Shown: positions 1-64,000, counted from the stretch's first letter. The stretch is 64,000 nucleotides of DNA from Chiloscyllium plagiosum (GCF_004010195.1 NC_057718.1:68310401-68374400), one strand, 5' to 3'. Numbers and translations: made by a program. The notes: a model not told the origin generated them from the sequence alone.

Positions 1-123
1 CTCCCAAGCACTGAGGATGTCACCTAGACAGGGGACGAAACGTTTGCAACAAAAACTTCCAGCTCGGCGAACAGAACCACAGCAACGAGCACCCGAGCTA
101 CAAATCTTCTCACAAACTTTGAA
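1..123 (+). mobile_element. Penelope-like element 3' end with hammerhead motif
   Basis: CTGAGGA(11-17)-stem GTCACCT/AGGGGAC-GAAA-CGTT; the tail gagctacaaatcttctc is shared with the element at 12997-13394. Confidence 0.65.
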
Positions 124-329
124 GTTTAATATCATTTGCATGTTTAGAGATTTTGCCCTCCATACCCATCTGTAAATTGTTCATATGAATCAGAAAAAGC
201 AAGGGTCCCTACATTAATCCCTGGGGAATACTACTTTCAATTTGTCTCCAATTTGAGAAATACCCATATTATCACTCCTCTGTTTCCTATCTTTTAGCCA
301 ACTTCTAACCCATACTGCCAAGGACCCAG

Positions 330-1020
330 AAAGCTGCAACAGGAAGGGACTTGGGGAATACTTGTGAAACACAGATAGCTAGCACACAGGCAGGAGGTAA
401 TCAGGAATGCTAATGGAATGTTGGTCCTTATTTCAAGGGAGTTGGAGTATAAGAGTCGGGAAGTCTTATTGCAATGTACAACACGCTGGTGAGACCACGT
501 CTGGAGTACTGTGAACAGTTTTGCCCCTCTTTTTGCAGAAAATATGTCACTTCATTGGAGACAGTTCAGAGAAGGTTCATTAGGATGGGCCTTGGAATGG
601 AGGGATTGTCTTGTGAGCAAAGGCTAAACAGGTTGGAATTCTGTTCTTTGGAAGTTACAAGAATAGGAGGTGATCTCATTGAGATATATAGGATTCTTAA
701 GGTGCTTGAGGGGTAAATACTGAGAGGATGTTTTCCCTCATGGGAAAGTCTAGGACCAGAGGGCATAGTCTCAGAATAAAGGCACACCAATTTAAGACTG
801 AGATGAGGAGGAATTTCTTCTTTCAGAGGGTTGAGAGTCTTTAGAACACTTTGCCACAGACAGCTGTAGCGACAGAATACTTATATATGTTTAAGGCTGA
901 GATAGATTCCTGATCTTTCGAGTCATCATGGATTATGGTGAAAGTGGATGTTGGTTGATTCTATTGAATGGTGGAGCAGGTTCAAGGGGCTGAATGGCAT
1001 ATACCTGAACCTATTTCTTA
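330..1020 (+). mobile_element. CR1-type LINE 3' fragment
   Basis: ORF 474-716 YNTLVRPRLEYCEQF...LETVQRRFIRM...GDLIEIYRIL is the CR1 ORF2 C-terminus, followed by a 3' UTR. Confidence 0.9.
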
Positions 1021-1107
1021 CAATAGCATTGAAATGAACAGCTGCACCATTTCAAGTATGGAGAAGAAATTTCTCAGTGTTGATCTCTGTCTGTTTCCCA
1101 TGCACAG

Positions 1108-1457
1108 ATCCATTGGCTGATCCAATCCTCATTCGGTATCCAGTGGTCAGCAAGGTTGCAGAGGGTGAAACTGTTGAGTTCCAGTGTGCCATGTACAATG
1201 CTAATGTGATTGACAGTGATGTGCACTGGTACTACCAGCAACAGGGAGTGGTTGATGAACCAGTTTGTGGATGGTACCCTCACCAGGGCCCAGGGTTTTG
1301 ACTATCATGTTCAGCTTTCCAGGAATGTCAGCAGGAACGCTTATAGCCTGAGCCTTGTGAATGCAACTTTCAATGATACTGCTGTGTACCGCTGCTGTGT
1401 ACTACTGTAGTGTGTGGAGCTCCATCTTTGGAACAGGGAACCAGCTCAATGTAACTG
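1108..1457 (+). pseudogene. Germline-joined VJ-type Ig V-set exon with two frameshifts
   Basis: Acceptor tgcacag|AT at 1107/1108 and donor ACTG|gtgagt at 1457/1458 (phase 1/1). Pieces: DPLADPILIRYPVVSKVAEGETVEFQC(1185)AMYNANVIDSDVHW(1227)YYQQ / SNREWLMNQFVDGTLTRAQGFDYHVQLSRNVSRNAYSLSLVNATFNDTAVY / YC(1406)SVWSSIFGTG(1427-1438)NQLNVT. Confidence 0.9.
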
Positions 1458-2234
1458 GTGAGTCGATGAGAGGTAACCCAAGGTCCTTGACCCAGCGACA
1501 CACCTCCAAGTCAGGTCGATGAGTGGCCCAGAGGAGAAGCCAGAGGTGGCAGTGCACCCGTTGCCCCTATCCCTCCAGATGCAAGCAGCTGCGGGCCTGG
1601 AAGGTGCCACCCGGCGAGGGTCAGCGTATCCTACAGATGGCACCGAGTGTTGGCAATGGAGGGAGTGGATGTCTGGGTGGTGGGTGGGATCACGAAGAAG
1701 CAAGCTGCCATATTGTGAATGGTGGAAGCCGCCTGCATGATATTTGAACCCCACTAATTTAAATAACTTGACAGTTTTCCATTACAAATCCAACCCAAGC
1801 CCCGCAGACGGCAGACAGACCTTGAGGAGCAAGGAGACGAGCCTCTGACCCGCTCCCATAGCCACTGCATTGATGCCAAATTATTCTTCAGCCCTGTTAA
1901 AAGAAGTCATTTCAGACTTGAAATGTAACTCTGATTCTCTCTGATGCTGCCAGACCAGCTGTATTTCTCCAGAACTTTCAATTTTACTTCTGATTTCCAA
2001 TATCCACAGTATTTTGCTTCTCCCTGAATGAATGAGCCCGCTTTGAGACATTGAAATGTTCATTGTCTCAGCTATAGGACAATGCAGGATCTATGCTCGA
2101 GAAGGGGGCTAACATAACACTGAATTGGTTGAATGCTTTGGGTACAGGCTGTTTTGAAATGTGAATTGGAAAACATCTGACTGGGAGCAAACATGTTGTG
2201 TGGACACCTCAGGAGGCAGCTGTGAGAACTGAGC

Positions 2235-2356
2235 ATCAGGAATGAAGGGCTTATGCCCGAAATGTCGATTCTCCGGCTCCTGCCTGACATGCTGGGCTTT
2301 TGCAGTGCCACACTTTTCCACCTGATCTGCAGCATCTGCAGTCCTCACTTTCTCCT
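2235..2356 (+). mobile_element. Penelope-derived terminal fragment
   Basis: gaagggcttatgcccgaaatgtcgattctcc...cagcatctgcagtcctcactttctcc; same family as 22595-22726 and 51720-51825. Confidence 0.7.
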
Positions 2357-2679
2357 GTGAGGACAGCTCCAGGCATCCAGCTGCGTGAACTGTGAATGTG
2401 AATTCTGTTTTTCTCTCCACCAGCACTGCCAGACGTCTTGAGTTCCTCCATCATTCCTTGTTTATATCTCTCATTCTTTTAGGTTTTTGATGATTCAGGA
2501 GGAGATAGCCCCACCTTAGGGAAGCCATGGTCAAAGAGTTTATGTTTACTCTTTGGAATGTTCATTGACTTTCAAAATGTTTCTTGTGATTCTTCCTCTG
2601 ATAAATACAATCTGAGTCCAATTGCAGGTTAATTTGCAAAGAAGGTAATGTGACTTATGGGAGCCATTTTGTAAGATTA

Positions 2680-2985
2680 CAGCAGCACCGCTGCCTCACA
2701 CAGCAAGGGATTCAAGTTCAGCTCCAGCCTCAGGCAACTGTCCATGTGGAGTTCGCGTGTCTGCATGGGACTCTCCCAGGTGCTTCGGTTTCCTCCACAA
2801 TCCAAAGATGTGCAGGTTAGGTGAATTGGCCGTGCTAAATTACCCCATAGTCTCCAGGAATGTGCAGACCAGATGGATTAGACATGGTAAATTAAGGGTT
2901 CCAGGAATAGGGTGGGTGGCTCTGGCTGGGGGTTTGATAGGCCAAATGCCCTTTATCTGCACTGTAGGGATTCTGTGAATCTATG
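2680..2985 (+). mobile_element. HE1-type tRNA-derived SINE (degenerate)
   Basis: gcaccgctgcctcacacagc...ccggtttcctccacaatccaaagatgtgcaggttagg-like core shared with other copies in the window. Confidence 0.8.
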
Positions 2986-3016
2986 ATACTATGTTATTTA
3001 CATTCCTCTCTTAAAG

Positions 3017-3125
3017 ATGCAAATGCCCCAGAATGCCTCCAGTCTCCGATCCTAGAACGTGTCACCAAAGGTCACACTGCCCTATTACAGTGCATCATGA
3101 GGAATGGTGCAGTGAAGTGACACCA
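3017..3125 (+). pseudogene. 5' part of a second Ig V-domain exon, truncated
   Basis: Acceptor cctctcttaaag|AT (phase 1). Translates DANAPECLQSPILERVTKGHTALLQC(3091)IMRNGAVK*, aligning with the first exon (QSP/RYP, VTKGHTALLQC/VAEGETVEFQC, MRNGAV/MYNANV). Stop at 3118-3120, then unrelated sequence. Confidence 0.75.
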
Positions 3126-4056
3126 GCATGGCTGAAAGAGATGTTGCCAAAACATTTTGTCTTACCTTTCAGAATGTCAAAATGTTAAGGGACAACAATT
3201 TGTACTGCTTGAGAAAAGGGTGCTCATTGGCTGTCAAATGGACTCTGGTTAGGATATTGCCATAGGGAATGCCTCAGGGAACTATTGTCCCAAATTCTTT
3301 AGCTTAATTCGAAAAGCTCAATGCCTGGACATGTTGCTTTACTCCGCAGAGGACATGTCTCTGAGTTTAAATATATGTTGCTATATTGTAAACCTGATTG
3401 ATTGATCTTAAAGAGCTTGTCAGTCTAATTCTTTGTACACTTGTAGTTGTTCTGTAAGTGCTGTCCAGTTGTGGAATTAGATCTAATATTAGGCATTATG
3501 TCTAAGCAAAAGATAAAATTACTTCAGCAGTGATCAATGATCAAATCCCAGGAATGGTCGGAGCAACTTACTGCAGATGATGGAATCTATACTGAATATT
3601 TTATAAATGCTGGAGATCACAGTGGGTAAGGCAGCTTCTATGGAGCAAAAGCAAGCTAATGTTTTGAGTGTGGATGACTCTTCATCAGAGCCAGAATGGT
3701 TAGTTAATAATAGATTCTTCAGATACAACGCTCAGTGTCATTTTGCAATGATTTGCCCAAACCAAAAAATCAGGTCCCACAAATAACACATGGTAAAGAT
3801 TAGTGATGAATCTGAACAAATTATATTGGTCACCATCAACTTTAGTCCTGTGGAGCACGTACTAGCTCAGGAATTCTTCAAATATGCAGTATTGATTGGT
3901 TGTGTTCCAACTGCATGGTGCGGATTAGTTAAAATGTTATCTTGATTCACAAAGGAGGAAAAATAGGCACAAGGTTAAGAAATACAAAAATATTATTTGC
4001 TTTAGATTTGGTGCTGATAATATATTTAGGTCACTAAAGTTAGTCATATTTCTACA

Positions 4057-4872
4057 TGTTATGGACATGCATTATTATTATTTCTTGCAAGATTTAGATT
4101 TTGAAGGATTGCAGAAAAAGGAATTTATTTTAAGTATTGTGGACATACCTAAACTGGTTTCTTTGACTGTGTATATTGGACATTTTTATTTAATAAAGCT
4201 TCTTAGAAATCACACAATTGGTTTAGCTGTATACTTAGTTATTGATCTGTCTGGGAATGTTTGGAACAGGATCTGATTTGGGGAGATTCTTTATCTGGTT
4301 AAATAGGAGGAAAGCCTGCTAAGGACCGGCAGCGTTGGAGAGAAGCTTGCTATGCACTAACTGCCAAGCTAATCTTTCCCATTTCTGTAAAATAAACCCT
4401 TCACTTGCAAGTAATTGAAGGAGCAAGTTGTGTCTCCGGACTTCAGAGACAACTGTGCATGATTACTAATTTGACGACACATATCAAAACATCAGATTGA
4501 CAAAATCCAGAACATCCCACACTTCATGTTTTTGCCTTCAAGAACAATTATTAGCAATTTTTATTTGCTTCAAATAGCAAATATTTGCAGATAAATTTGT
4601 TTTTCCTCTTTTTCTGAAGAGTGTGTGCTTGCAAATGTATTTTGGGATAAATGTTTATACTTCTATATTATTAACTGTATATGTTAACCAATTATTCCAA
4701 CTTTATTGATTACGTTTTTTGCTTTGATAGTAAACCCTCATTTTTTTTTTTGTGCTGAGCAACCTGATAAATACTTTTGTTTAAAGACTTAAAAGTAAGG
4801 TATTTAATTGATCATCTTGGTATCTGGAAAAGATAGTTTTGTTTATTGTTGTGTCCCACCTCAGTCGTGACA
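4057..4872. mobile_element. Candidate solo LTR (Gypsy-like)
   Basis: TG...CA termini with imperfect inverted ends (tgttatg...cgtgaca). Flanks taca / tatg can be read as a 4-bp TACG TSD after CpG decay. No coding content. Confidence 0.45.
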
Positions 4873-5381
4873 TATGAAATGGTTGAATTGAGTGAGCCAT
4901 TTTATAAACATTATTAAATACTAATGTAGTCTTTAGGGAGATACTTTAGTTGTTGAGTAAAACCTCCACAAAAAGTGCACAAATTAAACTTGAATGAAGC
5001 GTGAAAAGGCAACTATTTTGAAAAGTCAGTTGAAGCGCAGTTTATCCAGTAGAATATCTTAGTTAACAAAACCCGGTAATTCTCATAGAGTTTTAGGCAA
5101 ATTTTAATGACATCAGGTGATAAGAATGTGAGGGAAAAGTATTGGTTTATCGTTATAAAGACAAATTGCTCATCTTACCTATAAGCTTCAGTAATCTTCA
5201 CAGTCAGGAAGAAGAGGTTACAGCCTGAGTGAGTATACAGCCTGGGAAAGTTAGAGGCAATGTGGGAATAAAATTGGTAAATATTTCTTTTCTTTCTCTA
5301 TTTTAAAAGTTTAAAATTCAATAGTATAGTGAAAGATTAATAAGGTAGCAGACTGAGAAATAGTTATCAATCAATCACCTG

Positions 5382-5582
5382 AAGTTTAGTGATTGTGCAC
5401 TTTCAACAGGCTCTCTCTTAAATAGAGCAGAGATGAATCACACCAGTTGAGGTTCAATGGTAATTAACATTTATTAAGCATAGGACACTTAATGAATGTT
5501 AATTACCATTGAATCTTAATTTATGAGTTCATCTCAGCTCTATTAAGAGAGAGCCTGTTGAAAGTGCACAATCACTAAACTT
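5382..5582. repeat. ~200-bp imperfect fold-back palindrome
   Basis: aagtttagtgattgtgcactttcaacaggctctctctt... at 5382 is the reverse complement of ...aagagagagcctgttgaaagtgcacaatcactaaactt ending at 5582; the inner arms ttcaatggtaattaacatt / aatgttaattaccattgaa also pair. Confidence 0.9.
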
Positions 5583-5899
5583 TGCATGGTCCTGGAAGGC
5601 AAGATCACATCCAGAGTGAGACAGAGCCTGAATGTCTATATAATTTGGGGCATTTGGAGGCATCATTGTAAGACAGTGCAGAGGGGATATAGTTTGTAAG
5701 GTGATCTTAACAGCCCAGGATAAGAGGTCCAACACAAAAGAGTAAATTCACTGGAAAACCATGAGTTCATTGGTGATAACTACTAATTTGACTATTCAGT
5801 ATAGGTTACTTTCACATTGAACGAAAATAGGGAAATATTTTGAGGCTACAAACTAAATCAAAAGCATTAAATTTTTAAAAATCAGTTAAGAACTAAGCA

Positions 5900-6700
5900 A
5901 ACAAAATGGAAATGTGTTATAACTGTATGATGTGGGAGCTGGTGGATCATGTTATAGTTCACAGTGACCACATCTGTAGCAAGTGTTGGTTGCTTAAGGA
6001 ACTCTGGCTCAGAGTTGATGAGCTGGAGCCAGATTTTCAAACACTGTGATACATCAGGGAGGGGATGGGTTACCTGGATGCTTTCCGGAGGCAGTCATAC
6101 TCCTTAGAGTAACTACTTCAACTTTGTCAGTGGTCTGGGAAAGGAGGGTATGACTACGAAGAAGGCAGGGAGAGGGATCCAAGAAATAAAGTTGAAGGAG
6201 CATCAGCCCCTGAGCTTATCTTACAGGTTTGAGATTCCTGCTCCCTTTGTAGATGAGAGCAGGGGCTGTACGAGGAATGAGCAATCAGACCAGAGAATGG
6301 TGGCATAGGAGAGTCATCCAAGAAAAGGGGAGGAAAGAGAAATTGATGAGATGCCTAGATAGGATTGACAGTCAGAACCTTCTTTCCAGAGAGAAAATGT
6401 CTAATACTAGAGGTGTGCATTTAAGGTGGGCGAGGAAAGTTCAAAGGCAATGTGAGGGGCAAGTTTGTTTTTTACACAAAGAGTGGTAGGTGACTGGAAT
6501 ATGTTGCCTGAGGTGGTGGTGGAGGTAGATGTGATAGGGGCATTTAAGGGGCTTTTAGGTAAGCACATTAACATGCAAGTAATGGAGGGATATGGACCAA
6601 AGGCAGGATGAAGGGAATAGTTTAATTTTGCATTAGATTAGCACAAAATTGTGGGCTGAAGGGTCCATTTCTGTGCTGTACTGTTCTATGTTCTATCTCA
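5900..6700 (+). mobile_element. CR1 fragments (ORF1 N-terminus joined to a 3' end)
   Basis: CYNCMMWELVDH...DHICSKCWLLKELWLRVDELE zinc-finger/leucine-zipper pattern of CR1 ORF1, then a CR1 3' UTR ending in ctgttctatgttctat. Confidence 0.75.
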
Positions 6701-6784
6701 TTAAGGTTACACCAAAGTCACGTGCCTCTGCTAGTCATCTTAATCTTGTCAAAAATCCCAATACGGACTTCCTTGGTTCTTGAA

Positions 6785-8300
6785 TTACCAAGTGAAAACA
6801 ATAGTGCCTAACACCACTTCTTTCTGTACCTCAAAATGTCCTGGCATATTAACATGCTCCACATTAATTTCACTATTCTCCGTGTCCTTCACCTGAGTGA
6901 ATACCGATGCAAAGTACTCATTTAGAATCTCGCCCACATCCTCTACCTCCAAGCACAAGTTCCCTACTTTATCCTTGAGTGTTCCTACCCTCTCCCTGAT
7001 TATCCATTTGTTTTTAGTGTATGTATAGAATACCTTGGCATTCTCCGCAACCCAACTTGTCAAGGTCATTTCAGAGACCTTTCTCGCTCTTCCTGCTTGA
7101 GTTTGTTTCTGCTTTCTTTATATTTCTCATGGGCTCTGTCCAATTTTAGCTTCCTAAACTTTAAATATGCTTCTTTTTTTCCTTTTGACTAAATTCACAA
7201 CCTCCCTTGTTATCCAAACGTCTGTTTCTTTGCCATCCTTGTCCTTCCTCCTTAATGGATCATGCCGGCCCTGATCTCTCACCAGTAGGTCTTTAAATAA
7301 CTCCCACATGTCAAGTGTGGACTTGCCTGTTAACAGCTCCTCCCAATTAACTCTCCCTTGCTCCTCCCTCACATTGACATAATTTGCCTTCCCCAATTGA
7401 GTCCCTTCCTGCAAGTCCCTTCCCAGTCCTTATTCATAACTATCTTAAAACTTAAGGAATTGTGATCACTATTTACAAAATGCTCTCCCACTGACAGGTC
7501 AGTCACTTGGCCAAGCGCATTAGCCAGTACAAGGTCTAGTATGGCCCTTTCTCTCGTTGGACTATCCACAAACTCTTTCAAGAAATCTCCTTGGATGCAC
7601 TAACAAATTCTGTCCCATCTAAGCCTTTTGCTCTCAGGAAGTCCCAGTCAATATTGGGGAAGGTAAAGTCACCTACTATGACAACCCTGTTGTTCTTGTA
7701 TCTTTCCATAATCTGCTTAGATATTTGTTCCTCAATATTTTGGTGATTGTTGGAGGACCGAGAGTACAATCCCAGATGAGCCCTCCAGTATGTCCTTTCA
7801 GAGTGCAGAAGTGACATTCTTCTTGAATAATAATATAATTTCTGCACCTCCTTTACCTCCCTCTCTACATCATCTAAAGGAACAAAACCCTGGAATGTCA
7901 AGCGGCAGTCCTGTCCTCCTCTTAACAAAATATCTGCATGGTCTCATGTACTGATCCAAGCTGGAAGGTCATCTGCCTTACCCATAATACTCATTGCATT
8001 GAAATAAACACACTTTAGCCCATCAGTCCCATTGTGTTCATTTACCTGTCTCTACCAGTTCTTCCTTTCAAACGTACCGGTCCTAACATCTACCTATCCC
8101 TCACTTCCTCCATTTACTGTACTGCTGCTCTGGTTTCCAGACCCTGCCACTCTAGTTTAAACCCTTCTGAGTAGCACTAGTGAACCTCCCTGAGAGGTTC
8201 CTTAGATGCAACCCTCCCTCAAATACAGGTCACCCAGCCCCAGAAAAGGTGCTAATGATCCAAGAACCTGAAACTCTGCTGTATGCATTATCTCATTAGC
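6785..8300 (-). mobile_element. CR1 ORF2 endonuclease region, degenerate
   Basis: ORF pieces VVIVGDFTFPNIDW, PTRERAILDLVL, SDHNSLSFKI, EILNEYFASVFT. Confidence 0.9.
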
Positions 8301-8304
8301 AACA

Positions 8305-9255
8305 GAGATTTTACTACCCTCAAGATCCGAAGCACGGTCTGGTATTGTTTTGTCTCCCTATATGGCTCATAGTTGGCCCAACGGGGAAGAATGCCGAATG
8401 GGGTATGCATCCAGGACAGAGCATAAATACACCCAGAGAGAGAAGGAAGATTTAGCGGTCATATTTAGAGTCAGGAAGTTCCACCAATTCCTTTTACGGA
8501 TGTAAATTTGTTTTAATTATGAACCATAAGCCTTTGCTCGATCTGGTTGAAGAGGACAAGGTGGTGCCATCCATAACTTCAGGCCAAATTCAGCAACCGA
8601 CTGTAATACGAAGTGTGTATAATTAGAAGTTGCAACATGATCCAGTAGACAAGTAACAAATGTAGAGGCATTGAGCTACTCCCTCTGGCAGATACACCAC
8701 CAGTGGTACTGGCACTGGAAAAGTCCACAATGATTTTAAACTTTCTGGGCAACAATCCAGTCATAGCTGACAATATCAGACTTTGGACACAGAAAGATCT
8801 GGTCCTGGCAAAACTGAAACAGCTGATCATGATGCGGGCCATTACAACCAGAATGGAAACCTTTTTGGACCTGGAGAGAAATGCATATTATTATGGGAGC
8901 AAGAGTGATTGCTTGAATGAAAAGTTGCTGCAATATTATGGCTGAGGTCCACCAGGATCATCCAGAGTTTTCCAAAATGAAGATGTTGTAGAGAATTTAT
9001 GTCTGGTGGCCAGGTCTAGATGCAGACTTAGCCACGTTGGTGGCGAAGTGCCCAGAGTGTCCAAAAGGACAAAAGTTACCACCAACAGCTCCCTCACATT
9101 CATGGGATTGGTTGGGTAAACCCCAGGCTTGGTTACACGTTGACTATGCAGGTCCTTTCATGGGCTTAATGTTCTTAGCCATTGTGGATACCCATGTAAA
9201 GTAGCTGGACGCGCATAGAGTTCATTCATCAAACATGGGGATGACAATAGAGGGT
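8305..9255 (+). mobile_element. Gypsy LTR-retrotransposon pol remnant (RNase H + integrase)
   Basis: YASRT..KYTQREKEDLAVIFRVRKFHQ..HKPL (RNase H); HQDHP...VWWPGLDADL..KCPEC (integrase HHCC); WLHVDYAGPFMG (integrase core); RNase H precedes integrase; many stops. Confidence 0.85.
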
Positions 9256-9306
9256 GGAATTGAATAACAGGTTCCCGTTACTGTGAGGCAGCAGTGCTAA
9301 CTATGC

Positions 9307-9624
9307 AGATTAGATTAGATTACATTACATTACATTACAGTGTGAAACAGGCCCTTCGGCCCAACAAGTCCACACCGACCCGCCGAAGCGTAACCCACCC
9401 CTACATTTACCCCTTACCTAACACTACGGGCAATTTAGCACGGCCAATTCACCTAACCTGCACATTTTTGGACTGTGGGAGGAAACCGGAGCACCCGGAG
9501 GAAACCCACGCAGACACGGGGAGAATGTGCAAACTCCACACAGTCAGTCGCCTGAGGCGGGAATTGAACCCGGGTCTCTGGCGCTGTGAGGCAGCAGTGC
9601 TAACCACTGTGCCACCGTGCCGCC
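9307..9624 (-). mobile_element. HE1-type SINE, full-length, young
   Basis: Reverse complement starts ggcggcacggtggcacagtggttagcactgctgcctcacagcgcc (tRNA-like A/B boxes); CpGs intact; short tandem tail; highly similar to 36886-37200. Confidence 0.92.
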
Positions 9625-9629
9625 AGATC

Positions 9630-12600
9630 TAATAGAAGATTGAAAGACTTTTTTTTAGATAGCTAAAAGGTAAGAGAGAAGCAATAGTGGACATTGACCA
9701 CTGAAAAAGAGGCTGGAGAAGAAGTAATGGGGAACAAAAGATCTTTTGTATCGGTTTTCACAGTAGAATACACCAGCAACATACCAGAACCTCAAGAGGA
9801 TCAGGGGGCAGAAGTCTGTGTAGTTGTCATCACTAAGGAGAAAGTGTTAGGGAAGCTGAAATGTCTGAAGGTGGATAAATCATCCAGACCAAATGTACTA
9901 CACCTCAGAGTTCTGTAGGGGATAGTTGAGGAGATTGTAAGGTCATTGGTGGTGATCTTTCAGGAACCACTGGAGTCAGGGAGGCTTCCAGAGGACTGGA
10001 AAATGGCTAATGTAAAATCCCTGTTTAAGAAGGGAGGGAGACAGAAGACAGGACACTATAGGCTGGTTAGACTGACTTCTGGTTGTTGGTAAGATTTTAG
10101 AGTCTATTATTAAGGATTAGATTGTGGACTACTTTGAAGTGCATGGGAAAATCGAGCTGAATCAGCTTGGCTTCGTTAAGGGGAAGTCAAACCTTAGAAA
10201 TCTGTTAGAATTCTTTGAGGATGTTCTGAGCAAGTTAGACAAAAGAGAGCCACTTGGTGTGATCTATTTGGATTTCCAGAAGGCCTTTGACAAGATGCCA
10301 CATAGGAGGTTGCTAAATAAGATGAGCCCATGGTGTTAAGGGCCAGGTACTGGAATGGATAGAATCTTGGCTGACTGGCAGAAAGCAATGAGTGAAGAAA
10401 AAGGGATAGCAGCCAGTGACTAGTGGTGTTCTGCAAAGATCAGAACTATTCACAACATACATTAACAATATGGACAAAAGAGCTGTGGGCATTGCTGCTA
10501 AATTTGCAGATGACCCACGTATAAATGGAGGGGTGGGTAATGTTGAGGAAGAGGGCAGGCTGCAAAAGGACTTAGCAGGCTAAGTCAGTAGATAAAGAAG
10601 TGGCAGATGGAATCCAATGTGGGAAAATATAAGATTATCCATTTTGGTAGGAAGAATAAAGGCAAAGGCTGTTTTATAAATGGGGAAGGGCATTGGAAAT
10701 CTGAAGCATAAAAGCACTCGGGAGTATTAGTTCAGGATTTCCTTCGGGTTTACATACAGGTTCAGTTGACAGTTAGGAAGACAAATGCAGCGTTAGCATT
10801 CATTTCAAGAGTGATAGAATATAACAGCAAAGATGTACTGCTAAGGCTGTATAAGGCTCTGGTCAGATTCTATTTGGAATTATGGTGACCAGTTTTGGGC
10901 CCTGTGTCTAAAAGAAATGTGCTAGTATTGGAGGATGTCCAGATGACATTTACAAGAATGATCCTGGGAATGAAAAGCTTGTCACATGAGGACTCTGGGT
11001 CTGTGCATAAAGGAGTTTGGAAGGATGAGGTGGGATCTGGTTGAAACTTACAGAATACCGATAGGCCTGGAGAGAGTGAACATGGCAAAGAATATTTCCA
11101 CTTGTTGGAGAGACTAAGACCTGAGGGCACAGCCTCAGGGCATAGCATCCTGACGAACCTATCCCATCAGTCACTGCATCAGAGGTCAGATCAGTTTTCC
11201 TTTGTGTGAATCCAAGGAAACCAGACAGAGTACCAGGCTGTGCACTCAGAGCATGCGCAGATCAAGCGGCAGAGGTCTTTTCAGACATCTTCAACCCCTC
11301 CCTGCAGCAGGCCACTGTCCCTGCATGTTTCAAGAGGGCCAACATCATCCCTGTGCCTAAGAAGGATCATGCAGCATGTCTCAATGATTACCGCCCAGTG
11401 GTTCTAACTTTGGTGGTCATGAAGTGCTTTGAAAGGCTGGTCACTGCATTAATCAACTCCAGCCTCCCCACTACTCTTGACCAACTCCAATTTGCCTATC
11501 AAACCAACAGATCCATGTCAGATGCCTATCACTTGCCCTTCACTCCTCCCTAGAACATCTTGACACCAAGAACAGATTTGTAAGAATCCTACTCATTGAC
11601 TACAGTTCAGCCTTCAACACTATTATCCCCTCAAGACTGATTACTAAATTTAGTGATCTCAGACTAAGCCCCACTCTCTGCAACTATATCCTCAGTTTCC
11701 TGACCCACAGGCCACAATCAGTGAAGATTGGGGTCAATATTTTATCCTCACTAACACTCAACACTGGAGCCCCCCATGGGTGTGTACTCCGCCCCCTACT
11801 GCACTCACTGTACGCCCATGACTGCGTCACCAAATACCAGACTATTGCCATCTACAAGTTCGCTAATGACGCTACTATAGTCGGTTGAATCTCAGATGAC
11901 GATGAAACAGACTACAGACGGGAGGTGGAAGACCTGAAAAAATTGTGCACTGAGAACAACCTAACTCTCAGTGCCGGCAAAACCAAGGAACTTGTTATTG
12001 ACTTTCGGCGGGATGTTATGCATGCCCCCTACACATTAACAGCACAGAGGTGGAATGAATGTAGAGTATCAAGCTCCTGGGAATGGTCATCCACAACAAG
12101 CTTTCTTGGTCTCTTCATGTGGATACATTGGTTACAAAGGTCCAACAACATCTTTTCTTCCTCAGGCAGCTGAGGAAATTTGGCATGACAGCGAATAACC
12201 TTGCTAACTTTTATAGATGCACCATCGAGAGCATTCTGTCTGGATGTATCACTATCTGGTTTGGCAACTGTACCATTCAAAATCGGAGATGGTTACAGAG
12301 AGTGGTGAACTCGGCCTGGATAATCACAAAGGCTAACCTCCCATCCATAGAATCCATCTACCAGGCCCGCTGTCAAGGAAAGGCCACCAGCATTCTCAAA
12401 GATCCATCCCCCCGGCAATGCTTTACTACAACCTCTACCATCAGGGAGAAGATACAGAAGCCTGAACACACGTTCCAGCCGGTTTTGAAACAGTTTCTGC
12501 CCTACTGTTTTTAGAATATTGAATGGACTCACAAACCCTTAGCAAATATTCACCTGTAACTGTGTTTTGGTTTTTGCCATTTTTAACCTATTATTTACTG

Positions 12601-12930
12601 TTGTTTAACTCTGCGATCTGCCTGTATTGCTCGCAAGACAAAGCTTTTCACTGTGCCTCAGTACACATGACAATAATTCAATTCAATTCAGAATGAAGGG
12701 ATGGCCCTTTAGTGCTGAGATAAGGTGGAAGTTCTTCTGCTTGAGGATGGGGAATCTGTGGAGGAAAGGTTTCAGAGGCCAAGTTACTGAATGTATTTAA
12801 GATAAATGAGGATCAAGGGTTACAGGGAGAGGTAGGAGATTGAGGTTAAGAAACATACCAACCCATGATTGAATGGTGAAACAGACTCCATGGGTCAAAT
12901 GGCCTAATTCTGCTCCTATGTCTTATAAAA
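9630..12930 (+). mobile_element. CR1 ORF2 RT and 3' end, split by the Rex1 insertion
   Basis: VIYLDFQKAFDKMPH RT motif. The host reads gcacagcctcag (~11138) and resumes cagaatgaaggg (~12689). Confidence 0.88.
11140..12690 (+). mobile_element. Rex1/Babar-clade LINE, 5'-truncated
   Basis: GCALRACADQAAEVFSDIFN..IIPVPKK..LNDYRPVVLT..VMKCFERLV; C-terminal LFFLRQLRKFGM..NFYRCTIESILSGCITIWFG; (ATTCA)n tail. Confidence 0.88.
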
Positions 12931-12996
12931 ATCTCGCTGATAGTTGCATATGTGCTGAACATGATTTCATGGAGCTAATAGAAGGGGATAATAATT

Positions 12997-13394
12997 CTGG
13001 ATGTAAGTTTGCTTGCTGAGCTGGAAGATTCATTTTCACACATTTCATCACCATACTAGGTAACATCATCAGTGAGCCTCTGGTTAAGCACTGGTGTTAT
13101 GTCCTGCTTTCTATTTATATGTTTATAAGAAAGCGGGACATAACACCAACGCTTCACCAGAGGCTCACTGATAATGTAAGGCGGTTCCTGATGAAGGGCT
13201 TTTGCCCGAAATGTCAATTTTCCTGCTCCTCAGATGCTGCCTGACCTGCTGTGCTTTTCCAGCGCCACTCTAATCTTGTCACTGATCATGTTATCTAGTA
13301 TGGTGATGAAACATCTGAAAATGAACCTTCCAGATCAGCGAGCAAACTTACATCCAGAAACTCAACCTGAGCTACAAATCTTCTCCAAACTAGT
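12997..13394. mobile_element. Palindromic Penelope-derived insertion with a second Penelope fragment nested inside
   Basis: Arms ttctggatgtaagtttgc... and ...gcaaacttacatccagaa are inverted; 9-bp TSD ataataatt (12988-12996, 13395-13403); nested fragment ~13175-13280 flanked by cactgat. Confidence 0.75.
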
Positions 13395-13403
13395 ATAATA
13401 ATT

Positions 13404-13975
13404 ATCAGAGGGCTCCACCATTTCCTACTGTAAGCCTTCCATTGGCATGCAAAATTAAAGTGTTTCCTTGTGGCAGAATGCGCTGCATGGAACCCAACTC
13501 AGCCTTCATCAGGGTTTCATTAATGGAATAATTAACCAAGGTTGCAGAAGGTAGTTTGTGTTCAGTTAGTATCCTGTAATGCATACAGTCCTTGAATAAA
13601 TCAGGAACATGAGCATCAGGGATATAGGCATCATGATAGCCTCCAGGGTTGAAAATGTGTTGCTGGAAAAGCGCAGCAGGTCAGGCAGCATCCTGGGAAC
13701 AGGAGAATCGATGTTTCAGGCATAAGCCCTTCTTCAGGAATCAGAAATGGCCTCCAGGGTGCCTGGTTCAGATTTCCAAGAATGGGGATGGAATTCCATT
13801 TGATGGAATGTGGTTCCTTCCTGTTGATGAGCCAACTATGATATGTCGCACTCAGCTGTACAGTCGATAGTGCCTTGCACATGGGGTTAGACTGCTATGT
13901 TGGCAAAGCCTATTACCTGGGCTGCAGCATCTCGTCATGGCAAATAACATTGAAGTACTATATCTTAGAAGTCTG
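13404..13975 (-). mobile_element. PIF/Harbinger DDE transposase relic
   Basis: Colinear motifs on the minus strand: GFANIAV*PHVQGTIDCT, LINRKEPHSI, HPGGYHDAYI, NYLLQPWLIIPLMKP, HAAHSATR, GGAL. Interrupted by a Penelope fragment (13650-13749) with 11-bp TSD gcctccagggt. Confidence 0.85.
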
Positions 13976-14344
13976 TGCCAGAGAATGATCATGAATAGAG
14001 AAAGTATTTCCAAAAATCCATGCAGGAAATCTTATGACAAGCATAAAAGATAGAAGTGGAGACTAAAACTTGAAATTAGATTAAGAATGGACAATGGAAT
14101 AAAGGCAAGAGACTGGATGAAGTCTTCATGACCCTACTATCTGGCAATAAATTTATAAGAAAAGTAATACAAAAGGAATTAGAGAGTTTGGAATATATTC
14201 TGATGTATCAGTTTTGACAAAGAATTGGATTAGCACTGAAAAATTATTTGAGACTGAGGGTAATGCAAATTATAATGCAAAGGGGAGGATTGTTGTTCAA
14301 TGTTTTGAATAATGACTGGATAATGCAAATATTAACATTGTTTT

Positions 14345-14950
14345 TCCAGTAGTGGTGGGCAAGTTGTTGGAGGGAATCCTGAGGGACAGGATGTACATGT
14401 ATTTGGAAAGACAAGGACTGATTAGGGATAGTCAACATGGCTTTGTGCGTGGGAAATCATGTCTCACAAACTTGATTGAGTTTTTGAAGAAGTAACAAAG
14501 AAGATTGATGAAGGCAGAGCAGTAGAAGTGATCTATATTGACTTCAGTAAAGCGTTCGACAAGGTTCCCCATGGGAGACTGATTAGCAAGGTTAGATCTT
14601 AGGGAATACAGGGAAAACTAGCCATTTGGATACAGAACTGGCTCAAAGGTAGAAGACAGAGGGTGGTGGTGGAGGGTTGTTTTTCAGGTTGGAGGCCTGT
14701 GACCAGCGGAGTGTCATTTACATAAATGATTTGGATGTGAGCATAAGAGGTACAATAGTAAGTTTGCAGGTGACACCAAAATTGGAAGTGTAGTGGACAG
14801 CGAAGAGGATTACCTCCGATTACAACAGGATCTGGACCAGATGGGCCAATGGGCTGAGAAGTGGCAGATGGAGTTTAATTTAGATAAATGCGAGGTGCTG
14901 CATTTTGGGAAATCAAATCTTAGCAGGACTTATACACTTAATGGTAAGTT
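14345..14950 (+). mobile_element. CR1 RT fragment
   Basis: QHGFVRGKSCLTNLIEF, IYIDFSKAFDKVPH and FAGDTKIG motifs readable. Confidence 0.88.
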
Positions 14951-15069
14951 GTTGGAGCCATGCTGACTATCCCTAATCAGTCCTTGTCTTTCCAAATACA
15001 TGTATATCCTGTCCCCCAGGATTCCCTCCAACAACTTGCCATTAGCAGGACTTATACACTGAACGAGAT

Positions 15070-16065
15070 GTTAAGAGTATTAAATCTGGAAAAATGAATA
15101 CTTAAGGTTCCTCTCTTGGGGTACCCAAAGAATTGAAACTAGTCATTTTTGGTGACTGTTTACAAGCTAATCTTCTAGTACAGCCAATTTCTCCATATTT
15201 CTTACATGAGAAATGTTGTTCTTGAACTTTTCAGGCTAAGAAAATAAAGAGCATTATTAAATTTATTTTGATTTTCAATAGACAGGCCTGGTGGAGACGA
15301 TGGATGTGGTGTTCTATTTGTCAAATATTTTGACTGAAATTCTGTGAAATGGGCATATTGAAGCTAGTTTTGAGGGTCATTCCCCGAACTGAGTTTGGTG
15401 GTGGAAGGCATTTAATCTGGTGAAGGGTGTGTCATGTTTTGACTGTGCTATCATCCAGTCTCTTCACTGATTAAGTGTGGTGTGGGAAAGTTCATGGAAG
15501 GCCTTCACACCATACAGAAAATTGAGGCCCTTAAGTGAGATTCCTCATTTGGGGAATCAAAAGCAAAACCCTGTTACTTTCCAGGGCCAAGTGAGGTGTC
15601 GTCTGTTGTCAGGTACTTATTGAGGGACCCAGCATCATTGTTAATTACAGTCTGGTTGCTGACCCTTTACTTACAATTCCTACCCTGTGACCTTACTCAC
15701 TTGTGAATTGGGACTGTTCACTCATCTTGAGCTTCTGGTGTGTGCATTATCAGCAGCTGCCAAACTCCTGCTCATCCTGCTTGCAGTTGAATTCTGAGGA
15801 AACCCCTGTGACTGCCCAGCAACATAACTAAATGGTTATATATATGCTTGGTGTTCCTGAAAGGCAGTAACAAAGTCCTGTTTTGCTAGCTCTCCAGCCT
15901 GCAAGTGAGACCCCATTGCTAGGGTTCAATTCCCTCTTTGAATAAGGAAAGGTTACAAATTGATCTTGTTGGCTTAAAATAAATGCTGTACAAAAAGAAA
16001 ATCTTGAAAATTAAGTGGTTGGATGCAATTCATCAACTGTCAGATAGTTTTGCAAAAAGGAAAGT
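15070..16065 (+). mobile_element. Copia-like RNase H remnant, split by another insertion (~15370-15940)
   Basis: LKLVIFGDCLQANL, AKKIKSIIK, LVETMDVVFYLSNILTEIL and ERLQIDLVGLK*ML..KIKWLDAIHQLSDSFAK resemble Ty1/Copia RNase H motifs (DAS..NL; K+KRVVKS; QLADC.TK). Confidence 0.55.
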
Positions 16066-16472
16066 CATAGAGTGATAGAAATATATAGAACCGAAAAGGG
16101 CCCTTCAGCCCATCTTATCCATACTGGTCAAATATAGCAACCGAACTATTCTAATCACATTTTCCATATTCTGATTCCATTTTCCAGAACTTGGCACAAA
16201 GACTTGTACCTTGTTGGTATGAGGGTTTCTGCCTCTGCCACACTGATGGTACTTTTCAGATTTCCGCCACCGTCTGGGTGAAAAGGTTTTTCTTCATTTC
16301 TCATCCAAACCTTCTGCCCCTTACCTTAAATTTATGCCCCTCTGGTCAATGATACCTCAATGACAAAGGTTTCTTCCTGTCTACTATATCTATGCCCCAC
16401 ATAATTTTATACAACTCAATCATGTCCTCTCTCAACCCCAGTCTGGATATCTCTGTTCATAATTGAAATTGA

Positions 16473-16781
16473 GATTAGATTAGATTCCCTACAGGATGGA
16501 AACAGGCTCTTCGGCCCAACAAGTCCACACCGACCCTCCAAAGAGTAACCCACCCAGACCCATACTTTTACTAAAGCACTGAACACGATGGGCAATTTTT
16601 AGCATGGTCAATTCACTTAACTTGCACGTCTTTGGATTGTGGGTGGAAAACAGATCGCCTGGAGAAAACCCACACAGACATGGGGAGAACATGCAAACTC
16701 CACACAGGCAGTCGGCCAAGATGGGAGTCGAACCCAGGTCCCTGGTGCTGTGAGGCTGCAGTGCTAACCACTGTGCCGCCC
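16473..16781 (-). mobile_element. HE1-type SINE (preceded by a minus-strand CR1 3' end, 16070-16470)
   Basis: HE1 core and (ATTAG)n tail on the plus strand. Confidence 0.85.
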
Positions 16782-16859
16782 ATTTCTCCAGTTTCACAAA
16801 GAACGTATTAAGAATCCTAGAGGATGCAAGAACAATGTCTAGCAACATAATAATTTGTG

Positions 16860-17833
16860 CAGAATATGGAATGGGTAGTGTGCTGCAGGGGTAGGGTGGG
16901 GGGAGATCATATCTGCCCTTGTTCTGTGGTTATGTTATGCTTGCTCGTCATTGGAGAAAGTGCACGTGGTGCCCATCAATGCTACTGATGCCTTTTGAGA
17001 GAGACAGCATCACAGTGCTTTAGTTTCCCCTCCAACTCTATTTTGTTTTATCCCTTCCTCCTCTCCCAACAATGGCCACCCCCACCAATGGTTTGCATTG
17101 CCCTTAATGGTGGTGGTTAATAAGTTGAAAGAAAAACAAAATTAAAATCAGTGATTTTGTTGATGGGAAGGTCGCTCAATTGCTTGCAATAACACTTCTG
17201 GGTAGAATAACAAAAGAGAAAATGGAACAGGATTGATTAATAACAGGTTCAGGCAATGGGTTATGGAGGAGTCATATCTGCTGACTGTCTGCCCCTCTTT
17301 CACGGTTACGTTCATGCCTGGGTGTCCTTGGAGAGAGAGAACACGATGTCCATCAATGCTCTCAATGCTTTTAGAAAGAAGTGGGCACCACAAGGGACAC
17401 GTTGCTTTATTTCACCTGCAGCACCATTTTAATTTAGCCCTGTCCCTCTCTCCCTACCCCCCCCCCTTTTGATGGTTTACATTGCCCTAAATGAGCTTTG
17501 CATTTAAATATTGAATTGACCACATGGGTGTTTTTATGGATGGTGCATAGTAGTTTAAAAAAAAAATCAGTGATTTTGGTGTGGGAAGGTTACTCAGTTG
17601 TGTGTGATAGCACTTGTGGGGACATGAAAAAGGAACAGATTTGACTAGTAACCAGGGCTGTGGAGGAATTGTACCCGGTCAGTCTGCAGCTACACTCATG
17701 CCCAAGTATTCACCAATACTCTCAATCTCTTCAGACAAAGGTAGATACAGCAGGGGTTAGAGTGCTTTATCTTTCCCATCTAGTCCAGATTTTGATTTGG
17801 CTCCTCCTCCTATGAGTTGATAGAAAAAGAAAG
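16860..17833 (+). mobile_element. Three tandem Tx1-like LINE 3' ends
   Basis: Unit 2 reads CLPLFHGYVHAWVSLERENTMSINALNAFRKKWAPQGTRCFIS; units 1 and 3 are diverged copies; each ends in an A-rich tail; units 2 and 3 both start atcagtgattttg (17147, 17566). Confidence 0.6.
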
Positions 17834-19799
17834 TTCAGTTGTGTGTAAGTGCACTTAAAAAGGAACAGAAGAGTTCTTCGAGTGCAGTGGTAATGTCCCT
17901 GCCTTTGAGCCAGGTGGCCTGGATTCAAGTCCTAATCCAAATCCGTGTAACAACAGCTCTGAACAGGTTGATCAGAAGAAAAAAAATAGAATTGTTGTCC
18001 TTAGGAGTCAGTGCTTGTTAGCTGTTAGTACTTAGTTGCTTTAATTAATTAATTTGGGATTTCAAAATTAAGAAAGTCTGTATTGTGGTTGTTAGGTTGG
18101 AAATTGTATGTAGAAAAATGTTCATAAAGTGTGCAAAAACCTGTTTTAATTCTATCCTTCATCAGTTAGGTTTTCTCCCCCTTTCAGCTTTCCCATGTTG
18201 AATGGAGTTATCACTTTTGTGTCAACCATCATTTTCAATTTTACAGCTGGTTTCACAGATGGATTACCGTTCCTTGTGTTAACCTTGCCCATTTATCTAA
18301 GACTGGGAACTATAGCAAAGTTCACTACTTGGCTTTCTGGACAAGAATGATAAGAATCCTTGTTCATATGCAACTACTCCAACCCCCTCTAAATTTGGAA
18401 TGCACATTTATCAAAAACAGAAATTTCTGGAAAAGCTCAGCAAGTCTGATAGTATCTATGGAGAGAAATCAGAGTTAATGTTTCAGGTCCCATAACCCTT
18501 CGTTAGATGTGTTTTGCATTTATTATCATTTCAATTAAAATCAGCTGAAGATGCTTTTATTATAAAGTGTTGCTATATTTTTATATCCCTGGGAGAGCAC
18601 CTACCTCTAAGGATATAAATCCCTCATCAAAAAACAAAGAACTGCAGATGCTGGAAATGTGAAACAAAAATAGAAATTGTTGCAGAAATTCAGCATCTGC
18701 GGAGAGAAAGCAGAGTCAAAATTTTAGGTCCAGTGACCCTTCTGCAGATCATTTGTAGTGGGTATCATTTGTAGTGAGATTTGGGGGTGACAATCTCATG
18801 AAAGCACCATAGGTTAATCTGAGCAGTTGATGAATACAATATCAGAGCGCTCATTTTACACAATCAGAAGTGTGTGTCAGGCCAAGAGTATATTGAACAC
18901 CAAGCTAATGATATATCTCTCGAATCCAGTAAGATGGCAGTTGCTGGATGCACAGCATGAGATGCTCAAAAATCTGATAGATATACATGAGGGTGTGTGT
19001 ACTGGCTCAGAGTGAAGGAGTTCATCCAGTGCTGCCATTTTCCTCTGATCTGTGCATATGCATCCTTCACTGAGAGAATGGTGACTTTTAAAGTGAGCCC
19101 AGTTCAGTAGAGCAATCAATGCTTTGGTGATGCATACAAACCTGCATGCCATTGTATTATGAGTTCTATGCAGCTGTGGGAAGTGGTGGACATGTAGCTA
19201 TTTTGTTCGGATTTTCTGTACGCGCTCTTGGTATGGACAGCAGTTCCTCAGCCCCTGCCACTGAAACCAGCACCTCAATTTGTGTCAAAAACTGAACATG
19301 CTAGGGCCCTCCAGGATTTGGCCAAACAAGATACAGCTAGTCAGCATCCAGCCTCTACCATAGCTGACTGTTTAGGGTTAAGTACTTGAGAAAAGCACAT
19401 GCAAAGGAACTGAAATATTATAAGCTACCCATGAGGTTCAGATGTGACTATATTGCTCAGGTTACGGCTGGAGTTTGTAATAAATACACAATCAGCAACA
19501 TCTTCCTCCATTACTAGTGGCCTTCTAAAACTTGAGTACCCTTGCTTGCCCAAAGAGGTTGGGAGACACCACAGTGCTTGCTTTTCACTTCAGCTATGCT
19601 GAGAAACTAGGTTTCAACGGGTGCAGGTCATTTAAGAACATGACAATAGTGCAGCAGGAGTACAAACCTTTGTTGGATTGGAATGACGAGACAGCAAGAG
19701 TCATCTGAAATGCATTTATAAAAGTTCAAGCTATGTTTATTAATGAGCTCTTTTGTGTAACCACAAGGCTTCTTCATGGTGTAACCACAAGGCATCACC

Positions 19800-20260
19800 T
19801 TCCTTCATATCCTCCAGCCTCTGAGAAGGTTGTGCAATCCACTACATCCTAATTGCCCAACATCTCCTCATGGAGTAGTACCAGCAGCAGTGAAGAACAT
19901 AGCATACCACAACACCAGGGCCCCTCCCTGCAGCATATTGAATTTTTATAGAACCCAATAGTATGGAAACATGACTTTCAGCACAACGAGTCTACACCGA
20001 CCCTCCAAAGTGTATCCCACCCAGACCCATTTCTCCCTACCCTGGCAGCATATTGAAGGGTTCCATTAGTTACCACATATTGTATTTCTCTGCACCTATC
20101 CTTGAAGGTTCCCAAGTATGTGGGAGTCATGGCTCCTTCTTGGGAAGAATTTACTGGCAGGGATTCAGCCAGAAGGCTGCCAGCTACCCTACGGGAGCCT
20201 GGAGGACCACTTGCATTTATTTAAGACGTGCACAAGTATGTTCAATAGCCACAAGGCTCA
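19800..20260 (-). mobile_element. Harbinger transposase C-terminal relic
   Basis: VAIEHTCARLK, then NGTLQYAAGRGPGVVVCYVLH (cf. IE..IG.LK, GGALQY.P..V..IVV.CC.LHN). Interrupted by a SINE 3' fragment with 13-bp TSD gcagcatattgaa (19930-19942, 20045-20057). Confidence 0.65.
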
Positions 20261-20426
20261 AAACAGCAAAATAAAAATAATCTAGAATGACTTGGGGATA
20301 ACTGCAGCAGACAAAGCTACAGGATGGAACAATATTCAGGAGTGAGGGTGGTAAAAAGACAGGATGTTCAAACAATCTATTCAAATTAAAAATATGATAA
20401 TCCATAATGTATAAAAGTTGCATCTG

Positions 20427-20432
20427 TTTATT
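20427..20432 (-). terminator. Candidate polyadenylation signal of TMEM242
   Basis: AATAAA on the minus strand about 40 nt after the TAG; usage not verifiable from sequence. Confidence 0.4.
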
Positions 20433-20471
20433 TTAGTTTCCATTTACATATGCACACTAGTCAGTACCAAT

Positions 20472-20585
20472 CTACTTTGATTTGAACAGATTTTCCCAAC
20501 TGAATTGCTCAACACCCTGTGATACATCAGTGCTTTTTGGAATTTCAGGGAACATTGATTGCATCTTTTCTCGGAATTCTGTCAG
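20472..20585 (-). CDS. TMEM242: TMEM242 coding exon 4 (last; 114 bp including TAG)
   Basis: cttttctgcag|CTGACA...AAGTAG; translates LTEFREKMQSMFPEIPKSTDVSQGVEQFSWENLFKSK*. The four exons total 477 bp = 158 aa + stop, in frame. Confidence 0.95.
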   Translation of the reverse strand: MTEFREKMQSMFPEIPKSTDVSQGVEQFSWENLFKSK

Positions 20586-21050
20586 CTGCAGAAAAGATGG
20601 GAAGAAAATTATCAATCATTCTGAATGAAATTCACAATTATACAGTGTCAATACAGATAAATGTAACTTTTACTTGTTTAAACTAATTTGTAGTCAGGAT
20701 TAATGGAAATAGGGATGGAATTCCTTTTGCTCCTATTTGTGGAAAGATAACCTTTACATTTTAGATATCTGATTATCATTCCTTTGAAATTAAAAGCAAT
20801 TATGTTTCAGAATGGCTATCAATTTTCTTCCATTATCCCTGGTTAGTTATTAAGAAATGGAGATGATTTACAGAAGTCTAACATTTGTGATATTATTTCA
20901 TGATGAGACTTAGACTTTTACAAACTGACAAAGTTTCTGTTCCCACACAACTCCAATACAATTATGAAAAATATGGATAATTAAATCTGATCTGTTCCAC
21001 TGTGGAAAAAATGTTAACAATGACCAGGTGTGCATAAATAAAACTACCTA

Positions 21051-21390
21051 TTTAGATTAGATGATTAGATTCCCTATAGTATGGAAATAGGCCCTTTGGC
21101 CCAACAAGTCTACACTGACCCTCCAAAGAGGAACCCACCCAGACGCATTCCCCTACCCTATATTAATCCCTGACTAAGGCTCCTAACACTATGGGCAATT
21201 TAGCATGCCCAATTCACCTGGCCTGAACGTCTTTGGATTGTGGGAGGAAACCAGAGCACCTGGAGGAAACCCATACAGACACAGGGAGAATGTGGAAACT
21301 CCACACAGACAGTTGCCCTAGGTGGGAATTGAACCTAGGCCCCTGGTGCTGTGAGGTAGCAATGCTAACTACTGCACCACCATGCCACCC
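21051..21390 (-). mobile_element. HE1-type SINE in TMEM242 intron 3
   Basis: Full HE1 layout with (ATTAG)n tail on the plus strand. Confidence 0.87.
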
Positions 21391-21839
21391 CTAATTTATT
21401 TTTAACATGAATATTTCTCTATTAAAAAGGGGCAACAAGTTGCAGCTCTTTTACAGTTTAATTTCTTTGCAAAATATCAAAAGGTTACAGTTAAGCTGGT
21501 CCTATCATTATTCTTATGTAACATCGTAAGCATGTACTCAAGTCATTGAATAGCAGCAAGATACAAATATTCCTCAATGATTATTTTTTTCTTTCCTTAA
21601 CCTAACTGTCATGTGTTAGCTATAGTGATCAGTCTGAAAATAAGTTAAACTTAGCAAAAATCTTATAAACATTTGGCAAGATTAGATTTGGCATCTCGCA
21701 CTTCACAGACATTACCTAGTCCTTCATAGATGGGATGGGAGCAAATTACTGTGCCCAGATTAATGGATATCCTAGGAAGTAAACAGATGGCTTTTCTGTA
21801 CTGAAAATATTTCTAACTCATTAAATTTCATAATTTCTT

Positions 21840-23200
21840 GTTTCAAATTGTGGCTCACAGTTCAGTGAATCAGTGATGGCCAATGTTTCCTATATCGGTT
21901 ATCCAGTACCAGGGACTGCTGTGTCCATCAAGATCCAGCACAGGTAACAGTGATAATCATTTAGCCAAACTTACTGGATCTACTGAAAGGCTGTTGTCAC
22001 AATACTCTGCAATATGATGGGGCAAGTGTAGAGTACTGTGCACATAAAAGACATGTCATTAAACATTCATCTTGTTGACATACTGAATGCTACATTGGAG
22101 ATTAAACCTCAAATCTTCTGCTCAACACCCCTCCCATGGCTTCCTTGCAAATATTATGCTCACATACATCTGCCAATTGATAAAACATGCAAACTGGTTG
22201 CAATCACCCATGCACCAGCTTACTCATCACTCTAGGAAGATTTGTTCATAAACTTACTTGCTGCACCCTTATGGAATAACCTTCTGAGCAAGTTCTACCA
22301 GCAGATAGTGTTTGGATCAAGGAATGAGACATAGAAGTTACTAACAAACTCCATCTGTTGAATGGCAGGCTTTGGTTCAGGGGCAAGTCAAGCTCCTACA
22401 TAGTCAACCTCACTGTTCGTTCCTCAGTCCTCCATGCACTTGGAGTGATACTATTAATGTTTCACATTGTAGAAGTGACACTCCCAGCAGACTAATCACT
22501 TTAAACTGAGCAAATGAATAAAGTATATGTTCCCAGTGCTACACTGAGAACTGGTGCATAAACAGATGTGTCCCTTTCCATGATGCCAGCCCTCCATTCC
22601 GGAAGAATGGCTTATGCCCGAAACGTCAATTCTCCTGCTCCTTGGATGCTGCCTGACCTGCTGCGCTTTTCCAGCAACACATTTTTCAGCTCTGATCTCC
22701 AGCATCTGCAGTCCTCACTTTCTCCTCCCTGATGCCAGTCAGCCATTATCTGGACTGGGTTGACACTATGCATTGGTATATATGCAAATGACATTATGAT
22801 ATTAGTGCAGGAAGTCACCTCCCATGCATGTGCACAATAATCAACATCACTCTCCCCATATCACTGCATATTCCTTCACAGATATTTGAAATATCCATGA
22901 ATGCCAAAACAGCAAAGCACAGAATGTGATTTCTCCAACTGTCATATCAACACTAGCCAAAAGTGGTCAGCTTTATGTTTGATCAATGTTCCCTTGACAC
23001 TGCAGGACTGTGCTTGCTGGGAGATTCTGCGTATGCTCATCTGTGTGCCAAACACATTGGCTTCTGCTTGCGGAAGCCGTTGCCACATACAAACCTTGCA
23101 GGTTCAAGTGTCAAAAGAAAAAAATTGGGTGTAAGGTTACAATTGATGAAATACTTCTGATGCTGGAGACACTTAGGAGATGTTTCTGCCTGCCCTGTGA
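21840..23200 (-). mobile_element. Highly decayed Harbinger transposase-like relic
   Basis: Weak colinear traces (RISQQ, DYCAH, YSIRVQQ, WLNDYHCYL, ATI); contains a Penelope fragment at 22595-22726. Confidence 0.35.
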
Positions 23201-23469
23201 CTATGAGCAGTGCCAACTGTGTCACATTGCAATGCTGCATTTTGTATGCATGAACACATATTGCACCACGTAGCAGTGATTTTGATGTTAAACACAGTCA
23301 AGAACATCTAAACTAAAGTATTATTATAGCGACAATGTTTTGGAAATGCCATTACAATTTTTTTTCAGTAGTCTTGTAATTCCACTAATTTATAGTGCTG
23401 AAATCCAAATCCTCCCTTACCCTCCATCATCAGGAGGCTCCTCCTACATCTAGTCTTTTAACATTTTAT

Positions 23470-25080
23470 GTCTACAAAATCCCTTCATTCTTCTGAACTC
23501 GTGACTATAACCCTCACCAATTCAATTTCCTCATGTGTCAGCCCTGCCATCCCAGGAGTCTGTGTGGTAAATCTTTGTTGCACTCACTGTATAACAAGAA
23601 TATCCTTCCTCATAAGGAGACCAGAAATGTACAAAATATTCCAGATATGGTTTCACCTAAGCCCAGTAGTATTGTAGGAAAATAACTTTGCACTTGTACT
23701 CAAATCCTCTTGCTATGAAGGCCAACATACCATTTATACTCTTTACCAGCTGCTGTACCGATATGCTGCTATCAGGTCTGGTTGCACACTGCCTTCTCTT
23801 AATTTACAGGTAGATAATTGTCTGCCTATTTGCCCATTCACTCAGGTTGTCCAAATCCCACAGAAGCATCCATGCATCCTCCTCAAAGCTTATTCTCCCA
23901 TCTAGCTTGGACTCATCTCCAATTTGAGATATTAAATTTAGTTTCCTCATTCAAATCATTAATATGTAGGATCCTAACACTGATCCCTGTGGTACCCCAA
24001 TAATCACTTCCTGCCATTTGCAAAAAGACCCATTTCTTCCTTCTTTGTTTCCTGTCAGTGAACTAGTTTTCTATCTATCTCAGTGCTATAAAAGTGAAGG
24101 ACTGGGATTAGTGTAATCGCTAATGTGGGACTTTATTGAAAGCCTTCTGAAAGTCCATATAAATCATATCCTAGCACCCCCCTTCAACTCTGCTAGTTAC
24201 ACAGTCTCAAAGATTTGTCAAACATGACTTGCCTTTCAAAAATCCATGCTGACTTTGATCTTGCCACTGTTTTCCAAGTGCTCTGCTATTAAGTCTTTGA
24301 TAAGCAATGGGAGGATTTTTCTCACTGTCAACATCAGGCTGACTGGTCTACAACTGGTTTTCTCTCTACCGCCCTTTTTTTATTTTAAAAATAGAGAGGT
24401 TATATTAGCTACCCTCTAATTTGTAGGAACTGTAGCAGAGTCTATAAAATTTTGGAAGACAGCCAAAGCACCTACTATTTTTGGCCATTTCCTTAAATAC
24501 TCAGATGAGCATTATCAGACCTTGGAAATTTATCAGCCTTTAATCCCAATTTTCCCAACTTCATTTCCTACTAATACAGATTTCATTCACTTCACACTTC
24601 TCAACTGAATCCAGTGATCCCTAACATTTCTGTTATGTTGTTTGTGTCCTACTTTGTGACCATAGAACCAGAGCATGTATTTAGCTGGTAAGCAATTTCT
24701 TTATTCCCCATTATAACATTTCAATTTCTGACTGTAAAGGACCTACATTTGTCTTCAATCTTTTTTCTCTTCACATACCTAAAAAACTTTGACACAGTCA
24801 GTTTTTATGCCCCAGAAACTTACACTCAATATTTTCCCTTAAGTCAATCACTATCTGTCTTTCTTTGCTGAATTCTAAATTAATCCCTCTCCACAGGTCT
24901 TTTTTTTCCTGGCCAATTTGTACACCTCTTCCTTGGTTATCTAATTTACCTGGTAATTCATGGTTTTGCTATCTTGCCCATTTTACTTGAGTGTTAGACA
25001 GGAATGAACACATGTTCAAGTCTTCCATACGCTCTTTGAATGTTTGCCATGGCCTTTCCACCATCATTCCTTGTTCCCTA
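23470..25080 (-). mobile_element. CR1 ORF2 fragments
   Basis: Reverse-complement traces of DFQKAF, QHGFLKGKSCLTNL and CR1 C-terminal motifs. Confidence 0.75.
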
Positions 25081-25611
25081 ATCCATCAATATCAAACTAT
25101 GATATTAATCAAAGGCTTGAACAGATTTGGGGCACTGATGACTTGACAGTCAGACCAGAGTTGCTCGGAGTGGATGAGTGGGCCAAAAGAGCCCATGTGA
25201 AGTACTGATAGCTTTAAAGTTAAATTATAGATTTCCTTTTAGGACAATTGGATGGGGAATCTTTCTCCCTTTTCTTCACAAGGGAGCCTTGGTCTGCGGT
25301 TCTTCTACTCCATTATGCTGATCACCTTCACAGCGAGCCCACCTCAACACATTCCTGTGGCGTCTGCTCCCATCTGCTGAGCAAATACTGGCCATGATAG
25401 GTCTCTGGGAAAATGTTCACTTTTAGTTATGCCTTCCTGTTCCTTATTCATACTTCCAGACAAATGAATCTGAAGAGAAGATGTCAATCATCCACAGTTA
25501 TGAAGTGAAAATTTGATAACAGCAAAGATCACTGATGTTACAAGTCGCAGTTATGGACAATATAAATCTTCACCGTTTTTGACTTCAGACATTAAAAGAA
25601 ATAATACTTAC

Positions 25612-25749
25612 ACTGTGTACTCCTAAAGCCTTCCATATTGTAAGACTAAGCAAACCAGCCCCACACCAAGCATAAAGAGAACCCCAGCCTAGGGCTCTCA
25701 AAGCCAGTAATGTCCCACTTTCAGGAACAGCAATAGTTGCATTAACTCC
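25612..25749 (-). CDS. TMEM242: TMEM242 coding exon 3 (138 bp)
   Basis: ttcttttctag|GGAGTT...CACAGT|gtaagt; translates [46 protein letters not shown], containing the TMEM242 motif [16 protein letters not shown]; phase 0/0. Confidence 0.97.
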
Positions 25750-27609
25750 CTAGAAAAGAAGGGAAGAACATAAAATAAAGACTTGCATTCATATAATGTA
25801 ACACATGATCAAAGCATCTTTAGTCATTTAAGTACTTTTACACTGTAATCACTATCAAAGGAAGAATTTTAACCTGCACCTGTCAAATTCCTGGGAGTTG
25901 CTAAGTTATTTTCATATTGCAGCAGCCTAATACCCTAAACCTTTTCAAAGCTATCACCACCTTTAATAATGGTTACTTTAAAGTCTGGAAGATGACATGA
26001 GGAACCCCACTGATAAATACCAGGCATGCTGATCGTATAATAAATAGATGTATTATTGTACAAGTCATTGGCAAGCTCAAAAAGCTTTTCAGATGCCCAA
26101 ACAGGTCAGAAGGTAAAAACAATGCTCAAAGTAATTGTGGTGAGTTTTGCTCTGCACAATGAAATCACAGCAACCAAGTCTATTGTTTTTGGAGGAACAA
26201 ATTAATTAGCATTCTACACCCCATGAGGATTCCAGTGGAAAATGAGAGGAGAAGGATAAAGTTGGTGTCACTATCTCAAGATCTCTTCATATATCCCTGG
26301 TTAGGATTGTTGCCACACAGTTTAATAAGTTGATAGGAGACTCAGATTCAGGACCACAATTTATTTTCGTGAAGATGCAAGGATAGCCAGTCTTATCACT
26401 GAAGTGTAAAACAAACCCTGGGTGCAGACATCTTAGCTTGACAAACATTTAAAAATTATATATAGCAATTCCCATGATTAGTTTTCTAGGTGCTTTCATA
26501 ATTTTTCCAATGTTTATACAGGTATTGTCTATACCAAGGCCAGCATAATTTTGTTGATAATGACTCTCACAAACGTGTGCACCTGCAGTTATGATTTGCT
26601 TTCCTACTTACTGACTGTATGATTAAAAATGTGACCCTTAACTGACTAAAAGTGGTACAGTTCCATCAGGATTCTGGGGATGTCCCAATAATTCTAAAGG
26701 TTCGGTCAGTCACATACTAGTAGCTATTAAATCCCCTCAGCGACAGTAAAAAAAAAAGGCAACCATTCACACATTATCCAGGCATCAGTTAGTCTTAGTC
26801 AGTTCACGTCTTCATATTCATCTTCAGACAACGGAAAACCTGAGCTGACATTCGGTAGGTAAGAATGTAGTACATGGGAATGTGTTAATAAACTTCATGA
26901 ATAAGTAAATAGAAATTAAATTTCAAAAATATGTAAACAGGTATTTCTGGAAATGTGGATGAGCTCTTTCAAAATGCTCCAATTGTCACATCTGTTATTC
27001 ATTTCTGACCAGACAAAACATTTTAATTTCAAGACTCTAGCTGATATTTCTTGGAATATTGCTCAATTTTATAATACTTTTTTTACTTTTCCAGTCCTTT
27101 TTCAGATTTCAATGCTGCTGTTGACATCCAACATTAGTGCTCCCAAGGCAGTCCAGTTCCAACATGCTTCAAATTGCTACAGTACCACACACTGGACTCT
27201 TTGCTTTTACATTTCCACAATGTATGTTTGCTCACACCTGAATTAAATGCAGTTGTTTCCCACTCTAGTGTGTATTGATTAATATTTGTAAGTTAACTCA
27301 GATTCCACCGGAAATAGCAAAATGTGCAGCTGCTCAGGAATTCCTTGACAGCTGCAGTGGGCTTTGCTATGGCTTTTCATTAGTATCCTATTTCAGAGTT
27401 CAATGTGGTGTGTGAAATGCACTGACAATTCTATCAAAATAAGTATGTCTAATTAACAGCACTCCAGCATGGGTTAGAAGAGCTGATGGTGCAGCAATCA
27501 TAAGAATGGCAAGGAAACTTGGACATGTTGTGAACACATAACAGCACAGCAACAGGTTTTAGCCCACAGTGATGCCAAGATGTCTTTTTGTCACAGCTAT
27601 GACATTCTC

Positions 27610-28630
27610 CTTAAATCAATGATACAGCATTCCCCACCCTTTTTACATCTCTATCTTGTCAGAAACGTCTAAACCCAGGAATTTGGAACTGCCAGTCCTA
27701 CCCTTCACTCAACTAAGTTTCTGTAATGGCTACCAAATTGTAGATCCACATACTAATCCAGACTCTATGCTCATTTGCCTTACCTGTTATACTCCTTGCA
27801 TTAAAGTAAATACATTTCATCAGTCCTGCCATGTTCATTCACCCCTGCTTGTTCTTCCTATTACATGACTCAGCATCTACAATCTACAATCACTCCACAT
27901 GTGAACATACTGCTCCGTTTCCCACCAACCACCACACTAGTTCAACCCCTCCAGAGTGGCACTACCAATCACCCTGCAAAAATACTGGTACCCCTCCAGT
28001 TAGGTGCAAGCCATCTGCCCTGGAAGAGATCCCAATAATCCATCCAGAGCACTCCCTCCTATACTAGCTCTTTAACCACGCATTCATTTGTTATTACCTT
28101 GCTACGTTAGGCCTCACCAACGTGTGGAACAGGGAGTAATTCTGACATTACAACTTTAGACAGCCTGCTTTTCACATTCAACATAATTCCCTAAATTCCC
28201 TTTGCAGGACTCATCTCTCTTTCTACCCATATTGAGTGTACCAATGTGGATCATGACTTCTGGCTGCTCACCCTCGCCTTTCGGAATATCCTGTGCCCAC
28301 TAAGTGATATTTTACCTGCCATCAGGGAGACAACATACCATCCAGGAATCTCGCTTGTGGCCACAGAAACTCGTACCTGCGCCGCTGATTATAGAGTGGC
28401 CTTTTGCCACCATTCGTCTACCCTTTGATCCGGCTGTATGACACAGCCAATTGTGGTGCCACTTATCTGGCTTCCTGTTGCTTCTCTCCCCCCCCCCCCC
28501 GAGGGGCCACCCTACCTCAATAACATGCAAAACAGTATCTGTTGGAGAAGGAAATAGCCACATGGAACTCCTGCACTGCTTGCCCACACTGACTGGTCTT
28601 CCTGGTGGTCACTCAAGGCTTTTCCATCTG
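27610..28630 (-). mobile_element. CR1 ORF1 / ORF2-start fragment
   Basis: ORF 28312-28587 ends ISGAGTSFCGHKRDSWMVCCLPDGR, resembling the CR1 ORF1 esterase (SGNH-like) region. Confidence 0.7.
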
Positions 28631-30669
28631 ATAGCACTAAATGGGAGGTGGGGTGGGAGAAATAGTTAACCTCTTCAATCAAGTATACATTTATTGATTA
28701 GGCCAATAAAGTCAATAAAGCCATGATATGGTCTCTCGAACCGGAGGACAGTGCAATAAGTGTATCCAGGGCTTCAGAAGGGCAGATAAAGCAAGTGGCA
28801 TAACATTTTTAGTACTAACAGCCACTTCTTTTATAGATCTGCATCAACAAGCTAGACTTGGATATATAGTACACAACACTGAATTCTAAAGACAACAAAG
28901 TTTGATTTCAAGGGGATATTAATAGGCTGGTAGTATGGCTGGACATGTGGCAGATGAAACTTAACTGGACAGAAGTGTAAAATGATACATTTTGGGAGGA
29001 AGAATGAGGAGAGATAATAAAAAAAATATAAAAAAAAAGTTTAAAATGTCAGATGAGGGACTTCAGGTCGGAGAATAGATTGGAGAAGCCAGTCCAGTCC
29101 TGTTCTCCCTCGAGAGGAAGGTTGAGACACAACTTTCTGGAAGTTGTCAAAATCATGAGTGGTCCAGTCAGACTACATAGGGAGAAACGGTGAGACTATT
29201 TTAAGCTGAATAGCAGAAAAAAAAACTCAGGCAACATTATGAGAAATGTTTTTAAATACTGAATGGTTAGGATCTGAAATGCCACTGCTCAAGCATACAC
29301 AGGAGGTAAATTCAATCAATCATTGCTTTCAAAAGGTATTGAATAAATATCCGAATAGCTAGAAACATTGCTATTGGGGAAAGACAGGGGAGCAGGACTA
29401 ACTAATGTCCCTTGCAGACAGCCAACAGGGAAATGATGGGTTGAAGGATTTCCTTGTATGCTGTAACCATTCAATGATTCTATGACTGAGGTGGGCAGTA
29501 GATAATGAGAGGCAAGAGGGTGCAACAAGAGGAGACACTCAAAAAGGAGAAAGTTCTAGAAGAGATTGACAGACTAAAGCATGATTTGGTGAGAAGAACC
29601 ATACTGCCAAAGTCCAAAGACACACAGTAAGGTGTCAACAGGTTTCTGTTAAGGCCTGGATGATGATTCAAACATCCACAAGAAGCTTAAGGGTAGCAAG
29701 GGTCTTGTTGGTATGTCTTTTAAAAATTCAGTCTTTGGATGAAAGCATTATAAAAGGGTACAGAAAAACATTTTCCAGGATATTGCCAGGACTGGAGAGT
29801 TTGAGTTTTAAAGGAGGTTGAATAACCTGGGAGTTTTCCTCCTGGAGTGTCTGAGGCTGAGGGGTGACCTTATAGGAGGTTTATAAAATCATGAGGAGCA
29901 TTGTGAAGGTGAGTAGCCAAGGTCTTTTTTCAAGGGCAGGGGAGTCCAAAACTAGAAGGCATATGTTTAAGGAGAGAGGGGAAAAAAAATTTAGAAGGGA
30001 CCTGAGGAGCAATTTTTTTCACTCTGTGGGTAGTGTGTGTATAAAATGAGACGAGGAGACGTAGAGGCAGGTACAATTACAACATTTAAAAGACATTTAG
30101 TCAGATACATGACTATGGAAGGATATCGGCCAAATGCAGGCAGATGGGACTAGTTCAGTTTAGAATACCTGGCTAGCATGGAAGAGTTGGACTAAAGGGT
30201 TTATTCCCACACTACATGATTATGATTCTGTAATTGTTCATTCCTAATTGCCTTTGAGCAAGCATTGGTTAGCCATCTCCTTCAACAACTGTAGGGTGTG
30301 TGATTTAGGTATACTCAATGTTTTGAAACTTCTTGATACAATGGAGTGGTCTGTTAGACCATTTCAGAAGGACATTAAGATTGCTGTGGTGTGGAGTCAA
30401 ATATAAACCAGACTGAGTAAAGATAGCTCCTTTTCTTTTTTAAAGAATATCAGTAAACAAAATGAGTTTTCATAAAAATTTGGTAGTTTCAATGACCACT
30501 TAATGAAACAAAACTTTTAAAATCAGATTTATAGACTAACTATTACTGTGGGACTTGAACTCATCACTCCAGAGCATTAGTCCAAGTCTCTAGATTTCTA
30601 AGGGCCTTCTGCGTTCTTAATATACCACAATAACAGAATGCCACATCCAGGAACTTTATACAGAAAAAG

Positions 30670-33600
30670 AAAATAATGAAGTTGGAAACAGTTGACAGTT
30701 TTCAGCAGAAATTCAAGGGGCTAGGGTGGAAGCTTAGAGCTAGAACAAACAATTGTTGTTCCTGATTTGTTACCTGTGCTACATAGTAGTGAGGCGAGGA
30801 GAGGAACAGGGAGAGACAGCAGTTGAACACATGGCTACAGGGGTGATGCAGGAGGGAGGGATTCAGATACCTGGATAATTGAAGTAGGTGGTATCTCTAC
30901 AAATGGGATGGTTTATATCTGAACAGAAGGGCTACCAATATCCTGGTGTGGGAGGTTTGCTCTTTGGGAGCATTTAAACTAATTCAGCAAGGGGATGGGA
31001 ACTTGAATTGTAGCTCCAGTGTACAGGAGGTTGTGAATAGTGAGGGCATGAATAAGATTTCAAGATCACAGGAGGGTACCCGCATTGAAGTGTATCTACT
31101 TCAATGCTAGGAATATCTGGAATAAGGTGGGTGAACTTGCAATACAAGTTGGTACCTGGGAATTCAATCTTGTACCCATTTTGGTTGACATGGATAGAGC
31201 AGGGACAGGAATGGTTGTTGCAGGTTCCAGGGTTTAGGTGTGTTTCAGCAAGAACAGGGAAGGTGGCAAAAGAGGTGGAGGTATGGCATTGTTAGTCAAA
31301 GACAGTATTACAGAAAGGACATTCAATGAGGACTCATCTATTGGAGGTAGCATGGGCTAAGGTTAGAAAAGTTTCAGAGATGTAGAGGAAACTATTTCAA
31401 AGATAGGAGCAAAAGTAACAGGGTAGTTATTATGGGGGACTTTAACTTTCCAAGTATTGACTGGAAATGCTATAACTTGAGTAACTTAGGTGGGTCAGTT
31501 TTTGCCCAATGCATGCAGGAGGGTTTTCTGAGACAGTATGTAGATAGGCCAACAAGAGGTGAGGCCACATTGGATTTGGTACTGGGTAAAGAACCTGACC
31601 AGGTGTTAGATTTGGAGGTAGGTGAGCACATTAGTGATAGTGACCACAATGTGGTTACGTTTACTTTACTGATGAAAAGGAATAGGGCAAGAGTTATAGC
31701 TGGAGGAAAGGTAATTATGATGCAATTAGGCAAGATTTGGGATGGATAGGATGGGGAAGGAAACTGCAGGGGATGGGTACAATTGAAATGTGGAGCTTGT
31801 TCAAGGAAAAGCAACAGGTGTCCTCGATAAGTATATACAGGTAGACAACCCATTATCAGCAATTCCAAAATCCAAGAAGCTCAAAAATCCGAAGGTGTTT
31901 TTATGAAGTTTTAAAATCTCATTAACAAGGTTCTTTGGCATGCAAACAGCTAACCCAACTCCACACCCACTCGATGCATGTCACTCAGATGCAACTTGTG
32001 GGGGGTGGGGGGCACGGTGGCAGCCCTGGCAAGCTTCAATTCGGTCCCAGGTTACTCTCAGGGAGTCTGCTGTTTGGTAACATTTTTTGTTAAATTTCAT
32101 CATTGAACTTATTCAGAAATCCGAAAAAGTCCAATTTCTGAAAACTAGCTGGTCCTGGGCATTTTGGATAAGGAATTGTGAACCTACATCTGTCAGGCAG
32201 GGAGGAAGTGGTCCAGCGAGGCAACCATGGTTTACTACAGAAGTTGAATCTCTGGTCAAGAGGAAGGAGGAGGCATATGTAAAGATGAGACATGAAGGCT
32301 GAGTTAGGGCATTTGAGAGTTACAAGTTAGCCAGGAAAAAGACCTAAGCAGAGAGCTAAAGAACCAGGAGGGGACATGAGAAGTTGTTGGCAGGTAAGAT
32401 CAAGGAAAACCCTAAAGCTTTCTACAGGTATGTCAGGAATAAAAGAATGACTACAGTAAAATTACAGCGTATCAAGGTCAGTAGTAGGAAGTTGTGCATG
32501 GAGTCTGGAGATAGGAGAGGCACTAAATTAACTTTTCTTCAGTATTCACACAGGAAAAAGACAATACTGATGAGGAGAATACTGAGATACAGGCTATTAG
32601 ACTAGTCAGGATTGAAGTTCATATGGAGGTGGTGTTAACTATTTTCACTTTTAGAATTGCTAAGTCCCCTGGGCCGGATGGGATTTATCCTAGGATTCTC
32701 TGGGAAGCTAAGGAGGAGATTGCAGAGCCTTTGGCTTTGATCTTTTTGACATCTATAGTCTACAGGAATAGTACCAGAAGACTGGAGAATAGAAACTGTT
32801 GTCCCCTTGTTCAAGGAGGGGAACAGAGACAACTCTGGCAATTATAGACCAGTGAGCTTTACTTTGTTTGTGGTTAATGTGTTGGATTTATAATTATCGA
32901 GAAAGGAATAATTTGATTAGGGATAGTCAACAATTTTGTTAAGGGTAGATCATGCCTCACAAACCATAGAGTTCTTTGAAAAAGGTGATCAAATGAGCAT
33001 AAAAAGTGGTTGATGTGGCGTACATGAATTTCAGTAAAGCATTTGATAAGGTTTCCCATGGTAGGTTATTGGAGAAGATATAGAGTCATGGGATTAAGGG
33101 TGGATTTAGTGGTTTGGATCAGAAATTGGCTAGCAGAAAGAATTCAGAGGTTGGTGTTTGATGGGAAATCTTCATCCTGGAGTTTAACCACTAGTGTACC
33201 ACAAGGATCTATTTTGGGGCCACTACTGTTTGTCATTTTTATAAACAACCTGGAAGAGGGCATTGAAAGATGAGTTAGTAAATTTGCAGATGGCACTAAA
33301 GTTGGGGGAGTTGCGAACAGTGGGGAAGGATGTTGCAGGTTTCAGGGAGACAGATAAGCTGCAGAGCTGGGCTGAGAGGTGGTAATTAGGAATACAGAGT
33401 ACTGGGCTAATGGTAAGACTCTTGACAGAATTGATGAGCAGAGAGATCGGTGTCCATGTGCATATATCCCTGAAAGTTGCCACTCAGGTTGATAAAAGTT
33501 ATTAAGAAGGGATAGTGTGTTAGCTTTTATTGATAGAGGGATTGAGTTTTGGAGCAATGAGATCATGTTGCAGCTGTACAAAACTCTGGTGCAGCCACAT

Positions 33601-34065
33601 TTGGAGTACTGCATACGGTTCTGATCGCTGAATTATAGCAAGGACGTGGAAGCATTGGAAAACGTGCAAAGGAGATTTACCAGGATGTTGAAATGTTCAG
33701 CCATGGGCAGGGAGGTTGATTGGTGCAGGTGTCCCAGAGATGTTCTCTGGATAGTCAAAGGCTTTTTCCCAGGGTGGCAAAGGTCAACTACAGGAGGACA
33801 CAAGTTCAATGTGAGGGGGAAAGTTTAGGGAGATGTGTGGGGAAAACGTTGCACGCAATGGGTGACGGGTGCCTGGAATACACTGCCAGAGGTGGTGGTG
33901 GAAGCAGGTACATTAGCTATGTTTAAGGTGTATCTCGATAAGCTAATGAATGGGAGTCAAACAGAGGGATGGATATTGCAGATGGGCAATACGTAGTGGG
34001 TCTATAAAAGGATTAGAATCGGCACAGGCTTGGTGGGTTGAAGGGCCTGTTCCTGTGCTGCATCA
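30670..34065 (+). mobile_element. Long degenerate CR1 (end of ORF1, ORF2 EN+RT, 3' end)
   Basis: [66 protein letters not shown] in order. Confidence 0.9.
31838..32187. mobile_element. Candidate MITE (Tc1/mariner-like) inserted in CR1
   Basis: Imperfect terminal inverted repeats caggtagacaacccattatc / gataaggaattgtgaacct; TA on the left; CR1 sequence resumes after it. Confidence 0.5.
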
Positions 34066-34330
34066 AATTGTATTGTATTGTATTCTGAAAAAGGGATCAC
34101 AGTTCTGAACTTTTGCTGATCTGACCTTGGTACATACTCTTAAAAATGCTGTGTCATGGATTGCCTCTGCGACTACCCCATATCTGGTCGAACAACCCCC
34201 TTGTATGTCTATTCTATTCAGACTCCATCACCCTCAGAAGCAAAACCACAATTTTTCCAGTGACAACTAGCTTTACTGGCAAAGTATGTTACAATCTGCA
34301 AAATGGAAATTATTTAATACATTAGCTTAC

Positions 34331-34431
34331 CTTATTGAACCATCCAGGACTTTTCTTTTTTGCTATGGCAAGAGTTGTACCAAAACCTGCTAGCATCCCA
34401 GCTGTGGCTACAGACCCAAGGAACAGGCCAC
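34331..34431 (-). CDS. TMEM242: TMEM242 coding exon 2 (101 bp)
   Basis: ttttgctag|GTGGC...AATAAG|gtaagc; translates (G)[33 protein letters not shown], closely resembling vertebrate TMEM242 [34 protein letters not shown]. Confidence 0.96.
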
Positions 34432-36479
34432 CTAGCAAAATTCCATAAAACATTTAAGATAATTTTATGTTCTACTTTTTTCAAACAATAATAGGTGGGC
34501 TAATGCGAAGGATGGTTGAGTAACTGAACTATAAAGCCCAGAAATTAAATGTATTCTCTAATAGATAGAATGGATAGCCCGATAGACATTGCCGCTATGG
34601 GAAAAAGGATATTGAGGGGACATAATTTGAAGGTAATTGGAGGAAAGTTTAGGGGAGATGTCAGAGGTAGGTTCTTTACTCAGATAAAGTGGTGGGTGTG
34701 TGGAATGCACTGCCAGCAGTGGTAGTACAGTCAGATACATTAAGTGACTTTTGTATAGGCACATGGAAGTTGGTAAAATAAAAGGGCATGTAGGTTAGTC
34801 TGATCTTAGAGTAGGATAGAAGGCCAGCACAATATCAAGGTCTGAAGGGCCTGTACTGTTCTATGTATACCGTGATAAATTTCATTGCAGCTTTGATACA
34901 TATAGTATTTATACCATGCAATACATTTAAAAAGACTCAAGTTGGCAAATGCACTAGTTCTATGTCACCTGGATACAGACAAAACGAATATGCGAGGGTA
35001 ATCTGGGACAGATCACTGGCCTCTGTTTTCCCTCGGCCCTCTTCTTAGCCAGCTTTGCTTCTAGTTTCTGTTCAGAGCGAAGGGATTGTCCTTTAGAACA
35101 GAGTCCAGCAGGAATTTCTTCAGCCAGAGGATGAAGAATCTGTGGAACTTTTTGCCAAAGGCGGCTTTGAAGGCAAAGTCATTGAGTGTATGAAGACAAG
35201 AATTAGGTAGGTTTTTGATTAGTAAGGGGATGAAACATTACAGGGAAAAGGCAGGAAAATGGGGCTGACAAATATTCACGTCACAATTGAATGGCAGAGG
35301 AGACTAAGTGGGCCAAATGGTCTAATTCTGCTCCTATAACTTAGTCTTATGGACATTGACACTTACAACTGGGGGATTGTCAATTGACAGCCATGATGTC
35401 TGGAGGCGGATTATTTGGAAGGATGTCAGAAAAATGCAAACAGAAACTAAAGGCTGAGTTGACTAACAAGAGGGCCCAGAGAAAACAGACCAACGAATTA
35501 TGGAGCTGCTCAGTCCACTGTATTGTTCTACAGTAAATGCAGTAGTGAGTGCCATGCGACAGTGGGATTCTTGACTCAAACAGATTTGACCACTACATTG
35601 CTGACCATTATTTTATGAGATAGAAGGCTAGCATTGTATCTTGACCAAGATAAAACATTGATACCATGAACAAGTTTGTGGTCAGAAAGACATTATAAAC
35701 TATGTAGCAAATAACATGCAGTGGAAAATCTGTTAAATTGCGTACCAAACCTCTATAACTGACCTTCTGGTTAAAAACACAGCAATAATTCTTAGTAGAT
35801 AATTTTAGTAAAGTATAAGCAGCCCTTAGCAATCAAAGATTTTTTTGCTTATTGTTTGCGATTTACACAGCAAATTGTTGCAAATCATTTGACAAATTCT
35901 ACAAACACTATTCTGGTCATTGTCGTTGTTTTCAAATGAGGCTTGCCAGAGACGATAGACAATGAGTGACAGACGTAACAGTAAACCTACATCACATGGT
36001 CTGCACAAATCATAAAATCCATTTGGCCCAACAAGTATACACTGACCCCCTGAAGAGTATCCCACCCAGATCCATTACCTTACCCTATTACTCTACATTT
36101 CCCATGACTAATGCACCTAACCTACTCATCCCTAAATACTATGGGCAATTTAGCATGGCCAATTCACCTAACTTGCACATCTTTGGACTGTGGGAGGAAA
36201 CCTGAGCACCTGGAGGAAATCCATGCAGACATGGGAGAATATGCAAACTCCACAAGTTCAAGAAGATGCCTCACCACCATCTATTCAGGGCAGCCCAGCC
36301 AGAGATGCACTCATTGAGAGAATTTTTTTTTAAAAATTCCAGGCAGTTTACAGAGTTCCTGGCCAGCTACTGAACTCAATACCATCTGTCATCAAGTTAC
36401 AACCTAAAATCAAACTGTGGCAAGAAATAATTCAACAAGATAATCAAGGACACATTCTTGGGAATGAGAAGGCTGAATG

Positions 36480-37400
36480 GTAATTTCCGCCACCTCCAAA
36501 CAGACCCCACCACCAAGGATCTATTTCCCTCCCCCTCCCCTATCAGCGTTCTGGAAAGACCACTCCCTCCGCGACTCCCTAGTCAGGTCCACGCCGCCCC
36601 ACCAACCCAACCTCCACTCCCGGCACCTTCCCCTGCAACCGCAAGAAATGCAAAATTTGCGCCCACACCTCCCCCCTCACTTCCCTCCAAGGCCCCAAGG
36701 GATCCTTCCCTATCCCTCACTAATTCACCTGCACTTCCACACACATTTACTGCATCCGCTGCACCCGATGTGGCCTCCTATACATTGGGGAGACAGGCCA
36801 CCTACTTGCGAAATGTTTCAGAGAACACCTCTGGGACACCCACACCAACCAACTCAACCGCCCCGTGGCTGAACATGGTGCCCCGGGGCGGCACGGTGGC
36901 ACAGTGGTTAGCACTGCTACCTCACAGCGCCAGAGACCCGGGTTCAATTCCCGACTCAGGCGACTGACTGTGTGGAGTTTGCACGTTCTCCCCGTGTCTG
37001 CGTGGGTTTCCTCCGGGTGCTCCGGTTTCCTCCCACAGTCCAAAAATGTGTGGGTCAGGTGAATTGGCCATGCTAAATTGCCTGTAGTGTTAGGTTAAAG
37101 GGGTAAATGTAGGGGTATAGGTGGGTTGCGCTTCGGCGGGTCGGTGTGGACTTGTTGGGCCGAAGGGCCTGTTTCCACACTAAGTAATCTAAAAAAAAAA
37201 ATTTAACTCCCCCTCCCACTCCGCCAAGGACATGCATGTCCTTGGCCTCCTTCATCGCCAGACTATGGCAACACAATGCCTGGAGGAAGAGCACCTCATC
37301 TTCCGCCTAGGAACCCTCCAACCACAAAGGATGAATGCAGATTTCCTCCTTTGATGCTGCCTGACCTGCTGCGCTTTTCCAGCAACACATTTCAGCTCTG
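36480..37400 (+). mobile_element. Penelope GIY-YIG endonuclease fragment, interrupted by a SINE
   Basis: GTFPCNRKKCKIC..IYCIRCTRCGLLYIGETGHLLAKCFREHL..PVAEH, resuming FNSPSHSAKDMHVLGLLH after the SINE. Confidence 0.9.
36886..37200 (+). mobile_element. HE1-type SINE, full-length, young
   Basis: gggcggcacggtggcacagtggttagc...cccgggttcaattccc (A/B boxes), CpG-rich, A tail. Confidence 0.92.
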
Positions 37401-39370
37401 AATGGATCAAGTGTCAGTAGGGGAACATTTCGACGATTTTGATCATTTATTAAGGTTTAGGTTGGCATTGAGAATGAAAAAAAGTCAAGAGAAAAAATAA
37501 TTAACTCTGGGAAAGCCAACTTCAATGGATAAGAATTGGGCTGGGTCAGACTAAACTGCAATCAAAGGTTGGCAGGCAAAACAGTAACTGAACAATCGGC
37601 TGCATTTAAAGTACAATGCAGATAGTTTGAGCACAGTCAAGGTTCATTCGTTACAAAGAGAAAGTGTAGGGTAAACACATCAAAATAAATATAAAAGGTT
37701 CGGAGGAAGTGAAAAAGCAAATAAGAGGAGCAAAGAAAAAGAATGAAAGAAATAGCATAAAGGGAATCCAAACATCTTCAGAGACATACAAATTACAAAG
37801 AATGGTTAAAGGAAAATTGTGGCTGACTGGGGTCTAAAAAGACTTACCCACAAAGGGAAGAGGTATATTTTTTTAATCAGCCAATTCAGGGATATTACAA
37901 CACATCTCTGGAGCAGGAGAGATTTGGATAGTATAGGTATTAAATGAATATTTTGCACCTGCCTTTACCAAGCAAGCTTGTGTTAGTCCTGGTGAAAGAG
38001 ATAATGCAAAATGTTTAAAAGGCTTAAAATTGAGGAGGAAGAGGTATTGGATTGAATGTGCATAATCAATGTTGATAAGGCAGTAAGACCAAATCAGATG
38101 TATCAAAATGATATTGAGGGAAGTGAGTAGAAATCAGAGGCATTGACCAAACCTTTCCAGTCTTCTTTAGACTCAGGATGTGCCAGAAGGCTGCAGAATT
38201 GCAAACATTACATTTTGTTTAGAAAGGGTGTAAAGATAAGCTTAACATTTACAGGCTCATTAATTTAAAGGTGATAAGAAATTCTAGAAACAAATTTTAT
38301 TCAAATTAATAATCATTCAGGTAAATACAGTTTAGCTCAGGAAAGCAAACACAGGCTCTTAAGGACAATTTGTGTTTGACTAAAATGCTTTTTTTGGGGA
38401 TGAGGTAACAGTGAGGGTTGATGAAAACAATGCTGTTGATGTGGTGTATACAGACTTCTTGAAGGCATTTGATAAATGCACAACAGACTTGAGTAAAGTT
38501 AAAGTCCAAAAACAAAAATGGACAGTGGCAATACAGATACAAAACATTGAGCAATAGAAAGGAGAGGCTAATGATTAATTGATGTTTTTCAGATTGTAAG
38601 ATGATTTGTAGTGTAGTTCCACAGGTGTCTGCTTAGGACCTTTACTCTTCCTGATATATTAATAATCTACATTTTTATACAGGACACAACTTCAAATTCT
38701 GAAGATTAAAACAAACTTTGAACCAAGAGGAGAAAAATGTAGAACATCAAAAGGTTGACAGAATTAGCAGACACAGTACAGATGAAATTTAAGGCAGAGA
38801 AGCATGAAGTGATTCTTTTTGGTAGGAAGAGGAGATAATATTAAATAAAGGGTATAATTCTAAAATGGGTGCAGGAATAAAGGGACTTCACTGTATATAT
38901 GCATAAATCTTTGCAGTTGTAAGGAAAGTTTGACTGATTAATAATAATAATAATAAATATAATACTCAGCAATCCATGCTTTATTAATAGGGGAATTGAA
39001 CACAAAAGCAAGGAAGCAATAATACAGTTAAATAGAAGTGGCTTGGCTTCAACTACCAGTTCCAAATTTTGGGAAAGATGTGAAAACATTACAGAGTCCA
39101 GAAATGATTCAGAAAATAGTTCCATGGATGAAAAACTTCCATTATAAGAGGCAGATTAGAAAAGTTGGGAAAACTTGGAAAAAGGTCGAGAGGAAATTTG
39201 TTAAGGAAAGAAACTATTCCCTCAGAGGAAGAATGAAAAAAACCCAGGGGCGCAGTTTAGGATTGAGAAACCTTTTAATGGATTATTAAATCTGATTATT
39301 ATCGGAAAGGAAAAAAAGTGGGAGTTGACAGCCACGGTTGACTGAATGGCTTTCTTGCTATGCTGAGAGC
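37400..39370 (+). mobile_element. Old degenerate CR1 ORF2
   Basis: Traces of VLNEYFAPAFT, VDVVYTDFLKAFDK and INRGIEHKSKE. Confidence 0.7.
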
Positions 39371-40228
39371 CCTAGTACATGTCGGGAAAGGACAGTGTGT
39401 GGGGCATCTTTCGTATCCTACTACGCAATCGTCCCATAAACACACCGGTCATAACTTTTGAATGTTGCTGACCATTTTTAAAAGTCACCATTATCCAACA
39501 ACAATGACAGAGCAGAGGGAATCGCAAAGTGACAAGATAAAGCAAACGTCTACTCCGATAAGTGAGCATATGCAAAAAAAAACACAACTTGGTTTGAGAC
39601 GGTGTTTACTCAAACAGCCAAAACTAAGCCGTAAGCTTGCGAGATCTCTAGAAGGTATAAGGCCCAAAGCAGTTCGTGCGACTGCTAAGGATGATCACTT
39701 GTCTGTTGGACACACGGTCTGTTGTACTTACTTCGCAATCAAATAGGATACTTCGAAGACAGGGATTTTTGATTCATTTTATTTTACTGTGACTGATAGT
39801 GCTGATCATCTAGTTTCACCCACAACCACAAGATCAGCGACCTTTATATTTCACATGATTGTGACAATGCTTTCCAAAATGTCTGCGACCTCATACTGAC
39901 GGTGCGTTTCAGTTTCTGTAGCCGCGCACACAACCGAACAGTGAAAGGGAAACGGTTAGTACAGGAATACCGGTGGAGAACAGATCTTAATCAGACCTGG
40001 GTGGAGATCGAAAAAATAAAACTATAATTGGAAATGCAAGTCCTGGTTCAACAAAAGCTGACTATTCCCGCACTACACTTGTTCAAGGGAAGGGAGATTG
40101 AAGAATTTTATTTGCTACTCTGATATTTAGCTTTTTAAGAAGTTGATAACACGTTACAACATAGCATTAAAACGATAGACAACATCTTTAAAAAAGCTTA
40201 GTATACTGGAAGAACTTAGTAGAGATAC

Positions 40229-40352
40229 CTTTAATCATCTGCACTTTGCTTTCACCAGTAGATTCGCGTACGTGGGCCTTTGGAAACGGCTCCCTCATAA
40301 CACTAACACATTTCGTCTCTTTCAGACTGACTGTACTTTTATCAGTTGCCAT
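40229..40352 (-). CDS. TMEM242: TMEM242 coding exon 1 (124 bp)
   Basis: Minus strand ATG at 40352 reads MATDKSTVSLKETKCVSVMREPFPKAHVRESTGESKVQMIK-G, then AAAG|gtatct donor (phase 1), matching the phase-1 acceptor of exon 2. Lies in the CpG-rich region. The N-terminus is divergent, so this exon is assigned by phase, position and the terminal K-G. Confidence 0.8.
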
Positions 40353-41840
40353 CTCGATTGCCGAAAACCAGAATAAATTACTTGCCCGTTCTCTTTAATA
40401 TAAAAACCTCGAATGCAATCTCACATTTCTAATTTACATTCGTTAACAATAACAGGTCACCACCTCATTTCTTGTAGTTGTTATACATTTATTATTAAAA
40501 TTCTTCAGTTTGCAATTCTATCGACAGCGATTCGTTGGTGATTAACAAGTGCACAGACCGAACAAACTATCGTTAACGACGCCATCAACGTCCTTTAAGT
40601 GAGCCCACATCGAGGCACTGAGGTTAAAAACACAGGAGACTCATCACCAGCCCAATGATTCATGGCAATAGTAGTCTTTCTGCTCAAATGCGATTCATGA
40701 CTCCTGGTAAACGCCATCATATATGGACTACAATTCCCAGAAAACACCGGCGCGGTGTACAGTGGGTATGTGACTGTTTTGCTGGGCCGAGTTGTCAGGG
40801 CCCGGTTTTTCTCTGCTCGCCTGGCGATTGAAAGTCAGGTGGAGGCAGTGATTGTCTGTTTTCTTGTTTTCTTCCCCCCCCCCTTCCTCTATGCGAGTAT
40901 CAATAGTGTTTTCCATCCAGTATACTTCGAATAAATCATAGTGAAGGCTCTTGCTGGAGAGATTTTTTCGTTTGTGTCAAGTTAAAACAGAATACTGTCC
41001 TCGGGGCAGGCTCTCTAGTGAAGAGGAAGGAGTTCATACTGTGTGTGTCTGTCCAGGATGCGATTGTGATCCACCCCACTCCCGTCTCTCGCTCTCCAGG
41101 AGCCATTTTTGTGCTGAAAATCTACTCTGGGGCTGCAGTAACTAACTGGACGCCAACGCTGTCTGAGGGTCATCTTTTTTTTACATCAGTTAGCGTCCTA
41201 ATTGCGGGCACATTTAAGTTTCAAGGCGGCAACAACGCCGATGGGTGAGCAGAACTGTGAAGCAAATCTTCACTTAGCACGTACATGGACACTGGATTGT
41301 GAGACGTCTGTGCTAAAGCAACCCAAGTATTTATAAACATCTCTGAAAGTGGTTCAATCCCTAGGGACTCCGATTTATGAAGGCTTCCTCGATCTTCGTT
41401 TAAATTTTAAAAAAATGTCAGGAGTGAACCCGAATATGTAGAAACCGCATATTGGTAAATAATCGATTTCATGTGGGACTTCATAATATTTCGTTACAGA
41501 GCAGTGATTAAGAAAATTAGACCGATTTTTAGTGGGACCTACATCTAGTGCGTCAGATATTGGCAGGCTATTCAATTCTGTTTTCTGTCATTTGGAAATT
41601 TTAGAGGGAAAAAAAGCAAGGCTGTTTTTATTTGTTTTAATTAATCCTTTGAAGAGTCGAAATGTAATTGGAATAACAAGAAAATAAATACAAACATGTA
41701 ATATTGCTGTACATTAAGAATATGCGAGTCGACGCCGAAGGCGAGGGAATCCACGGATGGGATATCATCGTGTTCCTAAGGTCCACTGATTTTAAATAGT
41801 TGTCTGTCTTTTGGGTCTGAGATATACAATTCAAGCATTG

Positions 41841-42067
41841 ATGCCGCCCCCAATGAAACAGTGTGAATACAGTCAGATTACGACGCAGAGCTCGTCTCCC
41901 ATGGAGTCCCCCAAAAAGAAGAAAATTCCGCGGAAGAAATGGGAAGTTTTCCCAGGAAGAAATAAATTTCATTGCGATGGCAGGATCATGATGGCCAGGC
42001 AAACTGGGGTCTTCTATTTGACACTTGTCTTAATTGTGGTCACCAGTGGACTTTTCTTTGTATTCGA
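41841..42067 (+). CDS. ZDHHC14: ZDHHC14 palmitoyltransferase, coding exon 1 (227 bp; later exons not found in window)
   Basis: ATG 41841: [75 protein letters not shown] + GA|gtaagt (phase 2). Matches the ZDHHC14 N-terminus; TMEM242 neighbour agrees with known vertebrate synteny. Confidence 0.96.
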
Positions 42068-43699
42068 GTAAGTAATATTGATTCATAACCAGTTTATTTA
42101 TTTTTAAAATGTTTGAAATTCAAGTTTCCCAGACGTAGTACATATTTCTGATTTACTTTAATATATTTTCAATACAATAAAATGGTATAGGCAGGCTGTG
42201 AAATATATTTGTTGTAATTACACACTGTATTCTATACAGTGACAAGTGTAAATTGTGTTCCAGTCTGCTCATGAACGAACGATCCCAATCCAGTTCGATT
42301 TACTAATGGCAGAAAGTTTGTTTTTAAAAAGGGTTTCCTGTCAACTCTGTGATGGGATCAAAAAAAGTGTAGTTTCCCAAGGATTTTTCTTAATTTGGAT
42401 CAAAAGATGGTGAGGATATGTTACTGTTCTTAATGCAGCTAGTATTGTTACTTCAGGCAAGGGGGCAGAAAGTTTTTAAAGGTGTAAAATACAAAATGTG
42501 CAGTTCTTGTTGTGTTGCTCTGCTGTTAGCTTAACATGTGAATATAAACAAAACAATATGACTGTATTGAACGGTGTAAAGTTGCTCTATTTGCATAATA
42601 GATGCTGGCCACATTAAGGGTTTTTTTGTGTATGTTCCCATCTAAGTACCCTTTTAATGGTTCTGAATTAATTAGTACAAAGCAACCTCTCTGGCTCAGT
42701 AAATTAGTTACTATAGGTCTGGACACTCGATCCTTCTTGACTCTTTAGTTGTTGGAAATTCAAAAATTGTCAAATTTCAAATTAAAGGTTGCACTTTTTG
42801 GGAATTTCTTTCTATAACTAATTTGACATTGAGTTTTACCATTTTCTTTCTTAGTTCTTCCATCTTTAATTTCATAATCCTTGAATCTAATTAGTTGAAG
42901 ACATGCTCTGTTGCTTGTTTTGTTCAGTCAGGCCCAGATTGCATTTGTGCTGTTTCCAGTTTATGGTTTCAGTAATTTGTGATGCAAAAAACATACAAGG
43001 GGGGAAAAATGTGTTGGAACTTCGCAGGTGTCAGAGTCGATTTAAGTCTTCACTCAAGTTTTGAAATGATTTAAAGCAGATGAGCTGGAGATAATTATAT
43101 TTATTTTAGTATATGTAGTGTCTGAGCAGTAGTATCAAAACTTCTGTGTAGAAAAGTGATTTCCACATGATTTGCCTCCACTGCAGGTGCCATTTGTGTT
43201 AGAGTAAATATAAATATAAGAACATGTCATATCTGCTTACAGGATTTTTTTCTATACTTTTGCTCCATAGCATCATCTGTGGAAACTGAATCTGACGTAT
43301 CAATATAATATGATTTGAGCTGCCGAATTGCAAGAGATGTCAGGTGTCGAGCTTTCAGACCAAGTTAATGTAGTATGATTTCAGTTTTTGTTTTGTTTTC
43401 TGATCCTTACCAATATGTTGATATTTGGATGATCATTTCAGGTCAAAGCAGAAAACAGTGGTGGCTTGGGACCCTGCAGTCTTGTTTAGGATTCAAGGCA
43501 CAATCACTTCTTCTGCTGCCTCGATTTTTCAGAATGTTCTAAAGTAAAGTCGCACTCTAGGTTAGTGTGCTAAAGCAAAGCGCATTGGATTGGGAGTAAT
43601 AAATATTTTTTAATCAACCTGTTTAGAGATGTTATTACAAACTTCTGGGGCAGATAGCACTTGAACTCTAGCCTTGCTGTCCAGAGTAGGTGCACTATC

Positions 43700-46600
43700 A
43701 CTATGCCACAAAAGAGTGTGGGTATTCTAATGGCATGGATTGATTGAGAGTTGGTTAGAAGCCAGGAAACACAGTAAGAATAAATTAGTCCTCTTCAAAT
43801 TTGAAGTGGGATGCCACTAGGATCAGTGTTTGACTCCTATATATTGATTATATATAGGATATCCTATATATTCATTATATATAGGATATCAACAATTTGG
43901 ATGAGTGATTCAAGTATAATATTTCCAAGTTTGTTGATGAAGTGTAACTAGGTGGATTTGTGAATGATGGGGAAGATTTGGAGACTACAATGATTTTAGG
44001 CAATGAATGGGCAGCTGGATGACATTTAGCAATATAATGCTGATAAATGTGAAGTCATTCACCTTGGTTGGAAAAGATAGGATGGCAATTTTTAAATGGT
44101 GAATTGAGAAGTATTGATGTACAAAGAAACCTGGGTGTCTTGGTACCATGGTTACTGAAGCAGTTAACAAGGAAAATGGTGTGTGACCTACAGTGAGGAA
44201 GGATATTAACTCCAGTAATGTAGAATCTGTATGGGTAGAGCTTAGAAACACAAAGGGCAGAAAATGATGATAGGGTTGTATCTGCCCCCCAAACTATAGT
44301 ATTGTTGGGAAGGCTTTAAACAGTAAATTAGAGACACAAGTAAGAAAGATACAGCTTAATTACAGGTATCTTTTGATTTTGCATGTAGACAGGGCAGGTC
44401 AAATAGTAACAATATTATGGAGGAGGAATTCTGGAGTGTACAATTCTGGATTAGTACATTGAGGAACCACCTGGAGGATAGGCCATATTCAACTGGATAT
44501 TGCACATTAGCTGTGCAAGGCCCCTTGAGGAAGAGTGACCATAATGTGATGGATTTCTTCATTAAGATGGAGAGTGACATAATTGATTGAGACATAGGAT
44601 TGGGATAAGATTAGAGTAGTGCTAGCAAAGCACAGCAGGTCAGGCAGCATTTGAGGAGCAGGAAAATTGACGTTTTGTCCAGAAGCGTCGATTTTCCTGC
44701 TCCTCAGATGCTGCCTGACCTGCTGTGCTTTTGCAGCACTACTTTAATCTTGACTCTAATCTCCAGCATCTGCAGTACCCACTTTCGCCTATAGGATTGG
44801 GATAGTATACTGATATTGATAGGGAACTGGCTTGCAGATAAACAACAAAGAGTGGGAATAAATTAGTCACTGAGTAGCAGCCAATGACCAATGGGATACC
44901 ATTGGGATCAATTCTTGGATCTAGCTATTCTTAACAGATTTTGAGGGAATGAAATGTAATATCTCCTATTTTGCATAGAGACAAAGCTGAGTGAGGGGGT
45001 GAGTTGTGAAGAAGATGCTGAGATGCTTCAGTGTGATTTTAGGCAGGTTGAGTAAGTGGGCAAATGCATGACATATGAAGTGTCATGTGGATAAATGTGC
45101 AGCCCTCCGCGTTGGTTGGCAAGAACAGGAACGTAGAACAATACAGGACAGTTCAGGCTCTTTGGCCCACGATGTTGTGTCGGCCTTTTGTTCTACTCTA
45201 AGGTCAGACTAACCTACATATCCTTCATTGTACTAACTTCCATGTACCTATCCATGACTTGTTTAAATGCCTGTAATGCATCTGACTGTACTACCACTGT
45301 TGGCAGTGCATTCTACACCTGCACCACTCTCAAGGCAGATTATAATAATGTCACTACATTCGGAAATTGGGAGGTACAATGAGACCTGGATGTCCTTGTA
45401 CACCAGTTGCTGAAAGTAAGCATGCAGGTGTACCAAGAGGACTTGAGTGTAAGAGCAGGGGCGTCTTGCTGCAATTGTATAGTGCCTTGATGAGACCACA
45501 CTTGGAATATTATTTCTGTCTCTTTATCTAAGGAAGGATCTTAAATAAGAGCCTCTGGTATTAGGGGCAAGGTACTGGCATGGATGGAAGATTAGCTGAC
45601 TGACAGAAGGCAGACAGTGGAGATAAAGGGGACATTTTTAGGAAGGCAGCTGGTGACTGCCACAGAGATCAATGTTGAGACCACCATTGCTTAGACATTA
45701 ATGATTTGGACGAAGGGACTGAGGATAGTGTTGCTGAGTTTGCAGGTGAGACAAAGGTAGGTGGGTGAACTGGTAGTTGTGAGGAGACTGCAGAAGTAAC
45801 TTGGGCAGGAGAGTGGGTGATGGAATACCGTGTGGGAAAGTGTGAAGTTATGCACTCTATTAGGAACAATAGAGGTGTACACTCTTTTCTAAATGAGGAA
45901 AGACTTTGAAAATCTGAAGCACAAAGGGACTTGAGAGTCTTAGCTTAGGATTCTCTTAACATTAACATGCAGGTTCACTTGGCATTTAGGAATGTGAATG
46001 TAAAGTTTGCATTCATTTCAAGAGGGCTGGAATACTAGTGCAAGGATGTGCTGCTGAGGCTGTATAAGGCACTGGTCAGATAGTATTTGGATCTCTCAAT
46101 ACTGAGTCCTGGATAGAGTAGAAATAGAGAGATACTTGCACTTATGAGAAACTAGAACCTGGGGACATAGCCTCAGAATGAAGGGACAATCCTTTGGAAC
46201 TGTGGCGAGGAGGAATTTCTTAAGCCAGAGGGCAGTGAATCTGTATAATGCTGTGTTGGCCAAGTCGTTGAATGTATTTAAGACAGGCTCTTGATTTACT
46301 AAGGGAATCCAAGGTTAAGGGAGGAGAATGGGTTTGAGAAACATTTCAGCTATGATCAATTGTTGGAACAGTCTCATTGGGTCAAGTGGCTTAATTCTGC
46401 TCCTGTATCCTATGGTCTGTGGTCTTGAGTTGGTAAAAAGTTGACAAATACAGCATAATGTGGGAAATGTGAAGCTGTTCATTTTGAAAAGGAGAGCAAA
46501 AGAATGGTATGTAAGTGGAGAGAAAAACTGCAGAAAGCTGCAACACAAAAGGTCTTTGGAATACTTGTACATGAAGGACAGAAAACAAGCACATGGTACA

Positions 46601-46700
46601 GCAGGTAATGAGAAAAGCTAATGGGATGTTGGCCCTTATGTCAAGGGGGTTGCTGTATAAGAATAGGGAAGTCTTACTACAAAGAGCTGAATTACAGAGA
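43700..46700 (+). mobile_element. Cluster of CR1 RT/EN fragments in ZDHHC14 intron 1
   Basis: Repeated FADDTK-like, KCEV.H and GIEYKS..LLQLY-like segments. Confidence 0.75.
44608..44790. mobile_element. Palindromic Penelope-derived insertion
   Basis: Inverted arms spanning ~44607-44751; 14-bp TSD ataggattgggata (44594-44607, 44791-44804). Confidence 0.8.
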
Positions 46701-46938
46701 TGAGGTGAGAGTGACAGCCCTCGACATCTGGCCTGCATTGAACAGTGTGGCCTCAAGGAGCAAAATTGCAATCATTGGGTATCAGCGAGCAAACTGTCCA
46801 GTTGTTGGAGTCATACCTGACATATAGGAAGATGATTTTGGCTATTGCAGGTCAGTTATTTCGGCTCCAGGGCACTTCTGCAGGAGTTCCTTTAGGGTAG
46901 TGTTCTCAGCCCAACTATCTTCAGCTGCTTAATCAATG

Positions 46939-47469
46939 TATTGTTGTCCCGTTTCCATTTCCCTATCCCCGCATCAGTCGAAACAAAACACTCAGACACA
47001 GACACAGTATGCTTTACCTCTTTCATCTTTATTCCGGGCCCTGCAGGGAGAGAGAACGATCGCCCATGTGCACAGAGACATGAGTTCTCGGTCTTCTCTG
47101 GAACAGCAATTTCTTAAGGAATTATATAGTCATTTACAGGGAGGAGCATCCAGATAAGGCAACATACATATTGATTGGGTGACCATTACAATCGGTAAGT
47201 GTCAATAGTAAAGATTAAGCCATCTGCTGTTACACAATGAATAACTGGCTTCGCATAATGAAAGCTTTTCATCTTGTAAACTGACTTTACATACTGAATG
47301 GCTCAACATAATGTTTTTTCACCTTGTTACCCATTACCCTTGCCTCCAGCACCTCATCATTTACTGCAAGTTCTTATCTGATCTGAATCATACTTAGATG
47401 AACCTTTTGTTTCACAAAACTAAAAACGTAACTCTTTCCCTACCTGCTCATACCTTATGCACTTTCTCA
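46939..47469 (-). mobile_element. Solo LTR (531 bp)
   Basis: 4-bp TSD aatg (46935-46938, 47470-47473) splits a LINE RT sequence (atcaatg|accttcc). Minus strand reads TGAGAAAG...CAACAATA with CCAAT, TATATAA and AATAAA in U3-R order. Confidence 0.75.
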
Positions 47470-47494
47470 AATGACCTTCCTTCATCATAAAATC

Positions 47495-48440
47495 AGAAGT
47501 ACGAAGGCATGGGTTTGAATGATTTAGCGGTTTGGATCCGAAATTGGCCAGTTGAAAGAAGACAGAGGGTGGTGGTTGATGGAAAATATTCATCCTGGAG
47601 TTCAGTTACTAGTTGGGTATTACAAGGATCTGTTTTGGGTCCACTGTTGTTTGTCATTTATATAGATAATCTGGATGAGGGTTTAGAAGGATGGGTTAGT
47701 AAATTTGTGGATGACAGTAAGGTTGCTGGATAGTGATGAAGGATGTTGTAGGTTACAGAGAGACACAGATAAGCTGCAGAACTGGGCTGAGTAGTGGCAA
47801 ATGGAGTTTAATGCAGAAAAGTGTGAGGTGATTCACTTTGGAAAGAGTAACCGTATTAAAGAGTACTGGGCTAATGATAAGATTCTTGATTTGGTGATGC
47901 CGGTGTTGGACTGGGGTGTACAAAGTTAAAAATCTCACAACACCAGGTTATAGTCCAACAGGTTTAATTGGAAGCGCACTAGCTTTCAGAGCGGCGCTCC
48001 TTCATCAGGTGATAATGGAGGGCTCAATCCTAACACAGAATTTATAGCAAAAATTTACAGTGTGATGTAACTGAAATTGTACATTGAAAAATTGATTTGT
48101 GTGTGTGGTTACATGAACCCAAGTTAAGATTCTTGCTAGTGTAGATGAGCAGAGAGATCTGTGTCCATCTACATAAATTCTTGAAAGTTCCCACCCAGGT
48201 TGAAAGGGTCGTTAAGAAGGCATACGATGTGTTAGCTTTTATTGGTAGAGGGATTGAGTTTCAGAACCATGAGATCATGCTGCAGCTGTACAACACTGTT
48301 GAGGCAGTTCAAAGAAGGTTCACTAAGATGATCTGAGGTCGAGGGATTTTCTTTTGAGCAAAGGCTTAACAGATTGTGACTCTATTTACTGGAGTTTAGA
48401 AGAATGAGAGAGAATCTCATTGAAAATTATAGGAGTTTTA
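47495..48440 (+). mobile_element. CR1 RT fragment
   Basis: ORF 47509-47733 [34 protein letters not shown]. Confidence 0.88.
47889..48124 (-). mobile_element. Penelope-derived terminal fragment with hammerhead motif
   Basis: 11-bp TSD taagattcttg (47878-47888, 48125-48135); minus strand CTGATGA-A-GGAGC-GCC-GCTCT-GAAA-GCTA. Confidence 0.75.
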
Positions 48441-50470
48441 AGTCGTAGCACCTGCAGTTTCTTGCCTTGCCTTAACTCCCACAGCAGCCTGGTATGCAGT
48501 TCATCCAGACCAGGGGATTTGTCTGTTTTCAATTCTGACAGGGTGTCTAATATCTCCAAATTTTCCTATGTCAAACTATACAAGTTCCTCATAGACCCTT
48601 TTCCTGAATTCCATAAATACATTTTTTTCAGGAGTGAAGACTGAAGCGAAATATTCATTCAATGCCCTTTCAGTATCTTGTGGCTTTGCACACAAGTTGC
48701 TCTTTTGTCCCTAATAGATTCTACTCTTTATCTGGTTAACTTCTTCCCCTTAATGTATTTATAAAATATCTTAGGACTGTCCCTAATCCTGTTTGCAAGT
48801 TCTCTTTCATGCCCTTTTTTTTTTGCTCCTCTTGTTGTTTTCTTAAGTTCCCTCTTGCACTTCCTGTATTCCTCTATGGCCGCAGCTGAATTGCTCCCCT
48901 TGGACTTGATAAAAGCCCTGCTCCTCTTCTTTATCTAGTCCGAAGTAGTCCTAGACATCCAGGCTTCTCTGAATTTACTGCTCCCTGTAAAGGGTATAAA
49001 TAGCACTCTTGGACCTGCACTCTCCTCACCTCCTCTTAGAGTATCCCCACCCCAACAATTCCTCCGCTGCAAGGTGCTGTTTCCACTCTACTATGGCCAG
49101 ATGCTGCTTTAATTGAATAAAATCTGCTTTTCCCCACCTCCCAATCCAAAGCCGTCTGTTGCAGGCCATTCTTTTCCTTGTCCAGAATAAATTTGAACCG
49201 TACCATGTTGTGGTCACTAGAACTTAAATATTCCATTAAACACTTGTGTGGCTTCTTTCCCCAGAACCAGATCCAGCACTGTGCCATTCCATGTTAGGCC
49301 TTCTACGTATTGAGGTTTTAAAAAAAAACTCCTCTGGATGCATTTCGAGAAATCTGTCCCCCTCTAAACCCTTAACGCTTACTATCCCAATTTACGTTGG
49401 GAAAGTTGAAATCCCCTTGCATAATTACCTGATTATTACTCTTCTGCACCCCTGAATTGTCTACATATTTGCTGTTCTCCCTCTTGCTGACTCTTTCTTT
49501 GGCGGCGTATTATAACTCTCAGCAAAGTAGCTGCCCCCTTCACATTCCTAAATTCTGTCAACAAAGCTGCATTTGAAGATCCTTCCAAGATGTCATCTCT
49601 CCTTATTGAACTAAGGGCAGGCACGGTGGCTCAGTGGTTAGCACTGCTGCCTCACAGCACCAGGGTCCCAGGTTTGATTCCAGCCTTGGGTGACTGTCTG
49701 TGGAGTTTGCACATTCTCCCCATGTCTGTGGGTTTCCTCCGGGTGCTCCGGTTTCCTCCCACAATCCAAAGATGTGCAGGTTAGGTGAATTGGTAATGCT
49801 AAATTGCCCGTAGTGTTAGGTGCATTAGTCAGAGGGAATTGGGCCTGGGTGGGTTACTCTTCGCAGGGTCGGTGTGGACTTGTTGGGTCGAAAGGCCTGT
49901 TTCCACACTGTAGGGAATCTAATCTAATCTAATTGACTCCTTTGATAGTGCTACACCACATTACCCTTTTTTTTTATATACCTTTCTCTGGCCGAAAAAT
50001 CCTATGCCCCGGAATGTCGAGTTGCCAGTCCAGCCCTTTCCTAAATCATGTTTCTAATGAGGTCAACACTATCATACTTCCATGTGCTAATCCATGCCAT
50101 TAACTCATCAATCGTACCTGTTACACTCCTAGCATTAAAGACCATCCAGCTTTGCCTTACTCTTTTGACACTCAACATAGCTGAACTCACTGTGAAGTGC
50201 TATCTTGTTTGTAGAATATGTTTCTGTTTCATCAATATTCTGTAACCACTCCCCCTGCCAGATGAATTTAAACTCCTCCCAATAGCACGAGCAATCCTAC
50301 CTGGAAGGATGTTGGTCTCAATGTGGTTGAGGTGCAGACTGTCCCAGTTGTACATATCCTGCCTTCCACAAAAATGGTCGTAGTGGTCCAGGAATCTAAA
50401 ACCTTCCCTCTTGCACCAACTCTTGAGCCATATGTTCATCTGTCCTATTTCCTTATTTCCAAACTCATTA
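48440..50470 (-). mobile_element. CR1 ORF1-end / endonuclease fragment
   Basis: MNIWLKSWCKREGFRFLDH..DSLHLN (ORF1 esterase) and SSDHNMVRF (EN). Confidence 0.8.
49615..49932 (+). mobile_element. HE1-type SINE
   Basis: Full HE1 layout with (AATCT)n tail. Confidence 0.9.
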
Positions 50471-51464
50471 GCATGTGGTACTGTATTAGGTTCTTTTTCT
50501 TGAGATATTTACACAATTGATGAAACTGCAATCTGCCAACTTCTGTGAACAGTCAAAATTTTGTTTGATAATTTTAAAAAGGACCTAGTGTTGTATAATG
50601 TAAAAACAAAATCTGTCCTCTTACTTAGCCCACAAAGCACACTGAATTGAGATCCTAATTTAAATAAGGCAAAACCGTTACTTAAAATGATATTGAGTTT
50701 CACCCCCACAATTCCTGCGAAATAAAATCCGTTCCCTGTAATTACAAATATTCTGCCAATTCACTCCTTATTCCCTGAATAAAGACCGGTTGTATCAGGT
50801 CATTATTCTTCTTGGGATTAAAACAAAATGCTGGAGATCTTTAGCATGGCTTTCCCTTCCATTTTTCAACAGTTTCAACCCTTGCAAGTTTGACTGCTGT
50901 AAGCATCTTCAAATTTTGACCATACCCGGTGGACACAGACAACTAAAACTTCAACTAGCAAAGAGGTATCACTTAATATTTCAGAAACAAATCTGGGTTT
51001 TGATTGACCCATTGTGTCATAATAATCAACCTTTTCCAAGTGTATTTCCTGTCTACTGTCAGTTTATTGTTTAATTTACAGTCACAAAGCTCATCAAGAA
51101 TTCTGTCTAGACTTGTGCAAATAAAACCTGTAATAGGAATGCTTGTCATATTTTTAAAGTTTCAACTTCCTAACTTATCTCTATATACTGGTTCAGTGTC
51201 TTTAGTCTCCACGCCTGACCTCTGCATGGGGGATTTCCCCTCTTAACAACTGGTCCAAGGCAGGGTAATTGAGACAAACACAGTAATTATCCTTATGTAC
51301 TATGCTCCGGAGCCTCAAACCTCATCACTGGGGGACTCTAATCTCCCTCAGTAACTTATGATATTGAAGGCAAACTCGTTGACGTGCAAGGGCGTAAGTT
51401 ACCTCAGATTCCGTCACCACAGAGTCCTAGGGGACGAGGGGTCGACTGAGTGGTAGGTTAAGGA

Positions 51465-51825
51465 AGACCAACCAACCTAACCACCCCGTAGCCCAACACT
51501 TTAACTCCCCCTCCCACTCCACCAAGGACATGCAGGTCCTTGGACTCCTCCACCCCACTCCGGCCTCCACCCCACTCCGGCCCGACTCCTCCACCCCACT
51601 CCGGCCCCCACCCCACTCCGGCCTATCACCCTCACCTTGGCCTCCCTCCACCTATCGCATTTCCAAAGCCCCTCCCCCAAGTCCCTCCTCCCTACCTTTT
51701 ATCTTAGCCTGCTGGATACACTTTCCTCATTCCTGAAGAAGGGCTTATGCCCGAAACGTCGATTCTCCTGTTCCTTGGATGCTGCCTGACCTGCTGCGCT
51801 TTCCAGCAACACATTTTCAGCTCTG
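51465..51825 (+). mobile_element. Penelope 3' fragment with intact hammerhead motif
   Basis: HPVAQHFNSPSHSTKDMQVLGLLH, short ccaccccactccggcc repeats, then the terminal region. Confidence 0.85.
51726..51766 (+). ncRNA. Minimal type-I hammerhead ribozyme motif (Penelope-associated)
   Basis: CTGAAGA(51733-51739)-A-GGGC/TTAT/GCCC stem II-GAAA-CG-TC: conserved core, GUC cleavage triplet, palindromic ACGT stem III. Confidence 0.75.
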
Positions 51826-52449
51826 AAACCACAACATGCCAACTTCTATGAACAACCAAAATTTTATTAGGCAATTACAAGCTTTCTAGATGAACTCTTC
51901 ACACACTTCGCAGGCCGAGTCAAAGGTCTCTCTGAACAAATGAAACTGTTCTTCCTTTACACAAAATTTTTACATCGCAGTCAATAATGCCCATAAGACA
52001 ATCGCCAGCCACTCCTCCACAGTCAGATGCCACTCAAGATGCAATGCAGTGACCTGATCATCTCCAGAAACAAAAAGTAAATCATCCCTTAATGGCCAGA
52101 TCTGTTTGAATCTTTTTTAACTGCAGGGAGTAGTCAGAATTTTAATTGCAATGTTCTGATTGATTCTGAATAGGAGCTGATGACAATATAGATTCTTTTA
52201 CTCAAAATGGCTCTGAATGGCAAGAGATGGGAATGTAAATTTCTTACATTCTACCTGTAAGACAGAGACATGCCACCCTATTCCCGGGATCTCTAGGTCA
52301 GCAGAGCAAATTAATATTGCACCTGGAGTAATCCAGAGATTACAGCCATTGAGGTACTGCTTTTTACTCGACTGCCTAACTCCCTTAACTCTTGATGGTA
52401 ACTCATTTCCTGCTTTGCAAATATCATGTATCAACATGTATCACAACCT

Positions 52450-53599
52450 TTTAACTTCCGTGGCTATCCCCATTTCACACAAGTATGCTGTTTTGGAAAA
52501 TTTAAGGGGTGAAGGGGAATGTAGCACAAACGGCCAAATTTCTGTTATTTACACCGGCTTTAATGTAATGAGGGGTATGTCAGGATCCAACGGATCGATT
52601 TGTGATAGGGGACTGACTAGTCAGAGGCACAGAGAGATGTTTCAGTGGCCAGCAGCCAAAAATCAGAGTGGTGTGTTGCCTCCATGGTCAAGGATGTCTC
52701 TGAGGGTGCAGAAAGGGGAGACGGGTCAGCAGGAGGTCATTGGTTCCAATATGTACAATGACATAGGAAGGAAAAGCGAGGGAGAATGTGGAAAGTTAGG
52801 CAGGAGTTTAAAAAGGAGGCCCTCTAGGGTAGTAATATCTGGAATACTTCCACTGCAATGAGCTATTGGGGGTAGGTACAGGAGGATAGAGCAGATGACT
52901 GCCTGGCTGAGGAGCTGGTGCATGGGAGAAGGGTTCACCTTTTTGGATCATTGGAATCTTTTCTGGGGTAGAAGTGGGATGGATTGCACCTGAATTCGAA
53001 GGGGACTAATATACTGGCAGAGATTTGCTAGAGCTGCTCGGGAGGATTTTAAACTAGTAAGGTGGGGTGCGGTGGGACCCAGGGAAATAGTGAGGAAAGA
53101 GATCAACCTGAAACTGGAACAGTTGGGAAAGTGAGCGAGTCAAACAGTCAGGATAGGAAGGAACAAAACAGAGAACAAGGTAGAACTGATAAATTAAACT
53201 GCTTTTACTTCAATGCAAGAGGCCTAACAGGGAAGGCAGAGGACCTCAGGGCATGGTTAAGAAAATGGGACTGAGAATATCATACCAATTACAGAAACAT
53301 GGGTCAGGGAGGGACAGGACTGGCAGTTGAATGTTCCAGGATACAAATGCTACAGGAAGGATAGAAATGGGGGCAAGAGAGGAAGGGGAGTGGTGTTTTT
53401 GGTAAGGAATAGCATTAATGCTGTACTTAGGGAGGATATTCCTAGGTGGAACTGAGAATGATCACCTTACATCATTGTATTGTATTGTAGGCCCCTACAA
53501 GAGATTGTATTATAGGCCCCTAATGGTCAGTGGGAAATTGAAAAACTTGTAAGGAGCTTTCAATAAGAAAAATAGGGTGGTTATGGTAGGGGATTTTAA
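52450..53599 (+). mobile_element. CR1 ORF1 + start of ORF2 (continues after the L1 at 59039)
   Basis: RVVISGILP, WLRSWC, CFYFNARGLTGK, and VVMVGDF| at the L1 junction. Confidence 0.85.
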
Positions 53600-56500
53600 A
53601 AAAATATTTTTAGTTAATTTTTCTTTACTGTACTACTTTACAAATCAATAAATAAATAATGCTGCTCAGTGCAACAAGATCATAGCTCTCAACATTTTGA
53701 GAGCATCAATTATTAAACCCATATTTGTTTGACATTCTTACTGTCATGGCCTTGGGTTTATCAGAACAAACCATCATGTCTAGACAAAAGTGCTAATCAA
53801 AATGGCACTCAGATCTGCTTTCAAGTAATTCAAAAGGGGCTGCCACGTCTTGTAAAAGTTGTCTGTTTTCTGGTGCACCATATTTGTATGAAAGTCGAAA
53901 GGAATGTGTTTCATAATTAACTTTGCTCCTGGTCCGCCGGTGTGGCTAAGAGATTGGGTCCCCCTTGACTTCGGTCCCCAAGACCCCCACTATTACTCCT
54001 GCCACAGTACTCCCAATGCGCACGGAGCCTGTGGGAAGACCGCAAACAGTGAGTGAGGGTACCTGTGTTTATTTTATATTTAGGGAACATTGAAGATGCT
54101 CCCTGATTAAATTTCACAAGACGATCTGGGGCCAGATGAGCCCTATGAAGAATCTTTAATTGCAGAGCATGGGTCATAGTACATATCAAAAGCCTCTTTA
54201 CATTTTCTCAAATGACCTCCCATGTTTAAGAAGTGATTTCAACTCCTAATTCTCTCTCCCAGACCTCATGTAAATACTCGATGTCACCCGAGGCACCTCC
54301 CCCTAATAAATGATGTAGTGCACTCGGTGAGAGTGCTCTTAGCCTGAAGCACCCTCTTTTCCGTATCAGATCTATAACACTCAGTAAAAAGTATGGTCTC
54401 CTTTCGGATAAAATCTCTAATTTGAAAGAAACTGAAGAGGTCCCTACTCGACAATCCATATTTGAGTTATTTGACCAAGCGACATCAACGTTTCACCCTC
54501 AAACAGATCATCCTGGTCGGAAACTTGGCATGCCAACTATGGGAGTAAGAAATTATGTTTCAGACATCTTACCCTCCATCTGCCTCATTGCACTTCATGC
54601 TTTGACAGCGTTAGTAACTATTGGATTATGGCAGTGTTCTGCAACTGTCCTTGTTTTGTCTAAAAACAACAGGTTGATAAAAGGACACTTTGTCTGGGTG
54701 GCCTTACTGTCCAACCATGTTGACGCTGAGCCCCCATAGGCCCAGTCACTTTTAAAAGATAGTAAGGAGCTCTGTTGATATCATCTAATGTTTGGGAGGT
54801 CCACTCCCACCAATCCCTGGGGCATTTGCAGTTCGCAAGCTTAATAAGGGGCCGCTTATAATACCAAATAAAAGAACTAAACCAGCCATTTAATTTCTGA
54901 AATGTTTGCCTAGGAAAGAACAAAGGGAACATCTGCAAAGGGTACAATAAGTGAGGAAGAACATTCATTTTGATCAGAGCGACTCAGCCCTAACCGTGAT
55001 ATTGGAAGGGCCCCCCATCTTTGAAGGTCTTGTTTAATCTTGTCAAATAACTGATCAAAGCTAGGGGTAACAGAGAGGCCCAAGTAAAGAAAACCTCTGT
55101 GCCCACTTAAAGGGAAACCCACCTTCCAAGCCAGGTATTCCTCTAAGACCTCTCATAGGTATAGCCTCCGACTTTGAAAAATTGATCTTGTAACCTGAGA
55201 AAGAACCAAGTGAATTAATAGTGTATCAAACAGGGCACCGAAACTGCTGGGGTTGAAAGAAAAGTAAGACCATCTTCCGTGTATAGTGAAATCTTTTGCA
55301 CCTTCGACCCCACCTTTTGGGGCAGCTATATTGGAGTCCTTACAAATGGCCTCCGCCAACGGCTCAATGTTAAAATTATCAGACCTTTAATACCATTAGT
55401 GAGAACCGCTGCCAGAGGATCACTGTAAAGGATCCTTACTCATCTAGTAAACACTTCCCCGAGGCCAAACCTCTCCACAGTGTAAAGAAGATACAGCCAT
55501 TCTACCCGATCAAATGCCTTCTCTGCACCTAAAGAGGCCACCAGCCTATGAACCGATCGCTGCCGGCACTCTTGAATCATGTTAAGCAACCTCCTTACAT
55601 TATTAGAGCATCTGTGACCCTTTTATAAAGCCTGTCTGATCTTCTTTAACATTAGAGGGCAATACCCCTTCCAACCACAATGCCACAGTCTTAGACAAAA
55701 GTTTTTAAAAACAGAATTTAAGAGCGAGATAGGTCTATAAGAAGCACAGTCCTCCAGGGCCTTCCCTTTCTTGAGGATACGAGAGATATTGGCCTCTTTC
55801 AAGAATGGCAGGAGGCAATCATGACTGTGAATAGTTATCGTGTTTAACATCAGTCCTGACAGTATGTTTATAAATTCTTTATAAAGCTCACTAGGAAGAC
55901 CATCAGGGCCAGGTGCCTTTCCACTTTGAAGTTGCCTCACCACCTCCTGTAACTGTTGTGCTGTTAATGGAGCACTGAGGAGAGACACCTGCTCAGCAGG
56001 CATCCAAGAAAGATCCAAGTTATATACTCCATTTTATCCCATCTTTCCTCACAACATTCAGACTGATACAGTTCAGAATAGAATCTCCGAAATTCCGCAT
56101 TGATCTTTTAGCATTATAAGTAAGAGTCCCATTTCCTTCCCAAATAGAAGCAATAGATTGGGAGGCATTCTTCTTCCGAATCAGATATATTAAATATTTA
56201 CTCGGCCTATCATTACACTCAAATAACCTTTGCTTTGCAAAAGAAAGTTCCTTCCTGGCTGTATGCGTAAGCATGGAGTTTAAGGTCGATCAAAGGGCTG
56301 CAGCTTAGTCACTGACAGTCTTTAATGATATGCTATCTCAAGTGCTTTCAATTGTGCCTCGAGCAGGCGCTGTGGCTGTCCTGGCACTTCTGACTGGCTG
56401 AGTACGAGATAATTATCCCTCTAGCATAGGCCTTAGCAGTCTCCCAAAGAATGGATGGATTACTAGCTGTGCCCGAGTTGGTAGCCAAAAATGCCTCAAG

Positions 56501-59038
56501 TTCCCTAGAAAAGTACTCAATGAATTTGCTGTCCTTGAGGATGAAGGGATCCATTTGCCAGTACTGTGAGCTCACTTGCATTTCCTTTAATCTCGACCAC
56601 TTGGTATACTGTGTGTGATTAGAGATGGCAATATTCCCAATTGAATAAGATACCACTGAATCTAGAAGAGCTGCGGAGTTAGGAAAAAAATCGACCCTCG
56701 TTGGGCAATTATGAGGACTGGAAGAGAACGTAAAATCCCTGCCCGTACCCCAAACTACTACCAACCCCAGTTCCACACATAGATCACCCAACTGTTCAGA
56801 TTGTGGACAAAGCTTTGGGGGGGGCCTTTAGGCATTTTATCCAGCACTGGATCCATTAGGCAACTAAAGTCCCTCCCAATGATAATATGCCACGACGCAA
56901 AGGCCATCAGCTTAGAGACTGCATCAGTCAAGCATTTAAGGGGCTAGGCTGGAGGACAATAGACATTCAAAATACCATATTCCTTGCCATGTATCAGGGC
57001 CTTAAGGGTAACAAACCGGCCGTATTTATCTTTGACACACTCTATTAAATTAAATGGAAGATTCTTGTAGATGACTATGGCCAACCCCCTGCTCTTAGTG
57101 TTAAAGGATGAAAAAGAAATCCCGATCAAACCTGTCCTGCTGTAACTTCAAGTGTTCCTTGTCATTAAGATGAGTCTCCTGCAACAGGGCAACATCCACC
57201 CTCTCCTTTTTTGAGGCTTGACTTTACCTTTTTCCTTTTATCTGGCAAAGGGATCTCTCTAATATTCCAGGTGCACCATTTAAGAACGCTATTAGCCATG
57301 ATCCTTTACCTTCCTGACGAAGGACTTATGCCCGAAACGTCGATTCTCCTGCTCTTCAGATACTGCCTGACCTGCTGTGCTTTTCCAGCATACAGACTCG
57401 ACTCTAACTGCAAAGCACAAAAGTCATTTAATGGAGGACTTTGCCCCCTGCCTATTGAGAGCACTTACACATCCCACACACCTCCATTCCCCAGTCCAGC
57501 TCAAACAGCACCCCAGACTCAAACAATAGAAGGAAACTGAAAAAATAGTGAGCACTACACTCATCCCAAATTATATATCAATGCCAATCCTAATCTGAGG
57601 AAAAAAAACATACGAACAGTAGCTTCTTTAAGAAAAAGGTAACATTACAAGAAACATAGCAAGAGAAAAAAATCCCAAACATCATTGTCCATGTCTACAA
57701 ATTCATCCAAATTATTTTAACGCGTTCAAGAAACTTTTCACTTGTTCAGAGGAGTCAAATGACTGTGCTTCTCCTCCTGAGTAATACAAAGTACCGCTGG
57801 GTATCTTATCGAATATTGAATATCAAGGTCCCTTAATTTTCACTTTACCTCATCAAATGATTTCCTTTTACGGATCTTTGCTGCAGAGAAGTCCTGGTAA
57901 AACATTATCTTAGTTCCCTGATTAGTCAGGGTCTGTGGATTTTTCTCCATCCTTCAAGAAGATTCCAGAACATTCTGCTTGTCCCTCTAGCTTTGAAATC
58001 TTACCAGGACCAGGTGGGGGTGCCGGTCGAGACTGGATCTGTGCAACGCAACCCGGTGAGCTCTGTCAACCTTCACCTGATCTGCCTTGACATCCCAGCC
58101 AAGAAACTGTGGCAGCTAGTCTTCAAAAAAGCTTGCTAGGTGCCCACCTTCCACTCCTTCTGGCAGCCCAACGACCCTGATATTTTTCTTCTTACCTCAA
58201 TTTCCAGATCATTGACCTATTCAGTCAAGGTCCAGACCTGTCTTTCAAGGGCACGGATCCGCCCGCTGAGGACTCAATCTTGGTCTCTGATGCCGCAGTC
58301 TGCCACTCATCCTCTTAAACTCACTTCCTGAGCCCTTCCAACTCCTTCTCATGCTTTTGTAGCATGACTGAAATCAGCTCCATCCAATTACGATTGTCTT
58401 CCATCAACTCCTTCTTCATCTCTCTGATTGATTGTCTCGAGTTCTTCAGCGACGTTCTGTGCAAGTGCCTCTTTCTTGGTTGCTGAGGGAGCTGCAGCTG
58501 CATCGGCAGTCACAGTCCCGGGCCTGCCTGATGCCTTCAGTGAGTGTCCTGTGTGTTGGGGCTTGGCTGTATTCTTTCCTTTCATCATCCTTGCTTGCTC
58601 AAAAAGATGTTACAGTAGAACCTTTGACTATCTGAACATCAACCATCTGAATCCTGGACTATCTGAACAAGATCTCAAGGCCCTGCAAAAACTGCATCCG
58701 GCAACCCAGCATTCAGCTATCAGTTAAACGGCATTATGGCATGCATTGCCAATAATCGAGAGATGTTGATAACCAGCAACTCTTGGTTAACTGGCACTAT
58801 GGCGTGCATTGCCAGATAATTGAGAAATGCTTGAACAACTGGCACTTGTAGATTACTGCTTGTTTCCAGTCAGCCGAATGACCAATCATTCAAACAAAAT
58901 ACTCCCCTCCTGACTCACTCAGACAATAGAGACCCTAACACAAATTGATTTGAACGGTGTTTTAACCATTTAACAACAATTTTCTCCAAATGAAAAGTAA
59001 GGTGCTTGGATTGCTGCCATCTTGGATTCCCCACCCCC
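53600..59038 (-). mobile_element. Near full-length degenerate L1-clade LINE
   Basis: ORF1 relic from ~58588. ORF2 from ATG 57299 (MANSVLKWCTWNIR): EN (KSRGLAI, DKYGRFV, LNVYCP), LWETAKAYARG, RT (SGKAPGPDGLPSELYK, SYRPISLLN, MNVLPHLLY). Diverged 17-bp TSD atggtaggggattttaa / atggtacaggactttaa (14/17 identical). Confidence 0.9.
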
Positions 59039-59224
59039 ATGGTACAGGACTTTAATTTTCCAAACATAGACTGGGACTACCATACTGTTAGGTTTTAGGT
59101 GGAAAGGAATTTGTTCTTGTACACACTTAACATTTTCTGATTCTTTGTATCTACTAGAGAGGCAGTAAAACTTGACCTATGCTTAGGAAAGAAGGCAGGG
59201 TAGGAGACTGAGGTGTCAGTGAGG

Positions 59225-60105
59225 GGTGAAATGTGATGAGGATGTTAGGAAATTACAGGGTGACCTGGACAAGTTAGGTGAGTGGGCAGATGCAGTTTAA
59301 TGTGGATAAATGTATGGTTATCCACTTTGGTGGCAAGAACAGGAAGGCAGATTACTACCTCGTTGGAATCAATTTAGGTAAAGGGGCAGTCTAGAGAGAT
59401 CTGGGTGTTCTTGTACACCAGTCAATGAAGGCAAGCATGCAGGTACAGCAGGTAGTGAAGAAGGCTAATAACATGCTGGCCTTCATAACAAGAGGGATTG
59501 AGTATAAAAGCAAAGAGGTGCTTCTGCAGCTGTACAGGGCACTGGTGAGACCACACCTGGAGTACTGTGTGCAGTTCTGGTCTCCAAATTTGAGGAAAGA
59601 CATTCTGGCTATTGAGGGAGTGCAGCGTAGGTTCACGAGGTCAATTCCTGGAATGGCGGGATTACCTTACACTGAAAGACTGAAGCGACTGGGCTTGTAT
59701 ACCCTTGAGTTTAGAAGACTGAGAGGGGATCTGATTGAGACGTATAAGATTATGAAAGGATTGGATACTCTGGCAGCAGGAAACATGTTTCCGCTGATGG
59801 GTGAGTGCCGAACCAGAAGACACAGCTTAAAAATACGGGGTAGACCATTTAGGACAGAGATGAGGAGAAACTTCTTCACTCAGAGAGTGGTGGCTGTGTG
59901 AAATGCTCTGCCCCAGAGGGCAGTGGAGGCCCAGTCTCTGGATTCATTTAAGAGATGGATAGAGCTCTCAAAGATAGTGGAATCAAGGGTTATGGAGATA
60001 AGGCAGGAAGAGGATACTGATTAGGAATGATCAGCCATGATCATATTGAATGGCGGTGTAGGCTCGAAGGGCTGAATGGCCTACTCCTGCACCTATTGTC
60101 TATTG
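59225..60105 (+). mobile_element. Relatively young CR1 3' fragment
   Basis: Uninterrupted 158-aa ORF 59425-59901 (LLQLYRALVRPHLEYCVQFWSP...RRNFFTQRVV) plus 3' UTR. Confidence 0.92.
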
Positions 60106-60398
60106 CATTTTGGGGCTAACAACCATAATTCTATTAGTTTTAAAATAGTGATGGAAAAAGATAGACTGGATCTAAAAGTCGAAGTTCTACATGGGAGGTA
60201 GGCTAATTTGACGGTATTAGCTGATTGGGGCAAAAGTTCACCGGTGGAAGGATAGCTGAAAAAGGGAAGCCTTCACAAATGAGAACTAGAATCTAGAGAC
60301 AGTATATTCCTTTTTGGGTGAAAGGAAAGGCTGGGAGGTTTGTGGAATGCTGGATGACTAGAGAAATTGAGGTTTTGGTTAAGAAAATAAAGGAAGCA

Positions 60399-60500
60399 TT
60401 ACATTACATTACATTACATTACATTACATTACATTACATTACATTACATTACATTACATTACATTACATTACATTACATTACATTACATTACATTACATT
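60399..60500. repeat. (TTACA)n pentanucleotide microsatellite attached to a SINE head fragment (60501-60590, minus)
   Basis: About 20 perfect TTACA units; the same unit occurs in the tail of the SINE at 9307. Confidence 0.95.
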
Positions 60501-61407
60501 AACGTGCAAACTCCACACAGTCAGTCGCCTGAGGCGGGAATTGAACCCTGGTCTCCAGCGCTGTGAAGCAGCAGTGCTAACCACTGTGCCATATGTCAGG
60601 AGAGATTGAGTGAATCCTTAAGAGTATAAAGGCAGTAGGAATACACTTAAGAGGGAAATCAGGAGGGCAAAAAGGGGATATGAGATACCTTTGGCAAATT
60701 GGGGTTAAGGAGAATCCAAAAGGATTTTATAAATACATTAAAAGACAAAAGGTTAACTAGGGAGAGAATAGGGCCCCTCAAAGATTAGCAAGGCAGCCTA
60801 TGTGTGGCGATGCAGGAGATGGGAAGATATTAAACGAGTATTTTGCATCAGTGTTTACTGTGGAGCAGGAGATGGAGCAGGAGAATGTGGGGAAATAAAT
60901 GGTGACATCTTGAAAAATGTCCATATTTCAGAGGAGGAGGTGCTGGATATCTTGAAACGCATAAAGGTGGATAAATCCCCAGGACCTGATCAGACGTACT
61001 CTAGAACTCTGTGGGAAGCGAAGGAAGTGATTGCTGTGCCTCTTGCTGAGATATTTGTATCATCGATAATCACATGTGAGGTGAAGGAGGTTGGCTACTG
61101 TGGTACCACTATTTAAGAAAGGTGGTAAGGAAAAGCTGGTGAGCCTGAAATGGGTGGTGTGCAAGTTGTTGGAGAGAATCCTGAGGGATAGGATGTACAT
61201 GTATTTGGAAAGGCAAGGACTGATTAGGGATAGTCAGCATGGCTTTGTGCGTGGGAAATCATGCTCACGAACTTGAGTTTTTATTTTGAAGAAATATCAA
61301 AGAGGATTGATGAGGGCAGAGTGATGGACATGATCTATTTGGACTTCAGTGAGGCAATCGACAAGGTTCCCCATGGGAGACTGGTTAGCAAGGTTAAATC
61401 TCATGGA

Positions 61408-62223
61408 TGTTGAAACTTTATTGCTGGAACAGCACAGCAGGTCAGGCAGCATCCAGGGAACAGGAGATTTGACGTTTCGGGCACAGGCCCAGAAGGGCCT
61501 GTGCCCGAAACGTCGAATCTCCTGTTCCCTGGATGCTGCCTGACCTGCTGTGCTGTTCCAGCAATAAAGTTTCAACTTTGATCTCCAGCATCTGCAGACC
61601 TCACTTTCTCCNNNNNNNNNNNNNNNNNNNNNNNNNNNNNNNNNNNNNNNNNNNNNNNNNNNNNNNNNNNNNNNNNNNNNNNNNNNNNNNNNNNNNNNNN
61701 NNNNNNNNNNNNNNNNNNNNNNNNNNNNNNNNNNNNNNNNNNNNNNNNNNNNNNNNNNNNNNNNNNNNNNNNNNNNNNNNNNNNNNNNNNNNNNNNNNNN
61801 NNNNNNNNNNNNNNNNNNNNNNNNNNNNNNNNNNNNNNNNNNNNNNNNNNNNNNNNNNNNNNNNNNNNNNNNNNNNNNNNNNNNNNNNNNNNNNNNNNNN
61901 NNNNNNNNNNNNNNNNNNNNNNNNNNNNNNNNNNNNNNNNNNNNNNNNNNNNNNNNNNNNNNNNNNNNNNNNNNNNNNNNNNNNNNNNNNNNNNNNNNNN
62001 NNNNNNNNNNNNNNNNNNNNNNNNGGTTGGTGGGGTGGTAGGTGGGGGCCAGTGGGGTTCTGTCCTGGTGGCGGTTGGAGGGGCGGGGCTCAAGGGCGGA
62101 GGAGCGGGAAGTGGAGGAGATGCGGTGGAGGGCACCCTCGACCACGTCGGGGGGGAAAATTGCGGTCCTTGAAGAAGGAGGCCATCTGTGTTGTACGTAT
62201 TTTGAACTGGTCCTCCTGGGAGC
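61408..62223. mobile_element. Young Penelope insertion with terminal palindrome, spanning the assembly gap
   Basis: 10-bp TSD atctcatgga (61398-61407, 62224-62233); 82-bp inverted arms 61409-61490 / 61495-61576; minus-strand Penelope coding piece (RTPLAPTYHPTN) after the gap. Confidence 0.82.
61612..62024. other. Assembly gap (413 N)
   Basis: Run of N. Confidence 1.
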
Positions 62224-64000
62224 ATCTCATGGAATACAGGGAGAACTAGCTATTTGGATACAGAACTGGCTCCAAGGTAGAAAACAGAGGGTGGTGGTGA
62301 GGGGTTACTTTTCAGACTGGAGGTCTGTGACCAGTGGTGTGCCACAAGGATCAGTGCTGGGTCCGCTACTTTCCCTCATTTATATAAGTGATTTCGGACA
62401 TGAACATGAGAGGTATAGTTAGTAAGTTTGCAGATGACACCAAAATTGGAGGTGTAGTAGACAGCGAAAAAGGTTACTTCAGAGTACAACGGAATCTCGA
62501 TCAGATTGGCCAATGGGCTCAGGAGTGGCAAATGCATTGGTGTTGGGAGGTCATCTTGTGGCTGTACGGGACATTGGTTTGGCCATTTTTTGGAATATTG
62601 TGTGCAATTCTGGTTTCCTTCCTATCAGAAGAATGTTATGAAACCTGAAAAGGTTCAGAAAAGATTTACAAGCATGTTGCCAGGGTTGGAGTGTTTGAAT
62701 TATTGGGAGAGGCTGAATAGACTGGGAATGTTTTCCCTGGAGCATTGGAGGCTAAGGGGTGACCTTAGAGGTTTAAAATCATGAGCATGAGTAGGATAAA
62801 TGGTCAAGGTCTTTTCCCTGGAGTGGGGGAGTCCAGAACTAGAGGACATAGGTTTTGGGTGAGGGGAAAGATATAAAAAGGCCCTAAGGGTCAACATTTT
62901 CATGCAGAGGGTAGTGCGTATGTGGAATGAGCTGCCAGAGGAAGTGGTGGAGGCTGGTACAATTACAGCATTAATAAGGCATCTGGATGGGCTAATGAAT
63001 GGGAAGGGTTTAGAGGGATATGGGCCAAGTGCTGGCAAATTGGACTAGATTAGGTTAGAATACCTAGTTGGTATAGATGCATTGGATCAAAGGGTCTATA
63101 CATCGCCACAATGCTATGGAAATTTTGGTCAAACGTTTGCTAAAATTAGTTACCTTTTGAGCAAAATGCACGACATAGGAGTAGAGTTGATTGCAGAAAG
63201 GGGAGTCTCGAGTCGGTTTATTAAGAAAAAACTCAAGTCTGTAGGAAGGTTTTCTGAATACTGTGAAAGCATTTTGTCTTAAACTGTAGTGCCTGAAGAG
63301 ATTCTTAAAATTGAGCTACTGAATATCTGCTAAATGCCTTCCCAAATCTCCATTGTAGTTGCACGAAATGTGCACATTTCCATGCAAAAGTGTGCTTACT
63401 CTTTCTGTTCTCTCTCCCTACCCATCTTCATACTGATGGAGAAAGTACCCAAAACAGTGTAACTTAAAATGTAGTCATGTCATTCCACTTTGATGCCATG
63501 CACTTAATGGGACCAGTAATTGTGTTTTGCTTTGGAAGTTGCACTTTAACCATGTTTCTTGATGAATCTAATGTAGAATGGCATGTCCTGACTTTAATTT
63601 TGGAGTGGTGTCTCCCACTCCCCATCTTTCCCAGTTGCTCCCTGATTATCCCTCTTACTGACTCTCCTGATCTCCCCCTTTCTGTTTGCTCCAAAAGTTT
63701 AATGTGAAACCTGAAAATATTGGAAATACTCTCCAGATTTGGCAGCTTCGGAGGAAGAAAAAAAGCAGAGTTAATGTGTCTTTGTTTGTTTCATCAAAAC
63801 ATTCAGTACTTTGTTCAGAATGTGGTTTCTGGTGGGTAATTGATTCATTTGTTATCCCAGGAAGATTTGAGAGCTAACCGTCAGAGCAAGCAGGATTACT
63901 GAGCCTACACCTTGTTCAGACATTTAGTTTGAGGAATATTGCTTCTACCTCACTGATCCTTTTGTGCTTCTGACTGCACAGTGGCTTCATTCTGTCATTT

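Follow-up and report, generated by a model that had tools for sequence, protein, structure and literature searches.

A pseudogene fragment with two V exons in Chiloscyllium plagiosum, from a family of multi-V receptor genes in sharks and rays

What kind of gene carries two V-type immunoglobulin exons in series, and is the copy at this position of the Chiloscyllium plagiosum genome a working one? The window, meaning the whole stretch of DNA analyzed here, is 64,000 nucleotides long and corresponds to C9:68310401-68374400 of the 3.56-Gb genome, C9 being the chromosome that carries it. The locus is made up of the following features, in window coordinates.

1049..1107, plus strand: conserved intronic sequence of about 60 bases in front of the A exon, where clear homology to the family begins on the left
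1108..1457, plus strand: pseudogenised V exon of type A that ends in a joined J-like motif (FGTGNQLNVT); both boundaries are in phase 1
Between 1235..1236, plus strand: 11-bp deletion relative to paralogues, the first frameshift (alignment with four paralogous A exons, columns 143-153)
1396..1408, plus strand: 13-bp imperfect tandem duplication of 1383-1395, the second frameshift (alignment columns 314-326)
1458..3016, plus strand: former A-B2 intron, GT...AG; pieces of it align collinearly with the corresponding introns in two paralogues
3017..3115, plus strand: 5' portion of a B2-type V exon, 33 codons that cover strands A to B and CDR1
3116..3555, no strand: single-copy sequence unrelated to the family, at the right-hand breakpoint (query bases 1-440 match only themselves)

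Two V exons and their damage

We examined the splice signals and reading frames of both exons. The first exon is bordered by AG at 1106-1107 and GT at 1458-1459, with G at 1457 as its last base; the second follows AG at 3015-3016 and begins at 3017 with AT GCA AAT GCC. Because G 1457 and AT 3017 together make GAT (D), the junction reads ...NQLNVT-D-ANAPECLQSPILERVTKGHTALLQCIMRNGAV, followed by K and the stop codon TGA at 3118-3120. The initial annotation was therefore correct that donor 1458 and acceptor 3016 are phase-compatible and form the ...NQLNVT joint, whereas its end for the second exon, 3125, lies beyond this in-frame stop. The acceptor context TTAAAG is retained in an alignment of the second exon with four paralogous B-type exons.

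The first exon (1108-1457) gives V-type Ig strands in three successive frames that end in YYCSVWSSIFGTGNQLNVT, a V end with a joined J-like G-x-G motif. As a result of the 11-bp deletion and the 13-bp duplication, both called against four paralogous A exons from the same genome, the frame set by the acceptor ends at TGA 1299-1301; the second frame stops at TAG 1408-1410, and NQLNVT lies in the third. The first frame piece shows 75-79% amino acid identity to the C. plagiosum gene models P0004, P0017, P0026, and P0037, and the second 69-75% to the same models (E down to 8e-42). At the DNA level, the exon is 81% identical to an intact A exon over 365 aligned bases and up to 89% identical to its nearest copy over 341 columns. 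The Pfam V-set profile (PF07686) matches the two ORF pieces with E-values of 0.0029 and 0.0002 and scores of 18.2 and 22.0 bits, under the gathering cut-off of 26 because the frameshifts split the domain.

Similarity of the second exon to the four B-type paralogues is good up to ...GCAGTGA (3115) and then disappears, leaving only about 99 bases (about 33 codons) before the TGA. When scanned alone, its 33-residue peptide matched no Pfam family; the peptide is nevertheless 75-78% identical to the start of V-set domains in full-length relatives, and its homology to the first strands of strong V-set domains such as those of P0012 holds. By these alignments, the second exon is a V exon and not a C1 domain, as first proposed: it is homologous to V-set starts, and window 1-14050 contains no C1-set match in Pfam. 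The pairing of the two exons is also more than chance, given 39 matches elsewhere in the genome, a conserved acceptor, and collinearity over 1072-3115.

With A frameshifted twice and B2 cut, an open reading frame across each V exon is absent from the window. The two A frameshifts, together with the truncated B2 and its TGA, therefore identify the locus as a non-functional pseudogene member of a multi-V family, and this copy is likely inert. A live tandem-V gene at this position would account for the intact and phase-compatible splice signals at 1106-1107, 1458-1459, and 3015-3016, but it would have to accommodate two frameshifts, stops at 1299 and 1408, and a second exon that ends after about 33-34 codons. 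A tblastn search with six full-length relatives of the window plus 20 kb upstream (84 kb) matched only the two known places at meaningful E-values, and leader, N, B1, transmembrane (TM), and tail exons were not found there.

Contigs of guessed RNA origin weigh slightly against a live gene as well, although contigs cannot prove that transcription is absent. We aligned contigs from four runs, whose RNA nature is guessed, to window 1000-3200 at 80% likeness. Over the A exon, the contigs disagree with the window at numerous sites, and the 13-bp duplication is missing from them; they therefore come from paralogues or orthologues. Every contig over the listed variant positions carried paralogue-type letters, and the assembled paralogous or orthologous sequence aligned without the 13 bases at 1396. 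These alignments end at 1104 and 1457, and no 1457-to-3017 joint occurs among the joints listed (15 of 61) for contigs of the four guessed-RNA runs. Taken together, these results make a live gene at the window locus very improbable.

Among the 87 ORFs of 55 codons or more in window 1-14050, Pfam placed V-set in the A exon only. The remaining weak matches were to retroelement domains or, as we read them, due to chance; the retroelement fragments span window 7581-12511 overall and include the following.

7581-7943, minus strand: endonuclease/reverse transcriptase fragment
8272-8502: RNase H-like fragment
8992-9201: integrase zinc-binding fragment
10121-11885, plus strand: RVT_1 pieces

More retroelement-like ORFs occupy the rest of the window, and a run of 413 N lies at 61612-62024.

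The multi-V family and its chromosomal cluster

Protein database searches place the fragment in a family confined, among the hits, to sharks and rays. The A domain retrieved 46 longer proteins, all from these two groups, and a search with a full-length member returned 114 hits, every one of them elasmobranch (E <= 1e-10); chimaeras and bony vertebrates account for 0 of these 114 in a word-based search that distant relatives could escape. The proteins are computed gene models from RefSeq and other automatic annotation, under mutually inconsistent names (IGSF2/3-like, SIRP-alpha-like, pIgR-like, perlecan-like, Ig heavy chain-like, and uncharacterized). Three examples are cited repeatedly below.

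P0012: Chiloscyllium punctatum, 591 aa
P0013: Rhincodon typus, 594 aa
P0026: C. plagiosum, 476 aa

The models contain about 3-8 VJ-type V domains in series, one TM helix, and a tyrosine-motif tail. When the domains of all 46 were typed by blastp, with N, B, S, and A domains as references, three forms recurred: N-B-A-TM, N-B-A-B-TM, and S/B strings followed by B-A-TM. Domain number reaches 7 in C. plagiosum and 9 in a single model from Cetorhinus. An A domain is followed directly by a B domain in 17 of the 46 models, from about 14 shark and ray species. In family models, the counterpart of the window's A exon is the third, or membrane-proximal, V domain, and that of the B2 fragment is the fourth. 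At the A-B joint, P0013 reads ...QLNVT-VANAPVLLQSP..., and both the junction phase and the surrounding residues (...NVT | xANxP...) are common to the window and the family models. Two pairs of models, P0009/P0022 (Hemiscyllium) and P0014/P0030 (Heptranchias), differ only by the fourth domain, so B2 is an optional cassette in the models; the B2 exon would thereby yield N-B-A-B-TM and N-B-A-TM isoforms.

One exon encodes each V domain of the family together with its joined J-like G-x-G motif; constant domains are absent. Pfam found only V-set and overlapping Ig profiles on the ectodomains; four models scanned in this way scored 131-212 bits for V-set with no C1-set match, P0012 showing 4 V-set stretches (E 2.2e-63). 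The closest solved structures by sequence are antibody V domains. In the Atlas, the whole protein falls in its own cluster of 100 'uncharacterized' members, followed by generic V-set ITIM receptors.

These domains bear on a reading in which the fragment is an Ig/TCR-type segment outside the multi-V family, either a V that precedes C1 or a doubly rearranging NAR-TCR-like pair. The J-like motif and the closeness to antibody V domains favor such a segment, but a single exon holds the V and J-like parts without a break, at this locus as in every paralogue, the next exon is V rather than C1, window 1-14050 lacks a C1-set match, and the relatives have no constant domain and close with a TM helix and a tyrosine-motif tail. 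We regard the probability of an Ig/TCR-type segment as practically negligible. The contrast drawn at the outset with IgL/TCR and with NAR-TCR is upheld by the same exon structure, V-J contiguous in one exon and V in the next.

The tails follow one uncharged hydrophobic helix and carry TVYATV, LYYADI, and TEYATI; or IVYTTV and SEYAVI; or ADYENV and SVYSDL. The ITIM consensus is S/I/V/L-x-Y-x-x-I/V/L and that of ITSM is T-x-Y-x-x-V/I; Y-x-N motifs are also known. By these consensus patterns, the tail motifs appear to fit ITIM, ITSM, and Y-x-N. From a reading of these motifs, the type I membrane proteins of the family are predicted to act as inhibitory leukocyte receptors that recruit SH2 phosphatases. 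Pfam DUF4578 scored under its cut-off on the tails, and the tail alone gave best Atlas scores of 0.80-0.83 (C1orf162, LST1, and TLT-1), which we treat as leads only.

In P0012, P0013, and P0026, the V domains adjoin with almost no linker (...QLNVT then DPLADPV... or ANVPVLL...). Neighboring domains of one chain could therefore not pair face to face in the manner of VH-VL; V-V pairing between chains is a matter of speculation.

We then located the family in the genome. An intact A exon, used as a protein query, retrieved 138 V-exon matches among 150 scored candidates: 111 on C9 at 2.02-4.26 Mb, 25 on other contigs, and 2 that are the window itself. The cluster lies 64 Mb from the window (C9:68.31 Mb) on the same chromosome. 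The second exon leads to the same place, as bases 3000-3125 (126 bases) have 39 other genome matches (E 1.7e-25 to 2.4e-13), 37 of which are on C9 at 2.07-4.26 Mb.

Sixteen of the cluster exons are A-type (83-100% identity). Downstream, a TM exon follows within 0.5-2.6 kb in 12 of the 16, a B2 exon in 2 (one intact, one pseudo), and nothing recognizable in 2. Since B2 follows so few A exons, the window copies the rarer A-B2 type. The intact case is an apparently intact gene on the minus strand at C9:4.046-4.083 Mb with the exon order N, B1, A, B2, TM; its exons correspond to P0026 and the longer form of that model.

C9 4082748-4082362, minus strand: N exon
C9 4069774-4069379, minus strand: B1 exon
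C9 4065834-4065484, minus strand: A exon
C9 4061296-4060946, minus strand: B2 exon, open over 117 codons
C9 4051256-4051116, minus strand: TM exon
C9:4208758-4209134: full-length B2 pseudo-exon of a second gene, with frameshifts and a stop, between the A (C9:4206387) and TM exons

The B2 exon of the intact gene is 93% identical to the fourth domain of P0012. In the second gene, the TM exon downstream of the A exon is 95% identical to the TM of P0037, so this is probably the gene of P0037, a model that has no domain after A. The parent gene with at least two similar VJ-type domains in series that was initially postulated is thus supported by both the models and the intact gene. An intact paralogue that joins the two exon types also exists, as the C9:4.046-4.083 Mb gene and the 17 models with A then B demonstrate.

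Further groups of V exons occur at C39:27.68-27.81 Mb (6 matches), C25:45.14-45.25 Mb (5), and C25 44.29 Mb (1). They show 27-43% identity to the A domain and may be other V-gene families or antigen-receptor loci. Two V-exon matches, C9:2074865-2075206 and C101085:14018-14335, sit within 'open frames' of 1511 and 1466 residues, which are probably N runs or masked sequence rather than real long ORFs.

Origin and age of the fragment

How did an A-B2 pair come to lie so far from the cluster? Family homology begins at 1049 in one paralogue (r42), at 1072 in the intact gene, and at 1100 in others. The intact gene is collinear with window 1072-1480 around its A exon, with 1884-1996, 2051-2229, and 2355-2504 in pieces of its A-B2 intron, and with 2994-3115 at the start of its B2. 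The gene at C9:4206387 is likewise collinear across A, intron, and B2, and r42 matches window 1642-2243 and 2356-3115. Overall, the window introns show 68-75% identity to paralogues. On the right, 440 unique bases separate the end of homology from a dispersed repeat that begins at about 3556; neither end of the fragment showed a target-site or transposon signature.

Two short dispersed repeats, at about 2243-2356 and 2684-2851, lie in the former intron and have many copies in paralogous regions. They are likely SINE-like elements, and the contig depth summed over them is very high in each of the four runs (up to about 4.5e5).

We considered an origin as a retrocopy, which the retained intron rules out in favor of a genomic copy. 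It is highly probable, in our assessment, that window 1049-3115 is a non-functional pseudogene fragment, likely a partial DNA-level copy from the cluster 64 Mb away that then decayed. The source would be a multi-V receptor gene of the C9 family cluster, and the copied piece would run from the third V exon (A) through the adjoining intron into the fourth V exon (B2), of which it includes ~99 bases at the 5' end. On this scheme, the genomic copy would have arrived incomplete, and decay would have followed at its present position.

Phylogenetic trees give an indication of age. On the DNA tree, the window A exon is an outlier to the 16 cluster copies, whose own branching is star-like, shallow, and poorly resolved; the end branch of the window exon is 0.12, against a median of 0.037. 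The protein tree was built from 40 distinct A domains, with the window exon read through and X placed at the two breaks. There, the window A belongs to a clade of 17 orectolobiform rows, which is strongly supported, and not to the supported clade of 12 hemiscylliid (Chiloscyllium and Hemiscyllium) rows. This position, within Orectolobiformes but outside the A exons of the bamboo-shark family, suggests that the copy is old. The A domains on this tree group by lineage rather than by gene type, suggesting homogenization (concerted evolution) or rapid birth-and-death in the cluster. An isolated copy would escape homogenization within the cluster, and the dating is therefore uncertain.

The same observations can be read in another way, with the fragment as what is left of a multi-V gene that was once complete at this position and whose other exons were deleted or eroded. 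The age of the copy, an outlier on both trees, and introns merely 68-75% identical to paralogues would leave time for such loss, and weak collinear matches reach upstream to window -435. Those matches, a few with r42 between window -435 and 915, could mean that a longer segment was copied, but they overlap dispersed repeats and are possibly coincidental. Against a remnant in place, the 84 kb searched hold no trace of the N, B1, TM, and tail exons, while the equally old A exon is still easily recognized, and the right-hand end switches abruptly to unique DNA inside an exon. We therefore consider in-place decay of a full gene unlikely and favor a partial copy that arrived incomplete.

Comparison with known receptor families

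The window locus itself is an ordinary dead fragment, an inert relic of little importance, and its value is as a pointer to the parent family. It differs from the elasmobranch multi-V models in being frameshifted, truncated, separated from the other exons, and 64 Mb from the cluster. The suggestion that it might belong to a poorly described cartilaginous-fish multi-V family stands in that a multi-V family exists in sharks and rays; the family is already public in RefSeq under automatic names, and so is unnamed rather than unseen. We found no description of a multi-VJ receptor family of cartilaginous fish in open-access papers or preprints, and an account in a subscription journal could exist. 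NITR-like receptors are so far unreported in cartilaginous fish, and more may emerge as genomes improve (PMC6795676).

Sharks and rays thus appear to carry a very large cluster of receptors with inhibitory-type tails, built only from antibody-like, germline-joined VJ domains. We propose tentatively, at a little less than an even chance, that this is an immune receptor system shared across elasmobranchs and not yet described, in which a 2.3-Mb cluster of more than 100 non-rearranging VJ exons encodes receptors of about 3-8 V domains, with cassette V exons, ITIM/ITSM tails, and birth-and-death or concerted evolution. If so, it would correspond in cartilaginous fish to NITR, KIR, and LILR, and its intact single-exon VJ genes would be a further pool bearing on the origin of antigen receptors. 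A curated account of the family (expression, ligands, and signaling) would fill the NITR-like gap in cartilaginous fish.

Several systems share individual features with the family. MDIR of skate are described as having several V-type domains of a CD300/TREM/pIgR-like kind (PMC3031540). On that description, MDIR and pIgR/CD300 are alike in being cartilaginous-fish immune-type receptors with several V-type domains, whereas the multi-V family has antibody-like V domains with a J-like motif. MDIR-named proteins make up 0 of the 46 A-domain hits and 0 of the 114 full-length hits, and the family is probably not MDIR.

Shark UrIg and UrIg2 have non-rearranging single-exon VJ domains plus C1-type domains, and recombinant UrIg2 V-C1-C2-C3 is described as a disulfide-linked dimer; the same paper describes NAR-TCR as two V domains in series, both rearranging, on a C domain (PMC12227049). 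UrIg and UrIg2 share the single-exon VJ but are unlike the multi-V family, which is all-V and membrane-bound with signaling tails. NAR-TCR shares two V domains in series but differs in its rearranging V and its C domain. We accordingly rejected an identity with UrIg/UrIg2, for their VJ plus C1-type domains, and one with NAR-TCR, for its rearranging V domains and C domain (PMC12227049).

The EWI subfamily (IGSF2/CD101, IGSF3, IGSF8, and PTGFRN) resembles the multi-V family in its strings of V-type domains in one chain. EWI proteins are weak structural neighbors in the Atlas (TM 0.32-0.36), and the Ig_IgSF3 profile is precomputed for 4 of the 46 models. EWI genes are conserved single genes whose products have short tails not known to contain ITIMs, whereas the multi-V family forms an extensive cluster that is specific to its lineage, turns over fast, and encodes tyrosine-motif tails. 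SIRP-alpha, from which several of the automatic names derive, is alike in its V with J-like end and its ITIM-type tail. It has an N-terminal V domain with a J-like end, a V-C1-C1 architecture, and a tail with several ITIM-type tyrosines. The models differ in having V-type domains only, by blastp typing and by Pfam on four of them.

To our knowledge, NITR do not undergo somatic rearrangement. They are presented as a multigene family of bony fish, type I with V domains and mostly ITIM tails, and with one or two Ig domains (PMC2442602). NITR and the multi-V family are alike as multigene type I receptors with V domains and ITIM tails; by description, the multi-V family is set apart by its about 3-8 V domains rather than one or two Ig domains and by its occurrence in sharks and rays only (114 of 114 hits). 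As far as the motifs tell, the family resembles the inhibitory IgSF multigene families NITR, KIR/LILR, and SIRP, from which it differs in consisting solely of VJ-type V domains in series.
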